Source: Octopus sinensis (lineage: Eukaryota). Taken from it: a stretch of DNA of 64,000 bases. The position numbers and the translations under genes were made by a program. The notes under the pieces were generated by a model that did no database searches, was not told where the DNA came from, and saw nothing but the letters and a program-made list of their open reading frames with translations. The DNA lies in NCBI RefSeq assembly GCF_006345805.1, contig NC_043008.1:31744001-31808000 (forward strand), given 5' to 3'. This document shows positions 1-64,000 of the stretch, piece after piece. Each line of letters starts with the position of its first letter. Within the stretch, counting starts at the first letter, position 1.

Positions 1-194
1 TCTGTCTCCTGTCTCAGAAGATAATTCAATATTCTTGATGCATTTCTTGCTAATGCAGCAACTCGTAATTCATGGATTTTTTTTTTCTCTTTCCCAGACA
101 GTCTCAGATCTCCTGCAAAAGAGATCATAGAAAGGAAAAAAAAATTCAACTACATTTGGAGAATTTTAATATTTACAACCTCGCGGGCGGTGGT

Positions 195-478
195 GGAGGC
201 ACATGGCCTAGTGGTTAGAGCAGCAGACTCGTGGTCGGGGGATCGCGGGTTCGAATCTCAGACCGGGCGATGTGTGTGTTTATGAGCGAAACACCTAAGT
301 TCCACGCGGCTCTGGCAGAAGGTAATGGCGAACTTCTGCTGACTCTTTCGCTACAACTTTCTCTCACTATTTCCTCCTGCAACTTGCAGCACACCTGCGA
401 CGGACCGGCGTCCCGTCCAGGTGGTGAACCTATACACCAAGGAAACCGGCCCTAATGAGCTAGGTGTGGCTCGAAAAG
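195..478 (+). mobile_element. tRNA-derived SINE, family S3 (octopus OR-like head)
   Basis: A box TGGCCTAGTGG and B box GGTTCGAATC; head shared with the copy at 10580. Confidence 0.75.
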
Positions 479-883
479 GCAGGCAAAATGTTTTGGCGGC
501 ATTTCGTCCGTCTTTATGTTCTGAGTTCAAATTCTGCTGAAGTCGACTTTGCTTTTCATCCCTTTGGGATCGATAAATTAAGTACCACTAGAGCACTGGG
601 GTCGATGTAATTGACTTTACTCCTAACCCAAATTGCTGGCCTTGTGCGAAAATTTGAAATCAATTTTTACAGCGGCGAGCTAGTAGAATCATTAGCACGC
701 CAGGCAAAATGTTTCGCGGCATTTCGTCGTCCTGACGGTCCGAGTTCAAATTCCACCGAGGTCGATATTACCTTTCATGCTTTCAAGGTTGATAAAATAA
801 ATACCAGTTGAGCCTTGGAGTCGATGTAATCGACTTATACCCTCCCCGAAATTGCTGGCCTTGTGCCAAGATTTGAAAGCAAT
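479..883 (+). mobile_element. Two head-to-tail SINE copies, family S2 (479-663 5'-truncated; 671-883 near full length)
   Basis: B box GAGTTCAAATTC and core gaggtcgactttgcctttcatcct..gataaa.taagtaccag, which recurs at 31640-31860, 35900-36340 (-) and 57720-57870 (-). Confidence 0.8.
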
Positions 884-1420
884 ATTTACTGCGTCGGCTA
901 AAAAAATATTCTCAGCTTTGTAATTACGGTTATGTACTTGACACTGCTGCTGAAGGACAATGATTCCTAAATGTTACAGAATTGTTTCTCAAAACTTGCA
1001 ACATGTCACACTAACTCTGACATATTAATTTTGATTCAAACAGGCCAAAGGGGGACAACTTTTTTTCTTTTCCCTTCACACTTTTTCTTTTATCTTCCTC
1101 TCATCGTTTTTCGTGTCTTCTCATGTTGTACACTTGAGTGTGACAAGCTGCTTGGAAACACGACATTCTACACAGCTTGCCAGCTTCTTGTGTTTTCACA
1201 ACAGGAAACAAATAGTAGCTCGAATTTAAATACCGTGTATATCAAATGATATTTATCTCTCACTGGATGCAGTACTTTTTTGTTAATTCCACCAATAACG
1301 GAACAGTAATATCCATCGGTCAGTGTAGCTTTTGATAGAATATCCGCGTTACGTAAGATATACAGAATGTTAAATGTGTGCTTGGCTGAAATTCGAAATT
1401 GAATCCACACACCAGTTGCT

Positions 1421-2680
1421 TGTCAGATGAATGTCTGATCCTTTGTGTTTTATCTCCATACTGAGGGATTAACGGGAAACACCTGACCTGCTAGGACCAT
1501 TATTGGTCATGGAAGAGTCACTCCATTGTTTTAGGTTTGACTTACTTCCTGACCACTGACCATACCTTATATAACTGCGAGTACCTTTCTCTCGCTCTCC
1601 TCAGTTTTGGACCGGCTAATGGAGAACACATATGTCTCGGATCTTTACCTTTTGACCGACAGATTAAAAAAAAAAATTTTAGTAACTAAACACTTTCAAA
1701 CTTCGTATACTGGTAGAATGTGTCATATAAAACATCCTTTACTTTTAGCGTTTTTTGAGAAAAATCTTATATTTAGGAAGTTATTTCACGTTAAAATTGT
1801 CCTGTTTCGGTAATTTCAACCAACCAATGACGTGTATTTAGCTGAATAAAATTACTGCTGTTGTTTGTCAACAAGAACTTCTAGCGGTGTATATTTCGTT
1901 TGTTACTGTTATTTATAACAACCTTAACTCTAAAACCTTAACCCTAACCCTAATCCTAAAATCCTAACCCTAACTCCCTAAAACCTTAAAGCTAAAACCA
2001 GTACAAACGCACAAACGATGCAATAAATAACAGTGACAAACGAAGAATACACCGCCGATAGTTGTTGTTGACAAACAACGGCAATAATTTTATTCAGCTG
2101 AATACACGTCATTGATTGGTTGAAATTACCGAAACAGGACAACTTTAATGTGAAATAACTTCCCAAATATAAGCTTTTCTCAAAAACGCTAAGAGTAAAA
2201 GATGTTTTATATGACACATTCTACCAGTATGCGAAGTTTGAAAGTGTTTAGTTACAAAAAATTATTTTCTAAATCTGTCGGTCTAAAGGTAAAGATCCTA
2301 TCTCTCTTCGTGTCAGCCGTTAACCGGGAGCATTAGCATCGAACGAAAGGACAACGTAATCCTTACCCTTTCTTCCTCTCTGTCAGCAGAACGTACTTGG
2401 CTTACACTCTACCAATTGCCAGCGAGCGACCAATACATTGTAATATTGTCAATTATTGTATCTGTCTAACTAACCACTGCCGGCAAATAAATCTGTGAAT
2501 ATTATTCTTTTCTCTTCGATGTTGTTATTACGTTGTTTCATCCTACTTTCGACTATTTGCATACAGCGACCCAACGCGCAACGAGAATTCCAATTTCTAC
2601 ATAGAGTAACTTTTCATCTGTACGATACGATTGGTACCTCCGTGAGATCCTTACAATCGTACATTACATATGGTGACCCT
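1421..2680 (+). mobile_element. LTR-like sequence (~580 bp net) interrupted by a foldback element and followed by a PBS-like TGGTGACCC
   Basis: Starts TGTCAG at 1421, has TATA-like cttatataac near 1567 and AATAAA near 2487, ends ATTACA at 2668, TGGTGACCC at 2671. Confidence 0.4.
1639..2298. mobile_element. Foldback/MITE with ~275-bp TIRs, a degenerate (CCCTAA)n core and an 8-bp TSD (Merlin- or hAT-like)
   Basis: TIRs GGATCTTTACCTTT... / ...AAAGGTAAAGATCC; flanks TATGTCTC (1631-1638) and TATCTCTC (2299-2306). Confidence 0.85.
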
Positions 2681-4170
2681 TCACATTCTACCACTACATT
2701 TGGTAACACCGACACGCACAATGTGTGTGTGTGTGTGTGTGTGTGTAAAAACTAACACTTCCTTTTTCTGAGCTGAGATTCGAAACCAAATCTAAGGATT
2801 CTCGCTCGTTTGATCCACCACTGACCAAACAGGCGCGAAAGACATTTCTTTGTCCTGTCAAAAAAATTATGGATGCTTTCCCTTCGACCTCAGCCGTTTC
2901 ATCAAAGGTTCAAGCGGACAGGAGGCAACCTACATAGGTAGGAATTTCTCCTGTGGTATCTCTGTCTCTCTCGCTGTCACAACCATTATAAATACAGAAA
3001 TTCGTCAAGGGACGAGACAGACAGACAGACAGAGAAATAGCCGGCGGCGAGACGGCCAGCAAGTAACTTCGCCATTTAAGCAGGCAACAGAGATCCAGAT
3101 ATTCAACATGAACGACAGTAGCAGTCGCAGAACATAAACAGACAACACCGAATGACCAACGCACACATAGACACAAAACATGTCCGGTTCTACTTCATCA
3201 TATCGACACAGCATTTATTCAGTTAATTTCTTCTTGACGAGCTCTTTGGTGTATACAACAAGTAAATGCAAGTGTCGTTTAAATAAATCATTTAAACTAC
3301 ACTCCGATGTTTTCTCATTGTTTACTTTGACATCGTCCACATGCTTATTTCATCTGCTACCTCAACATCTTTTATTACACCCTTCGTTATTCTACATAAA
3401 GTTATTTTCGACAATAATTGCTTAACCTAATTTCACTATTGTTGTTCATGTATGTGTTCAAAATTACTAAAATATACGCAGATTTACACATAGATATGTG
3501 ATCTTACAAGCTGCTTACATTTTCTAAAGGTTTTCAAGGAACAGTAGATTTAGTTTCCGCAAAAGTTGCGCATTTACAACATATTTGATTCATTCCATGC
3601 AACAAATGTAAATTATACGTTATTATTCACATTCATTGCAAAAGTTCCTGAAGAACTTTATTTCAGGTAAATATATGAAGTGGCACCAACACACCTAGGC
3701 CTTCTGAATTTTCTATCTGTAATTTCAAATTCTTTTTTTTTATTTTATTTTATTTATTTTTTTTTGTCACAGATTTGAAAACTTTAAAATTAAGAAGAAA
3801 TTTTTCGAATTTGGTATATTGATGTAATTTTTCACATTGACTCCGAATTTAGGATTCATTCATTTCCAGAAAAAAAAAATTAGAAAAATGTTACAAAAGT
3901 CCAAAGTTACATAATTTGTAGTCCAGTCAGAAAACAGGAATCGGAATCAAGTATTTTCTGCGTGATAGCTGTATGTCACAAAATGACAGACACAAATTAC
4001 AGGCACTAAATGATATCGCTCGTCAAAACTTGTGGTGGTGGTTGCGGTGGTAAAAGTGTCACAGTCGCACTAAGTATAACATTCCGGTTAAATTGAAAAC
4101 ACAGCAGACTACAGTTTTGCTTGTTACTATGGAAACAGACACCAGTGTGAGATTTACGATCATATATATA

Positions 4171-5220
4171 ACGAGGGTAGACTATAAAGTTCACAGGCTG
4201 ACTGTGAAGGAGTGATGCTAGAGCTGTGAAATCTTACATGCATTAATTTCAACCTTTCTTGTTAATAACTGCATTGTTTCTTTCAAGGTAAACTGACCTC
4301 TGACTGTTCAAAGAAGACTTCAGAATAAACTTGTAACGACTTCTCTAGAAAATGAACAAAACTTGGCCTCGTGGTGTTATCAAGTATGTGAGGGGAAAAG
4401 GGTTTAGCCCCCAAGGACGTTCATGCTGACATGGTTGCTACGTTAGGGGATGAAGCTCTATTTTTATCAACAGTGCTAACGGGAGCAGCTGAATTTAGGA
4501 GGGGAGGGAAGAGTCTCCAAGATGAACCAAGATTTGAGCGTCCTGTAACTGCCAGCATTGACGAAAACATTGAGCGTTTTCACGACATGGTGACAAATGA
4601 CAGGCGAGTGACTATAAACCAAATAGCCAATGATATTAGTATATCGTGTGAGAGAGTTGAGAATATTCTGTACAACGAACTTATTATGACGAACGTTTCT
4701 GCTCGGTGAGTGCCACACTTCACACCTGTTAAAACGTGAACCAGGTTGATCACATCACGGGAAAAATCTGACATTAACTGATACAGATCCAGCTGGTTCA
4801 CTTGAACATTTCCTAACCCACGATGAGTGTTGGACTCATCACTGAGCTAAAGACAAAGAAACAATCCATGCAGTAGCAACACCTCCTCTTCACTTTCTCC
4901 AAAGAAGGCCAAGGTCGCTTCATCTGCAGGGAACTTGATGTCTTCAGTTTTAGGGGATGAAAAAGGCATTGTGTTTATGGACGATCCTCAAAAAGGAAAC
5001 ACCATCAATGAAGAGTACTATGCCAACTTGTTGAGGTAGTCACGAAAGCTATCAGGACCGAACGCCCAGAAAAACTGACGAAAGACAATGTTCCAACACG
5101 TTCTTGGTTTTAATGGCTGCTGTGCGTGATTGTGGCTCTGATCTGGTTGATCACCCTACCTATTCTGACAAGGAGTACATGCATGTAATGTAAATAGGCT
5201 GAAGTTGAATATAAAAGATA
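4171..5220 (+). mobile_element. Degenerate mariner (DD34D-type) transposon
   Basis: Frameshifted transposase (EFRRG..SLQDEPR..RP, DRRVTINQIA, VSARWVPH); TIR-like start matches the copy at 33801. Confidence 0.85.
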
Positions 5221-5221
5221 A

Positions 5222-5594
5222 TCTATTATATAAAATCCGTTCTGTCTGTCTCTGAGTGTGTCTTCTAGGATCTCGGGCATCCTTCATCCAATTGCGCTCA
5301 AATTTGATATGTAGATACCGACGGTATTAGGGCGTGTATAAGTCTTGAAAAAGTTACAAAAATCGATTCCAGGTGAGAATGCGACCAATAAAGTGAATAA
5401 AATCGTTTTTCTTTGGAATAGAAAAAAGGTCTATCTTTATTTTATTTATTTTTTTTTTGTGTCTCAAATTTAGGTTAAATCGGTGTTTCTCAAAGAGGAG
5501 GCCTCAAGGGACGGTCGGAAAAGTTGTTTTGAGAAAATTTGATTTAAATGTTTGACAACTCAGCACCGTCCGTTGGACGGGAGCGTTTTGCTCG
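5222..5594 (+). mobile_element. Non-autonomous Helitron, family D
   Basis: A|TCTATTATATAAAA start; subterminal hairpin CCGTCC-GTT-GGACGG; CTCG|T end (a variant of CTAG). Confidence 0.6.
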
Positions 5595-6279
5595 TACTGT
5601 AATATAATGGAAAATATGAAATAGGATAATTAATAATGGAATAAGTGTAAATACAAATAAATGTATTGAATGAAATATATATATTGATGACGCATAGTCC
5701 ATAATGTATGTATGTATGAATGTATGTATATATGTGCATGTATGTATATGTATGTTTGTATGTATGTATGTGTGTGTATGCATATTTTTGTATGTATGTA
5801 TGTCATCATTCGGTTTTATTTCAATTTCTTACCAATAAAGAGCTGATTTCTAACCTAAATCCAAGGTTCCTTCATTGGAATTTCAAGAACACCAATAAGG
5901 TATTTTTGTTTGTATGTATGTATGTATGTATGTATGTATGTATGTATGTATGTATGTATGTATGTATGTATGTATGTATGTGTGTATGTATGTATGTGTG
6001 CGTATATGCATGCATGTACAAACGTACATACGAATGAATGATTTCTGTGAGGGGCAGAAGAAATGAAGAAATGAAAAGGCTAAGACTTTCTGGCCCGATA
6101 CGCTATGTTGTATGTTGATATCTCAACCTTCGGTTGGTGTGTGCTTTGGTACATATATGTGTTAGTGTGAATGTTCATGTTTCATAGAAAATAGTTGTTT
6201 TGCAACGTAGCAGAGAAGATTCCAAAAGTGAAGTGGAAAAACTTTCAAATTCTATTATTACTTCTTAATCACTTGTGAT

Positions 6280-6316
6280 GTAATTGTGTATATATATACA
6301 TATATATATATGCATG

Positions 6317-6371
<55 letters not shown>

Positions 6372-6381
6372 TGTGTGTATG

Positions 6382-6432
<51 letters not shown>

Positions 6433-6443
6433 ATATATATATG

Positions 6444-6474
<31 letters not shown>

Positions 6475-6580
6475 GTATATATATGTGTATATATATATAT
6501 ATATGTGTGTATATATATGTCTGTGTATATATATATATGTATACATATATATATGTATATATATATGTATATATATATTG

Positions 6581-6615
<35 letters not shown>

Positions 6616-6638
6616 GTATATATATATGTATATATATG

Positions 6639-6692
<54 letters not shown>

Positions 6693-6733
6693 TATTATAT
6701 GTATATATATATATGTATTATATATATATATAT

Positions 6734-6813
<80 letters not shown>

Positions 6814-6875
6814 ATATATATATATGTATACATATATATATATATATGTATGTATGTATATATATATATATAAGA
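6280..6875. repeat. ~600-bp compound (TA)n/(TG)n microsatellite
   Basis: Visible directly; source of the spurious YIYI ORFs. Confidence 0.98.
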
Positions 6876-7263
6876 AAATTTTATAACTTCGTTAAACCAA
6901 ATAGCAATTTCGTTAAACCGAAGAGCAAAAATAAAAATGGGACTGCAGCTGGAAGTGCTTAGGTGACATCGAGGCGAAAGGAGAAATAAATTGAAATAAA
7001 TTGAAAGGTATAATAAATAAGAACTCAAGACAACTTTATGTCATTCACAAATTATGAAAAAAAAAAACGAATATAAATATATGGTAAAATCGTATTACCC
7101 TTTTAGGTTCTGCCACCTTTTTACTCGTGCATATGTGTATATTTTACACTGTTTGATTTTATATCATTGGGTGCCCTATTATTTTAATATATATATATAT
7201 TTATATTCGACTTTTGATAATTTGGGAATGATATAAAGTTGTTTTGACCGATTAGAGTGCTTA

Positions 7264-7298
<35 letters not shown>

Positions 7299-7301
<3 letters not shown>

Positions 7302-7407
7302 CTGCTCGCTTAGCCAGCGGGGTGGCGTCATTCGAAGGCTAAAACAATGCGAACGCATTGTGACCAGCGATGTGTAACTACATCTGGTGGACTGGTCGGT
7401 GATGTGA
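7299..7407 (+). mobile_element. 3' tail fragment of SINE family S3 inside (TA)n
   Basis: Matches 10770-10881 (cctgctcgcttagccagcggggtggcgtc...gcattgtgaccagcgatgtg). Confidence 0.8.
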
Positions 7408-7433
7408 TATATATATATATATATATATATATA

Positions 7434-8001
7434 CTAGCTTTTAAGCCCCGTCTTACCTGGTTGGTTTGTATGATGTGGCTGTGAAGCCTGCTCTGAGTAA
7501 GAATTCGACTTGTTTTGGCACGCTTACATTAAAAAACGATTTTAGAATGACTTTTTCTGTCAAAACGCTATAAATAACTGACCCCAAAAAAAATCAACAT
7601 TCAACCAAATCAAAAAATAAACCTAAATACTAAACGAACAAAGATGAACCATCCCACTTCCATTGCGTGCGCACACGCATACACATACGCACACACACAC
7701 ACACAAACACACATACGCATTCACATACCCCCGCTTTTACATACAAACACAGAGTTGTAATTTTTTGCGCAATTCTACCCAGCCGGTTGACCGTGAATCC
7801 CAAGACAAGAAAGAATCGCCCATGTCAAATTTATATATATATATATATATATATAATCATTCATATCTCTCACGCGCACACACACACATGCGCACACACA
7901 CATACACACATACACACACGTCCATTTCATATATCTTCTTTCAATTTCTGCTCTCTGCAAATAAAATTTTTTACGGATACAACTGCTTACAAAAATAGGG
8001 A
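7434..8001 (-). mobile_element. Non-autonomous Helitron-like element with internal (CA)n
   Basis: Minus strand reads A|TCCCTATTTTTGTAAG ... CTAG|T; weak subterminal hairpin. Confidence 0.5.
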
Positions 8002-8199
8002 TTAATGTATAATTTCTTTCTATGTTCATAATTAAATCAATGTTTTAATGATTGACAGAGGTCCAATAGAATAGCTCTCAGAAACAGACTACGTAAAAAT
8101 TCGTTCTTCACAACTCCTGAAGCTGTTTTCTGGCAGGGGAGTAAGTTCAGGAAATTTTCATATAGCTGGAGGCTCCAATCGAAACTGGGCTTAGCTGCT

Positions 8200-9912
8200 A
8201 GTATTATATATACGTGGATACCCCCTCACCACTATCCACACCGCCCTTGCCAGAGCACGGTCCGTGGACCGTGTATCTGCTCTCTCTCCCCGAACCCGCC
8301 CTGTAGTCTCCCGCCTCCCTTTTCCCCTCACTTACCACCCCACGACCCTACGTCTCCAACGCACCATTCTTCGAGCTTTCCGTCATCTCCAGTCCGACCC
8401 GTCCACTTCACACCTCTTCCCTAACCGACCCCTCCCCTCTTTCAAACGAGCCCACAACCTTCGAGACCTTTTGGTCCATAGCTCCTTCCCTGACCCTACC
8501 TCCCAACCCGGCTCGTTCCCCTGCTCCCGCCCACGTTGCCGCACTTGCCCTTACCTCTCCAACACCACCCGCCTCACTAGCACCCACCATCGACCCTATC
8601 CCATCATCCACTCCTTCACCTGCACCTCCAGCAATATTATCTATTGCATCTCTTGCTCTCTCTGCAATTCCTTGTACATCGGACAAACGGACGCCGCTTG
8701 GCTGACCGGTTCGCGGAACACCTTCGTGACATCCACCTTGCGAACGACACACCGGTCTCACGCCATTTCCGCTCCACCGGTCACTCCTTGCAACACCTAT
8801 CTGTGTTCGGTTTGTCCTTACACAGAGGCCATCCGGATTCCCGTTTGCGCCGTGAACAGGAATTAATCTTCTCTCTTCGCTCTTATACGCCATTTGGTCT
8901 CAACTCTCCCCCCTCCTCATCTAACCCCCCTCTCCCCCCTCCTCACCTATCCTTTCTCCCCCCGACCCCTACTTCTTCAGTCCTTCATCCTTTCACCCCT
9001 ACTCCCCTTCCCTTCTTCCCTCTTTCTCCCTCCCTCTTCCCCTTCCCTCTGCTCCCTCACTCCCTCTCTCCCCCTCTCCCTCTTTCCTCCTTCATCCCCC
9101 TCCTCCCCTTCCTTCTCCCCCATCCTCTCCTCTTCCCCCTTCTCCTCCCCCTCTTATTCCCCTCCCCTTCTCCCCCCTCTTCTCCCCTCCCCCTCTTCTC
9201 CCCCTCCCCCTCTTCTCCTCACTACACCACATGACTTTACACATCACATCACATATGATGTGCCATACTAATACACACACCAACTAATACATACTAATAC
9301 GTACTAATACATACTAGTACATACTAATACTTACACCAACCCTATACATACACACGTCCAGACCCCGCATACGCACTTATACTCTCTCACACACACACAC
9401 ATACCTATACATACCAATACGTACTAATACATACTAATACATACTAATACATACTAATACATACACCAACCCCATACATACGCACGTCCAGACCAATCTT
9501 ACGCACTAATACTCTCTCATACACACACACACACACACACACCCTTATACATACTAATACATACACCAACCCTATACATACACACATCCAGACCCCTCCC
9601 ACGCACTTTTAGCTGGTCCCTCAACCCGTTTATCAACCCTATTATCTCCCCTTATTTCGCTCTCGCGTCTCATGTTTGATCTTTGACCTCTGGCCGAAAT
9701 CAGATCGCCATGTTGATTCGTTAGCTACTGCACGCATTTTTTTTCTCTCCTTCTTCTGTGTTTTTCTCTCTCTGTGTATCTTTCTGTTGAAGAGCGTAGG
9801 CTCGAAACGTTAAGACTTGTTTTATTTATATTTCCTGAGCGCCATACTAATACAATTGTTCGTTTGTTTTCCACCTGCCTTCGTCTTTTGTTTATTTTCA
9901 TAAAGCTTCCCG

Positions 9913-9915
<3 letters not shown>
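8200..9915 (+). mobile_element. Penelope-like element 3' part: GIY-YIG endonuclease, CT-rich UTR, tandem ~125-bp units and pLTR
   Basis: FPCSRPRCRTC..FTCTSSNIIYCISC..C..LYIGQT, then a frameshift into GRRLADRFAEH..RE..LI..L....P.GLN; pLTR homologous to 26590-26775. Confidence 0.9.
9779..9816 (+). ncRNA. Minimal type I hammerhead-like motif with variant core CUGUUGA
   Basis: CTGTTGA-A-GAGC(GTAG)GCTC-GAAAC-GT-T; weak stem I; lies in a PLE pLTR. Confidence 0.45.
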
Positions 9916-9952
<37 letters not shown>

Positions 9953-10066
9953 TATATATATATACATTATATATATCGTATATATCATATATATATACGT
10001 TATATATATATATATATATAGATAGATAGATAGATAGATAGATAGATTGATATAAATATACATACA

Positions 10067-10089
<23 letters not shown>

Positions 10090-10098
<9 letters not shown>

Positions 10099-10360
10099 AA
10101 CGGAATGAGATAAAACAATCCAAGACTGTGAATAGTTTCAGAACATTTATGAAGAGGTCTTACAGCTGTTTTCGGGATATTTTATATATCCCTTCATCAG
10201 AGACGGTGTAAGAAAATGTTTAAGTAATAGTTATTTTAGAGAAGATATGAAATACAGAGTGAAGTGTAGGAATGAAAACAGAGATGAGATACTTAAGGAT
10301 ATTGTATCTGCAGTTCCATTATTTAAGCAGAATGGTGTATATGTAAGTTTCCTGTACTTT
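10090..10360 (-). mobile_element. Penelope-like pLTR / 3' end fragment
   Basis: Contains a hammerhead motif and is flanked by microsatellites. Confidence 0.55.
10157..10204 (-). ncRNA. Minimal type I hammerhead ribozyme motif (CUGAUGA core)
   Basis: Minus strand: GTCT-CTGATGA-A-GGGATAT(ATAAA)ATATCCC-GAAA-ACAGCTGT-A-AGAC; palindromic stem III; one extra A after GAAA. Confidence 0.65.
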
Positions 10361-10365
10361 ATATC

Positions 10366-10417
<52 letters not shown>

Positions 10418-10434
10418 GCTATCTATCTATCTAG

Positions 10435-10483
<49 letters not shown>

Positions 10484-10493
10484 CATCTCTCCA

Positions 10494-10534
<41 letters not shown>

Positions 10535-10535
10535 C

Positions 10536-10579
<44 letters not shown>

Positions 10580-10580
<1 letters not shown>

Positions 10581-10879
10581 GAGGCGCAATGGCCCAGTGG
10601 TTAGGGCAGCGGACTCGCAGTCGTAGGATCGCGGTTTCGATTCTCAGACCGGGCGTTGTGTGTGTTTATTGAGCGAAAATACCTAAGGCTCCACGAGACT
10701 CTGGCAGGGGGTGGTGGCGATCCCTGCTGTACTCTTTCGCCACAATTTTCTCTCACTCTTTCTTCTGTTAGCCTGCTCGCTTAGCCAGCGGGGTGGCGTC
10801 ATTTGAAGGCTAAAACAATGCGAAACGCATTGTGACCAGCGATGTGAAACAACATCTGATAGCCTGGTCGGTCATGGTG

Positions 10880-10881
<2 letters not shown>
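10580..10881 (+). mobile_element. Full-length tRNA-derived SINE, family S3
   Basis: A box TGGCCCAGTGG, B box GGTTTCGATTC; inverse copy at 37893-38136. Confidence 0.85.
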
Positions 10882-10921
<40 letters not shown>

Positions 10922-11150
10922 AAATAAGAAAATGGAGAAACACATCATAATCAATGATCAACTACCAGATAATACCCAATCACATAATTTATTAAACCAC
11001 TACATATGAACGTTAAGGTCAAACATAATAATATAGAACAAAACAATGTACATGAAAGAGTAATATGATACAATATATATATTATGTATGTACGTACGAA
11101 TGTATGTATGTATGTATGTATGTGTGTATATATATATATATATATCATAT

Positions 11151-11184
<34 letters not shown>

Positions 11185-11254
11185 ATTATATATATATATA
11201 TATATATGATATATATATATTATATATATACATTACATATATATATTATATATA

Positions 11255-11767
11255 TCTATATATATAAAACTGTAGTTGTGTGAGTGTCTGTCCCCTTCGA
11301 TTTAGATTCCTAACTACTCCCATATTTTGCGGTGCAGTTTAACCAAATTCGGGTATCTTATAGTCGTGATTCATATCGAGCCCGTCTGAGTATTAGCGCG
11401 CGTCTACGATGAGTCTACGATTTTAAAAATAATTTAACATAATTTTTTATTCCATTTTAAAGCATAATTTTTCGTGTATCGATGGCGGCGGAGTTGGCGT
11501 CCATGGTCACACCTGCACCTGTTTGCTTCTCCCCCTTCTTCCCTCCCTCGTGAAGCTGTGGGGAAGGGAATGTAAGGAAATCAACGTCGTAACGCGGTGT
11601 CAAGGAGACCAGCGTTCTTTTAGAACAACGACTTCATGGCTTGAAGACACCAAAACAGAAATGGCTAAGAAAGCTCGAATTGGCATCTATAAGGGAAGTA
11701 ACTCTCTAAAAATGCTTATATAGTTATTTCCCTTACAAACCCGAGCAACGCCGGGCGATACTGCTAG
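11255..11767 (+). mobile_element. Non-autonomous Helitron, family A (513 bp)
   Basis: A|TCTATATATATAAAACTG ... CCCG-AGCAACGC-CGGG hairpin ... CTGCTAG|T; no TSD. Confidence 0.9.
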
Positions 11768-12114
11768 TATATAATATATATATTATATATACACATTACA
11801 TGTATATATTATGTATATATATATATTATATATACATATAACATATATTTTTTATGTATAAAATTAGTGTACAATTAAACACAATACATGCGACCCTTAA
11901 CAGGCAGCTTTACATGCTAGAAGTAGCAGTCAAAACGACCACCATGTAAGGCTGCCTGTGACGGTTCGCCTCTATTGTGTTTATTTATACACTAATTTTA
12001 TATGATAAATATGTTGTCTGTTGATTTTTTTTTACATGCTAGGCCACTGGTAGTGAAATTTCTAAAATTTCGCTATCCTATATTTTGTGAATATTTTATG
12101 TATATATATTTTTT

Positions 12115-12514
12115 ATGTGGAATTGCAATGGGAACCCGAGCTAACCCAGTGATCGCGAACCCTGTAATGGTTTACCTAGAACTTAAAATATACCAATCAT
12201 CACTACAAAAATATGGCACCTCATTTCATTGCTATTTAAAGGAGAACTGGAGGAGGTATTAAGATGATTGCTTTATACTTTGGAAGGATAGCATGGACAA
12301 ACTCCTCGATTTCAAAATAATGCTCAACAATATAAATAGCAACATACAATTTAACATGGAACACAGCAACAAACAACTCCCTTTTCTTGACATCCTAATT
12401 AAAAGAATTAATAACTACATCGAAACAGACATCTATAAACCCACAGATTCAAAACAATACCTATTATTTAACTCATGCCACCCCAAACATATAAAAATTA
12501 ATATACCTTATGAG
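12115..12514 (+). mobile_element. Penelope-like reverse transcriptase fragment
   Basis: GIAMGT.ANP..AN, RY*DDCF, IQFNME....LPFLDILI, SCHPKH. Confidence 0.9.
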
Positions 12515-12519
12515 AATGA

Positions 12520-14160
12520 GTGACTTACAAAAAATGAAACGGAGGACGCGGTCGACCCCACAAAACACATACTCGCACTGAAGACTTTGCTGTGTCTCTT
12601 TTTTGTTCTCATTTAGACAGGTTCTTTCACTCACAACATACTTGCTACAGACTTCCATCTTTTACGAAACACACTTTGCGACAGGCATTTCTTCGCCAGC
12701 CTTATCTTATTTTCCGTTTCATGTGGAAAACGAAAAAGTCGATTAGCTCGAGACTGGAGATAAACATGCCTGTTGCAATTCCTATCACTCTCGTCTTCCA
12801 TACTACCTCTTTCGCAACAGCAACTACCGAGAGAAAACAGGTTCGCCCCTCCCTATTCAGGGAGGTCGGCGGAACTATCTTAATTACAGATTCGCTCGAC
12901 AGTTGTACTCTTCTCGAATGCGACAGCAGGCGTTCAACATAAGCCCAGAGCTCAGTCACCTTGGGGCATTGCACAATCGCGCGCAGGACAGTTTCACTGT
13001 CCTGCTCGCATCTTGCACAAACCGGTGAAGGCGCACACCCATGTCTAAAGAGCTTATCTAGAACCGGTAAAGCTCCCCTGTAACATTGCCAGGCCAGGGA
13101 CTTTTGGTAATTATCCATAGGCCCCGGCCCGAATGTTCTTTGGAACAGGTTGGCCAGTTGATCTTCGTCGAAGCCTAGGGTTTCTCCCAGGACGTCGTTG
13201 CACTTGAACTCTGCTAACCCTCTATAGAAGAACGAGGTAGTACCCCCGCCACTGGCGTTGCCCAACTGGGAGAGAAGTACGAGTGCCTGGTGGCACTCTG
13301 CATGCCACACGCCCAACCTCGGTCTACACTTGATCCATGGGTCTAGTTCGGTAAACGATGTGAACTGTGGAAATAACAGCTTGACGAACGGAGACCACAC
13401 CTGCTCACCGTCCAGGTAAAGTCAGAGGTGCCTGAGCCTGAGCGCATGTCTGCGCATTTTTAGCCACGGCATCCCTAGCCCACCCTTCAGCGGCTTTTGG
13501 CAGCAGATAGAGCGCCTTACAAGAGGTCTGCTGCCCCTCCACAAAAAGCGAAAGAACATGCGTTCCAGCTAGTTCAGCCACGAATCGGGGCAAGGCACAA
13601 CGTTCAAGCAGTAAGTGATTACAGAGGCGATGAACACTTCTGCAATCTCTGCCCTCCCTTTCAGAGACAACCACCACTCAAACCAGGTCTGAGTTAAGAG
13701 AGCTACCTTGCTCGTCACCTCGCTCCAATTCTCTATCTGGAGATCTGAACCGAACCAGACTACAAACATTTTCCCCGGCCCTTCCGTCCAACGTCCCACA
13801 ACGTTGTCGGAAGGCATCGACTTGCCCCTCCAGGTGCCGAGTTGCAAGCCGACCGAGTTATCTCGGTTGATTTTCGCTCCTGCCACCTCTTCATAAGCCC
13901 TTAAGGCCTCACCCACCCACTGTAGGTGCTCAACCCAGGATACGATGACGGTGATGTCGTCCGCATACGCCGAAGTTAACTTTCCGCACCCTAGATCTTG
14001 CGGAGTGCCCCTCATATATTCCAACTTCCTCAGCAATGGCTCGAGGGCCAAAACGTAGAGAAGCGGAGAGAGAAGGCACCCTTGACGTACCGATCGTTCA
14101 ATGCAGAACGGCTCCGAAAAGAAACCGTTCACCCGAACAAACGATTAGATGTCAAAGGTG
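12520..14160 (-). mobile_element. Tx1/L1-clade LINE 3' portion (RT domains 4-7, zf-RVT region, 3' UTR), frameshifted
   Basis: RSVRQGCLLSPLLYVLALEPLL, AYADDIT, C.RC....ET..H....CP. Confidence 0.9.
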
Positions 14161-14941
14161 TCCCAGCCTTGACTATTCCATCTTTTGTTTAGCACTACAT
14201 CTAGGTAATGTATCTAGGACTACATTACACAATATGTCGATTTAAAAATGACGATAATGATTTGAGTAAAATTTGGCTGCTACTTCTAGCAAGTCTAGCT
14301 ACCGTGTAGAGTGTTGCACGTCAACTGGATTGTTGTCAACCTTGGTATGCAATTCTTGGTCTGATCTCTTTTAATGTTATCACATACAGACGTATTAAAA
14401 ATAATCTCATCTCATCTAGGTCATTTCATAGGACTCCCCATTTAAAAAAAAAATAACTTTTCTTACTTGTATTTTTATTGCAAAATAATACCTTTTGTTT
14501 TGTTTTGTTTTATTTACAACAGGTTGTGCAGAGATTAGGGGGACGTAACTCTAAATTTATTGATAACGATCATAGCAACGTTATGAGCTTTAAGGCACGT
14601 TTATGACAACTGTTCTCCCTCGTCTGCGAGGGGAAAGTGCAGTCACCTAGGACTCTGCCCTCTCTCTCTTGCTGATAATGATAATAATATAACAGAAAAA
14701 AGACAGGGAACCGTGTAATCTCTTTAAATACTGCTATAACTTTTAATTATATAATTCGATCAGAGTACACTGTCCCTGAGTTCAATAAGATATCCCGCAT
14801 GCGACCCACTCCTTTCGTACTCGATGGTCCTCTAAAGGGTTGCAAAACTGCTGACGTTCTTTGTTTGGGGTTAAGACAAAGCAAAATAAGGAAACAAAAA
14901 GGACCTGAAAGAGAAACAGAGAAAAATTATTCAACATAGCT

Positions 14942-15087
14942 ATGAATCTTCTTGCCATCGGCTCTGCGTGTGTAGCTATTTTAGCGATATATGGCTACTA
15001 TTCCCAAGTCCGCTACTTCAAAAACTTACCGAAATTCATCGATGGTTTTGTTGACCCAAGATTTAAGCAAGTAGAGGATGCATTCAG
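14942..15087 (+). CDS. Exon 1: MNLLAIGSACVAILAIYGYYSQVRYFKNLPKFIDGFVDPRFKQVEDAF(R), with a hydrophobic signal/anchor segment
   Basis: ATG at 14942; family-typical G-x-V-x-P-x-F-x-x-V-x-x-A-F; donor AG|gtaag at 15088. Confidence 0.88.
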
Positions 15088-16099
15088 GTAAGACTAAATC
15101 CATTCTCTTCTTCAATCAACGAGTTCAAATCGAATTGTTTTTACTCGATTAAATTTAATCATTTGATTTTGTCGGACACGAGTTATCGTTCTTCTATTTA
15201 TGTTATTCATTGACGAAATTTCTCCGACTACTATATTCACATGCCAACTACAGTGTGATCAGCTGTGTATAAGGTCATTTGACCGCCTAGAAATAGCAGC
15301 CATATTTGCCTCAAATGACATACCATTCCGTCATTAATGAAGAAATTTTGGTTAAACTAAAGCGTTACACCATTCAAAGAATAAAAAAAAATGTGTGTAA
15401 TTGGTGTAAAACAACTTCCTCTGAACGAATATGAAAAAAAATGCGCGCACGCGAAAGGAGGGTGTGGGAGATTTTTTTTTTTACTCTAGCTAGTAAGATG
15501 TGTATAAAGGACTTTTAAGTGACGTTCTCACTTGTCTTTTCTTAAGATGTTATCTCAAAGAGCTTTACTCTAACCATCGGCCTAAGCAAACGATAATAAT
15601 TTATGTTAAGTAAATGGTTCTTGTATATGGTGTGGAATAGCTTTTTGTTTACTGTTTTACGAATCATGTATTATTAGGACAGGTATAAAATAAGTTGTCA
15701 ATATATAACGGTTATCCTATCGACACCACCTCCTCAATTATGGCTGTGCCTCTTTCTTCTAGAGAAAACTCAACAGGGTCTTCTTTCCTCGCCTATCTGC
15801 CCAAGCCCGTTCCCCTGGGTGTGGTTTCACGTGAGCAAAACATTTCATCTCTACAATCACTTTGACACCTGACGTGTGGTGCACTGTGCGCCTCATAATC
15901 ACCGTTGCCGTATAATTAATATTTGATATATTTCTGCTCCTATCTAGATATGCTTGTACATATGTTTGAGATAGGTATGTATATGGATGTATATGTACAT
16001 GTCTATGTAGGACACGCGTATATAAATGTGCGCTTTTGTAAGTCTGTATGTTTATATATAGTTGGCTATGTGTATACACAGATTATTTATTAGCCATAG

Positions 16100-16132
<33 letters not shown>

Positions 16133-19100
16133 CTCTTACTCTTTACTCTTTTACTTATTTCAGTCATTTGATTGCGGCCATGCTGGAGCACCGCCTTTAG
16201 TCGAACAAATCGACCCCAGGACTTATTCATTGTAAGCCTAGTACTTATTCTATCGGGGTTATTTTACCGAACCGCTAAGTAACGGGGACGTAAACACAAT
16301 AGGTGGTAATGGCTGGAATGCTTTGATCATTGGTGTGCTCAATTATGGTGACCTAGGGCTTAACAGCAATAATTTGAACTGCTGAGAAATGTGATCAAAA
16401 GGAAGCTTTAGAGAAGGGTGCCATTTTGTGTTAAGTACTTAGCATGGGGCTTTGGTATAGAGAAAAATATACAGAAGAGTAAAAGTAAGACTCTTGGACA
16501 GAGGTGGTTGTGGGTGGGTGGGGGGGTCATGCACAGTTTGTTAGCTCAATAGTAGAAGAGAGAGAGAATATAAACCAACAGTAGTAATATGTTGGTGAAT
16601 GAAAAATGACAAACTGGTTCTTGTCATTCTTTATGGTTAAAGTCCTTAGTGATAACAAACATTTAGCTGGAAATGTAGTACTGCTCCACAAAGGGCCAAC
16701 AAAGAAGACACTCTATGTGGTGGTTTGACTTCCAAGAAATAGCAGCTAAATTTGTCTGTAAAATAGAAAAGAAAAAAAAAACCATTGTTTTATAAGAGAA
16801 AGCACATGTTGGATAATGTAGTCCAATGTACACTATGTCAGGAAGAAAAGAAACAAATAAATAAAAAGTGGAATGATCACTGCTGGAACAATTTTAATGA
16901 TTGGTCTGCTTCACCAAAAGTAATGTGTATTTAAACAACAACATGAACAGCAACAACTACACAAAACAAACGAAATAAAAGCAAAAATTCCAATCATACA
17001 TAGAGGCAGGCGTGGCTGCATGGTAAGCAGCTTGCTTCCTGACTGCATGATTCCAGGTTCAGTCCCACTGCTTTGCACCTTGGGCAAATGTCTTTTACTA
17101 TGGCCTTGGGCCAACTGAATCCTTGTGAGTGGATTTGGTAGATAGAAACTGAAAGAAGCCCATTGTGTATAAAAATGTGTGTGTTTGTGTTTTGTCTTTG
17201 TGTCTGTGTCTGTGTTTGTTCCCCTCCACTGATTGACAACCGGTGTTGGTGTGTTTACATTCCTGTAACTTAGCAGTTCAGCAAAAGCAACCAATAGAAT
17301 AAGTACCAGGTTTAAAAAAAAAAAGAAACATTGAGGTCAATTCCTTCGACATGAAATTCTTTAAGGTAGTGCCCCAGCATGGCCACAGTTAAATGACTGA
17401 AACAGGTAAAAGATAAAAGATACAAGGTGGAAAATAATTAAGATAAAACAGTAAAAGAGAATTAAAATTAATTATTGAAGACAACTTTGATAGACACTGA
17501 TACAGCTTTAAGAAAAAAATTATCTATTCTTGGATCATTTAGCCATAAAACTTAAACTTTAAACATCACTGTAAATCTAAATATTCACAATAGTGCTAAG
17601 TTGGCCTACTTATTAACCTTTGGGTTGATAAAAGAATTCTCTTGTAAATAGAGTGTGACAATGAAAAGCAAAATGTGAATATCTGATAGCATATGATGTA
17701 TAAGATTATATATATTTTTAGGTAGAGGCATAGCTGTGTGACTGATGAGTTCATTTTGCAAATACAAGGATCCTGTTTTGAAATTTGCAAGATAGCTTGT
17801 ATGGATGTTATACACATACACACAAATGTGTGCATGCGCACACACATGCATGTACACATACACACATGCATACACACACACTCACAGACACACACATGTC
17901 TACACATGCTTGCATGCATACTTACACACATGCACTGACACACACACACACCATCAACGTCGTTTAACATCTGCTGTCCAGTTAGATGCCCTTCCTTTCA
18001 TCAACCACTCAGCAGAGTAGACTTAGTGCTTTTTATGTGGCACAAACACAGGCGTGATCAGTTTTGGCAAGGTTTTTACAACTGGAGGCCCTTCCAAATG
18101 CCAACCACTTCACAGTGTAGACTACGTGTCTTTAAGTGGCACCTGTACTGACACGGTCCCCAAGTACTTGCAAGACAAAAAAATCTCTTGAAAGGGGAGG
18201 GGACACTGGAGGAGGTGATTAAAGGTTATAGTGAGATAGGGAGATAGAAACAGGTGTCTTACTGTAGAGGAGCTACAAGGTTACCTAGTCGGATAGAGAG
18301 GGAGAGATCAGGAATGAAGACAGGAATAGGTGCGCTGCCGCAAAGGAAATACATGGTTACCCAACCTGAAGGAAGTGCAGGAGAAGGAGAGAGGGAGTGG
18401 GAGACAGTAGGTTAGAGATGGTAGCAAAGTGCCAGGCATACTCACAAGAGACAGCGATCAGAATATAAATGGGATGGTTGAGTAAAGGAAGAGAGAGATA
18501 TATAGAGAGATATACAGGATAGAGATGGTGGCAAGTGCCAGGGCATACCCTTGAGATTCGAACAAGAGTGGCGATATATTGCGAAGGAAGTGTGATTAAA
18601 GAGAGCAGAGGGTGGGGTGGCAAAAACCCGGGTATATATAGAGTCGGGGGCTACCGGATAACATTGATACAGAAGAACAGGGCCATGAGGACAGGACTGA
18701 GGTGAGAGCTAGGTATAGTGTATGAAGGAGGAAATGTGAGGAAAAGAAGAGATGTAGAGATGTAGATTGGTTTGTTGGGGTAGGGTGTGTGAAAAGGTTT
18801 CTTGTTACATGGATAAGGACATGATGTTGCACCTCTCTGGTGTCTTAAAGGATGACCTGTGACTGCTTGTTGGTTTGTTCACATCCTCATGACATAGTGG
18901 TTTGGCAAAAGAGGCCAACAGAATAAGTATCAAACTTTAAAAAATAATAAGTACTGGGGTCAGTTCATTCAACTAACCTTCAAAGGATGGCTGCAGTCCA
19001 ATGACTGAAACAAGTAAATGATAAAAGATGCAGAAAAGAGTATCTTTAATTGAAAAAAAAAATGCATATTGATCCCAAAAAAGAATCTTTTTGCTTTCCC

Positions 19101-22100
19101 ATCTCTATCATAACAGCTGGTGATCCCAGCACCTTTCCTAAACTAAAGCAGAATATTTGTATTTGTCTTGTATGGGAGATGAAAAAATGTTATTTAGAAT
19201 TCAGTTTGATGGAAATTATGTCAACAAAACATAGACTAAAGAGATGTGGTACAGTTGGGATGAACAAGGGAGCTTGGTTCAGGATAGGAAAAAATGTTAA
19301 TGGCTTCAGTCTTAGTAGAGACAATGGTTAGAAAGAAAAATTTACCTGTTATTTTGGTTTTGGATGAGATAGTATCTCATATTATTTTTCCTGCTATTCT
19401 GGTGCGATCAAGGACCAATATAATGGTTTCAAATTTTGGCACTGAGCCAGTAAGTTCAAAGGTGGCAGCAAGTAATTACACCTACCCCAGAGCTCAACTG
19501 GTACATGTTTCATTGACCCTCAATGAATTAAAGGTAAAGTCAACCTCTGCAGAATTTGAACCCACAATGCAAGGATGGAGAAAATGCTGCTAAGAATTTT
19601 TCCAGGCATGCTAACAATTCTGCCAGCCCACTGCCTTAATGACTAATAATATATTGATTTCTAATATAGGTAGAAGGCTATAAAATTTGGATTAGGGGAA
19701 AGATAGAGTTAGAGAATTGAACTGCCCATATCTTACCACTTTTTTTCCAGTACTTATTTTATTGGCCCAGGAGGAGTGATAAAAGGTGAAAAATGACTTC
19801 AACAGACTATTTGCTATTCAGCCATCTACCCCTAATAAATAGTAACTGGATCTCTGTTAGTTTCAACAATGAGGTTTCAGTTGTTTGATCAATGGAATTG
19901 CCTGATCATTGTGTAAATGGCTGAGTATCCCTTAGACAAAAATATTACTGATGTAATCTTCAGGTAAAATTAGCATGATTCAATGTGTATCTGATGAGTC
20001 TCCAAACTGTTTCTGTCAATCTCATTCCACTCATAAGGTTTAGGTCACCCTAAGTCTTGGGGTACTTGCCCAAGATGCCATACAGTGAAATTGAACCAAG
20101 GATCTTGTGATTCAAAGTAAAATTCTTAACTGTTTGGTTATGCTGTATCCACAATAGAAATTGTTATCTTGTCCTGCTTATGTATATAATCATGCTTTTG
20201 TTTTTTTTTTTTTTCCTTTTTCACAGGCACAACTAATAAATCCCTTCAAACTCACCTTTTTGTACTTTTATTTCTTTTATAGACAAAATGTCAACAACGA
20301 ACTTGAGCTTGGTGGCACCTTTGCTGCCTATTATAAAGGAGAATTGGTGGTTGATCTATGGGGTGGTTATGCAAATGCAGAATCACCCTGGAGAAACGAC
20401 ACACTAGGTACCATCTTCTCTGTTTCCAAAGGAGTGGCTGCAATACTACTGGCCAAATTCGTTGAGAAGTAAGTATCTATTACAAACACACTACAGAAAT
20501 CCCCCATGTCACTAATTATCTTCAAATTTTCATTACAAAATCAAAATTAACCCATCTCTGTTCACAAAATTCAATACAAAACTCTTATAATTTAGAAACT
20601 TGTCCCAATGGTACACCAAGAAATGGCAAATAAAAATATTTCAATGTTTGTGGGATGGATTGTAATTGTGATTTTGGGGGCATACCAGTTCTGGATACTG
20701 CTAGGGGTTATATTCTACTAAATCAGGTCATAACTAAGGACATAATTTGGGAGCTATTTGGGCATAATTTGAGGGCTTGGGTCCCTCTACCACCAAACCA
20801 GGTCATGATCAATGAAGAAGGATAAACCCTAGCATGCAAAACAAGGTTCTGGCTAGCAAGATCATGCTCCTGTTTTTGGTTCTTGTTAAATGACCCTCAC
20901 AGTCAAACTGTCAAAAACAACCAGCATGTACTCAGTCTGGACCCATGAAAGAACCTCAGGGAAATAACAAACTGGAATACCTACTATGATAAAGAAGGTG
21001 CACACTAATGAAGTGTACTTCAAACAATCAGAATTCACTTGCATCTCTTTACAGTCCACAATTACATTTTATTTTATGGTTTGTCTTCTATAATTCCAAA
21101 GATATTTAGGATGCATCCTAAATTTAATGGCATAAAAAATATTTGACTTTGTTAGTTGTACTCCAATTTCAGCAGTGCATATTCAGGAATAATTGAGTCT
21201 CAACTCCAGTACATGACTGGTACTTTTATTTTATCAACATTGGAAAATTGAAAGACAAAGTTGATCTGAAAGGGGTTTGGATTCATAGTATAAAAGACCC
21301 TAAGATTTGTTTCATACACTTACGATTCTAATTTACCATGATTTGTCATCATCATCACCATCTTCCTCCTCTTCCTCCTCCTCCTCCTTCTCATCATCAT
21401 CATTTAACATCCATTTTCCATGCTGGCATGGGTTGGATAGTTTGACAGGAACTGACAAGTCAGAAGACTGCACCAAGCTCTGCTGTCTGTTTTGGCATGG
21501 TTTCTATGGCTGGATGCCTTTCCTAATGCCAACCACTTTACAGAGTGTACTGGGTGTTGTTTTACATGACACCAGCAGTAATGAGGTCACCAAGTTACTT
21601 GCAAGACAAAACCCCCTCAACTGAGATGAGGAGAGTAGTACAGAGGGACAGAGAAAGGTGTTTTGCATTAGAAAAGAAACAGGGCTATCTCAGATGGAGA
21701 GAAACAGGAGAGAAAGATAGTGAAGATGTGACAAGGAAGAGGTAGGAAACCATAGATTCAAGTTACAGTTTGAGGCATATATCAAACTAGCCTGGGAATT
21801 TTTTGATACTACCTTGTATTGAAGTGGACCAGGTGTTGGAAAGATGAGACTTGTAATAATAGTATTCTGCTAAACTAACCTCTGTTACTGCAACAGAAGA
21901 CCTGAATATATGTTGACACTATTTCTTTGCAGGGGTTATATTGATTATAATCAGAAAGTCAGTCACTACTGGCCAGAATTTGCTCAGAATGGTAAAGAAT
22001 CCATTACAGTTGGCATGTTGGTTAGCCACCAGGTAAGTTTCCTAATTATTTTAATTCTTTTTGTTTATCCTTTTCTTTCACTTATTTCAGTCAATGGACT

Positions 22101-22270
22101 GCGACCATGCTGGGGCTCTGCCTTGAAGGATTTTTAGTCAAACAAATCAACTAAAGTACTTGCTTATTCTATCAGTCTCTTTTGCTGAACTGCAAATTTA
22201 TGGGGATATAAACAAACCTACACCTGTTGTCAGGTGGTCAGGGTGGAGAAGAAACACAAAGGGACATGCA

Positions 22271-22303
<33 letters not shown>

Positions 22304-25275
22304 AAATTTCACATAGCTCCATCTACCAAATTCCAATCACAAAGTATTGGTGAAACTATGGTTATAATAAAAGACATTTATTTGTTTAAAAAGCAGATCT
22401 GTCCTTAGAAAAACCAATGAAGTTTGCAATTGTGGTATATTCTCACACTTGCTTTCTCTTTTTTTCAGTCAGGTATAATTGGTTTTGATGAAAAACTGCA
22501 GTTCACTTTGATGTCTTCAGACTATGATCGTTTTCTATCCATCTTGGCTGCTCAGAAACCCCAGTGGACACCTGGTAAGTAAATCCATCACACTCTTTTT
22601 CTTAGTATATGTGTGTGTGTGTGTGAGAATGTGTCTATGTAAATTGTGATACAGCTATTGTTCACAACAGAACATATGCAACCTGTGGAAAGGTGTGCCA
22701 TTCAGTTGGAGGATTAAAAAGATATGTCAAAAGACTTCATTCTGTGGCACTTGTTCCTTCTGCCAGCCAGAACAACTGTGCATTATGCAATAAAATGTGC
22801 AAATCTTTGGCAAGACTCCAAATCCTTGTTGAGTGTCCATGTAAAAAGGGTAAGGACTGGCTTACTTGAAATGTCTTAACTGAGGAAGATGTTGCGTAAG
22901 AGCTGAAACGTGTGTATTAAATGCATTCAAAATATTACTATTTGGTTTAAATATATTATGTATGTATGGCTGTTGCCAGCCTCCCTAGGCACCTGTGCCA
23001 GTGGCACGTAAAAAGCACCCACTACACTCATGGAGTGGTTGGCATTAGGAAGGGCATCCAGCTGTAGAAACACTGCCAGATCAGACTGGAGCCTGGTGCA
23101 GCCCCCTGGCTTCCCAGAGCCAGTCAAATCATCCAACCCATGCTAGCATGGAAAACGGACGTTAAACGATGATGATGATGATGATGATATATGTGTATAT
23201 ATAAATATGTGTGTATATATATATATACATTTGTGTGTGTTGGTGTATATACACAAATGTATATATGTATGTACTTTTAAAATCTTAATACATTTTTCCA
23301 TATATTATATATAACATCTCTCATACTACCATCTGCTTCATATTTGTAAGCATTCTTACACACTCCATGTCTTCTTTACTTTGCTTTTTCTTTTTTAACT
23401 CTTAGTGATGGTTTTGAATTTACTTGTATCTCTTTGAGCTCTTGTGACTAATAAACAAAAGATCATCACCTCCTCCTCCTCCCCTTCCTCTGTTTTCTTT
23501 ACCTTGAAAATTTTTAGTGGTATCTAGTTACGTGCCTTTACAAGTTGATTTTGTCTTTCATCCTTTTAAGATAAATTAAATGAATACCAGTGAAATACTG
23601 GGGTTAATATAATCGATTGGTCCCACCTGAATATCAGACAGTCAATCAAGATGCTGTGCAACCAAATCACCTTTTTGCAAGAAATGGAAAAGAACTTAAG
23701 AAAGTTACTAACTTCAAGTACCTTGATACTTGGATGGAAAGTAATGAAAAGGACTTTGCTGTACAAAAGGTACTTGCTTGGAGTATCTGTCACAAACTTT
23801 GACTTTCAACAAAAAGCTTGAAATTTACAAATATAGCTGCTACATAGGAATGTTAAGAATGGTTCTGAATACTAAATGGTGAGCTCATTTAACCAATGAG
23901 CAGCTTTATCAAGATCTACCCAAAGTGATTGAGCAGATTCAGCAGAGAAGAATGAGACTTGCTGGTCATTGCATCAGGTACCCAGAAGAACCTGTGTGTC
24001 AACTGGTCCTATTGCAGTTAGTTGAACTAAGTATGTCAAACCTTGTGACATACTTAGATTGTTGAAAAAATCGATAATACGGCCCCTGGAAGGGACCTTT
24101 ATATCTACCTCATTTAACTAATTTTTTAATACCCAAGGGAAATAACCCATAGCACCTGCACAGTATTTTTTTTTTAAACCTTCAAAGGAAATAGCCCATT
24201 TCATTATTTATGTTCGATTACTTTGAATATTGATTTTTTTGTGTGTCCAATTTCTAATTTTTGCAGACAATATCACTATTATACTTTATTTGACACATGA
24301 GTAGAACTCATGTCAGGAAACCGCGTGACATACTTAGATTGTTGAAAAATATCGATGATAGGGCCCCTCCAATGGATCCTTCTATCTACTACATATTACT
24401 AATATTTTATTTAAATAACCCAAGGAAAATAACCCATACCACCTGTAGTTTTTAGCGAAGTGATCAATATTTGATTCTCACGATCAGCCGGCCTAATACT
24501 GCGTTTCACTAGTCACAGTTTTGAACTGCTAAACATTATTATTGCACATCCTTAATTTGAATCTTAAACATTAAAGACTTCATTCATACATTTCTATACA
24601 TACATACTTTTTTGAATGCCCATTACTTCGATAATTCTGCGTTTTTATAGTTACACTTTTTCCATGACAGTAGATAAATTTTTTATTCCACAATGTATTC
24701 ACAGTGGCTTCATGTAGGTATAGCGTGGATTCGATCCTCTATTGCCAAATTTTACTTAACACCCCAACAGTGCTTTTCTCACGGTAAAACAATAGTTTTT
24801 CTGTGAATGACAGCAGTTATACATTTCCCAGATGCCTTCGCTAAGCAGAATAATATCTTTGCCACATGACCCTTCTAACCTTTTCTAGACCACTAGAGGC
24901 TAGAATGGAGATAATAGACCTCCAACGAAATCATTTGTTCTCAACAATATATCTATCCTTCTGGATGCTTTTCGATAGTTATAAAGAACTCCGTAAGCTA
25001 AAGGCAGTAACTGAGAGAGACCCTCAGCGAGTGTGAATGTTATCATTGCACTTTCTTTAAACACTTCATTCGTATATTTATATACATACAATCTCTTCCT
25101 CCTCCAGCTGACAGTTTTTTGTACTTTTTCGTGATGGAAAATACACCTTTTGTGACTGTTATAACGAAATTGCCTTCTTATATCAGAGTTATAAGACAAT
25201 ATCAGTACAACATTTTTACCCCCGGGAATTGCCAGGTACACCAGCTAGTATATATACATAAATATATATACATAA

Positions 25276-25310
<35 letters not shown>

Positions 25311-26048
25311 TACATACATATACGGTGGGAGGACACTACACATACTCTCCGTTTGTTTTCTTTTTCTTCTTTTGTCTTCTACATTTCATTTTATTGCTTT
25401 CTTTTTCTTCTTCATTCTTCTCCACCCCTCCATCATTCACAGACATCTGGCTGCTGCAGGGAATCTAAATCTGTTCCCCTCCACTTTTGCTTTCTCCACT
25501 CCTCCTCTTCCTTCTTTTCTTCACTAATTACTGAAACGATGTCCAGCAGATATATCATCTGTAGACAGAAACAATCTTTTTCCAGTCATCATCCTGTAAC
25601 ATCCTCCTTACCATCACCACCATCTTAATCCCCATCACAACCACTACCATCATCATCATTATCATCATCATCATCCACTGATGTCATTGCCGTTGCTATT
25701 AACATCAACATCATTACCATCATCACTGCCATCATCATCATCATTGTCATCACAGGATTTTAATTAATCATTGATTAATTTTTGTACATTGGTTGTGTAT
25801 ATTTTTTTGTTTTATAGGAACTAAAGTTGGATATCACGTAATAACTTATGGCTTGTACATCGATGCATTGCTGGCCAAGGCAGATCCCCACAAGCGTCCA
25901 ATCGAGAGAATTTTCCGAGAAGAGATTTCAGAACCATATGGTATTTGCTATTCTTTACATTTTTGAGTGTGTGTATGTGTATGTGTGAATATATGTTAGT
26001 ATGAATGTGTGTATATATGTGTGTATGAATGGGTGTGTTTGTGTATGA

Positions 26049-26081
<33 letters not shown>

Positions 26082-26352
26082 GTGTGTGTGTGTGTGTGTA
26101 TGTGTGTGTATGAATGTGTGTCTGTGTGTAGGAATGTGTATGTATGAATGTGTGTAGATGCATACTTCTACTCACCCAATTCCTTGAGGGGTCACCTGCT
26201 CACCTCATCTTTTTGCAATTCCTACTGACTATTCTTTACGTCTCCTCTTAAGCATGAGTGATCACACAGCTATTCTACAAGCGCCCACTCTTCTACCCAC
26301 CTTGTCTCGTACTTTAATCCCTTGTCTCCTACTATATGTATATACATGTATG

Positions 26353-26384
<32 letters not shown>

Positions 26385-29300
26385 ATTACATATTGTTGAA
26401 ATTTACAGAAAAACAAAAGATGAAGAGAGGTGTATAAACAGCAAACAGGTGTATTAGTTTAATGCTCGGGAAGGTGAAAGTCATTTATGTTTCTAGCCTA
26501 TGCGCTTCAACAGAAAGGAACACGAGGAAATAAACAGAGATAGAATAAAAAAACTTTTGGTGCTAGCAGTCAATCATGGTGGCTGTTTCGCCATGATAGA
26601 TTGCTAGCCACTACACATTCTTTATTTTCTCTCCTTGTTTCTTTCTGTTCCTTTCTGTGGAAGAGCGTAGGCTCGAAACGTTAAAGACTTTTTCACTTCC
26701 TGAACGTTATACTAATACATCTGTTTGTTGTCTACACCACCTGTCTTCGCCTTTTGTTTTTTTTGTGAATTCTCCCTATATATATATATACAGTGTGTAA
26801 GATATTTGAGGACAGATTTATGTTTATAAAAAACAGCTATATGATAACAGATAATAATTTTATTTATCAAAAAATTCTATGAAGATAAAAGCCACCTTCA
26901 GTTTCAACAACGGCTTCTATTTGAGATCTAAATCATCTACATGTTCAAAGCAGGTGGCCCTGGTTCTTTTTGGACATTATTCTGTCTATGGCAGCTTTCA
27001 AAGAATCTTTGGTGTTATGGGTGTGTTCATTGACCTCTCTCTCAACAATGCTCCACATGTAATAGGTCAATGGATTGAGATCTGGGGAATTAGCAGACCA
27101 AATGTTAGGGGTTATGTGATCAGGAAAATTTTCAGCTATCCATTCCTGTGTTACTAGAGCCATGTGTGATAGTGCAAAGACTTACTGAAACATGTATGAC
27201 CTTCCATTGCATACACTGTCTATCCAGGGCTTAACAATTATTTCTAGGAGCTAAATGTAGGTGGTAGGGTTAACTCTAAGGCCTTGTGGAAAGATGTAAG
27301 GAGGCATCACATGTTCTTCATTGCTGACATCCCCTAAAACCATGATAGTTGCTGGAAATTTTGTATGCATAACACTTAAAACTTCAGAAGAGTCTGTACA
27401 TAACCATCTATCATTTCTTCTGTTATCTTTTTGATCTTGGTTGAAGTTTTTCTTGTTTGAGAAAAACCAAATCAAATCTTCTACTGGATTTTTCAGTTTG
27501 TTTAAGAACCTTTTAGATCTGAAGTAATGATTTTCTTTAGCTTTTTCTGACAAATTGACCTTTCCTCATCATATAAGACTTATATCTGATGTCTTTGTGG
27601 ACAACATTTCTGACTGTTCCTTCTGACACATGGATATCTTTCGCAATTGATCTCATAGACTTTCTGGGATTGTAATCAATGCTCTGTTGAACATTTAGGT
27701 GTTCTGATGATTTCAGAGCATTTAGAAGGTTTTTTATGCTTTGATACTGGTGATACGTTTCCATCTTCAGTCTCTAGCTCCTTACAACCACCATCTTGTA
27801 TGGCTATGCTGTATTAAAAACACAAAATGTATTAGAGGGAGAGGGAAAGGCAATATATACCAATATAGGAAACAATGGATTTTAACATTCACTGATGTTG
27901 TGATATTTTTGTATTCCATATTTTATATTTCACAGTCCCATAACTGAAACAAGTAAAAGTGTAACAGAATAGAGAGCAATAGATTGATAGAATCAGTTGT
28001 ATGATTGACAAAATGTTATTGTATTTCCCTGTGTTCAGGTCACTATTTTTTTTTAAGTAATATCTCATGAAAATTTACATGTTGAAGACTGTCCATGACA
28101 GAACTCACATCTCCTATAAACATGACAGGTGTGCTTATGACATTAACAGTATATATATTCCTGTACTTTACCAGGTATTGACTTTTTCCAAGGAATCCCT
28201 TATGAGGAACAGTATCGTGCTGAAACTAGAATTTACATCAAGTCTGTCTGGGACATTTTGCCTCACATTTTCTCAAAACGGTTCTTTAACCTGTGTACAT
28301 CAATGTGGTTCGACAAAAACAACTATTTAAAAACGAGTGTCACAACATTCCAGGTGAGTTGTTTTATTTAAATCCCTTCTCTCCTTGGGATAGAGTTTGT
28401 TTTTATTGAAGCTTTGCCTCTCAGTTGAAGAAGTTGAGAGTAGAAGTTCAGCCTTTTATTAATTTTTATTATCTCTCTCTATATAAACGGCAGTTTGTCT
28501 GTGCGTGTTTCTGTGTGTCTGTTTTCTTGTACCCTCACCCTGACCACGGCTTTCAACCGATTCTGATGAAACTTGACACACACATAGCCCAATGTCATAA
28601 TTCAAAACTAACGCAGCGAAAATTTTGAAAAGTTCCCCCAGTTCTGAAAAAAATCGATAAATTCGACATGGGGTCGAGAATCAGAAACACAAACCGCAAA
28701 CTGTCTAGGGGACGCAACTCCACTTTTTTAACTAAAAAAAAATTTACCATCATTTTTTTCCATCTTTTTGCTATTTTTTGGCTATAACTCTCTAAAAATG
28801 TTTTATAGTTATTTCCCTTACAAACCTGAGCAACGCCGGGCGATACTGCTAGTAGATGATAAGTGTGGTGAAATTGCTGAGGCTAAATGGACACAAGCTC
28901 TCAGTATGTCTCTGAAGGCTTGTGGCAAGAACCAGGAGAAAACTCTTGTCTTTGGTGTGTCAAGGCATTTATTAATTTTTTTTATTATCATTGTTGATTT
29001 AATTTCTTTTAGAATCCTTTCAGTTTGATACACATGGGCCACTTTTATTGAAAAGTTTTCACGGATTTAGTTATACATGCCACTTATGAAAATGCTCATC
29101 CTCATTTTATAGCACTAATTATAATTACTATTATTATCTATTAATTTATCTATGTACCCACACAGTATTGTTTATTCCATGCTGCATGTTACAGCAAATT
29201 TAAGAAACACCATGTTCAATGCTCCTGCATTTTAATGCTCATTATAATTATAATTACAATTATTGTTAGTCATTTATTTATCTATTTTGTCACAAAGTTT

Positions 29301-32300
29301 TGCTTACTCCATGCTGTATGTTATAGCTATAGTTAAAGTTAAGAATGCAAATGTTCAATTCTGTTTCACTCAATAGAACTCATTGTAATTATTGTTTTTC
29401 ATTTAGCTATCTATTTAGTGGTATGTTATAGCAAAGTTCTATTTACTCTTGCTCTAAATCTCAAAAATTACTTCTCTTCATTTGTTTTGTTTTGTTACCT
29501 GCTATCTTATCCAAAAGTTCCATTGTTTCCTGAACTAGCCCTAATTCTCGAAAATTTCACCATTCTCCCTCGCCCCAACCCCCTCTCTCTCTCTTTGTTT
29601 GTTAACCACTTGCTTTCCCATGTTGATTGTTAATTAGTGGCTCACTTTGTCTATAGCTATGCCACATCGGCTTTTGCTAGGGAATAGGGCAGCCATAGTG
29701 TTTTGCCATTGGTTGTACACCCTCCCATCCCACTCCTGCCACCTGTACTGGACGTCTTTCACTTCTAACCTCTGCTGGATGTCTTTCTCCTGAGCGCCTC
29801 TAACAGTAAACTATACAGAACACTTTCCCCTCCCTTCCTCTTCCACCTCTATCTAATGTCTATCTCCCATTAAACATAGTGATTATGAAGCAAATAAAAT
29901 GATGGTGAAATAGATTGAAGCCTATTTGTATGTTTATGAGATTTGCCAAATGCAGATGCGAGCTTTCTTTTCAGATGCATAATGTTGCTGTCCCCATCCC
30001 AGGGTCTCGCTGCTCCACACCATCCACACCCTCAGATTTGGCACACTTCCACCTGCTGTACTTTTCCTTGTCTATTAGAATCGCCTTCACATTCTCACCG
30101 TAACTGTCCTTTGGCAACTTCACCCTTATAATCGATTTCATCTTGGTAATAAACTTTTCCGTGCACACATTTTTGTCATATTTTACAAAATACCAATTGT
30201 ATTTTCTCTGTTTTTGTTTACTGTGTTCTGTTCTTGGCATCACTTTATCCATTTCAGTCATTGTTGCTTCTTCCTCTTGCTGCTGTTCCACTTCATGGGT
30301 TAAACAGTCTGCTTTCTTCTATCTTCTCCTCCTCCTCCATAACTTCTCTCTCAATCTCCTTTCCAACCTCCTTTACAACTGCTTCCTCTATCTCCTTTGT
30401 TTCTTTTTTCTTTTTCTGTCTCTCCAGCAGAGAGACCTTCTTTTTCTTTTTTTAACCACTTCGAATCCCTCTTCTGCTTCTTTCTCCTCTTCCTGTACCT
30501 CATCATTCGCTTTCTCCTGCTCCTCTGACTGTTCCATTTCTTGTTCTTTTTCTTCTCTTTGGGGGCACCTCGTCTTCATGTGGCCTTTCTCCTCAAACAA
30601 ATAATATCTGGGAGGCCTGCCCTCCACCACTACTCTCAATCTCATATCTTCTGGTAGAATTATTTCTTCTGGGATCTTGATCATATCACTATCAGTTGTC
30701 TGAAGTGACATCTCGATCCCGTAATCTCACCAGTCCACGTTTCTCGTTCTTGTCACTCTTAGGATCCTGGCATCCTCTTCTATATTGCGTAATATCGCTG
30801 CAACCAACCATATTTCCTCTAATTCTGGTGGTACTTTTCCCACCCTCACTCGGACAACACTTCTGCTGCAGTAGTTGGTAGGAAAGCCCACTCTTCTGAT
30901 TTTTTGACATCACCTTGCTCTCAAAATGCCTCTCCACTGTGCCATATTTTCTTCCTCTTGTTATGAATATCATCTTCTTTTTATTTACTTGTAAACTTTT
31001 CTCAATTTCTTCAATTGGTGCTACTTCAATTTTCTTTGATGATATTTTCAATGTTTTATAAATTATGGTCTTTCTCTTTACACTATGTTAATTCGTGTGG
31101 AGGTGTCAACTTCAGATTGTGGCCTTCTTTTTCTAAAAGGTTGCCACATTTCATTAACATTCCCGGCTGCTGGAAACTAAAGACAACAATTATATACAAA
31201 TGTATAAATGGTAGAGACCAGAAATTGCAGTTCTTGACTCTAGTTCAAATTAAAAAATACCTGCAAGAATTGAAGGCTGCGTTAATTTATGTATCCTGAC
31301 ATAAGCAACACAGAAGGGTGATAGCCATCTGCAGAAGCAAACAGAAACTTCAACGATGGTCTCAAGCATATGCACAGCCTAGGATTTCATTATGATCCCA
31401 CCATAGGCCTATATAGAATGTTGTGTGATTGAAAGCCAATGGTGACCAAAGTCAGCGTCAGCAACAGATCATTTACAGGGACAAGCCAGGGATATGACTC
31501 AGAATCAAAAAATAATCTTGGAATTAATTGCTAATTTAAAATTACCACAGATATGTAAGTCACAGTCTCATTTTCATGATAGGGGATGACCATTTGCATC
31601 CATGAGAAAGGACATACCCTAATATATGCGTTACATAAAGGCGATGATCTAGCAGAATCATTAGCATGTCAGGCAAGATGCTTAATGGCATTTCGTCTGT
31701 CTTTATGTCCTGAGTTCAAATTCCACCGAGGTCAAAATTACCTTTCATCCTTTTGGAGTTGATAAAGTAAGTACCAGTTAAGCTCTAGGCTTGCTGTAAT
31801 CAACTAACCCCAGCCCCCAAAATTGCTGGCCTTGTGCCAAAATTTGAAATCAGTGTTTGCGTTACATAGACTCTCTCTGAACAGGCTTAGCAGAAGTATT
31901 TTACTACTTACACCTTTTGTGTGTGCATACGTGTGTGTATGTGCACATGTATTCACAATTTAATAAAAATATCATTAAATTCAAGTCACGATATTGATAT
32001 TGTCATCCAGGTGAATATTAATTCATGTACAGATTGCTAAATGTTAGCAATCTGTTAGTCGAATAGTGAATTGAAGAATGTAATAATAGCTTTGCGAAAT
32101 GGCATATGATAACAGTGATGACTCACCAATACTTTTATAGAATACATAATTGGAAATTTTGTGCCATGTTGACTTGTTGAGATTATTTCAAGGTAATGGG
32201 AAATGTTAATGTTGTGAGGAATGAGGTTAGTGTTGGTGAATATTTCTTCAAATAACTTTTTTGTTTTGCAATAGTTTAATCCAATGAGAAAAACAATGTC

Positions 32301-33249
32301 TGTGTCTATATTATGGAGCCTCTGAGAATGGGAGCAGTATGGACAGAAGAAACAACAGCCAATGGACTGTTACAATATGATTGCTGCAATCCAGTTACAA
32401 GCAATGTCATCACTTTATTGTTATGCTGTACATATGAAGTACAGATGTGGACTTTCATTCTTGTTAGAGACCTACACTCATTTGCAGAGATCTGGCAATG
32501 ATGGGTGCCTCTTGCAGAAGGTTTTCAGAGAGCTCAACCCTACTCTGATGCATGAGTTTTATCTTTTTTGGCTGTAACCAACTATAGTATGTAACTCACA
32601 ATAGAAATACTGAGATGTTAAAAATCAAGTGATGCTTGTGCTTGAAGCATTTTAAAGTGAAGCAAAGCTTTGCATTGGGACATCCCCACTGTCCAAACAA
32701 TGTGTGCATTTACCTCAAAACAGCTAGTCTACATCATTGGATGTAAACAAAATTACAGGGGTTACTGCAGAAGTTTTCCTTTTTCTAAAGAGATATCAAA
32801 GCAAAGACTAGGGTTCTCTCGCTCCCAAACATCTGCAGTAAGAAACTAGAAATCAGTATATCAAATTTGACAGATCTTGTCCAGCTACTTGCAACAGAGA
32901 GGAGGAGGTATTGGTAGAGTTAACTTAACAGATTTAGGTCTCCCTCACAATAATGAGTGATGTGGTTACTCAACCTGCAATAAATAGTAGTTAAACCTTT
33001 CTCAAATCACACTCTACCATTTTATGAGTATGTGTCTAGAGTTTGTTATGGCGATTTTACACACCATAATATATTGGGTGTGCAGCAGTTTAAACTAAGT
33101 GAATTTCCCAATCAGATTAAACTCAACTTGGATAACATTTGGAGTATTTTACTTTGCATTATCAACACCTGCGTGAGATGGAATATCTTTTTATGAAGGA
33201 CCATAATAAACTGGCCATCCATATCTGGTATTTGTGACATCTTTTAGAT

Positions 33250-33332
<83 letters not shown>

Positions 33333-36100
33333 CCATGTTCAATATGTTTACTAATATTAAAGAATTTCCTAGTTATTAATATGAACCTTCCTTCAGGTAA
33401 ATGTAAACCATTCCACAAATCCAATGAGGACGCATCGATAGAAGCTCTAACCACCCACCATCTATAATTAAACCATTAATTAATAGCAATAGTAGGTGTG
33501 TTTCAAACCAATCTTCTGATGAACCAACCTTCAAAAGACAGCCCCATAACACAGTACTAGAAAGATCCAATTTTCAGACTACAACATATTCCAAACCAAA
33601 GTTTGATTGGCCAAACAGATGTAGATAAGGGAAACGTTTGTGACATAACCATCCATGTAGCTCGACGATTTTCACACTCACATGAATACCACAAGATCTG
33701 TAATAAAATCACTGTTAAGTTTAACTATAGCTGCCTCCATACATAGGCTCAAGGATTTTCAATCACAATAAGAAAAGTCATATTAGGAACACCCTACATA
33801 CAAGGGTTAGCTGAAAATTTCATTGGCTGACTAAATGAGGTTTATTTTTCAACATATTCCCCTTTGTGGTCCACACACTTCTTCCATCGGTGTTGCAGTG
33901 CTTGGACCCCATTGGGGAAGAAGCTTTGATCCTGCTAGTCAAAAAAGTCATCAACAGCAGATATGATGTCATCATCACTGTGAGACTGGTTCCCAGTCTG
34001 GTGTCCTTTCATGTTGGGGGACAGATGGTTGTCAGATGGAGCCAAATTAAAAGAATAGAGAGAGTGATCAACCAGTTCAAAGCTACAGTCATGCACAGCA
34101 GCCATTGAAACCAAGGCCTAATGTGCTGAAACATTTTCCTGATGAAACAAGACCCGTTTCATCAGTTTTTGTGTGTTTAGTCTTTATAGCCTTTCTTAAC
34201 TGCCTCAGCAAGTTGGCACAGTATTTTCCATTGATGGTGTGGCCCTTTTGAAGATAGTCTACAAACACAATGCTTTTTGCATCCCCAAAAACTGAGGCCA
34301 TCACCTTCCCTGTAGATGAAATGACCTTGGTTTTTGAAGCAGGTGAGGACAGGGTGTTTCCACTGCATGGATTATCTCTTTGTTTCTGGTTCAAAGTGAC
34401 AAACCAAACACTCATCCTGGATTAGGAAACATCCAAGGAAACCAGCTGGATCTACCTGAAATAATGTCAGATTTACCTGTGATGTGATCAGGCTACTGCA
34501 CTTTTGATAAGGTGTCAGATGTGGTGCCCACCAAGCAGAAACTTTCGCCATATAAAGGTCATTGTGCAGAATATTCTCAACTCCCTCACAGGATATGCTA
34601 ATAGCATTTGTTATTTGATTTACAGTCAATCGCCAATCATCCATCACATTGTGGTGAACACGATGAATGTTTTCCTTGGTGGTGGTAGTTGCTGGACGCC
34701 CATATGAGAAAACAACCAACTCATTTGAATTATCCGAATCTCCTCTCTCCACCCCCTCCAAAAGTATTTTTCACAACAAATTCCAATATAAATGGAATCT
34801 GAACCATTTGGAAGATATTTGTAGAAAATATCATTAAAAAATTACCGTTTTCCTGAAAGCTATGAGGAAACAAATTCAGTAGGGGCACACTTGTGTAGGT
34901 ATACCCAAATCAAAGCATAAAATCCTTTGAACTATTCTTCTATTGTTTTATTTGTTTCAGTCATCGGACTGCAGCACCACCTTTAGTCAAAGTAATCAAT
35001 CCCAGGACTTATTCTTTGTAAGCCTGGTACTTATTCTATCGGTTACTTTTGCCAAACCACTAAGTTACAGGAACATAAATACACCAACACCAGTTGTCAA
35101 TTGACGGTGAGGGCACAGACTCACACACACACACACACACACAATGGGCTTCTTTCAGTTTTGGTCTACCAAATCCACTCACAAGGCTTTAGTCAGTCTG
35201 AGGCTATAGTAGAAGACAATTATCCAAGGTATCATGTAGTGAGACTGAACTCGGAACCATGTGGTTGGAAAGCAAGCTTCTTACCACACAGCCATGCCTG
35301 CAGTTATAGGCACAAGGCCTTAAATTTTGTGGGAGGAGTTTGTCAGTTGCATCGACCCCAATACTCAACTGATACTTATTTCATTCACTCCGAAAGCAAA
35401 GTCGACCTCAGTGGTATAAATGAAATCATAAAATAAATGGAAATATTCTAAAGAAAAAAAAAAGCAGAAAATTTTGCAGCTTTCAAAAAGTGATTAACAG
35501 AATATAACTATTTTATTGAATGTTGATGTCTAATTCAAATCAAATTTTACTTTTACAGATTGGTACATCATTGTATTCCTTATCAGACCGACACATAAAG
35601 CGATTACCATGCTCCAGCTTCAACGGTCATGCCACAGCGCGTGGCTTGGCTAAGTTATTTGGCAATATTGTCAATACAGGAAATAACAAAGAAGGAAATA
35701 TCCTCTCAAAGTCTACTGTTGAAAATATTGATGATATTGTATCCAGTCAAATCGATGCTATTTTGAATTTCCATATCGTATTTGGTCGGGGTTTCACAAT
35801 TCACAAAAATAATAAGGTTAGTATACATGTGGACACTTTATGTATGTATATATAAATATTTTTGTATATGTATGCAATTCAGAAAGTCCCGTGGGCTGCA
35901 GGTTGCTCGTGACTAAAATTCTTGGCAGGGAATAGTCGATTATATCGACCCCAGTGTTTTACTGGTACTTTATTTATCGGCCCCAAAGGGATGAAAGGCA
36001 AATTCAATCTCGGCAGAGTTTGAAAATCAGAACGTAGTGACAGACGAAATACCGCTAAATATTTCCTCCAGCATGCTAACAATTCTGCCAGCTCACTGCC

Positions 36101-36135
<35 letters not shown>

Positions 36136-36620
36136 CTTTTCTACTGTAGGCACAAAGCCTGAAATTTGTGGGGAAGGGGACCAGTTGATTACATCGACCC
36201 CATTGTTTCACTGGTACTTAATTTATCAACTATGAAAGGCAAAGTCGACTTCGGCGGAAATTGAACTCAGAACGTAGTGACGGGCGAAATACCGCTAAGC
36301 ATTTCACCCAGTGTACTAATGATTCTGCCAGCTCACCATTTTAATAATAATAATAATAATGATGATGATGATTATTTAAATAATGATAATAATAATAATC
36401 TTACATGTATATTAAATTTATCATCCTCTAGGGCCAGAAAACGTTTTGTCATTTTGGATTTGGAGGCCAAGGAGCATGTGGAGACAAAGAGAACAAACTT
36501 AGTGTTGCTTACATATCAAACCATTTGAATCCACTTATATTTGGAGCAGATGATCGATATAATTCTTTGGTAGATGCTGTTTACAGATCTGTTGAAATGA
36601 TTGAGAAAGAATCAGCATAA
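14942..36620 (+). CDS. Beta-lactamase-domain serine hydrolase (beta-lactamase domain-containing protein 2-like / EstB family VIII esterase-like), 8 coding exons, 1287 nt, 428 aa
   Basis: Manual splice join 14942-15087, 20283-20468, 21933-22032, 22469-22574, 25818-25940, 28175-28353, 35559-35816, 36432-36620. All introns are GT-AG with compatible phases (2,2,0,1,1,0,0), and the frame is open to TAA. Motifs: FSVSK, VSHQSG, PGTKVGYH, ATARGLAKLFG, HFGFGGQ. An in-frame TGA at 14906-14908 precedes the ATG. Confidence 0.92.
17005..17421 (+). mobile_element. Full-length tRNA-derived SINE, family S1 (octopus OK/OR-like) with central microsatellite
   Basis: Head ggcaggcgtggctg..tggtaag..gcttgcttcc..ggttcagtccc, tail gactgaaacaggtaaaagataaaaga. 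Other copies at 16130-16298(-), 18870-19035(+), 22075-22420(-), 34950-35300(-), 41830-42180(-), 49975-50160(+), 57052-57470(+). Confidence 0.85.
20283..20468 (+). CDS. Exon 2, containing the catalytic S-x-x-K (SVSK, codons 20419-20430)
   Basis: Acceptor tttcttttatag; translates to QNVNNELELGGTFAAYYKGELVVDLWGGYANAESPWRNDTLGTIFSVSKGVAAILLAKFVE; donor AA|gtaag. Confidence 0.95.
21933..22032 (+). CDS. Exon 3: [33 protein letters not shown]
   Basis: Acceptor tttctttgcag; conserved [21 protein letters not shown]; donor CAG|gtaag. Confidence 0.95.
22469..22574 (+). CDS. Exon 4: SGIIGFDEKLQFTLMSSDYDRFLSILAAQKPQWTP(G)
   Basis: Acceptor ctctttttttcag; completes the H-Q-S-G motif; QKP-x-W-x-PG; donor G|gtaag. 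Confidence 0.93.
22961..23188 (+). mobile_element. SINE/LINE-tail repeat, family S4, ending in (GAT)n
   Basis: ttggcattaggaagggcatccagctgtagaaac...ccatgctagcatggaaaacggacgttaaac(gat)n; inverse copies at 17950-18190 and 21393-21620. Confidence 0.8.
23620..24015 (+). mobile_element. Degenerate RTE-like LINE fragment
   Basis: LKKVTNFKYL..W, AW..C.KL, I..RR.RLAGHCIR.PEE. Confidence 0.65.
25818..25940 (+). CDS. Exon 5: TKVGYHVITYGLYIDALLAKADPHKRPIERIFREEISEPY(G), with the putative catalytic Tyr185
   Basis: Acceptor tttgttttatag; GYH-x-x-TYG and F-x-EEI-x-x-P motifs; donor G|gtatt. Confidence 0.93.
26395..26775. mobile_element. Inverted pair of Penelope-like pLTRs (diverged palindrome centred near 26586)
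   Basis: gctagcagtcaatcatggtg / cgccatgatagattgctagc at the centre; each arm carries the ctgt.gaag.gc.taggct.gaaac motif. Confidence 0.7.
26651..26686 (+). ncRNA. Minimal type I hammerhead-like motif with variant core CUGUGGA, in intron 5 sense strand
   Basis: CTTT-CTGTGGA-A-GAGC(GTAG)GCTC-GAAAC-GT-T-AAAG. Confidence 0.5.
26791..27830 (-). mobile_element. Degenerate maT/DD37D-like Tc1-mariner transposon
   Basis: FS.KKNF...N.RNDRW, KFPATIMVLG.VS.E..VMPP..F..GL.VN, W..NSPDLNPL.YYMW. Confidence 0.8.
28175..28353 (+). CDS. Exon 6: IDFFQGIPYEEQYRAETRIYIKSVWDILPHIFSKRFFNLCTSMWFDKNNYLKTSVTTFQ
   Basis: Acceptor tactttaccag; G-I-D-F-x-x-G-x-P-x-EE-x-x-R matches the family; phase 1 in, phase 0 out; donor CAG|gtgag. 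Confidence 0.88.
28472..28852 (+). mobile_element. Non-autonomous Helitron, family C (different body, family-A 3' end)
   Basis: A|TCTCTCTCTATATAAACGG ... gagcaacgccgggcgatactgCTAG|T. Confidence 0.85.
29900..31075 (-). mobile_element. LINE ORF1 (gag-like) remnant with a degenerate zinc knuckle
   Basis: VVVEGRPPR(Y)YL(F)EEKGHMKTRCP, a decayed CX2CX4HX4C, followed by an acidic/basic low-complexity stretch. Confidence 0.6.
33244..33332. repeat. (GAA)n(GTA)n compound trinucleotide repeat
   Basis: Visible directly. Confidence 0.95.
33375..33600 (+). mobile_element. Degenerate Penelope-like RT thumb fragment
   Basis: NL.SGK.KPF.K.N....SNHPPSIIK, homologous to the region near 51920. Confidence 0.55.
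33801..34770 (-). mobile_element. Degenerate mariner, same family as 4171-5220
   Basis: TA|caagggttagctgaaaa TIR; GKVMASVF.D.K.IV.VDYL.KG.TING.Y, VSA.W.PH. Confidence 0.88.
35559..35816 (+). CDS. Exon 7: IGTSLYSLSDRHIKRLPCSSFNGHATARGLAKLFG...FGRGFTIHKNNK
   Basis: Acceptor ttttacttttacag; S-x-NG-x-ATARGLAKLFG and D-x-x-L...FGRGF motifs; donor AAG|gttag. Confidence 0.92.
36432..36620 (+). CDS. Exon 8 (terminal): GQKTFCHFGFGGQGACGDKENKLSVAYISNHLNPLIFGADDRYNSLVDAVYRSVEMIEKESA*
   Basis: Acceptor tcatcctctag; H-x-G-x-GGQ...D...L-x-x-AY-x-x-N motif; TAA at 36618-36620. Confidence 0.92.
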   Translation, partial: GQKTFCHFGFGGQGACGDKENKLSVAYISNHLNPLIFGADDRYNSLVDAVYRSVEMIEKESA

Positions 36621-36652
36621 TATATAATGTAAAAATGTATTATACTAAATGA

Positions 36653-36658
36653 AATAAA
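36653..36658 (+). terminator. Candidate polyadenylation signal AATAAA
   Basis: First AATAAA after the stop codon (33 nt downstream), followed by a T-rich tract. Confidence 0.4.
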
Positions 36659-38151
36659 TTTTTTTTGACTCAAGGAAACATCTCGTAAAATCAAAATTTT
36701 TCAACATATTTATCATATTAAATACCTGACAGTTCTTTAATTGTTCACCATGACACACTGGTGTATCTACGTAGCTAGGTATACCACTATTTTAAACATT
36801 TATAAATATATAGTTTGATAAATATGCAAGCCATACGTTTGCTCACCAGTTTAAAACTCAGTCCAGCTAGGATTAAATTAAGTCACACGAAGCAGCGTTG
36901 GATAAAATATATGCATATAAAGCCAAATGAATGAAGACCTGCCACTGCAAACATACTCTTATTGTGCGGTTAAAAGATGTAACATTTATACTGACAACAC
37001 ATAAGAATGCAGAAACACATGAATCTTATGTCATCTAGGTAGTGGAATTTCTCTCTGGACTATTTCCGCAGCGAACGACCTTCACACATTCGAATGCACT
37101 CGAACAAGTTAAACATGTTTTTATCTTAATATACCTTAATGCTTGGCAGCATCAATAGCTGTATATTGTGGAAATTTCATTAAAACTGGTATGTAAAGTG
37201 CATTTTCTATGTTCATTTGGCCAAACAATAGAAATTGTTAAAATCCCCGTATTTTTCTATATTACATACCTGTTTTAAGGAAATTTACACACTTTAATAT
37301 ACAACAATACATTTAAAATTGGGGGTGGCGGTAGGTTGAGGCAAGGTTAAAATTTTGATTTTTTTTTTGCATATTCGTAATCTCCGACATGTAGAACCTA
37401 GGAATCTGAATAAACTTTTTCAGAAAATGCATTTTTCGAGAGGAGGTGCGAATCTACATTAGCCCCATATCAAAAATCTCGTGATTTTAGTGGATGCATT
37501 TAATAGCTTTTCCGTCATCCCCAAAAACTTCATGGATGCGAAAAAACAAAACCAACGTATACGACAGGTATGTAAAACATATTCCTGTGCACTTTTCTCT
37601 TTTTATTTGGATAAGCTGCAGAAATTGTTGCGCACGCACACACAAACGCAAAAATTCTCCAGACATTTAGCAGTTATTTTTAGCATATCGACATTTTAAA
37701 TTTCAGACAGCGACAGAAGTGTGAATAAATTTTGGAGTTTTTCATAGACAATTTGAAATCAAAAAACATTTTTGCCATACTCTTAATGTCTGTATTTTCC
37801 CACGTGGATGGGAAAAAAAGTTAAAACTTAAAGAGTTGAGTGAGGTGGGGATTAAATATTTTGAAAACGTTCAGTGGGAAATATGCAACTTTTTGCATTG
37901 TTTTAGCCTTCAAATGACGCCACCCCGCTGGCTAAGCGAGCAGGCCAACAGAAGAAAGAGTGAGAGAAAGTTGCGGCGAAAGAGTAGAGCAGAGATCGCC
38001 ACCATCCCCTGCCGGAGCCTCGTGGAGCTATAGGCGTTTTCGTTCAATAAACACTCACAATGCCCGGTCTGGGAATCAAAACCGCGATCCTACAACCGCA
38101 AGTCCGCTACCCTAACCACTGGGGCATTGCACCTCCGCACACACACACACA

Positions 38152-38245
<94 letters not shown>

Positions 38246-38249
<4 letters not shown>

Positions 38250-38394
38250 ATCCTTCGGTATGAGTACACACGTGACTTTGTTTACATTTCTGAAGATAAC
38301 AGAAACCCTTTCTCCCACCCCTAACCCTAACCCCCCATATATAAAAAAAAACACTTTCTTGAAATGTATCCGGTACTTATACCGAAGTTACGCC
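38246..38394. mobile_element. 149-bp mini foldback with a CCCTAACCCTAACCC core, set in (TA)n
   Basis: Inverted repeat cttcggtatgagtac / gtacttataccgaag (14/15 match). Confidence 0.55.
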
Positions 38395-39053
38395 ATATAT
38401 ATATATATATTATATATATATATATATATTATATATATATATACATATATATGTGTGTGCGTGTATGTGTGTGTGTGTGTTAACAGTAATTCATATAGTG
38501 CCAACTAGTAAATATTTAATAACGAACCATGTAATACACACTCACGAAAACGTATTTCTGTAAAATGTTGGGGCGGTGGGGAGTGAAATTTCCGAGAGTT
38601 CCTTCCCACCCCCCGTTTTCCGGACAAAAACGTATTTTGTGACATATTAGGTCACCATAATTCCTTCAACGTAAAAAATATCCCAATGATTCCGGGATGG
38701 GTTGGAGTCCATCTCACACTCCCAATTCTTCTTCCGAACAAAAATAATGGGTTTGCGACACATTAAGAGATCAGGGTTCTTGATTCCACGCAAAAACCCC
38801 GATGGTTTTTTTTTTCTTTAGTAAAACGTGTACCGATGTACTCATTAAAATTTACCGGTAAACCTTCTCTTTGTACACTGTGACTAACGTGGGATCGTAT
38901 AGAACTAAATTGTAGGGTGTCTCAACAAGGGCGCAGAGAGCATGGTTAATGTGCCATAAATCGAAAAGACGTCCGACATGCGTTGAGTCGTGAAGAAGAG
39001 ACATTTAGAAGTTATATATGTTATGGTGTCATCTAATATGACTCTCAGAAGGC

Positions 39054-39548
39054 TGTTATGGTAGTGTGGTGGTAGGAAGCTGGTAAAGAATGTATAAATA
39101 CAAGGTGGTAACTTTAACACGTTTATTGAGGTCACACGCATATACACAACGGAATGATGAATAGAATGGTCGATGGACCTTTATATATATCTACAGGCAC
39201 CTGCGTGGGTTGTATGTAAGCTGTTTATCCTGGAGAGAAGCTCACGAACAGCGATATAGGAATCAGAGCAGTGTGTTGGTGCTGTGTAGACGTTGACGAC
39301 GTTGGTGAGAGACATCTGGTGCGACGACGAAGATGGAGGTTGCTGCGAGGTGATCAGCAGTTAGACCTTAGAAAGTTTAGAACCAACTGTCGTCGAGCCT
39401 AGGAAGAGTAAGCTCAAATGCTTGTTTGGAACACACTGTCTCACATGACTTATTTGCAGTTTGTGATTGGTTGGGTTGCATATTGGCGCACGATAGAGTG
39501 AGAGACAAATTGCGCCAATATCAACCAATCGGAGTGGTAGACACAACA
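39054..39548 (-). mobile_element. Candidate solo LTR (495 bp)
   Basis: TG...CA ends; AATAAA on the minus strand ~70 nt before the 3' end; no clear TSD. Confidence 0.4.
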
Positions 39549-39779
39549 GAGTCCAAAACAGCCTCCAAAGGCTAGCTGTTACCTGCTAAGTTCGTATGTA
39601 CTTAATATAAGAGAGGAAGCTCACTAGAGTTCGCTACAGGCATCATAAATAAATGCATGCGCGTGGATTACTTGTTTTCGGTGAATGAACACGGCATTAA
39701 AGAAAGAAAAGTGGAACAAAATTGGATTGCGTGATTACAAACGTGCTGTCATGTAAACAAAAGAATGTTCGCAGGGCAT

Positions 39780-40530
39780 AAATTATTACCTACTCTCTGG
39801 GTGTAAGGTTTTAGCAACAGTTGCGTATAAATCTAGACATGAGAGAGTTGGCCAATATCTACACTGGGTAATATGTCGGCATCATAAAGTCAAAACTGCT
39901 GACAAATGGTACAAGCTCCATCTTAAGGTTGTAACTGAAGGAGAAAATGTAATGATTGTTTTGGACTTTCCAGTACATACAGACCGGACCATCAAAGCTA
40001 AGAAACCAGATATTGTTGTGAAAGACCAAAAGAATAAAATATGTTTATTAATTGATATGAGCATACCTTGTGATCATAATGTCTTGGCAAAAGAATTTGA
40101 TAAGCTCTGAAAATATAAAGATTTGCTGATTGAAATCGAAAAAATATAGCATCTCAAGATGGTTACAATACCAGTGATTGTAGGAGCACTTGGAATATGA
40201 AAAAGGAAACTGAAAATTATTGGAGGATGATCCATGCAGGAAGTACAAAAAATTGTCTTAACTGGTACATCACACGTATTGAGAAGAGCGTTGTTACTGT
40301 GAATTTTATTTCTTTATCCTCTTTATTTTCTTTGTTTTCTTTTTCCATTTTCCCCCTCTTTCTTCGTTCTTTCTTCCCTCTTTTTTCTATCACATGACTG
40401 TAAATGAACAATCCGGTATGTTTATCTTAATGGCCTACTAAAGTATACAGTGAGTTTCTTTGCCCTAGGTGTTGGGAAGATATTCAGTAATAAATGGGAA
40501 CAAAATTGAAAGGAGATAATAATGATAATA
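39780..40530 (+). mobile_element. R4/Dong-like LINE 3' end (restriction-like endonuclease domain)
   Basis: SGC..LA...Y..RH..V...LHW, DF.V.TD..I.A.KPDIVV.D...CLLID.SIP, IPVIVGALG; ends in TAA-rich sequence. Confidence 0.85.
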
Positions 40531-40559
40531 ACAATTATAATAAAGATTAAAATATTTTA

Positions 40560-41300
40560 TAACGGTTGACGTAACTCTTCACGAAGGTGAACAAACAATA
40601 AGAAGAGCGTGATGCGATTTTTAATGGATTGTTTATTTCACGGTTTGAACGATATTTCAACAGATCGTCTGTCTTCTTCAAGTTCAAAATGTAAAAATGG
40701 AGTAACAGCAGAAACGCAGAAATTCAAAATATAAACGAGGAAATCTTGCTTTCAAATGACATCATCAGTTTTCAATTTTGTAACTGATAAAATCGCACAG
40801 TTTTGTGTAAATATCGAGAAATTCACCAGTCATTTTATTCATTCCTCCTGGGCATGACGTTAGTAATTCATAAATGTATTTGTCCTCATGCATCATGAGG
40901 AGTGAAAATGTAATAGAAGCAGAATATTTTCTGAGAATGTGCTCTTTCAGGTGTTTCTCAAAATTGCAGGTGCTTGATGTAAAATGTTCGACAAGTTCTA
41001 TCGAACTACTACTATTGTGCCTGAATCTTTTGTTAAATTGTTCTGTTGTACAACCAACATAAATCAAAAGTTGTGTTTGGTACATTCTTTACCATACACC
41101 AAATGGGAATTTTTACACGTCCTACCGTCCGTATAAATCATAACATTTCTGTTATGATTCCAGATGGAATCGACTTGACTCATGTTGCTGCACAATAAAC
41201 AGGGCTTGCTTCTCTTGCGGCTGTTTTTCAAGGTACAGCGTTCAGAAACTCCAATGGTAGTTTACTTGGAATTAGAAATAGTGGCTAATATTTTTCTTAT
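40560..41300 (-). mobile_element. Penelope-like element 3' end (GIY-YIG plus pLTR)
   Basis: KPC.LC, TC.NS.LVY...C...IYVGCT...F.KRF, E..YI..L....P.GMN. Confidence 0.8.
40644..40688 (-). ncRNA. Minimal type I hammerhead motif with C3U core (UUGAAGA)
   Basis: TTTGAAC-TTGAAGA-A-GACAGA(CGA)TCTGTT-GAAAT-AT-C-GTTCAAA; 7-bp stem I; lies just downstream of a PLE endonuclease. Confidence 0.65.
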
Positions 41301-43348
41301 ATTTTTATTCCATCCAATAGTTGCAATAGACGACAGCTGCAGTAGACACCAGGGAATATTTGTTTAAAACGAGAATATTTTGCGTCGAGTTTTTTAAAAA
41401 CCAGCGTTGAATTTTTGGACATATTGCTTTCTTCTGAATTCAGAATAGAAAAAAGAAAAGTTGATTTGGAAATGTTCATTCCTATCTCTACGTTATTATC
41501 AGTGTAAATTGAGATCAATGAAAGATTTTCGGCCGAGAATTGAAATTAGATGGCAGTCCCAGCTCACTGGTAACTTAACAGAGGTTTTCTGTTTTTTCTT
41601 CGAGAGCATTCGTCACTTTAGTTTTGAAAATTTGATTTTTTTCCTTTTTTGCCTCCTCCTCGCTCCGCACACATTTGAAGGATAAGATTCCATGTAATTA
41701 ATGGTTAGATCGGATCCCAATACTTAATTTATATATATATATAAACTATGTGTATTCCCAGAAGGATCAAATGCAAAGTAAACACCAGCAGGATTTGAAC
41801 TCAGAATATGTACTTTAAATTAACTAAAATCACACATCTTTTATCTTTTATTTGTGTCAGACACTCAAGCGAATGTGGCCATGGGTAGTACCGCTTTGAA
41901 GGGTTGTAGTCGAATGAGTATTTACTTTTTTTTAATATCTGGTACTTTATCAGTTTCTTTGCCGAACTTCTAAGTTACGGAACGTAAATAAACCAACAAC
42001 GGTTGTTAGCGGAGGTCACACATACACAAGCACACAAACACATGTAAATACACACGTATATATATACAACGGGCTTCTTTCAATTTTCGTGAAACAAACC
42101 CTCTCACAGGGCTTTGGTCGACCGGGAACTAAAGCAGAAGACACTAGCCTGAGGCGCCATGAAAACTTACAGCAACACAGCTACGCCTGCGCCAAATATT
42201 AATTTATTCTGAATTTAGTTGCAAAGTCTCTGTCACATTTTTATTACAAATATCGATTCTGAGAACATGGTATGTGACAACATATTCAAGGGGTTTGAGG
42301 TAACGGTTTAAATAACGTCAGACCGAAGTTAACTTTTTCATGGAGGGGAAAAATTAACCCTATCTGGGCACTCTCATACAAGGAGTTGAAGAAACAGACA
42401 AGCGAAGGTGTGGTACGAAGTTTTCTTTCCAACCACATGGTTCCGGGTTCAAGCTCGGGCCTGTGTTTTCTATTATAGACCCGGATTGACCAGTATCTTG
42501 GGAGTGGATTTAACTTCAACTTGCACGTCTCTAAGACTTTCCCTTTGATGTTGTACTTCGTGACGTTTTCCTTTAACTATCATACGTGCCTAACAGGGTT
42601 GTGACATTTCGTCTCTCCTAGATATTGAAGAAGATATTAATCTGGTCCTGGAAGGATTTTATGTCGCTCACACACACTTTAGCACGCTTAGCTGCCCACT
42701 GGAGCTCTATGCCTCACATGCAACATTTTCTGTGTTACAGTGGCGTTACCTCTGCACAACACATCCTCAGGCAGGTAGTACTGAAAAAAATGTGCGTCAG
42801 GAGGAAAACTAAAACATCATTTGAACGTTCACCAAAACAATATTCTAACACCTACTGCAAGAGGCGCCCATCGTTGCTGCATCTGTACAAAAGAGTGTAA
42901 AGTCCCTAGCAGAACTGAAAATCCAAATTCGTGTTGCTTATGCTAAAGACAACAACCAAACGATTATGTTGCTCGAAACTGAATGGTAACCATCATGTAT
43001 GTAGTGTGTATAGTTGGATGGACGGTTGGATGGCTGTGTGTGTGTGTATGTGTGCGTGCGTGAGTGCGTGTGCGTCCGCGCATCAGTTTCTTTAAGGAGA
43101 CTGTCGATCGAAAAAAATCAACAGGCGCACAGTTCAATAAAGAAACTCAATACGCAACAAATGCAGATGTATTTTTTCCAATATTTTCAAGATAAGAATT
43201 CACGATGCACGTGCAGCAATTCAGTTATTGTTAAAGAATCTCCAAAGAATGGTCCGAATTCCTGAATACAGATCACCTGCTTTTTGACAGTTAAAGAACA
43301 GAAGCATTTTATGTATACAAGCACGCATTTGAATGGATATAAATTAAT

Positions 43349-43409
<61 letters not shown>

Positions 43410-43419
43410 CATCTATCTG

Positions 43420-43490
<71 letters not shown>

Positions 43491-43495
43491 GTCTG

Positions 43496-43541
<46 letters not shown>

Positions 43542-43568
43542 AGTTAATCTATTTAACTCTCCTTCCCG

Positions 43569-43618
<50 letters not shown>

Positions 43619-44049
43619 CTCAGTATATATATATATATATATCTGTCCGTCTCTCTATCAATCTATCTATCTATCATGCTACATATCTTTCAATCTATCT
43701 TTATCTCTCTCACTATACACGCACAAACACACATTCATAAGAATGAAGTGCGTGTGAATGTGTGTGTGTATGTGTGTGTGTGTGTGTGCGTGTGAATTAA
43801 AAGAAAGGATGTAATTCAATTCCCATTGTGAGTACTTGACAAAAGATTTCTATCAACATCAATTAATAATTAACACGTGAGTCGGAGAATTTTGTGTTTT
43901 TTTACCTTTGCTTATTTTTTGTAATGCTTGTAAAATGTACGAAGCAGAATCTGGGAAAAACTGAATACATTCTTCTCCATCGACATATAATCTATCGTCA
44001 CCTTGAAATATTATGGATGTGTGTGTGTGTGTGTTGTGTGTGTGTGTGC

Positions 44050-44086
<37 letters not shown>

Positions 44087-44474
44087 TGTGTGTGTGTGTG
44101 GTGTGTGTGTGTGTGTGCGTGCGAGAGAGAGCGTGTGTGTGTGTGTGCGTCCATGCGTGCGTGTGTATTTGTGGCGAGATAGATGGAGGGAAAGAGATGT
44201 GTATACACAAACACAAATGTATATACATATCTTATCTTCTACTTGCTTCAATCATTAGACTACGGCCATCCTGGGGCACCACCTTAAAAATAATTTTTTT
44301 TACAATTTTTTTACCTCGGTACTTATATTTTCTTAAATTCTGGTACTTTTCTATCGTTTTTTTTTTTTTGCCGAACCGCTAATTTACGGGGATGTAACCA
44401 CATCAGAACCGGTTTTCAAGCGGTAGTGGGGTATAAACACAGCTATAATGACACATTCACACATATATCTCTTA

Positions 44475-46597
44475 CTAGCAGTATCGCCCGGCGTTGCTCG
44501 GGTTTGTAAGGGAAATAACTATATAAGCATTTTTAGAGAGTTATAGCCAAAAAATAGCAAAAAATGCATTAAAAATGGAAAAAATATGATGGTAAATTTT
44601 TTTTTAAATCGTTGACTCATCGTAGACATTTTTAGAGAGTTACTTCCCTTATATAATAGCGAAAAAAAGCATTAAAATGGAAAAAAAACGATGGTAAATT
44701 TTTTTTTAAATCGTAGACTCATGTAGACGCTTTCTTAGCCATTTCTGTTTTGGTGTCTTCAAGCCATGAAGTCGTTGTTCTAAAAGAACGCTGGTCTCCT
44801 TGACAACGCATTACGACGTTGATTTCCTTACACTCCCTTCCCGACAGGTGCAGGTGTGAGCGTGGACGCCAACTCCGCCGCCATCGACACACGAAAAATT
44901 ATGCATTAAAATGGAATAAAAAATGATGTTAAATTATTTTTAAAATCGTAGACTCATCGTAGACGCGCGCTAATATTCAGACGGGCTCGATATGAATCAC
45001 GACTATAAGCTACCCGAATTTGGTTAAACTGCACCGCAAAATGTGGGAGTAGTTAGGAATCTAAATCGAAGGGGACAGACACTCACACAACTACAGTTTT
45101 ATATATATAGACATACATAGCGCAGTAGTGGTGAGATGTGACAGCAAAGAAAAGCATACATTCAGTCATTGCATGCAATTAGACTCGGAAAGTTCGTGAG
45201 GAACCCATTGACCCAATTTGCTGACTTTTCCGATAGCACACAGGTCTCAATGAATGGTTGAATGACCAAATCCAAGCTTCTCTGCTAGTTCCTCAACAGT
45301 TACGATGAGATTTTGTTCCACCAGGGTTTTCAGGATGTCCTTGTCGAGTTCTACAGATCTTTCAGGATGAGACTCGTCTTCTAGGCTGTAGTTTATGGCT
45401 CGGAATTTCTGGAACCACCATTGACACTGCCTTACGCTTATTGTCCAATCCCCATATACTGCATTAATATTTCTTGTACTTTCCGTTGCGTTGTTGTCTT
45501 TATTGAACTCATAAAGCAAAATATGCCAAATATGCTCCTTTGTTACTTCCAATATAGATTTGAAAAAAATAGCTGTTAAAATCGAAATGCACTCTTCAAA
45601 ACTTGCACTATGAATAAGGACAAGATAAAATTACTACCTGCTTTTATAGCAATTTAATATAAGTAGTTTATCCCATTCCCCTCTGACTTTTAGTTCAAGC
45701 TGTTGAAAAAACCGCATTATTATATATATATACATACATACGTACATACATATACACACACACTCTCTCTCACACACATGCACACATTTATATTCTGTTA
45801 TTCTTTTATATGTTTCAGCCTTGAGGTTGTGGCCATGCTGGATCATGTGTGTGTGTGTGTGTGTGTCTATCTGTCTGTCTGTCTGTATGTATATATGTAT
45901 ATGTATGTGTGTGAACAATAATATTTTCAACAGATGTGTTGCAAATGTATCTGATTGTTCTCAAGCTTCAATACTGTGTGTGTGTGTGTATGTGTGTGTG
46001 TGTGTATGTATGTATGTATATGTATGTATGTATATCTATGTGTGTATGTATGTATGTGTGTGTGTATGTATGTATGTGTGTATGTATGTGTGTGTGTGTA
46101 TGTATGTATGTATGTATGTATGTATGTATGTATGTATGTATGAGTGTATGTTTACTTTATTACTAACACAAGCCACTACGGTTATTTAATGTAAAGTCTT
46201 TTTCAAATCACTATCTCTGGCTATTTACTCTCTTCCAAGAACATTTTCACTCACACTTATGTGTTAGCTTCCCATACATTTTACTCATGTATCTATCAGC
46301 GTGATAGAGAGAAACAAATATTACATCTAGTTTCACTTTATTCGTTGCCCACTGTGTGTGTGCGTTTGCGTGTGCTGTAAACCAGACTAAGAAAAGCATT
46401 TGACACACACACCAGAATGTGAGTTTTCTGTAAATTTTGCTTAATTGGAGTTTAAATTTTAAAAACTGGACCTGGCATGACGCGATGCCTTGTACTCTTA
46501 AAAATGCTAGGTAAATTGTAATTGAAGAAATCCTATATTGTAGATTTGTATAACTCCCAAAGGGAGGCAGATAAAATCTGCCTTTTATAATAAGAGA
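44475..46597 (-). mobile_element. Composite non-autonomous Helitron, inner copy (2123 bp): family-B 5' end, cargo, complete family-A Helitron (44475-45111)
   Basis: Minus strand reads A|TCTCTTATTATAAAAGGCAG ... hairpin ... CTAG|T. Confidence 0.85.
45180..45720 (-). mobile_element. Mariner 5' fragment carried as Helitron cargo (shorter copy at 47440-47740, +)
   Basis: MEVTKEHIWHILLYEFNK...WFQKFR....SLED....R.VE.D...L...VEQN...TVEELA, GKVSKLGQWVPHEL. Confidence 0.9.
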
Positions 46598-48645
46598 TTA
46601 TAAAAGGCAGATTTTATCTGCCTCCCTTTGGGAGTTATAGAAATCTACAATATAGGATTTCTTCAATTACAATTTACCTAGCATTTTTAAGAGTACAATG
46701 CATCGCGTCATGCCAGGTCCAGTTTTTAAAATTTAAACTCCAATTAAGCAAAATTTACAGAAAACTCACATTCTGGTGTGTGTGTCAAATGCTTTTCTTA
46801 GTCTGGTTTACAGCACACGCAAACGCACACACACAGTGTGCAACGAATAAAATTAAAGTAAATAGCGACAGAGTGATTTGAGGAAGACTAAACTGAAAGT
46901 ATTCTGTCTATGACGCTGATAGATACATGAGTAAAATGTATGGGAAGCTAAGAGCTAAGAGTGAGTGAAAATGTTCTTGGAAGAGAGTAAATAGCGAGAG
47001 AGAGAGAGTGATTTGAGGAAGACTTTACATTAAATAACCGTAGTGGCTTGTGTTAGTAATAAAGTAAACATACACTCATACATACATACATACATACATA
47101 CATACATACACACACATACACACACATATACACACACACACATACATACATACACACATACATACATACATACATACATATACATACATACATACATATA
47201 CATACATACATACACACACACACACATACACACACACACAGTATTGAAGCTTGAGAACAATCAGATACATTTGCAACACATCTGTTGAAAATATTATTGT
47301 TCACACACATACATATACATATATACATACAGACAGACAGATAGACACACACACACACACACACACACACATGATCCAGCATGGCCACAACCTCAAGGCT
47401 GAAACATATAAAAGAATAACAGAATATAAATGTGTGCAAAGTACAAGAAATATTAATGCAGTATATGGGGATTGGACAATAAGCGTAACGCAGTGTCAAT
47501 GGTGGTTCCAGAAATCCCGAGCCATAAACTACAGCCTAGAAGACGAGCCACATCCTGAAAGATCTGTAGAACTCGACAAGGACATCCTGAAAACCCTGGT
47601 GGAACAAAATCTCATCGTAACTGTTGAGGAACTAGCAGAGAAGCTTGGATTTGGTCATTCAACCATTCATTGAGACCTGTGTGCTATCGGAAAAGTCAGC
47701 AAATTGGGTCAATGGGTTCCTCACGAACTTTCCGAGTCTAATTGCATGCAGAGACTGAATGTATGCTTTTCTTTGCTGTCACATCTCACCACTACTGCGC
47801 TATGTATATCTATATATATAAAACTGTAGTTGTGTGAGTGTCTGTCCCCTTCGATTTAGATTCCTAACTACTCCCACATTTTGCGGTGCAGTTTAACCAA
47901 ATTCGGGTAGCTTATAGTCGTGATTCATATCGAGCCCGTCTGAATATTAGCGCGCGTCTACGATGAGTCTACGATTTTAAAAATAATTTAACATCATTTT
48001 TTATTCCATTTTAATGCATAATTTTTCGTGTGTCGATGGCGGCGGAGTTGGCGTCCACGCTCACACCTGCACCTGTGGGGAAGGGAGTGTAAGGAAATCA
48101 ACGTCGTAATGCGTTGTCAAGGAGACCAGTGTTCTTTTAGAACAACGACTTCATGGCTTGAAGACACCAAAACAGAAATGGCTAAGAAAGCGTCTACATG
48201 AGTCTACGATTTAAAAAAAAATTTACCACCGTTTTTTTTCCATTTTAATGCATTTTTTCCCTATTATATAACGAAGTAACTCTCTAAAAATGTCTACGAT
48301 GAGTCAACGATTTAAAAAAAAATTTACCATCATATTTTTTCCATTTTTAATGCATTTTTTTGCTATTTTTTGGCTATAACTCTCTAAAAATGCTTATATA
48401 GTTATTTCCCTTACAAACCCGAGCAACGCCGGGCGATACTGCTAGTATATATATATATATATATATACACATACGACAAGCTTCTTCAGTTTCCGTCTAC
48501 CAAATCCGCTCACGAGGCTATAAGCAGAAGACACTTGCCCAAGGTGGCACGCTGTGAGACTGAACCCGAAATTATGTGGTTGGGAAGCAAGGTTCTTACA
48601 ACACAGTCAGTGATGCCTGCACCTACCTACCTACCTACCTACCTA

Positions 48646-48675
<30 letters not shown>

Positions 48676-48679
<4 letters not shown>

Positions 48680-49520
48680 GTTGGCAATTAAGTTCCCGCC
48701 GTTTTTTTAAATTTTGGTATTTATTGCGTTTTTAATCTATTTTATTTTTGAATCATTTTGGAATCTTTTTTTTTCTAGTTAATTTTAGTTAATTTTTGTG
48801 TTTTTTTTTTCAGATTAAAATGAAATGTCAAGTTAAGAAAAACGAGCATTTTCGAAACCTCCTTGTTTTTGCTATTAATCAAGGTTCTGAGGCCACAAAA
48901 GCTGCTCGCGACATTTACACTGTGTATGGAGAGTGTGCCATAGTTGAAAGAACCGCTTGTGATAGGAATACCAAGTTCAAAAATAGAAATTTTGATCTCA
49001 AAGACGCACCTCGTTCTGGCCGTCCAGTTGAGTTCGATGAAGAGCGACTAAACCAACTTTTGCACGAAAATTCTCGTCAAACGACAAGGGAACTGGCAGA
49101 GGAAATGGAATGCTCCTACACTGCTATAGAGAAGCATCTTCACTCGATGCGAAAGGTTCAGAAGTATAGAGCATGGCCTCCGCGTGCTGTAAGTGACAAC
49201 AACAAAAATCAACGAGCCACACTCTCCGCTGGTTTGCTTGCTCGTCACCGCTCAACTCATGGACACAAGCAACGATTTCTTTGCTGAATCATTACTGGCG
49301 ACGAAAAATGGTGCCTGTACACCAATATAAAGCAGCGTAAGGAAAGGCTTAGCCCCAGTAAACAAGCGACACTGCGCGTGAAACAAGATCTTCATCCGCG
49401 TAAAACGATGTTGTGCGTATGGTGGGACTGGGAAGGGATTATCCATTACGAATTGCTTGAATGGAACCAAACGGTCAACGTGGAACTCTATGTTCAACAG
49501 ATGGAACGACTCAACACTGA
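48676..49520 (+). mobile_element. Mariner transposon, 3'-truncated pseudogene
   Basis: TIR-like ttggttggcaattaagttccc; DAPRSGRP, IITGDEKW, LHPRKTMLCVWWDWEGIIHYELL. Confidence 0.92.
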
Positions 49521-50318
49521 CCGGCTGAACGAAACGCCGTCTCTGAATGAAAAAGCACAGAAGGACAACTATGGTAACTCACCAACGAAGCAGTTGCCTC
49601 GTCCCACCACTCCCACGTTCTCACTAGCTCATGTCTCTTATCTACAACATCACTCTATCACTATCTTTGGTTTCCTTCTACTATGACGAGAACATCTACT
49701 CACTTATACAAGAAATTAACTCTCTTAACCTCGCATGCTTTCTCACTTATATTATACACGTCCGCTGTCGTTGTATGGCTATACATAAAGTAACAGTAAA
49801 TAAAGAATTTGAAGCCAACCATTGTTCTTCTTTCACGTTTGCAACATCACACCCGTTACACATGGATAACCACTCAAAACGAATAACTGCACCTACCGTT
49901 ACAAATGATAACCTCCGACTCCTAACATTTACTGTTATTTATATATGCGTGTGTCTTTGCATCTCTTTGATCCACCGCACCGCTTGGTAACCGGTTGCGG
50001 TTTGTTTACATCCTCATAATCCTGTGGTTCGGCAAAAGAGATCAATAGAATAAGTACCAAACTCTAAAAGTACTAAGGTCAATTTGTTTAACAAAAACTC
50101 TTCAAAGCAGTGCTTCAGCATCGTCCCAGTCCAATGACTGAAAGAGACAAAAGATTAAAGATAATCTGTGTGCATGTACATATTAACTATGAAGCGACAG
50201 AGGTGACCTAAATTTCTCGGTTTCCGCGTCAAATTACTTGTCAGGTTTTATAGTTTGTCAAGGACTTTGAAATGGAATTTTAGGCCATTGACCTACATAT
50301 TTCGTTTAACATATATAT

Positions 50319-51321
50319 TGTTACGGACGCCAAGGAAAATGTAAACGAACAAAAAAACATTATGCCCCTTGTTCCATTAGTTGGAATCGAACCGGCGCTC
50401 CAGTTGTTCAGGACAGTGGTACTTCCTTTGTCTTGTCAAGGAGCCCGATTATTAATGACCGTAGGCCCTGATCTCTGGCCCCATAGGTCACGGAAAGTTT
50501 TAAAAAATAAAAATGTTGGGAAGTGGGTTACACGCTGTTGTCGTACGATATCTCTCTTTTTCTAGCTGCCGGCCGTTATATATACGAGTAGAGCTAAGTT
50601 GCGAGTCAGTCAGCGAGAGACCGAACAAGGGGTCAGTGTGAGCGGAAGATCGGATGTCGGTCAGTGACAGAGATGACAATCGAGCGGCCAGGCAAGTTGT
50701 TGTAGTGGGAGTTGTGAGGTTCAGAGAATGTTGCAGACTCGATTATTAATAGAATGCTGCAGACGCGGAACGTGCCGATAATGTTTTTATTCGTGTTTTG
50801 AATTCTGATATTTAAATGAAAAAAAAAAAAGAGAAACGTTGTGTTGTCTAAATGGAAAAAAAAGAGACTCTGTGACGTAAACTGTTGAAAAGAAAAGGAA
50901 AGGGATCTTTGTGAACAAACTCTCTGTGTTAGAAGAAAAGAGAGAGAAAAGAAAAGAAAGAAGAGAAAAGTGGAACTTTAAGAGACTGTTAATTGTGAAC
51001 TCTGTGTCAAATGAAAATGATTTGTTTTGGAAGAATCGACTCTGTAATGTATTTAAATGTAAATGATTCGCTTTGTTTTTCGAACTCTGTATTATGTTGT
51101 TAGCCTTTGTTGTGAATGCTTTTGTTTTGTTAAAAAAAAATTGCTGAATTACGCAACTCCGCCTGTGTGTCTCTCTTTCTTTTGTTGTTGTGTTGGTTCC
51201 TGGCTGCGTTCGCTGCCTCCCCCCTATCCCGTGGTCGATTTCCAGTTTACTGAGGGCACGCGCCGCACGCTAGGGCCTGTGGTGGCATCGTGGGCCTGAG
51301 TTGAGCGTGGGCGGTGTATCA
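50319..51321 (+). mobile_element. Solo LTR (~1 kb, Gypsy-like) with ATAT TSD
   Basis: TGTTAC...GTATCA ends; ATAT at 50315-50318 and 51322-51325; TATA-like ttatatata near 50576. Confidence 0.55.
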
Positions 51322-51451
51322 ATATATTTACTAGCAGCATAACTCGGCTTTGCCCGGGATTAAGTTAGGATTCTTCAGCTTATCAAGTTCTTTATTTCAA
51401 ACCAAACTAAGTAACATCGACGTCAAATTTGGGCGAAATCCGTTGAAATTG

Positions 51452-51496
<45 letters not shown>

Positions 51497-51504
<8 letters not shown>

Positions 51505-51721
51505 ATGTTACATTACTCGGTAGTCAAGATAAAACTCTGAGTTTCAGATGCCGAAGTGGAAATCCACAACACCATCTCTTCGGTTATCTGGCTATTTGAA
51601 AACGTTTTCATAACGTTTTCAAATAGCCAGATAACCGAAGAGATGGTGTTGTGGATTTCCACTTCGGCATCTGAAACTCAGAGTTTTATCTTGACTACCG
51701 AGTAATGTAACATATTGTATA
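51497..51721. repeat. Perfect inverted repeat with 110-bp arms and a 5-nt spacer (TTCAT), built from a PLE pLTR
   Basis: 51497-51606 is the exact reverse complement of 51612-51721. Confidence 0.97.
51630..51690 (+). ncRNA. Type I hammerhead motif with U4C core (CCGAAGA); mirror copy at 51528-51588 (-)
   Basis: GATAA-CCGAAGA-GATG...CATC-T-GAAAC-TCAGAGT-T-TTATC; homologous to 63503-63563. Confidence 0.55.
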
Positions 51722-51787
51722 GATAAATTTCCTCTATTTACATAATATTGAGGTCTCTGTCTTTCTTTTGTTACCTTACCGTTTTAT

Positions 51788-51840
<53 letters not shown>

Positions 51841-51846
<6 letters not shown>

Positions 51847-52720
51847 GTAACAATTATTCGGTAGCCATGATAAAACTCCGAGCTTCGGATGTCGGGGCGG
51901 AAACCCACGCGGCCATCTCTTATCCGCCCCCCTCATAGTGTTTAAAAATTTAGTTAAAAACATTAGCAAAAGAATTTCTAGCCTCTCCTCCGATAGGGAC
52001 ATTTTTAATAGCGTTGCACCAGTATATAATAAGGCCCTAAAAGAGTGGTTTTAGCGAGAAAATAACCTATACCCCTGCTACCAGTCCAATAATAAAGAAG
52101 AGGAAACATAGGAAAAGGAAAACTATCTTGTTCACACCCCACTACTCGCCCGAAGTGACCTTCAATATAGGCAAGTATTTCTTAGCACTGATAGATAGAC
52201 ATTTTCCAGTCTACTATAGTTACAGAAAGCTCAATAGACATAACTTAAAAATCAGTTTCAGCTCAACTACTAATTTTAAAAATATAATCACACACAACAC
52301 ACAGAAACCACAATATGAAACCAGCTGTTCATGCATGGATAAATATTTGTGCCCGCTAAATGGAGCTTGCATGTCCGAGACCATTATTTATGAAGCCATC
52401 TTGGACTCTATATCCACTAAGGACACGGTTTCGACGAAGAAATACGTGGGCCTTACAGAGAGTAATTTCAAGGCCAGGTTCAATAATCACACCTTGAGCT
52501 TCAGGCACTGAGATAAAAGGAAAACGACCAAATTATCCAGTCATATATGGTCCTTAAAAGATAAAGGTGTCAGTTACAACATCGATTGGAAGATTTTAGC
52601 GAAGTGTAATCCCTACACCAACGGCAGTGGAAAGTGCGGTCTTTGTGATATGGAAAAATAGCTCATCTAGAAAAACAGTTTAGACCCTGCCGCATGTCTA
52701 AATTCAAGAACTGAACCTTT
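51841..52720 (+). mobile_element. Penelope-like element (Naiad-type motif pattern): inverted pLTR, RT thumb region, GIY-YIG
   Basis: ISKRIS.LSSD..IF...AP.YNKAL, RKRK.I.F.P.YS..V..NIGK.FL.LID.HFP, C.C....CPLNG.C...IIY.A, YVGLTE..FK.R.NNH..SF, C.LC..EK. Confidence 0.8.
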
Positions 52721-54139
52721 TCTCTAATCACGTTTAAGCGTTACCGACGGGCTAAGTAACGCAATGTTTTGTGTAGTTGTGTGTTTTTGCACATGTGCGT
52801 AGATGGGATGGTAGGGTGTTTGAGAGGCAGTCCGAAAGGTGTGTGAATGGACGGGTGTGGATGTAAGTGTATGTATGTGCGCGTGTTGATATATGTACGT
52901 TGACGGAGTGGGAATGTGTGTATGTGTGTGTATGTATGTGTGTATGTGTGTGTATGTATGTGTACGGGTGCGTGTGTGTGTCCGACTCACTGTGTCACCC
53001 TGTCTCTCTCTTCACTATCTCTCTCTCTCTGTATATGTGTGCGTGTGGGGATGTGTGTGTATGTGCGTGTGAGTGTGGGAGTGTATTATGAGTGTGGGAG
53101 TGTGTGCATGTATGTGTAAGTATGTGTGTTCCTGTGGGGATGTGTGCGTGTGAGCTGTGTGTGAAAGTGTATGCATGTGTGTGTATGTGAGTGTGTGCGT
53201 GTGTGTACGTGTGTGTATGCATGTGTGCGTGTGCTTATATGAAAATAAGATAAAATAGATTTAAATAAAAGAGAAAAGTGGAGAAAAAGTTCAAGATAAA
53301 AATAAAAAGTACAAAATAATAAATAATAAATAAAAGATACAAGATTAAAAAAATAAAAAATAAAGACATAAATACACACACACACATATCTTGGAGTGAA
53401 ATGTGTGATACGTGGTTTGTGGTTTATCACTGAAATCTATACGATATAACCAACACAAACTTGTATTACAGGTTTTGTGTTCTTGCTCTTGATTGAGAAC
53501 AATATACTAGGGGGCAACGACCCACAGGTATTCAATGTAGGCTGTAACATGAAATACATTTTTGCTGTTGGTTTTAGTTGAGAAAGCGTGGAGCTGGGTA
53601 TATCTTCTCCAGATCGCTTTAATATATGTCACGATCTAAAGAGAGAGCGTGTGTATGATCGCTTGACTTATTGGAAAGAGCTATCAAATTTCTATCAACG
53701 TCTTGAAATTAAATGAATCCTTTGACTAGCTGAATCACAAGCTTCAGAAACGTTATGTTGGGAAAATAGGACTTGCTGGTCACGTCTAAAACACCTTTGT
53801 TCATAAATATAATTGATCAGACGTAATCTAGGGCTACGATAAAACAACGATGATAACAATAGCTAGCCTGTACTATTTTGAATAATAATATATAAAAAAA
53901 AAAGAAAAAAAAAGAAGGCATGAAAGCAACTAATTTTCTCTCAAACCAGCATATTTCTAAATTGATGAGTTCCTCACCAACTATTATCCCCTTCTAACAA
54001 AATACTTCTGTTTTCACCTTCCACTCTCTTCAGTGTCTATTCTTGAGCCCTCATCTCCTCTCTTTCAGAAAAGTTCGTAACATGAGTGAAATTCTGGTCA
54101 GAAGTTCCTTCACCTTTAGTTATACACAGATACAAGTGT

Positions 54140-54342
54140 TACTAAACACTTTCAAACTTCAGACACTGGTAGAATGTGTCATATAAAACATCTTTTACTC
54201 TTAGCATTTTTGAGAAAAACTTATATTTGCGAAGTTATTTCACGTTAAAGGTCTCGTATTTCGGTAATTTCAACCAATCAATGACGTGTATTCAACTGAA
54301 TAAAATTACTACCTAAATCTGTAGGTCAAAAGGTAAAGATCC
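54140..54342. mobile_element. Internally deleted derivative of the 1639-2298 foldback
   Basis: Left-arm sequence joined directly to the terminal aaatctg..ggtc.aaaggtaaagatcc. Confidence 0.75.
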
Positions 54343-54354
54343 GTATTGGCGATG

Positions 54355-54461
54355 GAGGTGGTGGTGGTGGTGGTGGTGGTGGTGGTGGTAGCAGCAGCCG
54401 CAGCAGCCGCAGCAGCCGCAGCAGCCGAGGCAGCCGCAGCAGCAGCAGCAGCAGCAGTAGC

Positions 54462-54524
<63 letters not shown>

Positions 54525-54552
54525 TGTAGTAGTAGTAGTAGTAGTAGTAGTT
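54355..54552. repeat. Compound (GTG)n-(GCAGCAGCC)n-(GCA)n-(GTA)n repeat
   Basis: Visible directly. Confidence 0.95.
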
Positions 54553-55214
54553 GTTTATCCCTTGCTACTGCTGCTGCTGTTATCCGATATCTTGCCCTTC
54601 AACCATTTTCCTGTGATACTAGGGTTAAAGTATGTGTTATCATTTGGTGTTCTGAAGTACTTAACAAACTTGTTGACTGATATATCTTAAATATTGGTTG
54701 TATCTAGAGTGAGTAGTTGTCTGTATTATCAAATGTGAGGACATTACGTACGTTGTTATAGGTTTACCCATCATACACACACACACACACACAATAACAA
54801 AGAGAGTGAAGTTAGCAAGTTTATAACATAAATTTACAATTGTTTCATCGACATTCGAACTTAGGCATTGCTGTATGCTTCTTTATATCGATGCAATCGA
54901 ATGTCGACTCATCAGAATCATCTATAAAATTCATTTGCTACAGAAAACGTGTGTTATCACGGATATAAACCTATAGCAAATGTTTATATGAATTGATTCG
55001 CATATCACAAGATAAAGAAAGAAATATAATGGAAACACAATAAAACACAGTTTCAATTAACTGGTCAATACATATGTTGAGAAAGAGAGAAAAGTATAAA
55101 CATAAAACAATAAGATAAGTCATCAGATAATGTTTTCTGTCTCCAGAAAACGCATAAATCATTTGGCTTGATAATGATCTGTGTTCTTTAATTATTCTTT
55201 TAAATGATAGATAT

Positions 55215-55677
55215 GGTTCTTTGAGTCGTTACCAATCTCTGTTCTTCTCTCTTTGTTGTAGCCCATGTTTCACTACCATATAACATTGCAGGTAGAACTG
55301 TACTGTTGATGAGGTTGGCGCGGGTGAGGTCAATGCTTGGAATCATGTTGAGAGAGCACATCAGTAACAAGGTCATCAGAGAGAAGTCCGGCGTGAGGGA
55401 TGTCATAGTAGAATATACACGCAACAAGTTTAGATGGGCTGGACACGTCACCCGGCTCACCGATAATCAGTGGACCCGCGCAGTTGTCGAGTGGTACCCG
55501 CGCGAACGGAAACGACCACTCGGAAGGCCTCCACGACGGTGGAGTTACGATTTCAGGAGGACGATTGGGATCACGTGGATGAGAAAAGCGCAATCCATAG
55601 AGGAGTGGACAGCGTGCTGTGACCAGCGGTGTCAAATGGACACCTGATGGACAGGTCAGTCAAGGTGATCAAGGTGA
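55215..55677 (+). mobile_element. RTE-clade LINE 3' end with inverted 5' segment and 10-bp TSD
   Basis: Minus 55215-55326: RANLINSTVLPAMLYGSETW..TKREEQRL..TQR. Plus 55327-55647: RSMLG..LR..I.N..IR..SGV.D...RWAGHV.R....W...P...KRP.GRP..RW. (caaggtgat)n tail; TGATAGATAT / TGACAGATAT flanks. Confidence 0.9.
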
Positions 55678-55909
55678 TGACAGATATCTTCAGATATAGT
55701 TCTGCAGATGTATAGGATGTAAAGGTATAACTATATTTCTTGTCTCCCGTATCTTAAGTATCTAAGCGTTGTAGCGGTAATATATAGCAATCAGATCACT
55801 ATATCCGATGTCGCGGTTCGTTAGAATATTATCCACGTGATCGAAAATAACATTACAATGACACATATATCATATTTCTTTGATTTATTTTATAGTTTTT
55901 CTACATTAG

Positions 55910-55965
<56 letters not shown>

Positions 55966-56217
55966 CTTAAATTATTATTGGCTTTTGTTGTTTCGATGTG
56001 TTACATAGCATGTTGGTTGTTGGTTGCGTACGTCTATATTTCTGAATACAGAAATGTCTATTTATTTATTTATTTATTTATTTATCTATTTATTTATTCA
56101 TTGCCTGTGAAAATGCAAACCTCCTTATGAAGTCTCTTGAACAAACAGCTCGATTTCTATTTATTATTTTATATTGTCAATAAATTTAAGAAATTCTTGT
56201 TATTTTTAATTATTTAT

Positions 56218-56253
<36 letters not shown>

Positions 56254-59200
56254 TATTATTTATTTTACATTTTATTTATTTATTTCATTTTGCTAAAACT
56301 AGTTATCAGAAAAAATAAGTTTGTCTTATAGAAATTAACTTTATGACAGAGAAAGGAAAAGATAAGCAGATTTTATGTAGGGATACCCAAAGACATAAAA
56401 TTTATTCCAGGGGCTCACCAAGTGTAAAACGGCGGGGAAACACTACCCTATCGTCTTCAAAAAAAAAAACGGTTAAATGTTGTCCTGTGATTCCTGCACA
56501 TTGAAAAACAATGGATGGTCACGGTTAGAATGCATCATTGGCTTGCTTGATCAGGGCTTACCTAAGACTAAACAACACCAAGGTATCAACGACTGAGCCT
56601 CTCTGTCATCAGTTGACCAGCAAAAAAGAGCAGTCAATTCTCCCCCAAGTCATACCCTACTAATTTAAATAAAACAACGCAATTCCATGCATAGTTCTAA
56701 TATGATAGGACAGTCACGGCTGGAATGTCTTTGATAAATTTTACTTGGTAATAGTTGAATTACTTGACAAAATATGACCATACCCAAGTTGATTTACTGC
56801 TAAGTAATAATGATGCTATAAGGGACTTAACTGCAAATAAAGGAAGGCTTATGTGGCACTACTCAATTCAAAGACACAGTATTCAGCAGCACAATAGTAA
56901 TGAGGAAAATAAACGTAATTATAACCTTACTAGCCCTTCAGTGATATTTTACCCCGTGTGGACAGATGGTCGTATAATTTATTGTAAAGGGTTTCTCCTG
57001 AGGATTTAGTCCTCCTCTGACATGCTAGATAACCACGGTTGCTCCATTCATGGGACAGGCATGGCCGTCTGATCAAAGTTTTTTTCGCAGTACATAGTAA
57101 GAAGTTTGCTTCTCGACCACATGATTCCGGATTAAATCCCACTACGTGGCACCTTGGGCTAGTGTCTTCTACGATAGCCTCGGGCCGACTAAAGCCTTGT
57201 GAGTGGGTTTGGTAGACGGAAACTGAAAGAAGCCCGTCGTGTTTATAAAAGTATAAATGTGTGTGTGTGTTTGTCTTCCACCACTGCTTGACAACTGGTG
57301 TTGGTGTGCTTACGTCCCCGTAACTTAGCGGTCCAGCAAAAATGACCGATAGAATAAGTACCAGGCTTTAAAAAATAGTACTAAAGTTGATTCATTCGAC
57401 TAAAGTTCTTCTAAGCGGTTCCCCAGCATGGCTGCAGTCTAATGACTGAAACAATTAAAAGATAATAGAGATAAAATATTGGGTTCTATTCTCATCGTGG
57501 ACCCGAGACAAGACTCTTTAACTCTAACCTCGGATCAGTCCAAGTTTTCTTGTGTGAAATAGGCAGACGAAAACTGTACGGAAGCCATCGCATGGATTAT
57601 ATTTGATGAGCCGTGGTTTGCTCTTCTTTGCTTTATCAGTGTTTTAGATTCATATGCACTGCACTTCCCCTTCTAACAAAGATAAAATAAAAACAAATGG
57701 AAAATAGTTAAGTTAATGTTGGTTTCGCATTTTTGCATAAGGCCAGTAATTTCGAAGGGAGAATAAGTCGATTACATCGACCCAGTGCTCATTTTTTCGT
57801 TCCTGAAAGGATGAAAGGCAAAGTCGACCTCGGCGGAATTTGAACTCAGAACATAAAGACAGACGAAACGCAAAGACGGTCGATATTTTCAAATTTCAAA
57901 TGGCCTTAAAAGTATTTCTTTAAAGATAGGAGGCCATTCTACTTCGTCAAAGAAAAAAGAAAGAAGGGTAAATATCATTTATGTCGGTTATCAGTGATAG
58001 ATAAATCCTTAAACCTTTGTTCTTTATACAATGATTAAATGATTATAGCATTAGAATTTTCTTTATTACAATTTGAAGTTGTTACTATCATTGTAAGACA
58101 ACCAACGTGCAATTTACTTTTTAAGCACAAAGGTCTGATATATTCTCTTTTTTCTTTGTTTTGGTTTTTATTTAATTTTTTAAAAAGTAGATAGCATTAT
58201 TGATTTGTACGTGCATGATTGATTAACGTGGCAGTTATGTAGCTAAGCACCCACTTCGTAGATAAAAGCATTTCCAAGGACGGTGGGGACACATCACTTG
58301 CGTAACAAAAAAAAATGTATTGTTTAACTTGCAATGCAGACTTAATGTCTTTATGTGCACTTATGTATGTACATCTGCATGCGCGCGCGTGTACATGGGC
58401 ATAATTGGGATTCATCATACTAAAACCAAACCAATAAATGGCGCCAGTAAGCCATTTTGTTTTTACAATTACAGTTAATTTCTATTATGGCATTGAAACT
58501 GTTTCAATACATACATATAATAGATAAAATATACAAACAAAATATATATAGATACATTAAAACCGTAAAACAATACAAAGATGTATAAGCATTTATCGAA
58601 GTAAAATGATTCTAATTAAATGGAACTTTAAATGAAATTCCTTATTTACGCAGGGTTTTGTTTGTTTTTTTTTTCAGCTACATTCACGAACAGTCTTGAA
58701 CTTTATTTTCCTACTTTTGACGATGCAAACACACCAATATTCTCAAAGCTGTGTTTTCAATTTTCTCGCATGCAGTGTAGTCTAATGCTGGCTATCTGAA
58801 GCTCTCAGCAGTAAGATCAAAGTAATATGTGGACAATTTTGTCATAGCTGGCAACTAAAAAAAAAAATTGCACTAGGGAGCATTATCTGAATTGCTACAC
58901 TCAAATTTGTAAAAAAAAAAATGAAACAAAAGAAGAAAGAAAAGAAGAAAAAAAAGAAAAACATTTCCGTATTTCTGTACTAAAAAATAAAACTTGAAGA
59001 GTTACTCAGCTAAAGGTTAGAGCAATTTAAACATTATTACTAATTACTAATAATTAATAATATTTAATATTATTACTAATTAGTGCCCACCCAGAATATA
59101 TTCCAAGCTCCCCCAAACACTAAAGACGGCGATGGCCTGCATAAAGCATATACCTATTTACATCAGTGCTATAAAACTGTGCAAGACTGAGATAATTTTC

Positions 59201-59261
59201 TTTTAAGATATTTACGTTATGAAAGACCTGATTTGTCCAGTTTGAACATAAAACGGGAAGA

Positions 59262-59910
59262 ATATTTGGGACTGATATGGCTGTTTCGAATAGTAATGAG
59301 TTAAACCTTTTTGCTAATACCTTGACCAAAATCTTCAATCCTGAGTTAAGTAGAGTGATGGACCTGAAATTGTCTATCTTGTTTGGGTTCTTTTTTGCAG
59401 CACCATGACCCCACGGTTCACATATTTGGATATAAACCCGTTCTGCTGCAAGTTGGTGTAAACGCATGCCAGTAGGTGCCCAAACAAGTATGGCATTCTG
59501 TAATAAAGTTCGTAGGGAAGACCATCCAGTCCAGGCGACTTGTCCCCGCCACAGTCCGATAAGGCCTCCTCCGCCTCTGCACCTGTGATCGGTCCCTCAC
59601 AGCATTCCGCTTCTCGCCCCGAGAGACGTGACAAACCGGCGAGGAAGTCCGTGAGGTCAATCCTGCGCTCCGGTCCACCACCTCTCCCGAAAAGCTGGGC
59701 AAAATACTCCAGAAAAACCTTACACATTTCCTCGGGTTCGGTTACCAAACACTCCTGCTGATTCGTCAAATACCTTATTGTGACATCATAGCCACTTTGG
59801 GTCTCTATCTCACGAGCCTATCCGACAGGCATTACCATCGAAGGCCGATAGCTATACCTCTTCCTTCGGTGACTTCGGACACGACTGGCCCTCTCCAGTT
59901 CTCAGCAGAA
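59262..59910 (-). mobile_element. Tx1/L1-clade LINE ORF2 fragment (RT N-terminal region)
   Basis: EGPIT..E..EAL......KSPGLDGLPYELY, NFRSITLLN...KIL.KVLA.R. Confidence 0.9.
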
Positions 59911-59914
59911 TATA

Positions 59915-60305
59915 TATCGCAGCATCCTAAAAGCATACATAAAAGAAAATTGGAAATGATTCCTAGACGACTGTTTCATCCTCTGGAATGAAAACACAGA
60001 CAAACTCCTGAAATTCAAAAGACTATTGAATAGCATCAACCCAAACATACAGTTCACAATGGAATACAACCAAAAGGAGCTCCCATTATTGGATATACGA
60101 ATTAAAAAATAAACCTAAAAACAGAAACAGACATATTCTACAAAACCACAGACGCCAAACAATATTATTTAATTCATGCCACCCAAGACACACCAAAACA
60201 AACATCCCCTATTACCTTGCAAGAAAGATATGCACAATAGTGTCAGAAAAAAATACCTCAGACTGCAAGAACTCAAAAACACCCTGATATACAGGCATTA
60301 CCCAG
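59915..60305 (+). mobile_element. Penelope-like RT fragment, same family as 12115-12514
   Basis: FLDDCFILW, INPNIQFTME, CHPRHTKTNIPY.LAR.IC.IV. Confidence 0.88.
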
Positions 60306-60829
60306 GCTATAGTAAGTGACAGTAATCCAAGGTACCACGCGGTGGGACTGAACCCCGAACCATGTCGTTGGGAATTAAATTTCTTACCACACAGCCACAG
60401 TTTGCGCCATTATGATGAAGATTAACAAAATTTACAAATTTGGCGATTCATACACTGTTCACATTGTTAGCTGATACCTGATGACATGTTTTTGTCTGGT
60501 TAGGTTGACATTGTCTCTTTGACCTAACACGAAGAAAGAACAATGTAATTGTCCGGAGAGAAAGAGAGAGTGATGTGTGATGGAGGGGAGAAATTGTTGA
60601 AATATAGGCAGACAGATAGGCAGAGATAAGTGGTATAATTTACGCACATATATTGGTGTAAATTTCTCTTGCTTAAATTGCCTGTAATAGTCAGCCTGCT
60701 TATCAAGGAGCTGGATGGGGTGTTTGAGTGTATCAAGTATGTGTAGCTGTTGTCTGATTTCTATTAATGTAGAAGTAACTATGTGTATGTTTAAGTGAGT
60801 GTGTCTGTTTTTTGAAGTATGCATATTTA

Positions 60830-60992
60830 GGCACAGGCGTGGCTGTGTGGTAAGTAGCTTGCTTCCCAGCAATATGGTTCCGATTTCAATCTCACTGCGT
60901 GGTACTTTGGGCAAGTGTCTTCAACTATAGCCTCGGGCTGACCAAAGCCTTGTCAGTGGATTTGATGGACGGAAACTGAAAAGAAGCCCGAC

Positions 60993-61069
<77 letters not shown>

Positions 61070-62740
61070 ATTTGGCTCAAAAGCAAATAGCAAGGCCATG
61101 TAGGGGGACATGGAGTTAAGTACAGGGTGGTGTTCATGTAAAGAGTTCAGGCCACTTGAGGTCCAGGGAGGCTTTGAACAAAGCGGTCGTCGGCATCTTC
61201 ACCATCTCGTCTGGCAGCTTGTTCCACGGATCCGCAACCCGGACGGAGAAAGCTCCTCTCCTTCGATTGAGATGAAATCGTCGCAGGTAGAGCTTTTCGG
61301 AATGACCCCGCAGCCGACGCTCCGGAGCAGGAGTGAAGAACAGCTCTTTCGAGAGGTTACACTTCCCGCTTATGATGTTGTGGGCGAGAATGAGATCACC
61401 ACGGCGGCGGCGTTTTTCAAGAGAACAAAGGTCGAGCGTCCTCAGCCTTTCTTCGTAGGACAAATTTTTGAGACCATGAACCATGCGGGTAGCCAGCCTC
61501 TGGACTCTTTCGAGGTGCTGTATGTCTTTGAGGAGATAAGGAGAAGAGGCTTGAATCCCGTACTCCAATATGGGTCTCACCAGCGTGAGTGGCAGGAATA
61601 TGGCTGCTGTGAGCATTCCTAATGACCGTCGAATCAAAAACAGAATTCCGCGCGCTTTGTTGGCAGCATGGACGCACTGGGCCGAAGGCGAAAAGGAGGA
61701 ATCCACCAAGATACCCAGGTCCTTTACCTGATCGGTCCTCTCCAGCAGCAGACGACCCGGCTCGAAATCAAGTTGAGTTGCAGGAGTAGAGCCGACAGGC
61801 AGATGACAGCACTTTGACACGTTCAGACACAGGTCCCAATCGTTAGACCACTTCCAAATTTGGTGGAGGCATCGACGAAGATCCTCTATACTACCGCGAG
61901 GAGCGACCAGTTTGATATCGTCGGCAAATAGAAGGGTGTGTTGCGTGAGGTCGTCGGGCAAGTAATTTATGAAGACTAAGAACAACAAGGGCCCAAGCAC
62001 TGAACCTTGAGGCACGCCACTGCTCGCACTGGAGACGTCAGACCGCGAACCATTAACTTGAACTTGGAAGGAGCGATCTGAGAGGAAGGAACCAACCCAT
62101 CGTACAATATCCGGATGGAAACTATATGCTTGAAGCTTGACAAGTAGTAGGCGGTGGTTTACCGAGTCAAAAGCTTTGGCAAAGTCCAATAAAACGATGT
62201 CAACAGCATCACTATCATCGAGGATGCGCGTCACCAATTCTTCCATTACTAGTAAGTTGGTCAAGCATGATCTCTTCGGCACGAAGCCGTGTTGGGAATC
62301 AGTGATCGAGGCTGTGTTTAGGAGGTGGAGCATCATACTTTTCTTAAGGATGGTTTCGAACATCTTGCTGATTATTGATGTAAGGGAAACCGGTCGGTAG
62401 TTTAGCGGGTCTTCGCGGCTCCCTTTCTTGAAAATTGGGCAGATTATCGCTGTTCTCCAGTCTGCAGGTATAACACCCGTCGCCAATATATATATGTATG
62501 TGTGTGTGTGTGTGTGTGTGGTGTGTGTGTGTGTGTGTATTTGCTCCCCCGCTATCGTTTCACAACCTATGTTTGTGTGTTTACGTCCCCGTAACGTAGC
62601 GGTTCGGCAAAAGATACAGGTACAACAAGTACTAGGCTTACAAAAAATAAGTCCTGGGGCCGATAGCTTCGACTTAAAGGCGCTGCTCCAGCATGATCGC
62701 AGTCAATCAAATGACTGAAACAATAAAAAGAATAAAAGAA
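60830..62740 (+). mobile_element. SINE family S1 split by a CR1-like LINE (head 60830-61031, tail 62487-62740)
   Basis: Head and tail halves are collinear around the LINE; junction falls in the central (TA)n. Confidence 0.8.
61032..62486 (-). mobile_element. Young 5'-truncated CR1-like LINE with an uninterrupted 450-codon RT/C-terminal frame and a (TAAC)n tail
   Basis: W..A.I.PIFKKG...P.NYRPVSLTS, QHGF...RSC.TNL, LDFAKAFD.V.H, GVPQGSVLGPLLF, FADD.K, LE.VQR.ATR, RR.RGDLI. Confidence 0.95.
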
Positions 62741-63384
62741 TATGTGTATATGGGAATGTAAGTACGTTCATGTTTGTACTATGTATAGCGCAAACACGCG
62801 CGCGCGTGAGAGAGAGAGAGAGAGAGAGCGAGTGCTTATATCTGTACTTATATGCTTAATGTCTTGTATATTAATATGCATATATGCCCTGGGTATGAGT
62901 GCATATATTAGTGGGGCCCTGGTTTGGGAGTTTGAGTGTTTTGAGCAGTATGGAACCACCTTTTATCTAGTATCGTTCTCAGGTCTACTCTGCCCTGAAG
63001 TAGTAGCACCTGTAATAACCCCAGCTGTAGATTAATTAACATATTAGAGCTTGCTTAGCCATACATGTAAAGGCGACTTGGTGGGCGCTGCGGAAGAAAC
63101 GTTGATAGTTCAACGGACGGAAAGTCGGCTGTTGCAATGCATTGTGGACTGCAGGGAACAAATTGAGGCAAGTATGATATGTTGGACATCCATCTCATTC
63201 GTTTCCATCCTTAGTCATCTTAACCTTGTCTTGTCACTGGATTGGAGATAGTTACGGATGAAAGAGTGAGATTGACAGCGTGCAACTCTTTTCACTCAAA
63301 GCAGAATTACCACGCAAGTCATCAGTCATGCTTAAAGAAGACTAGATGCTCTTCGTCGCTCCGATGCACAAACATGATGTATGC

Positions 63385-63457
<73 letters not shown>

Positions 63458-63502
63458 ATATATATCTGTAAATGTAATATGTGACAATTATTCGGTAGCC
63501 AT

Positions 63503-63563
63503 GATAAAACTCCGAGTTTCGGATGCCGAGGTGGAAATTGACGCCGCCATCTCTTCAGTTATC
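63503..63563 (-). ncRNA. Type I hammerhead ribozyme motif with canonical CUGAAGA core
   Basis: GATAA-CTGAAGA-GATG...CATC-C-GAAAC-TCGGAGT-T-TTATC. Confidence 0.7.
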
Positions 63564-63639
63564 CGGCCATCGGAAAAATTTCATAGCATAACAATAGCAT
63601 GGATAGATTATAATCTATAATTACAGGAAAGTCTATGAC

Positions 63640-64000
63640 ATGATCCCACACTCATAGATAAGTGAGTGTTTGAGTATATTCAGTGTAGCAGACAACATAA
63701 GAGAATTAATTAGCTGTAGCGTGAAGAAATGGAAAGTAGATCTCTACTCAAGAGACACACTCTTAGGAAAAGTTAATACCAAAAGAGGAATTTTCCGGAG
63801 AGACTCGTTGTCTCCTTTAATATTTGTCATATGTTTGATCCCCCTCAGTTTAGTATTTAGGAAGGCAAAGGCAGGGTATCAGTTCAGAAATAGTAACGGA
63901 AAATTAACCATTTGCTCTACATGGATGATATGAAGCTTTTTAGTAAGAATGGAAAAGAGATAGATTTCTTAATACAGACTGTAAGACTCTTCAGCAAAGA
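63640..64000 (+). mobile_element. R4/Dong-like LINE RT fragment (runs off the window end)
   Basis: KRGIF..DSLSPL.FVI.LIPLS...GY.F.....NHLLYMDD.KLF. Confidence 0.85.

What the first reader, a model, noticed from the sequence alone, without database searches (positions are those of the whole stretch)
44468..48445. 4-kb palindrome formed by a Helitron inserting, inverted, between nt 7 and 8 of a sister copy
Seen, at base resolution: host A(44467), then TCTCTTA (element nt 1-7), then a complete minus-strand copy (CTAG at 44475 through AAGAGA at 46597), then TTATAAAAGG... (element nt 8 onward) to CTAG at 48445, then host T. Both insertions obey the Helitron rule A|TC...CTAG|T with no TSD. The only unpaired centre is AAGAG (46592-46596). 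The whole unit splits a SINE at its (TA)n. The arms are close to identical at both ends but differ by indels in the middle, including ~300 bp present only in the inner copy, so this is not an assembly foldback. Inference: RepHel attacked the AT-rich 5' origin of a donor or sister element, giving a rolling-circle route to long genomic palindromes, cruciforms and multi-kb dsRNA. The dimer has outward-facing terminators and may be mobile or unstable as a unit. I do not know of this exact configuration being described, but I cannot search.
Basis: partly seen in the sequence, partly recalled or inferred. Interest (0 to 1): 0.85.

Follow-up and report, generated by a model that had tools for sequence, protein, structure and literature searches.

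The report
Helitron nested, inverted, in sister Helitron
A 4-kb DNA palindrome in this cephalopod-like genome arose when one rolling-circle transposon (Helitron) landed upside-down seven bases inside the start of a sister copy, and the same landing spot was hit independently at a dozen or more other places, so the element's own 5' end is an insertion hot spot that makes palindromes.

Summary
Host A is at 44467 and TCTCTTA at 44468-44474. A complete 2,123-bp minus-strand copy occupies 44475-46597, and element nt 8-1855 occupy 46598-48445, followed by host T. The centre is AAGAG.

The family is a canonical Helitron:
- Ends are A|TC...CTAG|T in 96/100 and 100/100 sampled ends.
- There is no target-site duplication.
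- A RepHel-coding relative shares the 5' end.

The arms come from two subfamilies of about 260-280 copies each. This excludes an assembly foldback and a local duplication.

The same inverted insertion between nt 7 and 8 recurs at 12 loci with an intact centre, plus 2 with a rearranged centre. Host flanks differ, and no two loci share both arms. These are independent events, not a mobile dimer.

Evidence that the 5' end attracts insertions:
- The other three AT sites in the first 27 nt were never used (10:0:0:0).
- Head-to-head pairs involve about 2.8% of 5' ends. Tail-to-tail pairs involve about 0.1% of 3' ends.

Inferred mechanism: RepHel nicks the bottom strand of a resident 5' end at an internal AT. 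Purified Helraiser transposase does this in vitro.

At 4 of 12 informative loci the 5-nt centre is inverted, and 2 loci carry centre deletions, which hints at instability.

Verdict: new variant of a known kind.

The parts
44236..44467 (-). Left part of the interrupted SINE, ending in host A (44467) at the edge of its (CA)n(TA)n tract
   Evidence: The joined flanks align with paralogous SINE copies (window 17416-17023, L012, L013). None of those has TCTCTTA at the site.
44468..44474 (+). Outer Helitron nt 1-7 (TCTCTTA), displaced from the rest of the outer copy by the inner insertion
   Evidence: Dispersed copies start A|TCTCTTATTATAAAAGG. The 7-mer sits directly next to the inner copy's CTAG.
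44475..46597 (-). Inner Helitron, complete, 2,123 bp, minus strand (5' TCTCTTATT... at 46597, 3' ...CTGCTAG at 44475). It belongs to the subfamily that carries the 297-bp block.
   Evidence: The block-bearing junction occurs at 280 places in the genome.
44487..44502 (-). 3' subterminal hairpin of the inner copy (CCCGAGCAACGCCGGG), 12 nt before CTAG
   Evidence: DNA fold gives a 6-bp stem, -4.5 kcal/mol, z -0.8. The sequence is conserved in all sampled copies.
45247..45552 (-). Mariner (Mos1-type) transposase N-terminal fragment carried inside the Helitron. The outer copy holds a shorter version at about 47440-47673 (+).
   Evidence: Pfam HTH_48, E 4.4e-20. ORFs listed.
45483..45779 (-). 297-bp block present only in the inner copy (inner nt 819-1115)
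   Evidence: Pairwise alignment. The block-less breakpoint of the outer copy occurs at 261 places and the block-bearing junction at 280 places.
46565..46583 (-). 5' hairpin of the inner copy (element nt 15-33, AGGCAGAT-TTT-ATCTGCCT)
   Evidence: DNA fold gives an 8-bp stem, -7.6 kcal/mol, z -2.8.
46592..46596 (.). Asymmetric centre AAGAG, the only unpaired bases of the palindrome
   Evidence: the repeat finder pair I2, 5 nt between the arms.
46598..48445 (+). Outer Helitron nt 8-1855 (TTATAAAAGG...CTGCTAG), block-less subfamily. Its 5' terminal sequence is split after nt 7.
46605..46623 (+). 5' hairpin of the outer copy. On the bottom strand it lies 7-8 nt upstream of the nt 8|7 insertion point.
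48418..48433 (+). 3' subterminal hairpin of the outer copy
48446..48625 (-). Host T, then the (TA)n tract and the head part of the interrupted SINE

Best explanation
**Shown**
- Two sequential insertions of non-autonomous members of one canonical Helitron family.
- First, a 1,855-bp copy of the block-less subfamily inserted between A and T in the (TA)n tract of a SINE.
- Later, a 2,123-bp copy of the block-bearing subfamily inserted in the opposite orientation, between A7 and T8 of the first copy's 5' terminal sequence (LTS).
- Result: a 3,978-bp near-palindrome with a 5-nt centre. It leaves the outer copy with a split 5' end and the inner copy intact.
- This position and orientation are a family-wide hot spot, used independently at 12 or more other loci.
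- More generally, resident 5' ends attract inverted insertions at positions -6 to 0 and +7.

**Inferred**
- The transposase RepHel engages a resident 5' end and nicks its bottom strand at the internal AT, reading 5'-TTATAA|TAAGAGA-3'. This site lies 7-8 nt 3' of an 8-bp hairpin.
- That nick serves as the target for integrating another copy. Use of the bottom strand fixes the inverted orientation.
- Afterwards the palindrome centre can invert or suffer deletions through recombination or template switching between the arms.
For: **The family is a Helitron**
- 5' flank is A in 96/100 sampled 5' ends, and 3' flank is T in 100/100 sampled 3' ends.
- The empty SINE site shows no target-site duplication.
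- The 3' hairpin is present.
- L075 carries the same 5' end (nt 1-245, 88.6% identity), followed by Helitron_like_N (5e-58) and PIF1 (7e-65), and ends ...CTGCTAG|T.

**The arms had independent donors**
- The block-less junction occurs at 261 places and the block-bearing junction at 280 places.
- 40 dispersed copies match the outer 5' 263 nt better (99%) than the inner arm does (98%).

**Recurrence**
- The centre junction is found at 10 loci exactly and 2 more with one mismatch.
- The 7-mer|CTAG junction is found 27 times exactly, always with different host flanks.
- In 10-11 of 12 loci the two arms share only their first 250-400 nt.
- No pair of loci is collinear over both arms.

**Site specificity**
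- Inverted insertions at the AT sites 7/8: 10/11: 21/22: 26/27 number 10:0:0:0.
- None of the first 100 of 213 direct-orientation junctions is at 7/8.
- A target-motif model predicts at most 0.85 hits. Nine motif-matching hits are observed, Poisson P about 3e-7.

**The 5' end is the attractor**
- 25 complete and 12 nested head-to-head pairs occur among about 2,630 5' ends.
- Only 13 tail-to-tail pairs occur among about 26,500 3' ends.

**Mechanistic precedent**
- Helraiser LTS nt 7-16 (ATAATAAAAG) match this family (ATTATAAAAG) at 9 of 10 positions.
Against: - No reads were available, so the assembly at this locus is not directly verified.
- No orthologous or allelic empty or single-copy site was available. 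The order of insertion rests on structure alone.
- Dating by private substitutions was inconclusive: 9 inner-private against 4-5 outer-private. My comparison set was biased towards outer-like copies.
- The background densities behind the enrichment estimates come from one 60-kb window, so they are rough. A PWM version gave about 0.1 expected and a motif version about 0.85.
- Only the bottom strand at 7/8 fits the family's generic 3'-flank motif (T N5 ATA[AT]A). Ordinary target preference could therefore explain the choice of site without any special recognition of the 5' end.
- The position of the Helraiser bottom-strand cut is shown only in a figure I could not read.
- The autonomous relative L075 has frame breaks and a shortened 3' hairpin region.
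Confidence: 0.8

Rival explanations
1. Nested insertion is real, but there is no special recognition of the resident 5' end. The bottom strand at nt 7/8 simply happens to match the family's generic target preference (A|T followed by N5 ATA[AT]A in AT-rich DNA). With about 26,500 insertions and about 2,600 such sites, a dozen hits accumulate.
For: - The 3' flanks show T at +1 and A-T-A-A-A at +7 to +11.
- Of the four AT sites in the first 27 nt, only the bottom strand at 7/8 reads T-AAGAG-ATA[AT]A, once the usual TATA or TTTA host flank is added.
- 9 of the 12 nested loci have such flanks.
- At least 6 single copies have TAAGAGA as their 3' flank without any outer element.
Against: - The motif model predicts at most 0.85 hits, against 9-14 observed. 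The PWM model predicts about 0.1.
- The comparison of 5' ends with 3' ends is about 2.8% against 0.1% of ends in inverted pairs. (TA)n flanks are similarly frequent at both ends, 23% and 28%.
Confidence: 0.25
2. Assembly artefact: a foldback or chimeric long read (missed adapter or template switch) was assembled into a false palindrome.
For: - No reads could be examined.
- The assembly statistics match, from my memory only, a PacBio plus Hi-C octopus assembly. Foldback chimeras are known in such data.
Against: - The arms differ by 51 substitutions, a 297-bp block and other indels.
- Both block states are shared with about 260-280 other copies each.
- A foldback would not create the displaced TCTCTTA next to the outer CTAG.
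- The same architecture, with different arms, occurs at 12 or more loci.
Confidence: 0.03
3. The palindrome arose by local inverted duplication of a single Helitron copy (replication template switch or hairpin-capped break), followed by divergence of the arms.
For: - The centre is very short (5 nt), as in template-switch palindromes.
- Centre inversions at other loci show that the arms do interact.
Against: - The arm differences are subfamily-diagnostic and pre-existing.
- At most other loci the arms share only 250-400 nt.
- Duplication does not explain the 7-mer TCTCTTA outside the left arm.
Confidence: 0.03
4. The 4-kb unit is one foldback-type element with kb-long terminal inverted repeats (ends CTAGCAG...CTGCTAG, TA target duplication). 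It transposes as a unit, or a Helitron dimer transposes as a unit from the 7-nt 5' stub to the outer CTAG.
For: - TA lies on both sides of the CTAG...CTAG unit.
- The two terminators face outwards.
- The structure recurs in the genome.
Against: - The same 'ends' occur about 22,500 times as ordinary single Helitron 3' ends followed by T.
- No two dimer loci share both arms.
- Arm lengths range from about 1.0 to 2.45 kb.
Confidence: 0.02

Closest known systems
Canonical (Helitron1-type) Helitrons, such as Helibat/Helraiser of vespertilionid bats
   Same: - 5'-TC and CTAG-3' termini, insertion between host A and T, no target-site duplication.
- 3' subterminal hairpin, and many non-autonomous copies with shared ends and variable, gene-fragment-bearing interiors.
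- RepHel (HUH Rep plus Pif1-like helicase) in the autonomous relative.
- AT-rich target preference, strongest on the 3' side.
- LTS nt 7-16 nearly identical to Helraiser.
- Sources.
   Different: - Mollusc host.
- The 5' terminal sequence carries an 8-bp hairpin at nt 15-33.
- A defined 3'-flank motif, T N5 ATAAA.
- A recurrent inverted self-insertion site at nt 7/8, which the papers I could search do not describe for Helibat.
Nested or composite Helitrons formed by self-insertion (Fusarium FoHeli, PMC5148889 and PMC13342296; adjacent Helitrons in maize, PMC2267711)
   Same: One Helitron inserts into or next to the 5' end of another. Multiple 5' termini occur. Nesting in the opposite orientation was proposed as a hypothesis to explain reversed ORF orientation.
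   Different: - Those cases are sporadic, mostly in direct orientation, and in Helitron2-like or plant elements.
- Here a single nucleotide position and one orientation are reused 12-14 times.
- The product is a palindrome of up to 4 kb.
Head-to-tail Helitron tandem arrays and joined-end circles
   Same: This family also has about 213 CTAG|TC(TC)TTATT... junctions and tandem 112-bp 5'-end repeats. This fits rolling-circle products or insertion at the 5' boundary.
   Different: The window's structure is head-to-head and interrupts the 5' terminal sequence. Read-through or concatemer formation cannot produce it.
IS200/IS605 and IS91 HUH transposons (target choice tied to end sequences and subterminal hairpins)
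   Same: An HUH nuclease acts on single-stranded DNA. The cleavage site lies a fixed short distance from a hairpin. The target resembles an element end. There is no target-site duplication. This comparison rests on established knowledge and on PMC5876387.
   Different: Eukaryotic element with a fused helicase. No guide-sequence base pairing has been shown. The analogy is inferred, not tested.
Long inverted repeats and palindromes as fragile or recombinogenic sites (general knowledge)
   Same: The spacer is very short (5 nt) and the arms are long and nearly identical. Centre inversions and centre deletions are seen at sister loci.
   Different: The origin here is transpositional rather than replicative. 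Fragility at this locus has not been tested.

Membership tests
Canonical Helitron (Helitron1) | 5' terminus TC | tested here: met
   All plus-oriented dispersed copies begin TCTCTTATTATAAAAGG. The exact 5' end occurs at 2,393 places.
Canonical Helitron (Helitron1) | 3' terminus CTRR | tested here: met
   ...GGCGATACTGCTAG occurs at 22,549 places.
Canonical Helitron (Helitron1) | Insertion between host A and T without target-site duplication | tested here: met
   - 5' flank is A in 96/100 sampled ends and 3' flank is T in 100/100.
- In the window, A(44467) and T(48446) rejoin into a continuous SINE (CA)n(TA)n tract, as in its paralogues.
Canonical Helitron (Helitron1) | Short palindrome (hairpin) about 10-12 nt upstream of the 3' end | tested here: met
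   CCCGAGCAACGCCGGG lies 12 nt before the end of CTAG and is conserved in sampled copies. The stem is 6 bp at -4.5 kcal/mol. The energy alone is not distinctive, z -0.8.
Canonical Helitron (Helitron1) | No terminal inverted repeats | tested here: met
   The ends TCTCTTATTAT... and ...GATACTGCTAG are not complementary (read directly).
Canonical Helitron (Helitron1) | An autonomous partner encoding RepHel shares the termini | tested here: met
   - L075 (C1:82.84 Mb) reads A|TCTCTTATTATAAAAGGCAG, with nt 1-245 at 88.6% identity.
- It encodes Helitron_like_N (5.1e-58) and PIF1 (6.9e-65) and ends ...CTGCTAG|T.
- The coding region is split into 3 ORFs, so this copy is probably decayed.
Helentron / Helitron2 | Insertion between T and T, with short terminal or subterminal inverted repeats | tested here: not met
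   The flanks are A and T. There are no inverted termini.
Nested (self-inserted) Helitron pair | The outer element is split into two parts that are contiguous in other copies. The inner element is complete and obeys the A|...|T rule at the split. | tested here: met
   Nt 1-7 at 44468-44474 and nt 8 onward at 46598. The inner copy runs from CTAG (44475) to TCTCTTA (46597, reverse complement).
Nested (self-inserted) Helitron pair | The two copies derive from different donors | tested here: met
   Block-bearing subfamily at 280 places, block-less subfamily at 261 places. Other subfamily-diagnostic differences are listed.
Composite or foldback element that moves as a unit | The same two-arm unit is found at several loci with different flanks | tested here: not met
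   No pair among the 12 dimer loci is collinear over both arms.
Assembly foldback artefact | Arms identical apart from sequencing error, and the structure unique to one place | tested here: not met
   51 substitutions plus a 297-bp indel shared with other copies. There are 12 or more similar loci. Read-level support could not be tested.

The most novel reading that the evidence does not exclude
Resident Helitron 5' ends act as homing sites. RepHel bound at a resident 5' terminal sequence nicks its bottom strand between nt 8 and 7 in vivo and integrates another copy there.

If so, these loci are the first genomic footprint of the bottom-strand cleavage of the 5' end seen only in vitro with Helraiser.

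The event splits the resident's 5' end and probably immobilises it. It also creates kb-scale palindromes whose centres then flip or delete. If transcribed, these would fold into long dsRNA. The process would be a built-in route to self-limitation, silencing triggers or RNA-editing substrates in a cephalopod genome.
Probability: 0.4. Interest if true: 0.72.

Novelty: new variant of a known kind. Interest (0 to 1): 0.6.

Why it matters
Helitron integration is the least understood step of rolling-circle transposition in eukaryotes. This family gives a natural data set on it.

- **Target choice.** One nucleotide position and one orientation inside the element's own 5' end were reused 12-14 times. 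This points to sequence- or structure-directed target choice by RepHel.
- **Link to biochemistry.** The pattern connects to an unexplained in vitro activity of Helraiser, which cuts the bottom strand of its 5' end at an internal AT.
- **Origin of palindromes.** It shows a transpositional origin for long palindromes, as opposed to a replicative one.
- **Fate of palindromes.** A set of sister loci captures what happens later: centre inversion and centre deletion.
- **Annotation.** Such dimers will be mis-called as long-TIR or foldback elements, and the outer copy's 7-nt stub will be missed.
- **Cephalopods.** Kb-long perfect hairpins are candidate ADAR or small-RNA substrates. This was not tested.

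Tried and rejected
- **Bulk retrieval of dimer loci.** I worked from ±1.5-kb loci plus small top-ups.
- **Dating the arms.** Polarising the 51 arm differences gave 30 'inner-derived', 8 'outer-derived' and 13 polymorphic. Most of the 'inner-derived' states are subfamily markers, and the comparison set was selected with the outer copy. I rejected this as a dating method.
- **PWM target model.** (TA)n phase dominates it, so I treat it only as a lower bound on the expectation.
- **First RepHel locus.** L074 has a 1,846-aa open frame but shares no termini with this family. It belongs to a different Helitron lineage.
- **Junction-1 counts with one mismatch.** The 208 hits are mostly chance or target-preference flanks, not decayed dimers. 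Only the centre junction counts dimers reliably.
- **Degenerate pattern for both block states.** It matched only the block-less state, so I ran the block-bearing junction separately.
- **Literature.** Searches for head-to-head, inverted or self-inserted Helitrons found general self-insertion concepts but no description of this site-specific configuration.
Full report
**1.

The window reads as follows:
- host ...cacacatatA (44467);
- TCTCTTA (44468-44474);
- CTAGCAGTATCGCCCGGCG... from 44475;
- ...CCTTTTATAATAAGAGA ending at 46597;
- TTATAAAAGGCAG... from 46598;
- ...GGGCGATACTGCTAG ending at 48445;
- T followed by (TA)n.

The repeat finder reports arms 46325-46591 and 46597-46863 (97% complementary) separated by the 5 nt AAGAG. 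It also reports an 834-nt arm pair at 99%.

I reverse-complemented 44475-46597 (the 'inner' copy, 2,123 nt). I aligned it with 44468-44474 plus 46598-48445 (the 'outer' copy, 1,855 nt). The result is 1,770 matches and 51 mismatches, with a 297-nt block present only in the inner copy (window 45483-45779) and a few smaller indels.

**2. The family is a canonical Helitron**

The window lies at G000:C12:31744001-31808000 in a 2.72-Gb assembly. The outer copy's first 263 nt have more than 1,788 candidate matches there, and 40 of the scored ones are 99% identical.

- **5' end.** In plus-oriented copies the homology starts at TCTCTTATTATAAAAGG, preceded by A, with unrelated DNA upstream. The exact 5' end occurs at 2,393 places. 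The base before it is A in 96 of 100 sampled and T at -2 in 80. TATA| is the commonest flank.
- **3' end.** GGCGATACTGCTAG occurs at 22,549 places. It is followed by T in 100 of 100 sampled. Several families therefore share this 3' end.
- **Target preference.** 28% of the 3' flanks are (TA)n. The rest show a motif, T N5 A-T-A-A-A, at +7 to +11.
- **Hairpins.** A short GC hairpin lies 12 nt before the end of CTAG. A stronger 8-bp hairpin lies at nt 15-33 of the 5' end.
- **Transposase.** The genome holds at least 150 Helitron_like_N matches. One of them, L075 at C1:82.84 Mb, starts with A|TCTCTTATTATAAAAGGCAG, with nt 1-245 at 88.6% identity to the family. It encodes Helitron_like_N (5.1e-58) and PIF1 (6.9e-65) in three ORF pieces. 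It ends ...CCCCGAGCAATTCTGCTAG|T about 6.4 kb downstream.
- **Cargo.** The non-autonomous copies carry a mariner HTH_48 fragment (4.4e-20), a 102-bp tandem repeat and microsatellites.

**3. The insertion site is empty elsewhere**

The joined flanks form one SINE. Paralogous SINE copies (window 17416-17023, L012, L013) align across the junction with a (CA)n(TA)n tract and no TCTCTTA. The 7-mer is therefore not host sequence. Another copy of the same SINE (L006) is also split by a Helitron at its (TA)n tract.

**4. The two arms had different donors**

- The outer copy's block-less breakpoint (…GTGTGCA|AAGTACAAG…) occurs at 261 places.
- The inner copy's block-bearing junction occurs at 280 places.
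- Other inner-specific states are shared with a minority of copies.

This rules out an assembly foldback and a local inverted duplication. It leaves sequential insertion. Only an insertion of the left copy into the right one explains why nt 1-7 and nt 8 onward of the right copy lie on opposite sides of a complete copy.

**5.

- **Centre junction.** CCTTTTATAATAAGAGATTATAAAAGG occurs at 10 loci exactly and at 2 more with one mismatch.
- **7-mer junction.** TCTCTTA|CTAGCAG... occurs 27 times exactly, always with different host DNA upstream. About ten of these are dimers. At least six are single copies whose 3' flank happens to be TAAGAGA, which fits the target motif. The rest are unresolved.
- **Structure at each centre locus.** The left copy is complete to nt 1 and the right copy starts at nt 8.
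- **Arms within a locus.** In 10-11 of the 12 loci the two arms share only their first 250-400 nt and then differ.
- **Arms between loci.** No two loci are collinear across both arms.

These are independent events. They are not segmental duplications and not transposition of a dimer. The window's dimer is the one with the longest homologous arms.

**6. Site and end specificity**

- Among inverted insertions into the first 27 nt of a resident copy, the four AT dinucleotides 7/8, 10/11, 21/22 and 26/27 were used 10, 0, 0 and 0 times.
- Direct-orientation junctions number 213. They are CTAG|TCTTATT..., CTAG|TCTCTTATT... or CTAG|(TA)n|TCTCTTA. None of the first 100 is at nt 7/8.
- 25 further loci have two complete 5' ends facing each other across 0-15 nt, mostly TA, TATA or TATATA.
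- Only 13 loci have two 3' ends facing each other within 30 nt, although 3' ends are about ten times more numerous.
- About 2.8% of family 5' ends lie in an inverted pair, against about 0.1% of 3' ends. (TA)n flanks are about equally common at both ends.
- A motif-based expectation for hits at 7/8 is at most 0.85, against 9 motif-matching hits and 12-14 in total (Poisson P about 3e-7). A PWM version gives about 0.1. Both rest on background densities from one 60-kb window and are rough.

**7. Mechanism (inference)**

The inverted orientation means the incoming strand was joined into the bottom strand of the resident 5' end, at 5'-...GGCAGATAAAATCTGCC-TTTTATAA|TAAGAGA-3'. That is 7-8 nt after an 8-bp hairpin, an arrangement that resembles a 3' end.

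Grabundzija et al. 2016 (PMC4778049) report that purified Helraiser transposase cuts single-stranded DNA at the flank|TC of the top strand of its 5' end. [quoted passage not shown] The Helraiser substrate begins TCCTATATAATAAAAGAG. Its nt 7-16 differ from this family at one position.

The simplest model is that RepHel engaged at a resident 5' end makes this bottom-strand nick and uses it as the integration target.

The rival is that 7/8 on the bottom strand is merely the only AT site there that fits the generic T N5 ATA[AT]A preference. That rival explains the choice of site but not the tenfold or greater excess, nor the asymmetry between 5' and 3' ends. I give it about 0.25.

**8. After formation**

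At 12 dimers the location of the displaced 7-mer is known.
- At 8 it lies beside the complete copy's CTAG, as in the window: C12, C3, C4, two on C18, C2:186 Mb, C15 and C9018.
- At 4 it lies, as CTAG|TAAGAGA, beyond the copy that starts at nt 8: C27, C25, C2:165.95 Mb and C10:79.2 Mb. This means the central AAGAG has been inverted.

C10:79.2 Mb also lacks nt 12-351 of one arm. C19:14.63 Mb joins nt 615 of one arm to nt 1373 of the other.

Recombination or template switching between the arms would do this. Mis-orientation of reads in the assembly consensus is a caveat.

The outer copy's 5' end is split after 7 nt, so it is probably immobile. That is inferred, because Helraiser needs its 5' terminal sequence. 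The inner copy keeps both ends.

**9. Comparison with the literature**

- Self-insertion giving nested or composite Helitrons and multiple 5' termini is discussed for Fusarium (PMC5148889, PMC13342296). Opposite-orientation nesting appears there only as a hypothesis.
- Adjacent Helitrons are known in maize (PMC2267711).
- Head-to-tail arrays are well known (PMC5876387).
- An Octopus vulgaris repeat survey lists Helitrons but not this structure (PMC13282606).

I found no description of a site-specific, inverted insertion into the 5' terminal sequence that produces palindromes.

**10. Verdict**

This is a new variant of a known kind, and I score interest at about 0.6.

The assembly statistics (2,719,151,902 bp, 13,516 contigs, C10 = 105,892,736 bp) match my memory of an Octopus sinensis PacBio plus Hi-C assembly. 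That identification was not tested.

Noticed in passing
Sister loci C27:11.219 Mb (L069/L055), C25:26.331 Mb (L072/L052), C2:165.95 Mb (L061 + L088/L089), C10:79.21 Mb (L045 + L081): At 4 of 12 informative dimers the displaced 7-mer lies at the far end of the copy that starts at nt 8 (CTAG|TAAGAGA). The 5-nt centre AAGAG has therefore been inverted relative to the window's arrangement. This suggests flip-flop recombination or template switching between the arms. An assembly-consensus artefact is not excluded.
   Followed up: partly
L045+L081 (C10:79211381-79215000) and L051 (C19:14626883 region): Two dimers have rearranged centres. One lacks nt 12-351 of one arm, next to a flipped centre. The other joins nt 615 of the inverted arm directly to nt 1373 of the direct arm. 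These look like centre deletions of a palindrome.
   Followed up: partly
Genome-wide; for example G000:C1:59508876-59508919: There are 213 head-to-tail junctions of this family. Most read CTAG|TCTTATTAT, where the downstream copy lacks its first TC. Others read CTAG|TCTCTTATT, or CTAG|(TA)n|TCTCTTA. These are tandem arrays or insertions at the 5' boundary.
   Followed up: no
L011 (G000:C14:63816218-63816704): The first 112 nt of the element are repeated in tandem three times, with a TC microhomology at each joint (…GCA|TCTCTTA…). These are multiple 5' termini, as described for Fusarium Helitrons.
   Followed up: no
Genome-wide sample of 100 3' flanks: The family's target is not just AT-rich. 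Outside (TA)n tracts, positions +7 to +11 after the insertion point read A-T-A-A-A in 64-76% of cases, with almost no G or C.
   Followed up: partly
window 28472-28852 (+) and 11752-11767 (+): A roughly 380-bp Helitron of a sister family lies at 28472-28852. Its 5' end is TCTCTCTCTATATAAACGGCAG and it has the same 3' end, flanked by A and T. Another copy of the shared 3' end followed by TATATAAT lies at 11752-11767. The short family also appears in L039, L041 and L047.
   Followed up: partly
window 48680-49700 (+): A decayed mariner element lies immediately right of the SINE. It has the terminal sequence TTGGTTGGCAATTAAGTTCCCGCC and an ORF beginning MKCQVKKNEHFRNLLVFAINQGSEATKAARDIYTVYG. It is a different copy from the mariner fragment carried inside the Helitron arms.
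   Followed up: no
L006 (G000:C5:21451089-21454351): Another copy of the same SINE family is also split by a Helitron of this family at its internal (TA)n tract. The SINE microsatellite is therefore a recurrent landing pad.
   Followed up: no
L074 (G000:C12599:164000-173999), ORF 2362-7899: An uninterrupted 1,846-codon RepHel reading frame from a different Helitron lineage. It shares no termini with the family studied here.
   Followed up: partly
Helraiser LTS oligonucleotide in the supplement of PMC4778049, compared with element nt 1-17: Bat Helraiser (TCCTATATAATAAAAGAG) and this mollusc family (TCTCTTATTATAAAAGG) share A7-T8-N-A10-T11-A-A-A-A-G16. This may be a conserved core of the 5' end that contains the AT used for nested insertion.
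   Followed up: no
L033/L085 (G000:C2:48948400-48952287): A run of N begins about 20 nt inside a Helitron 3' end at this locus. It is either an assembly gap or a withheld stretch. The locus could not be classified.
   Followed up: no
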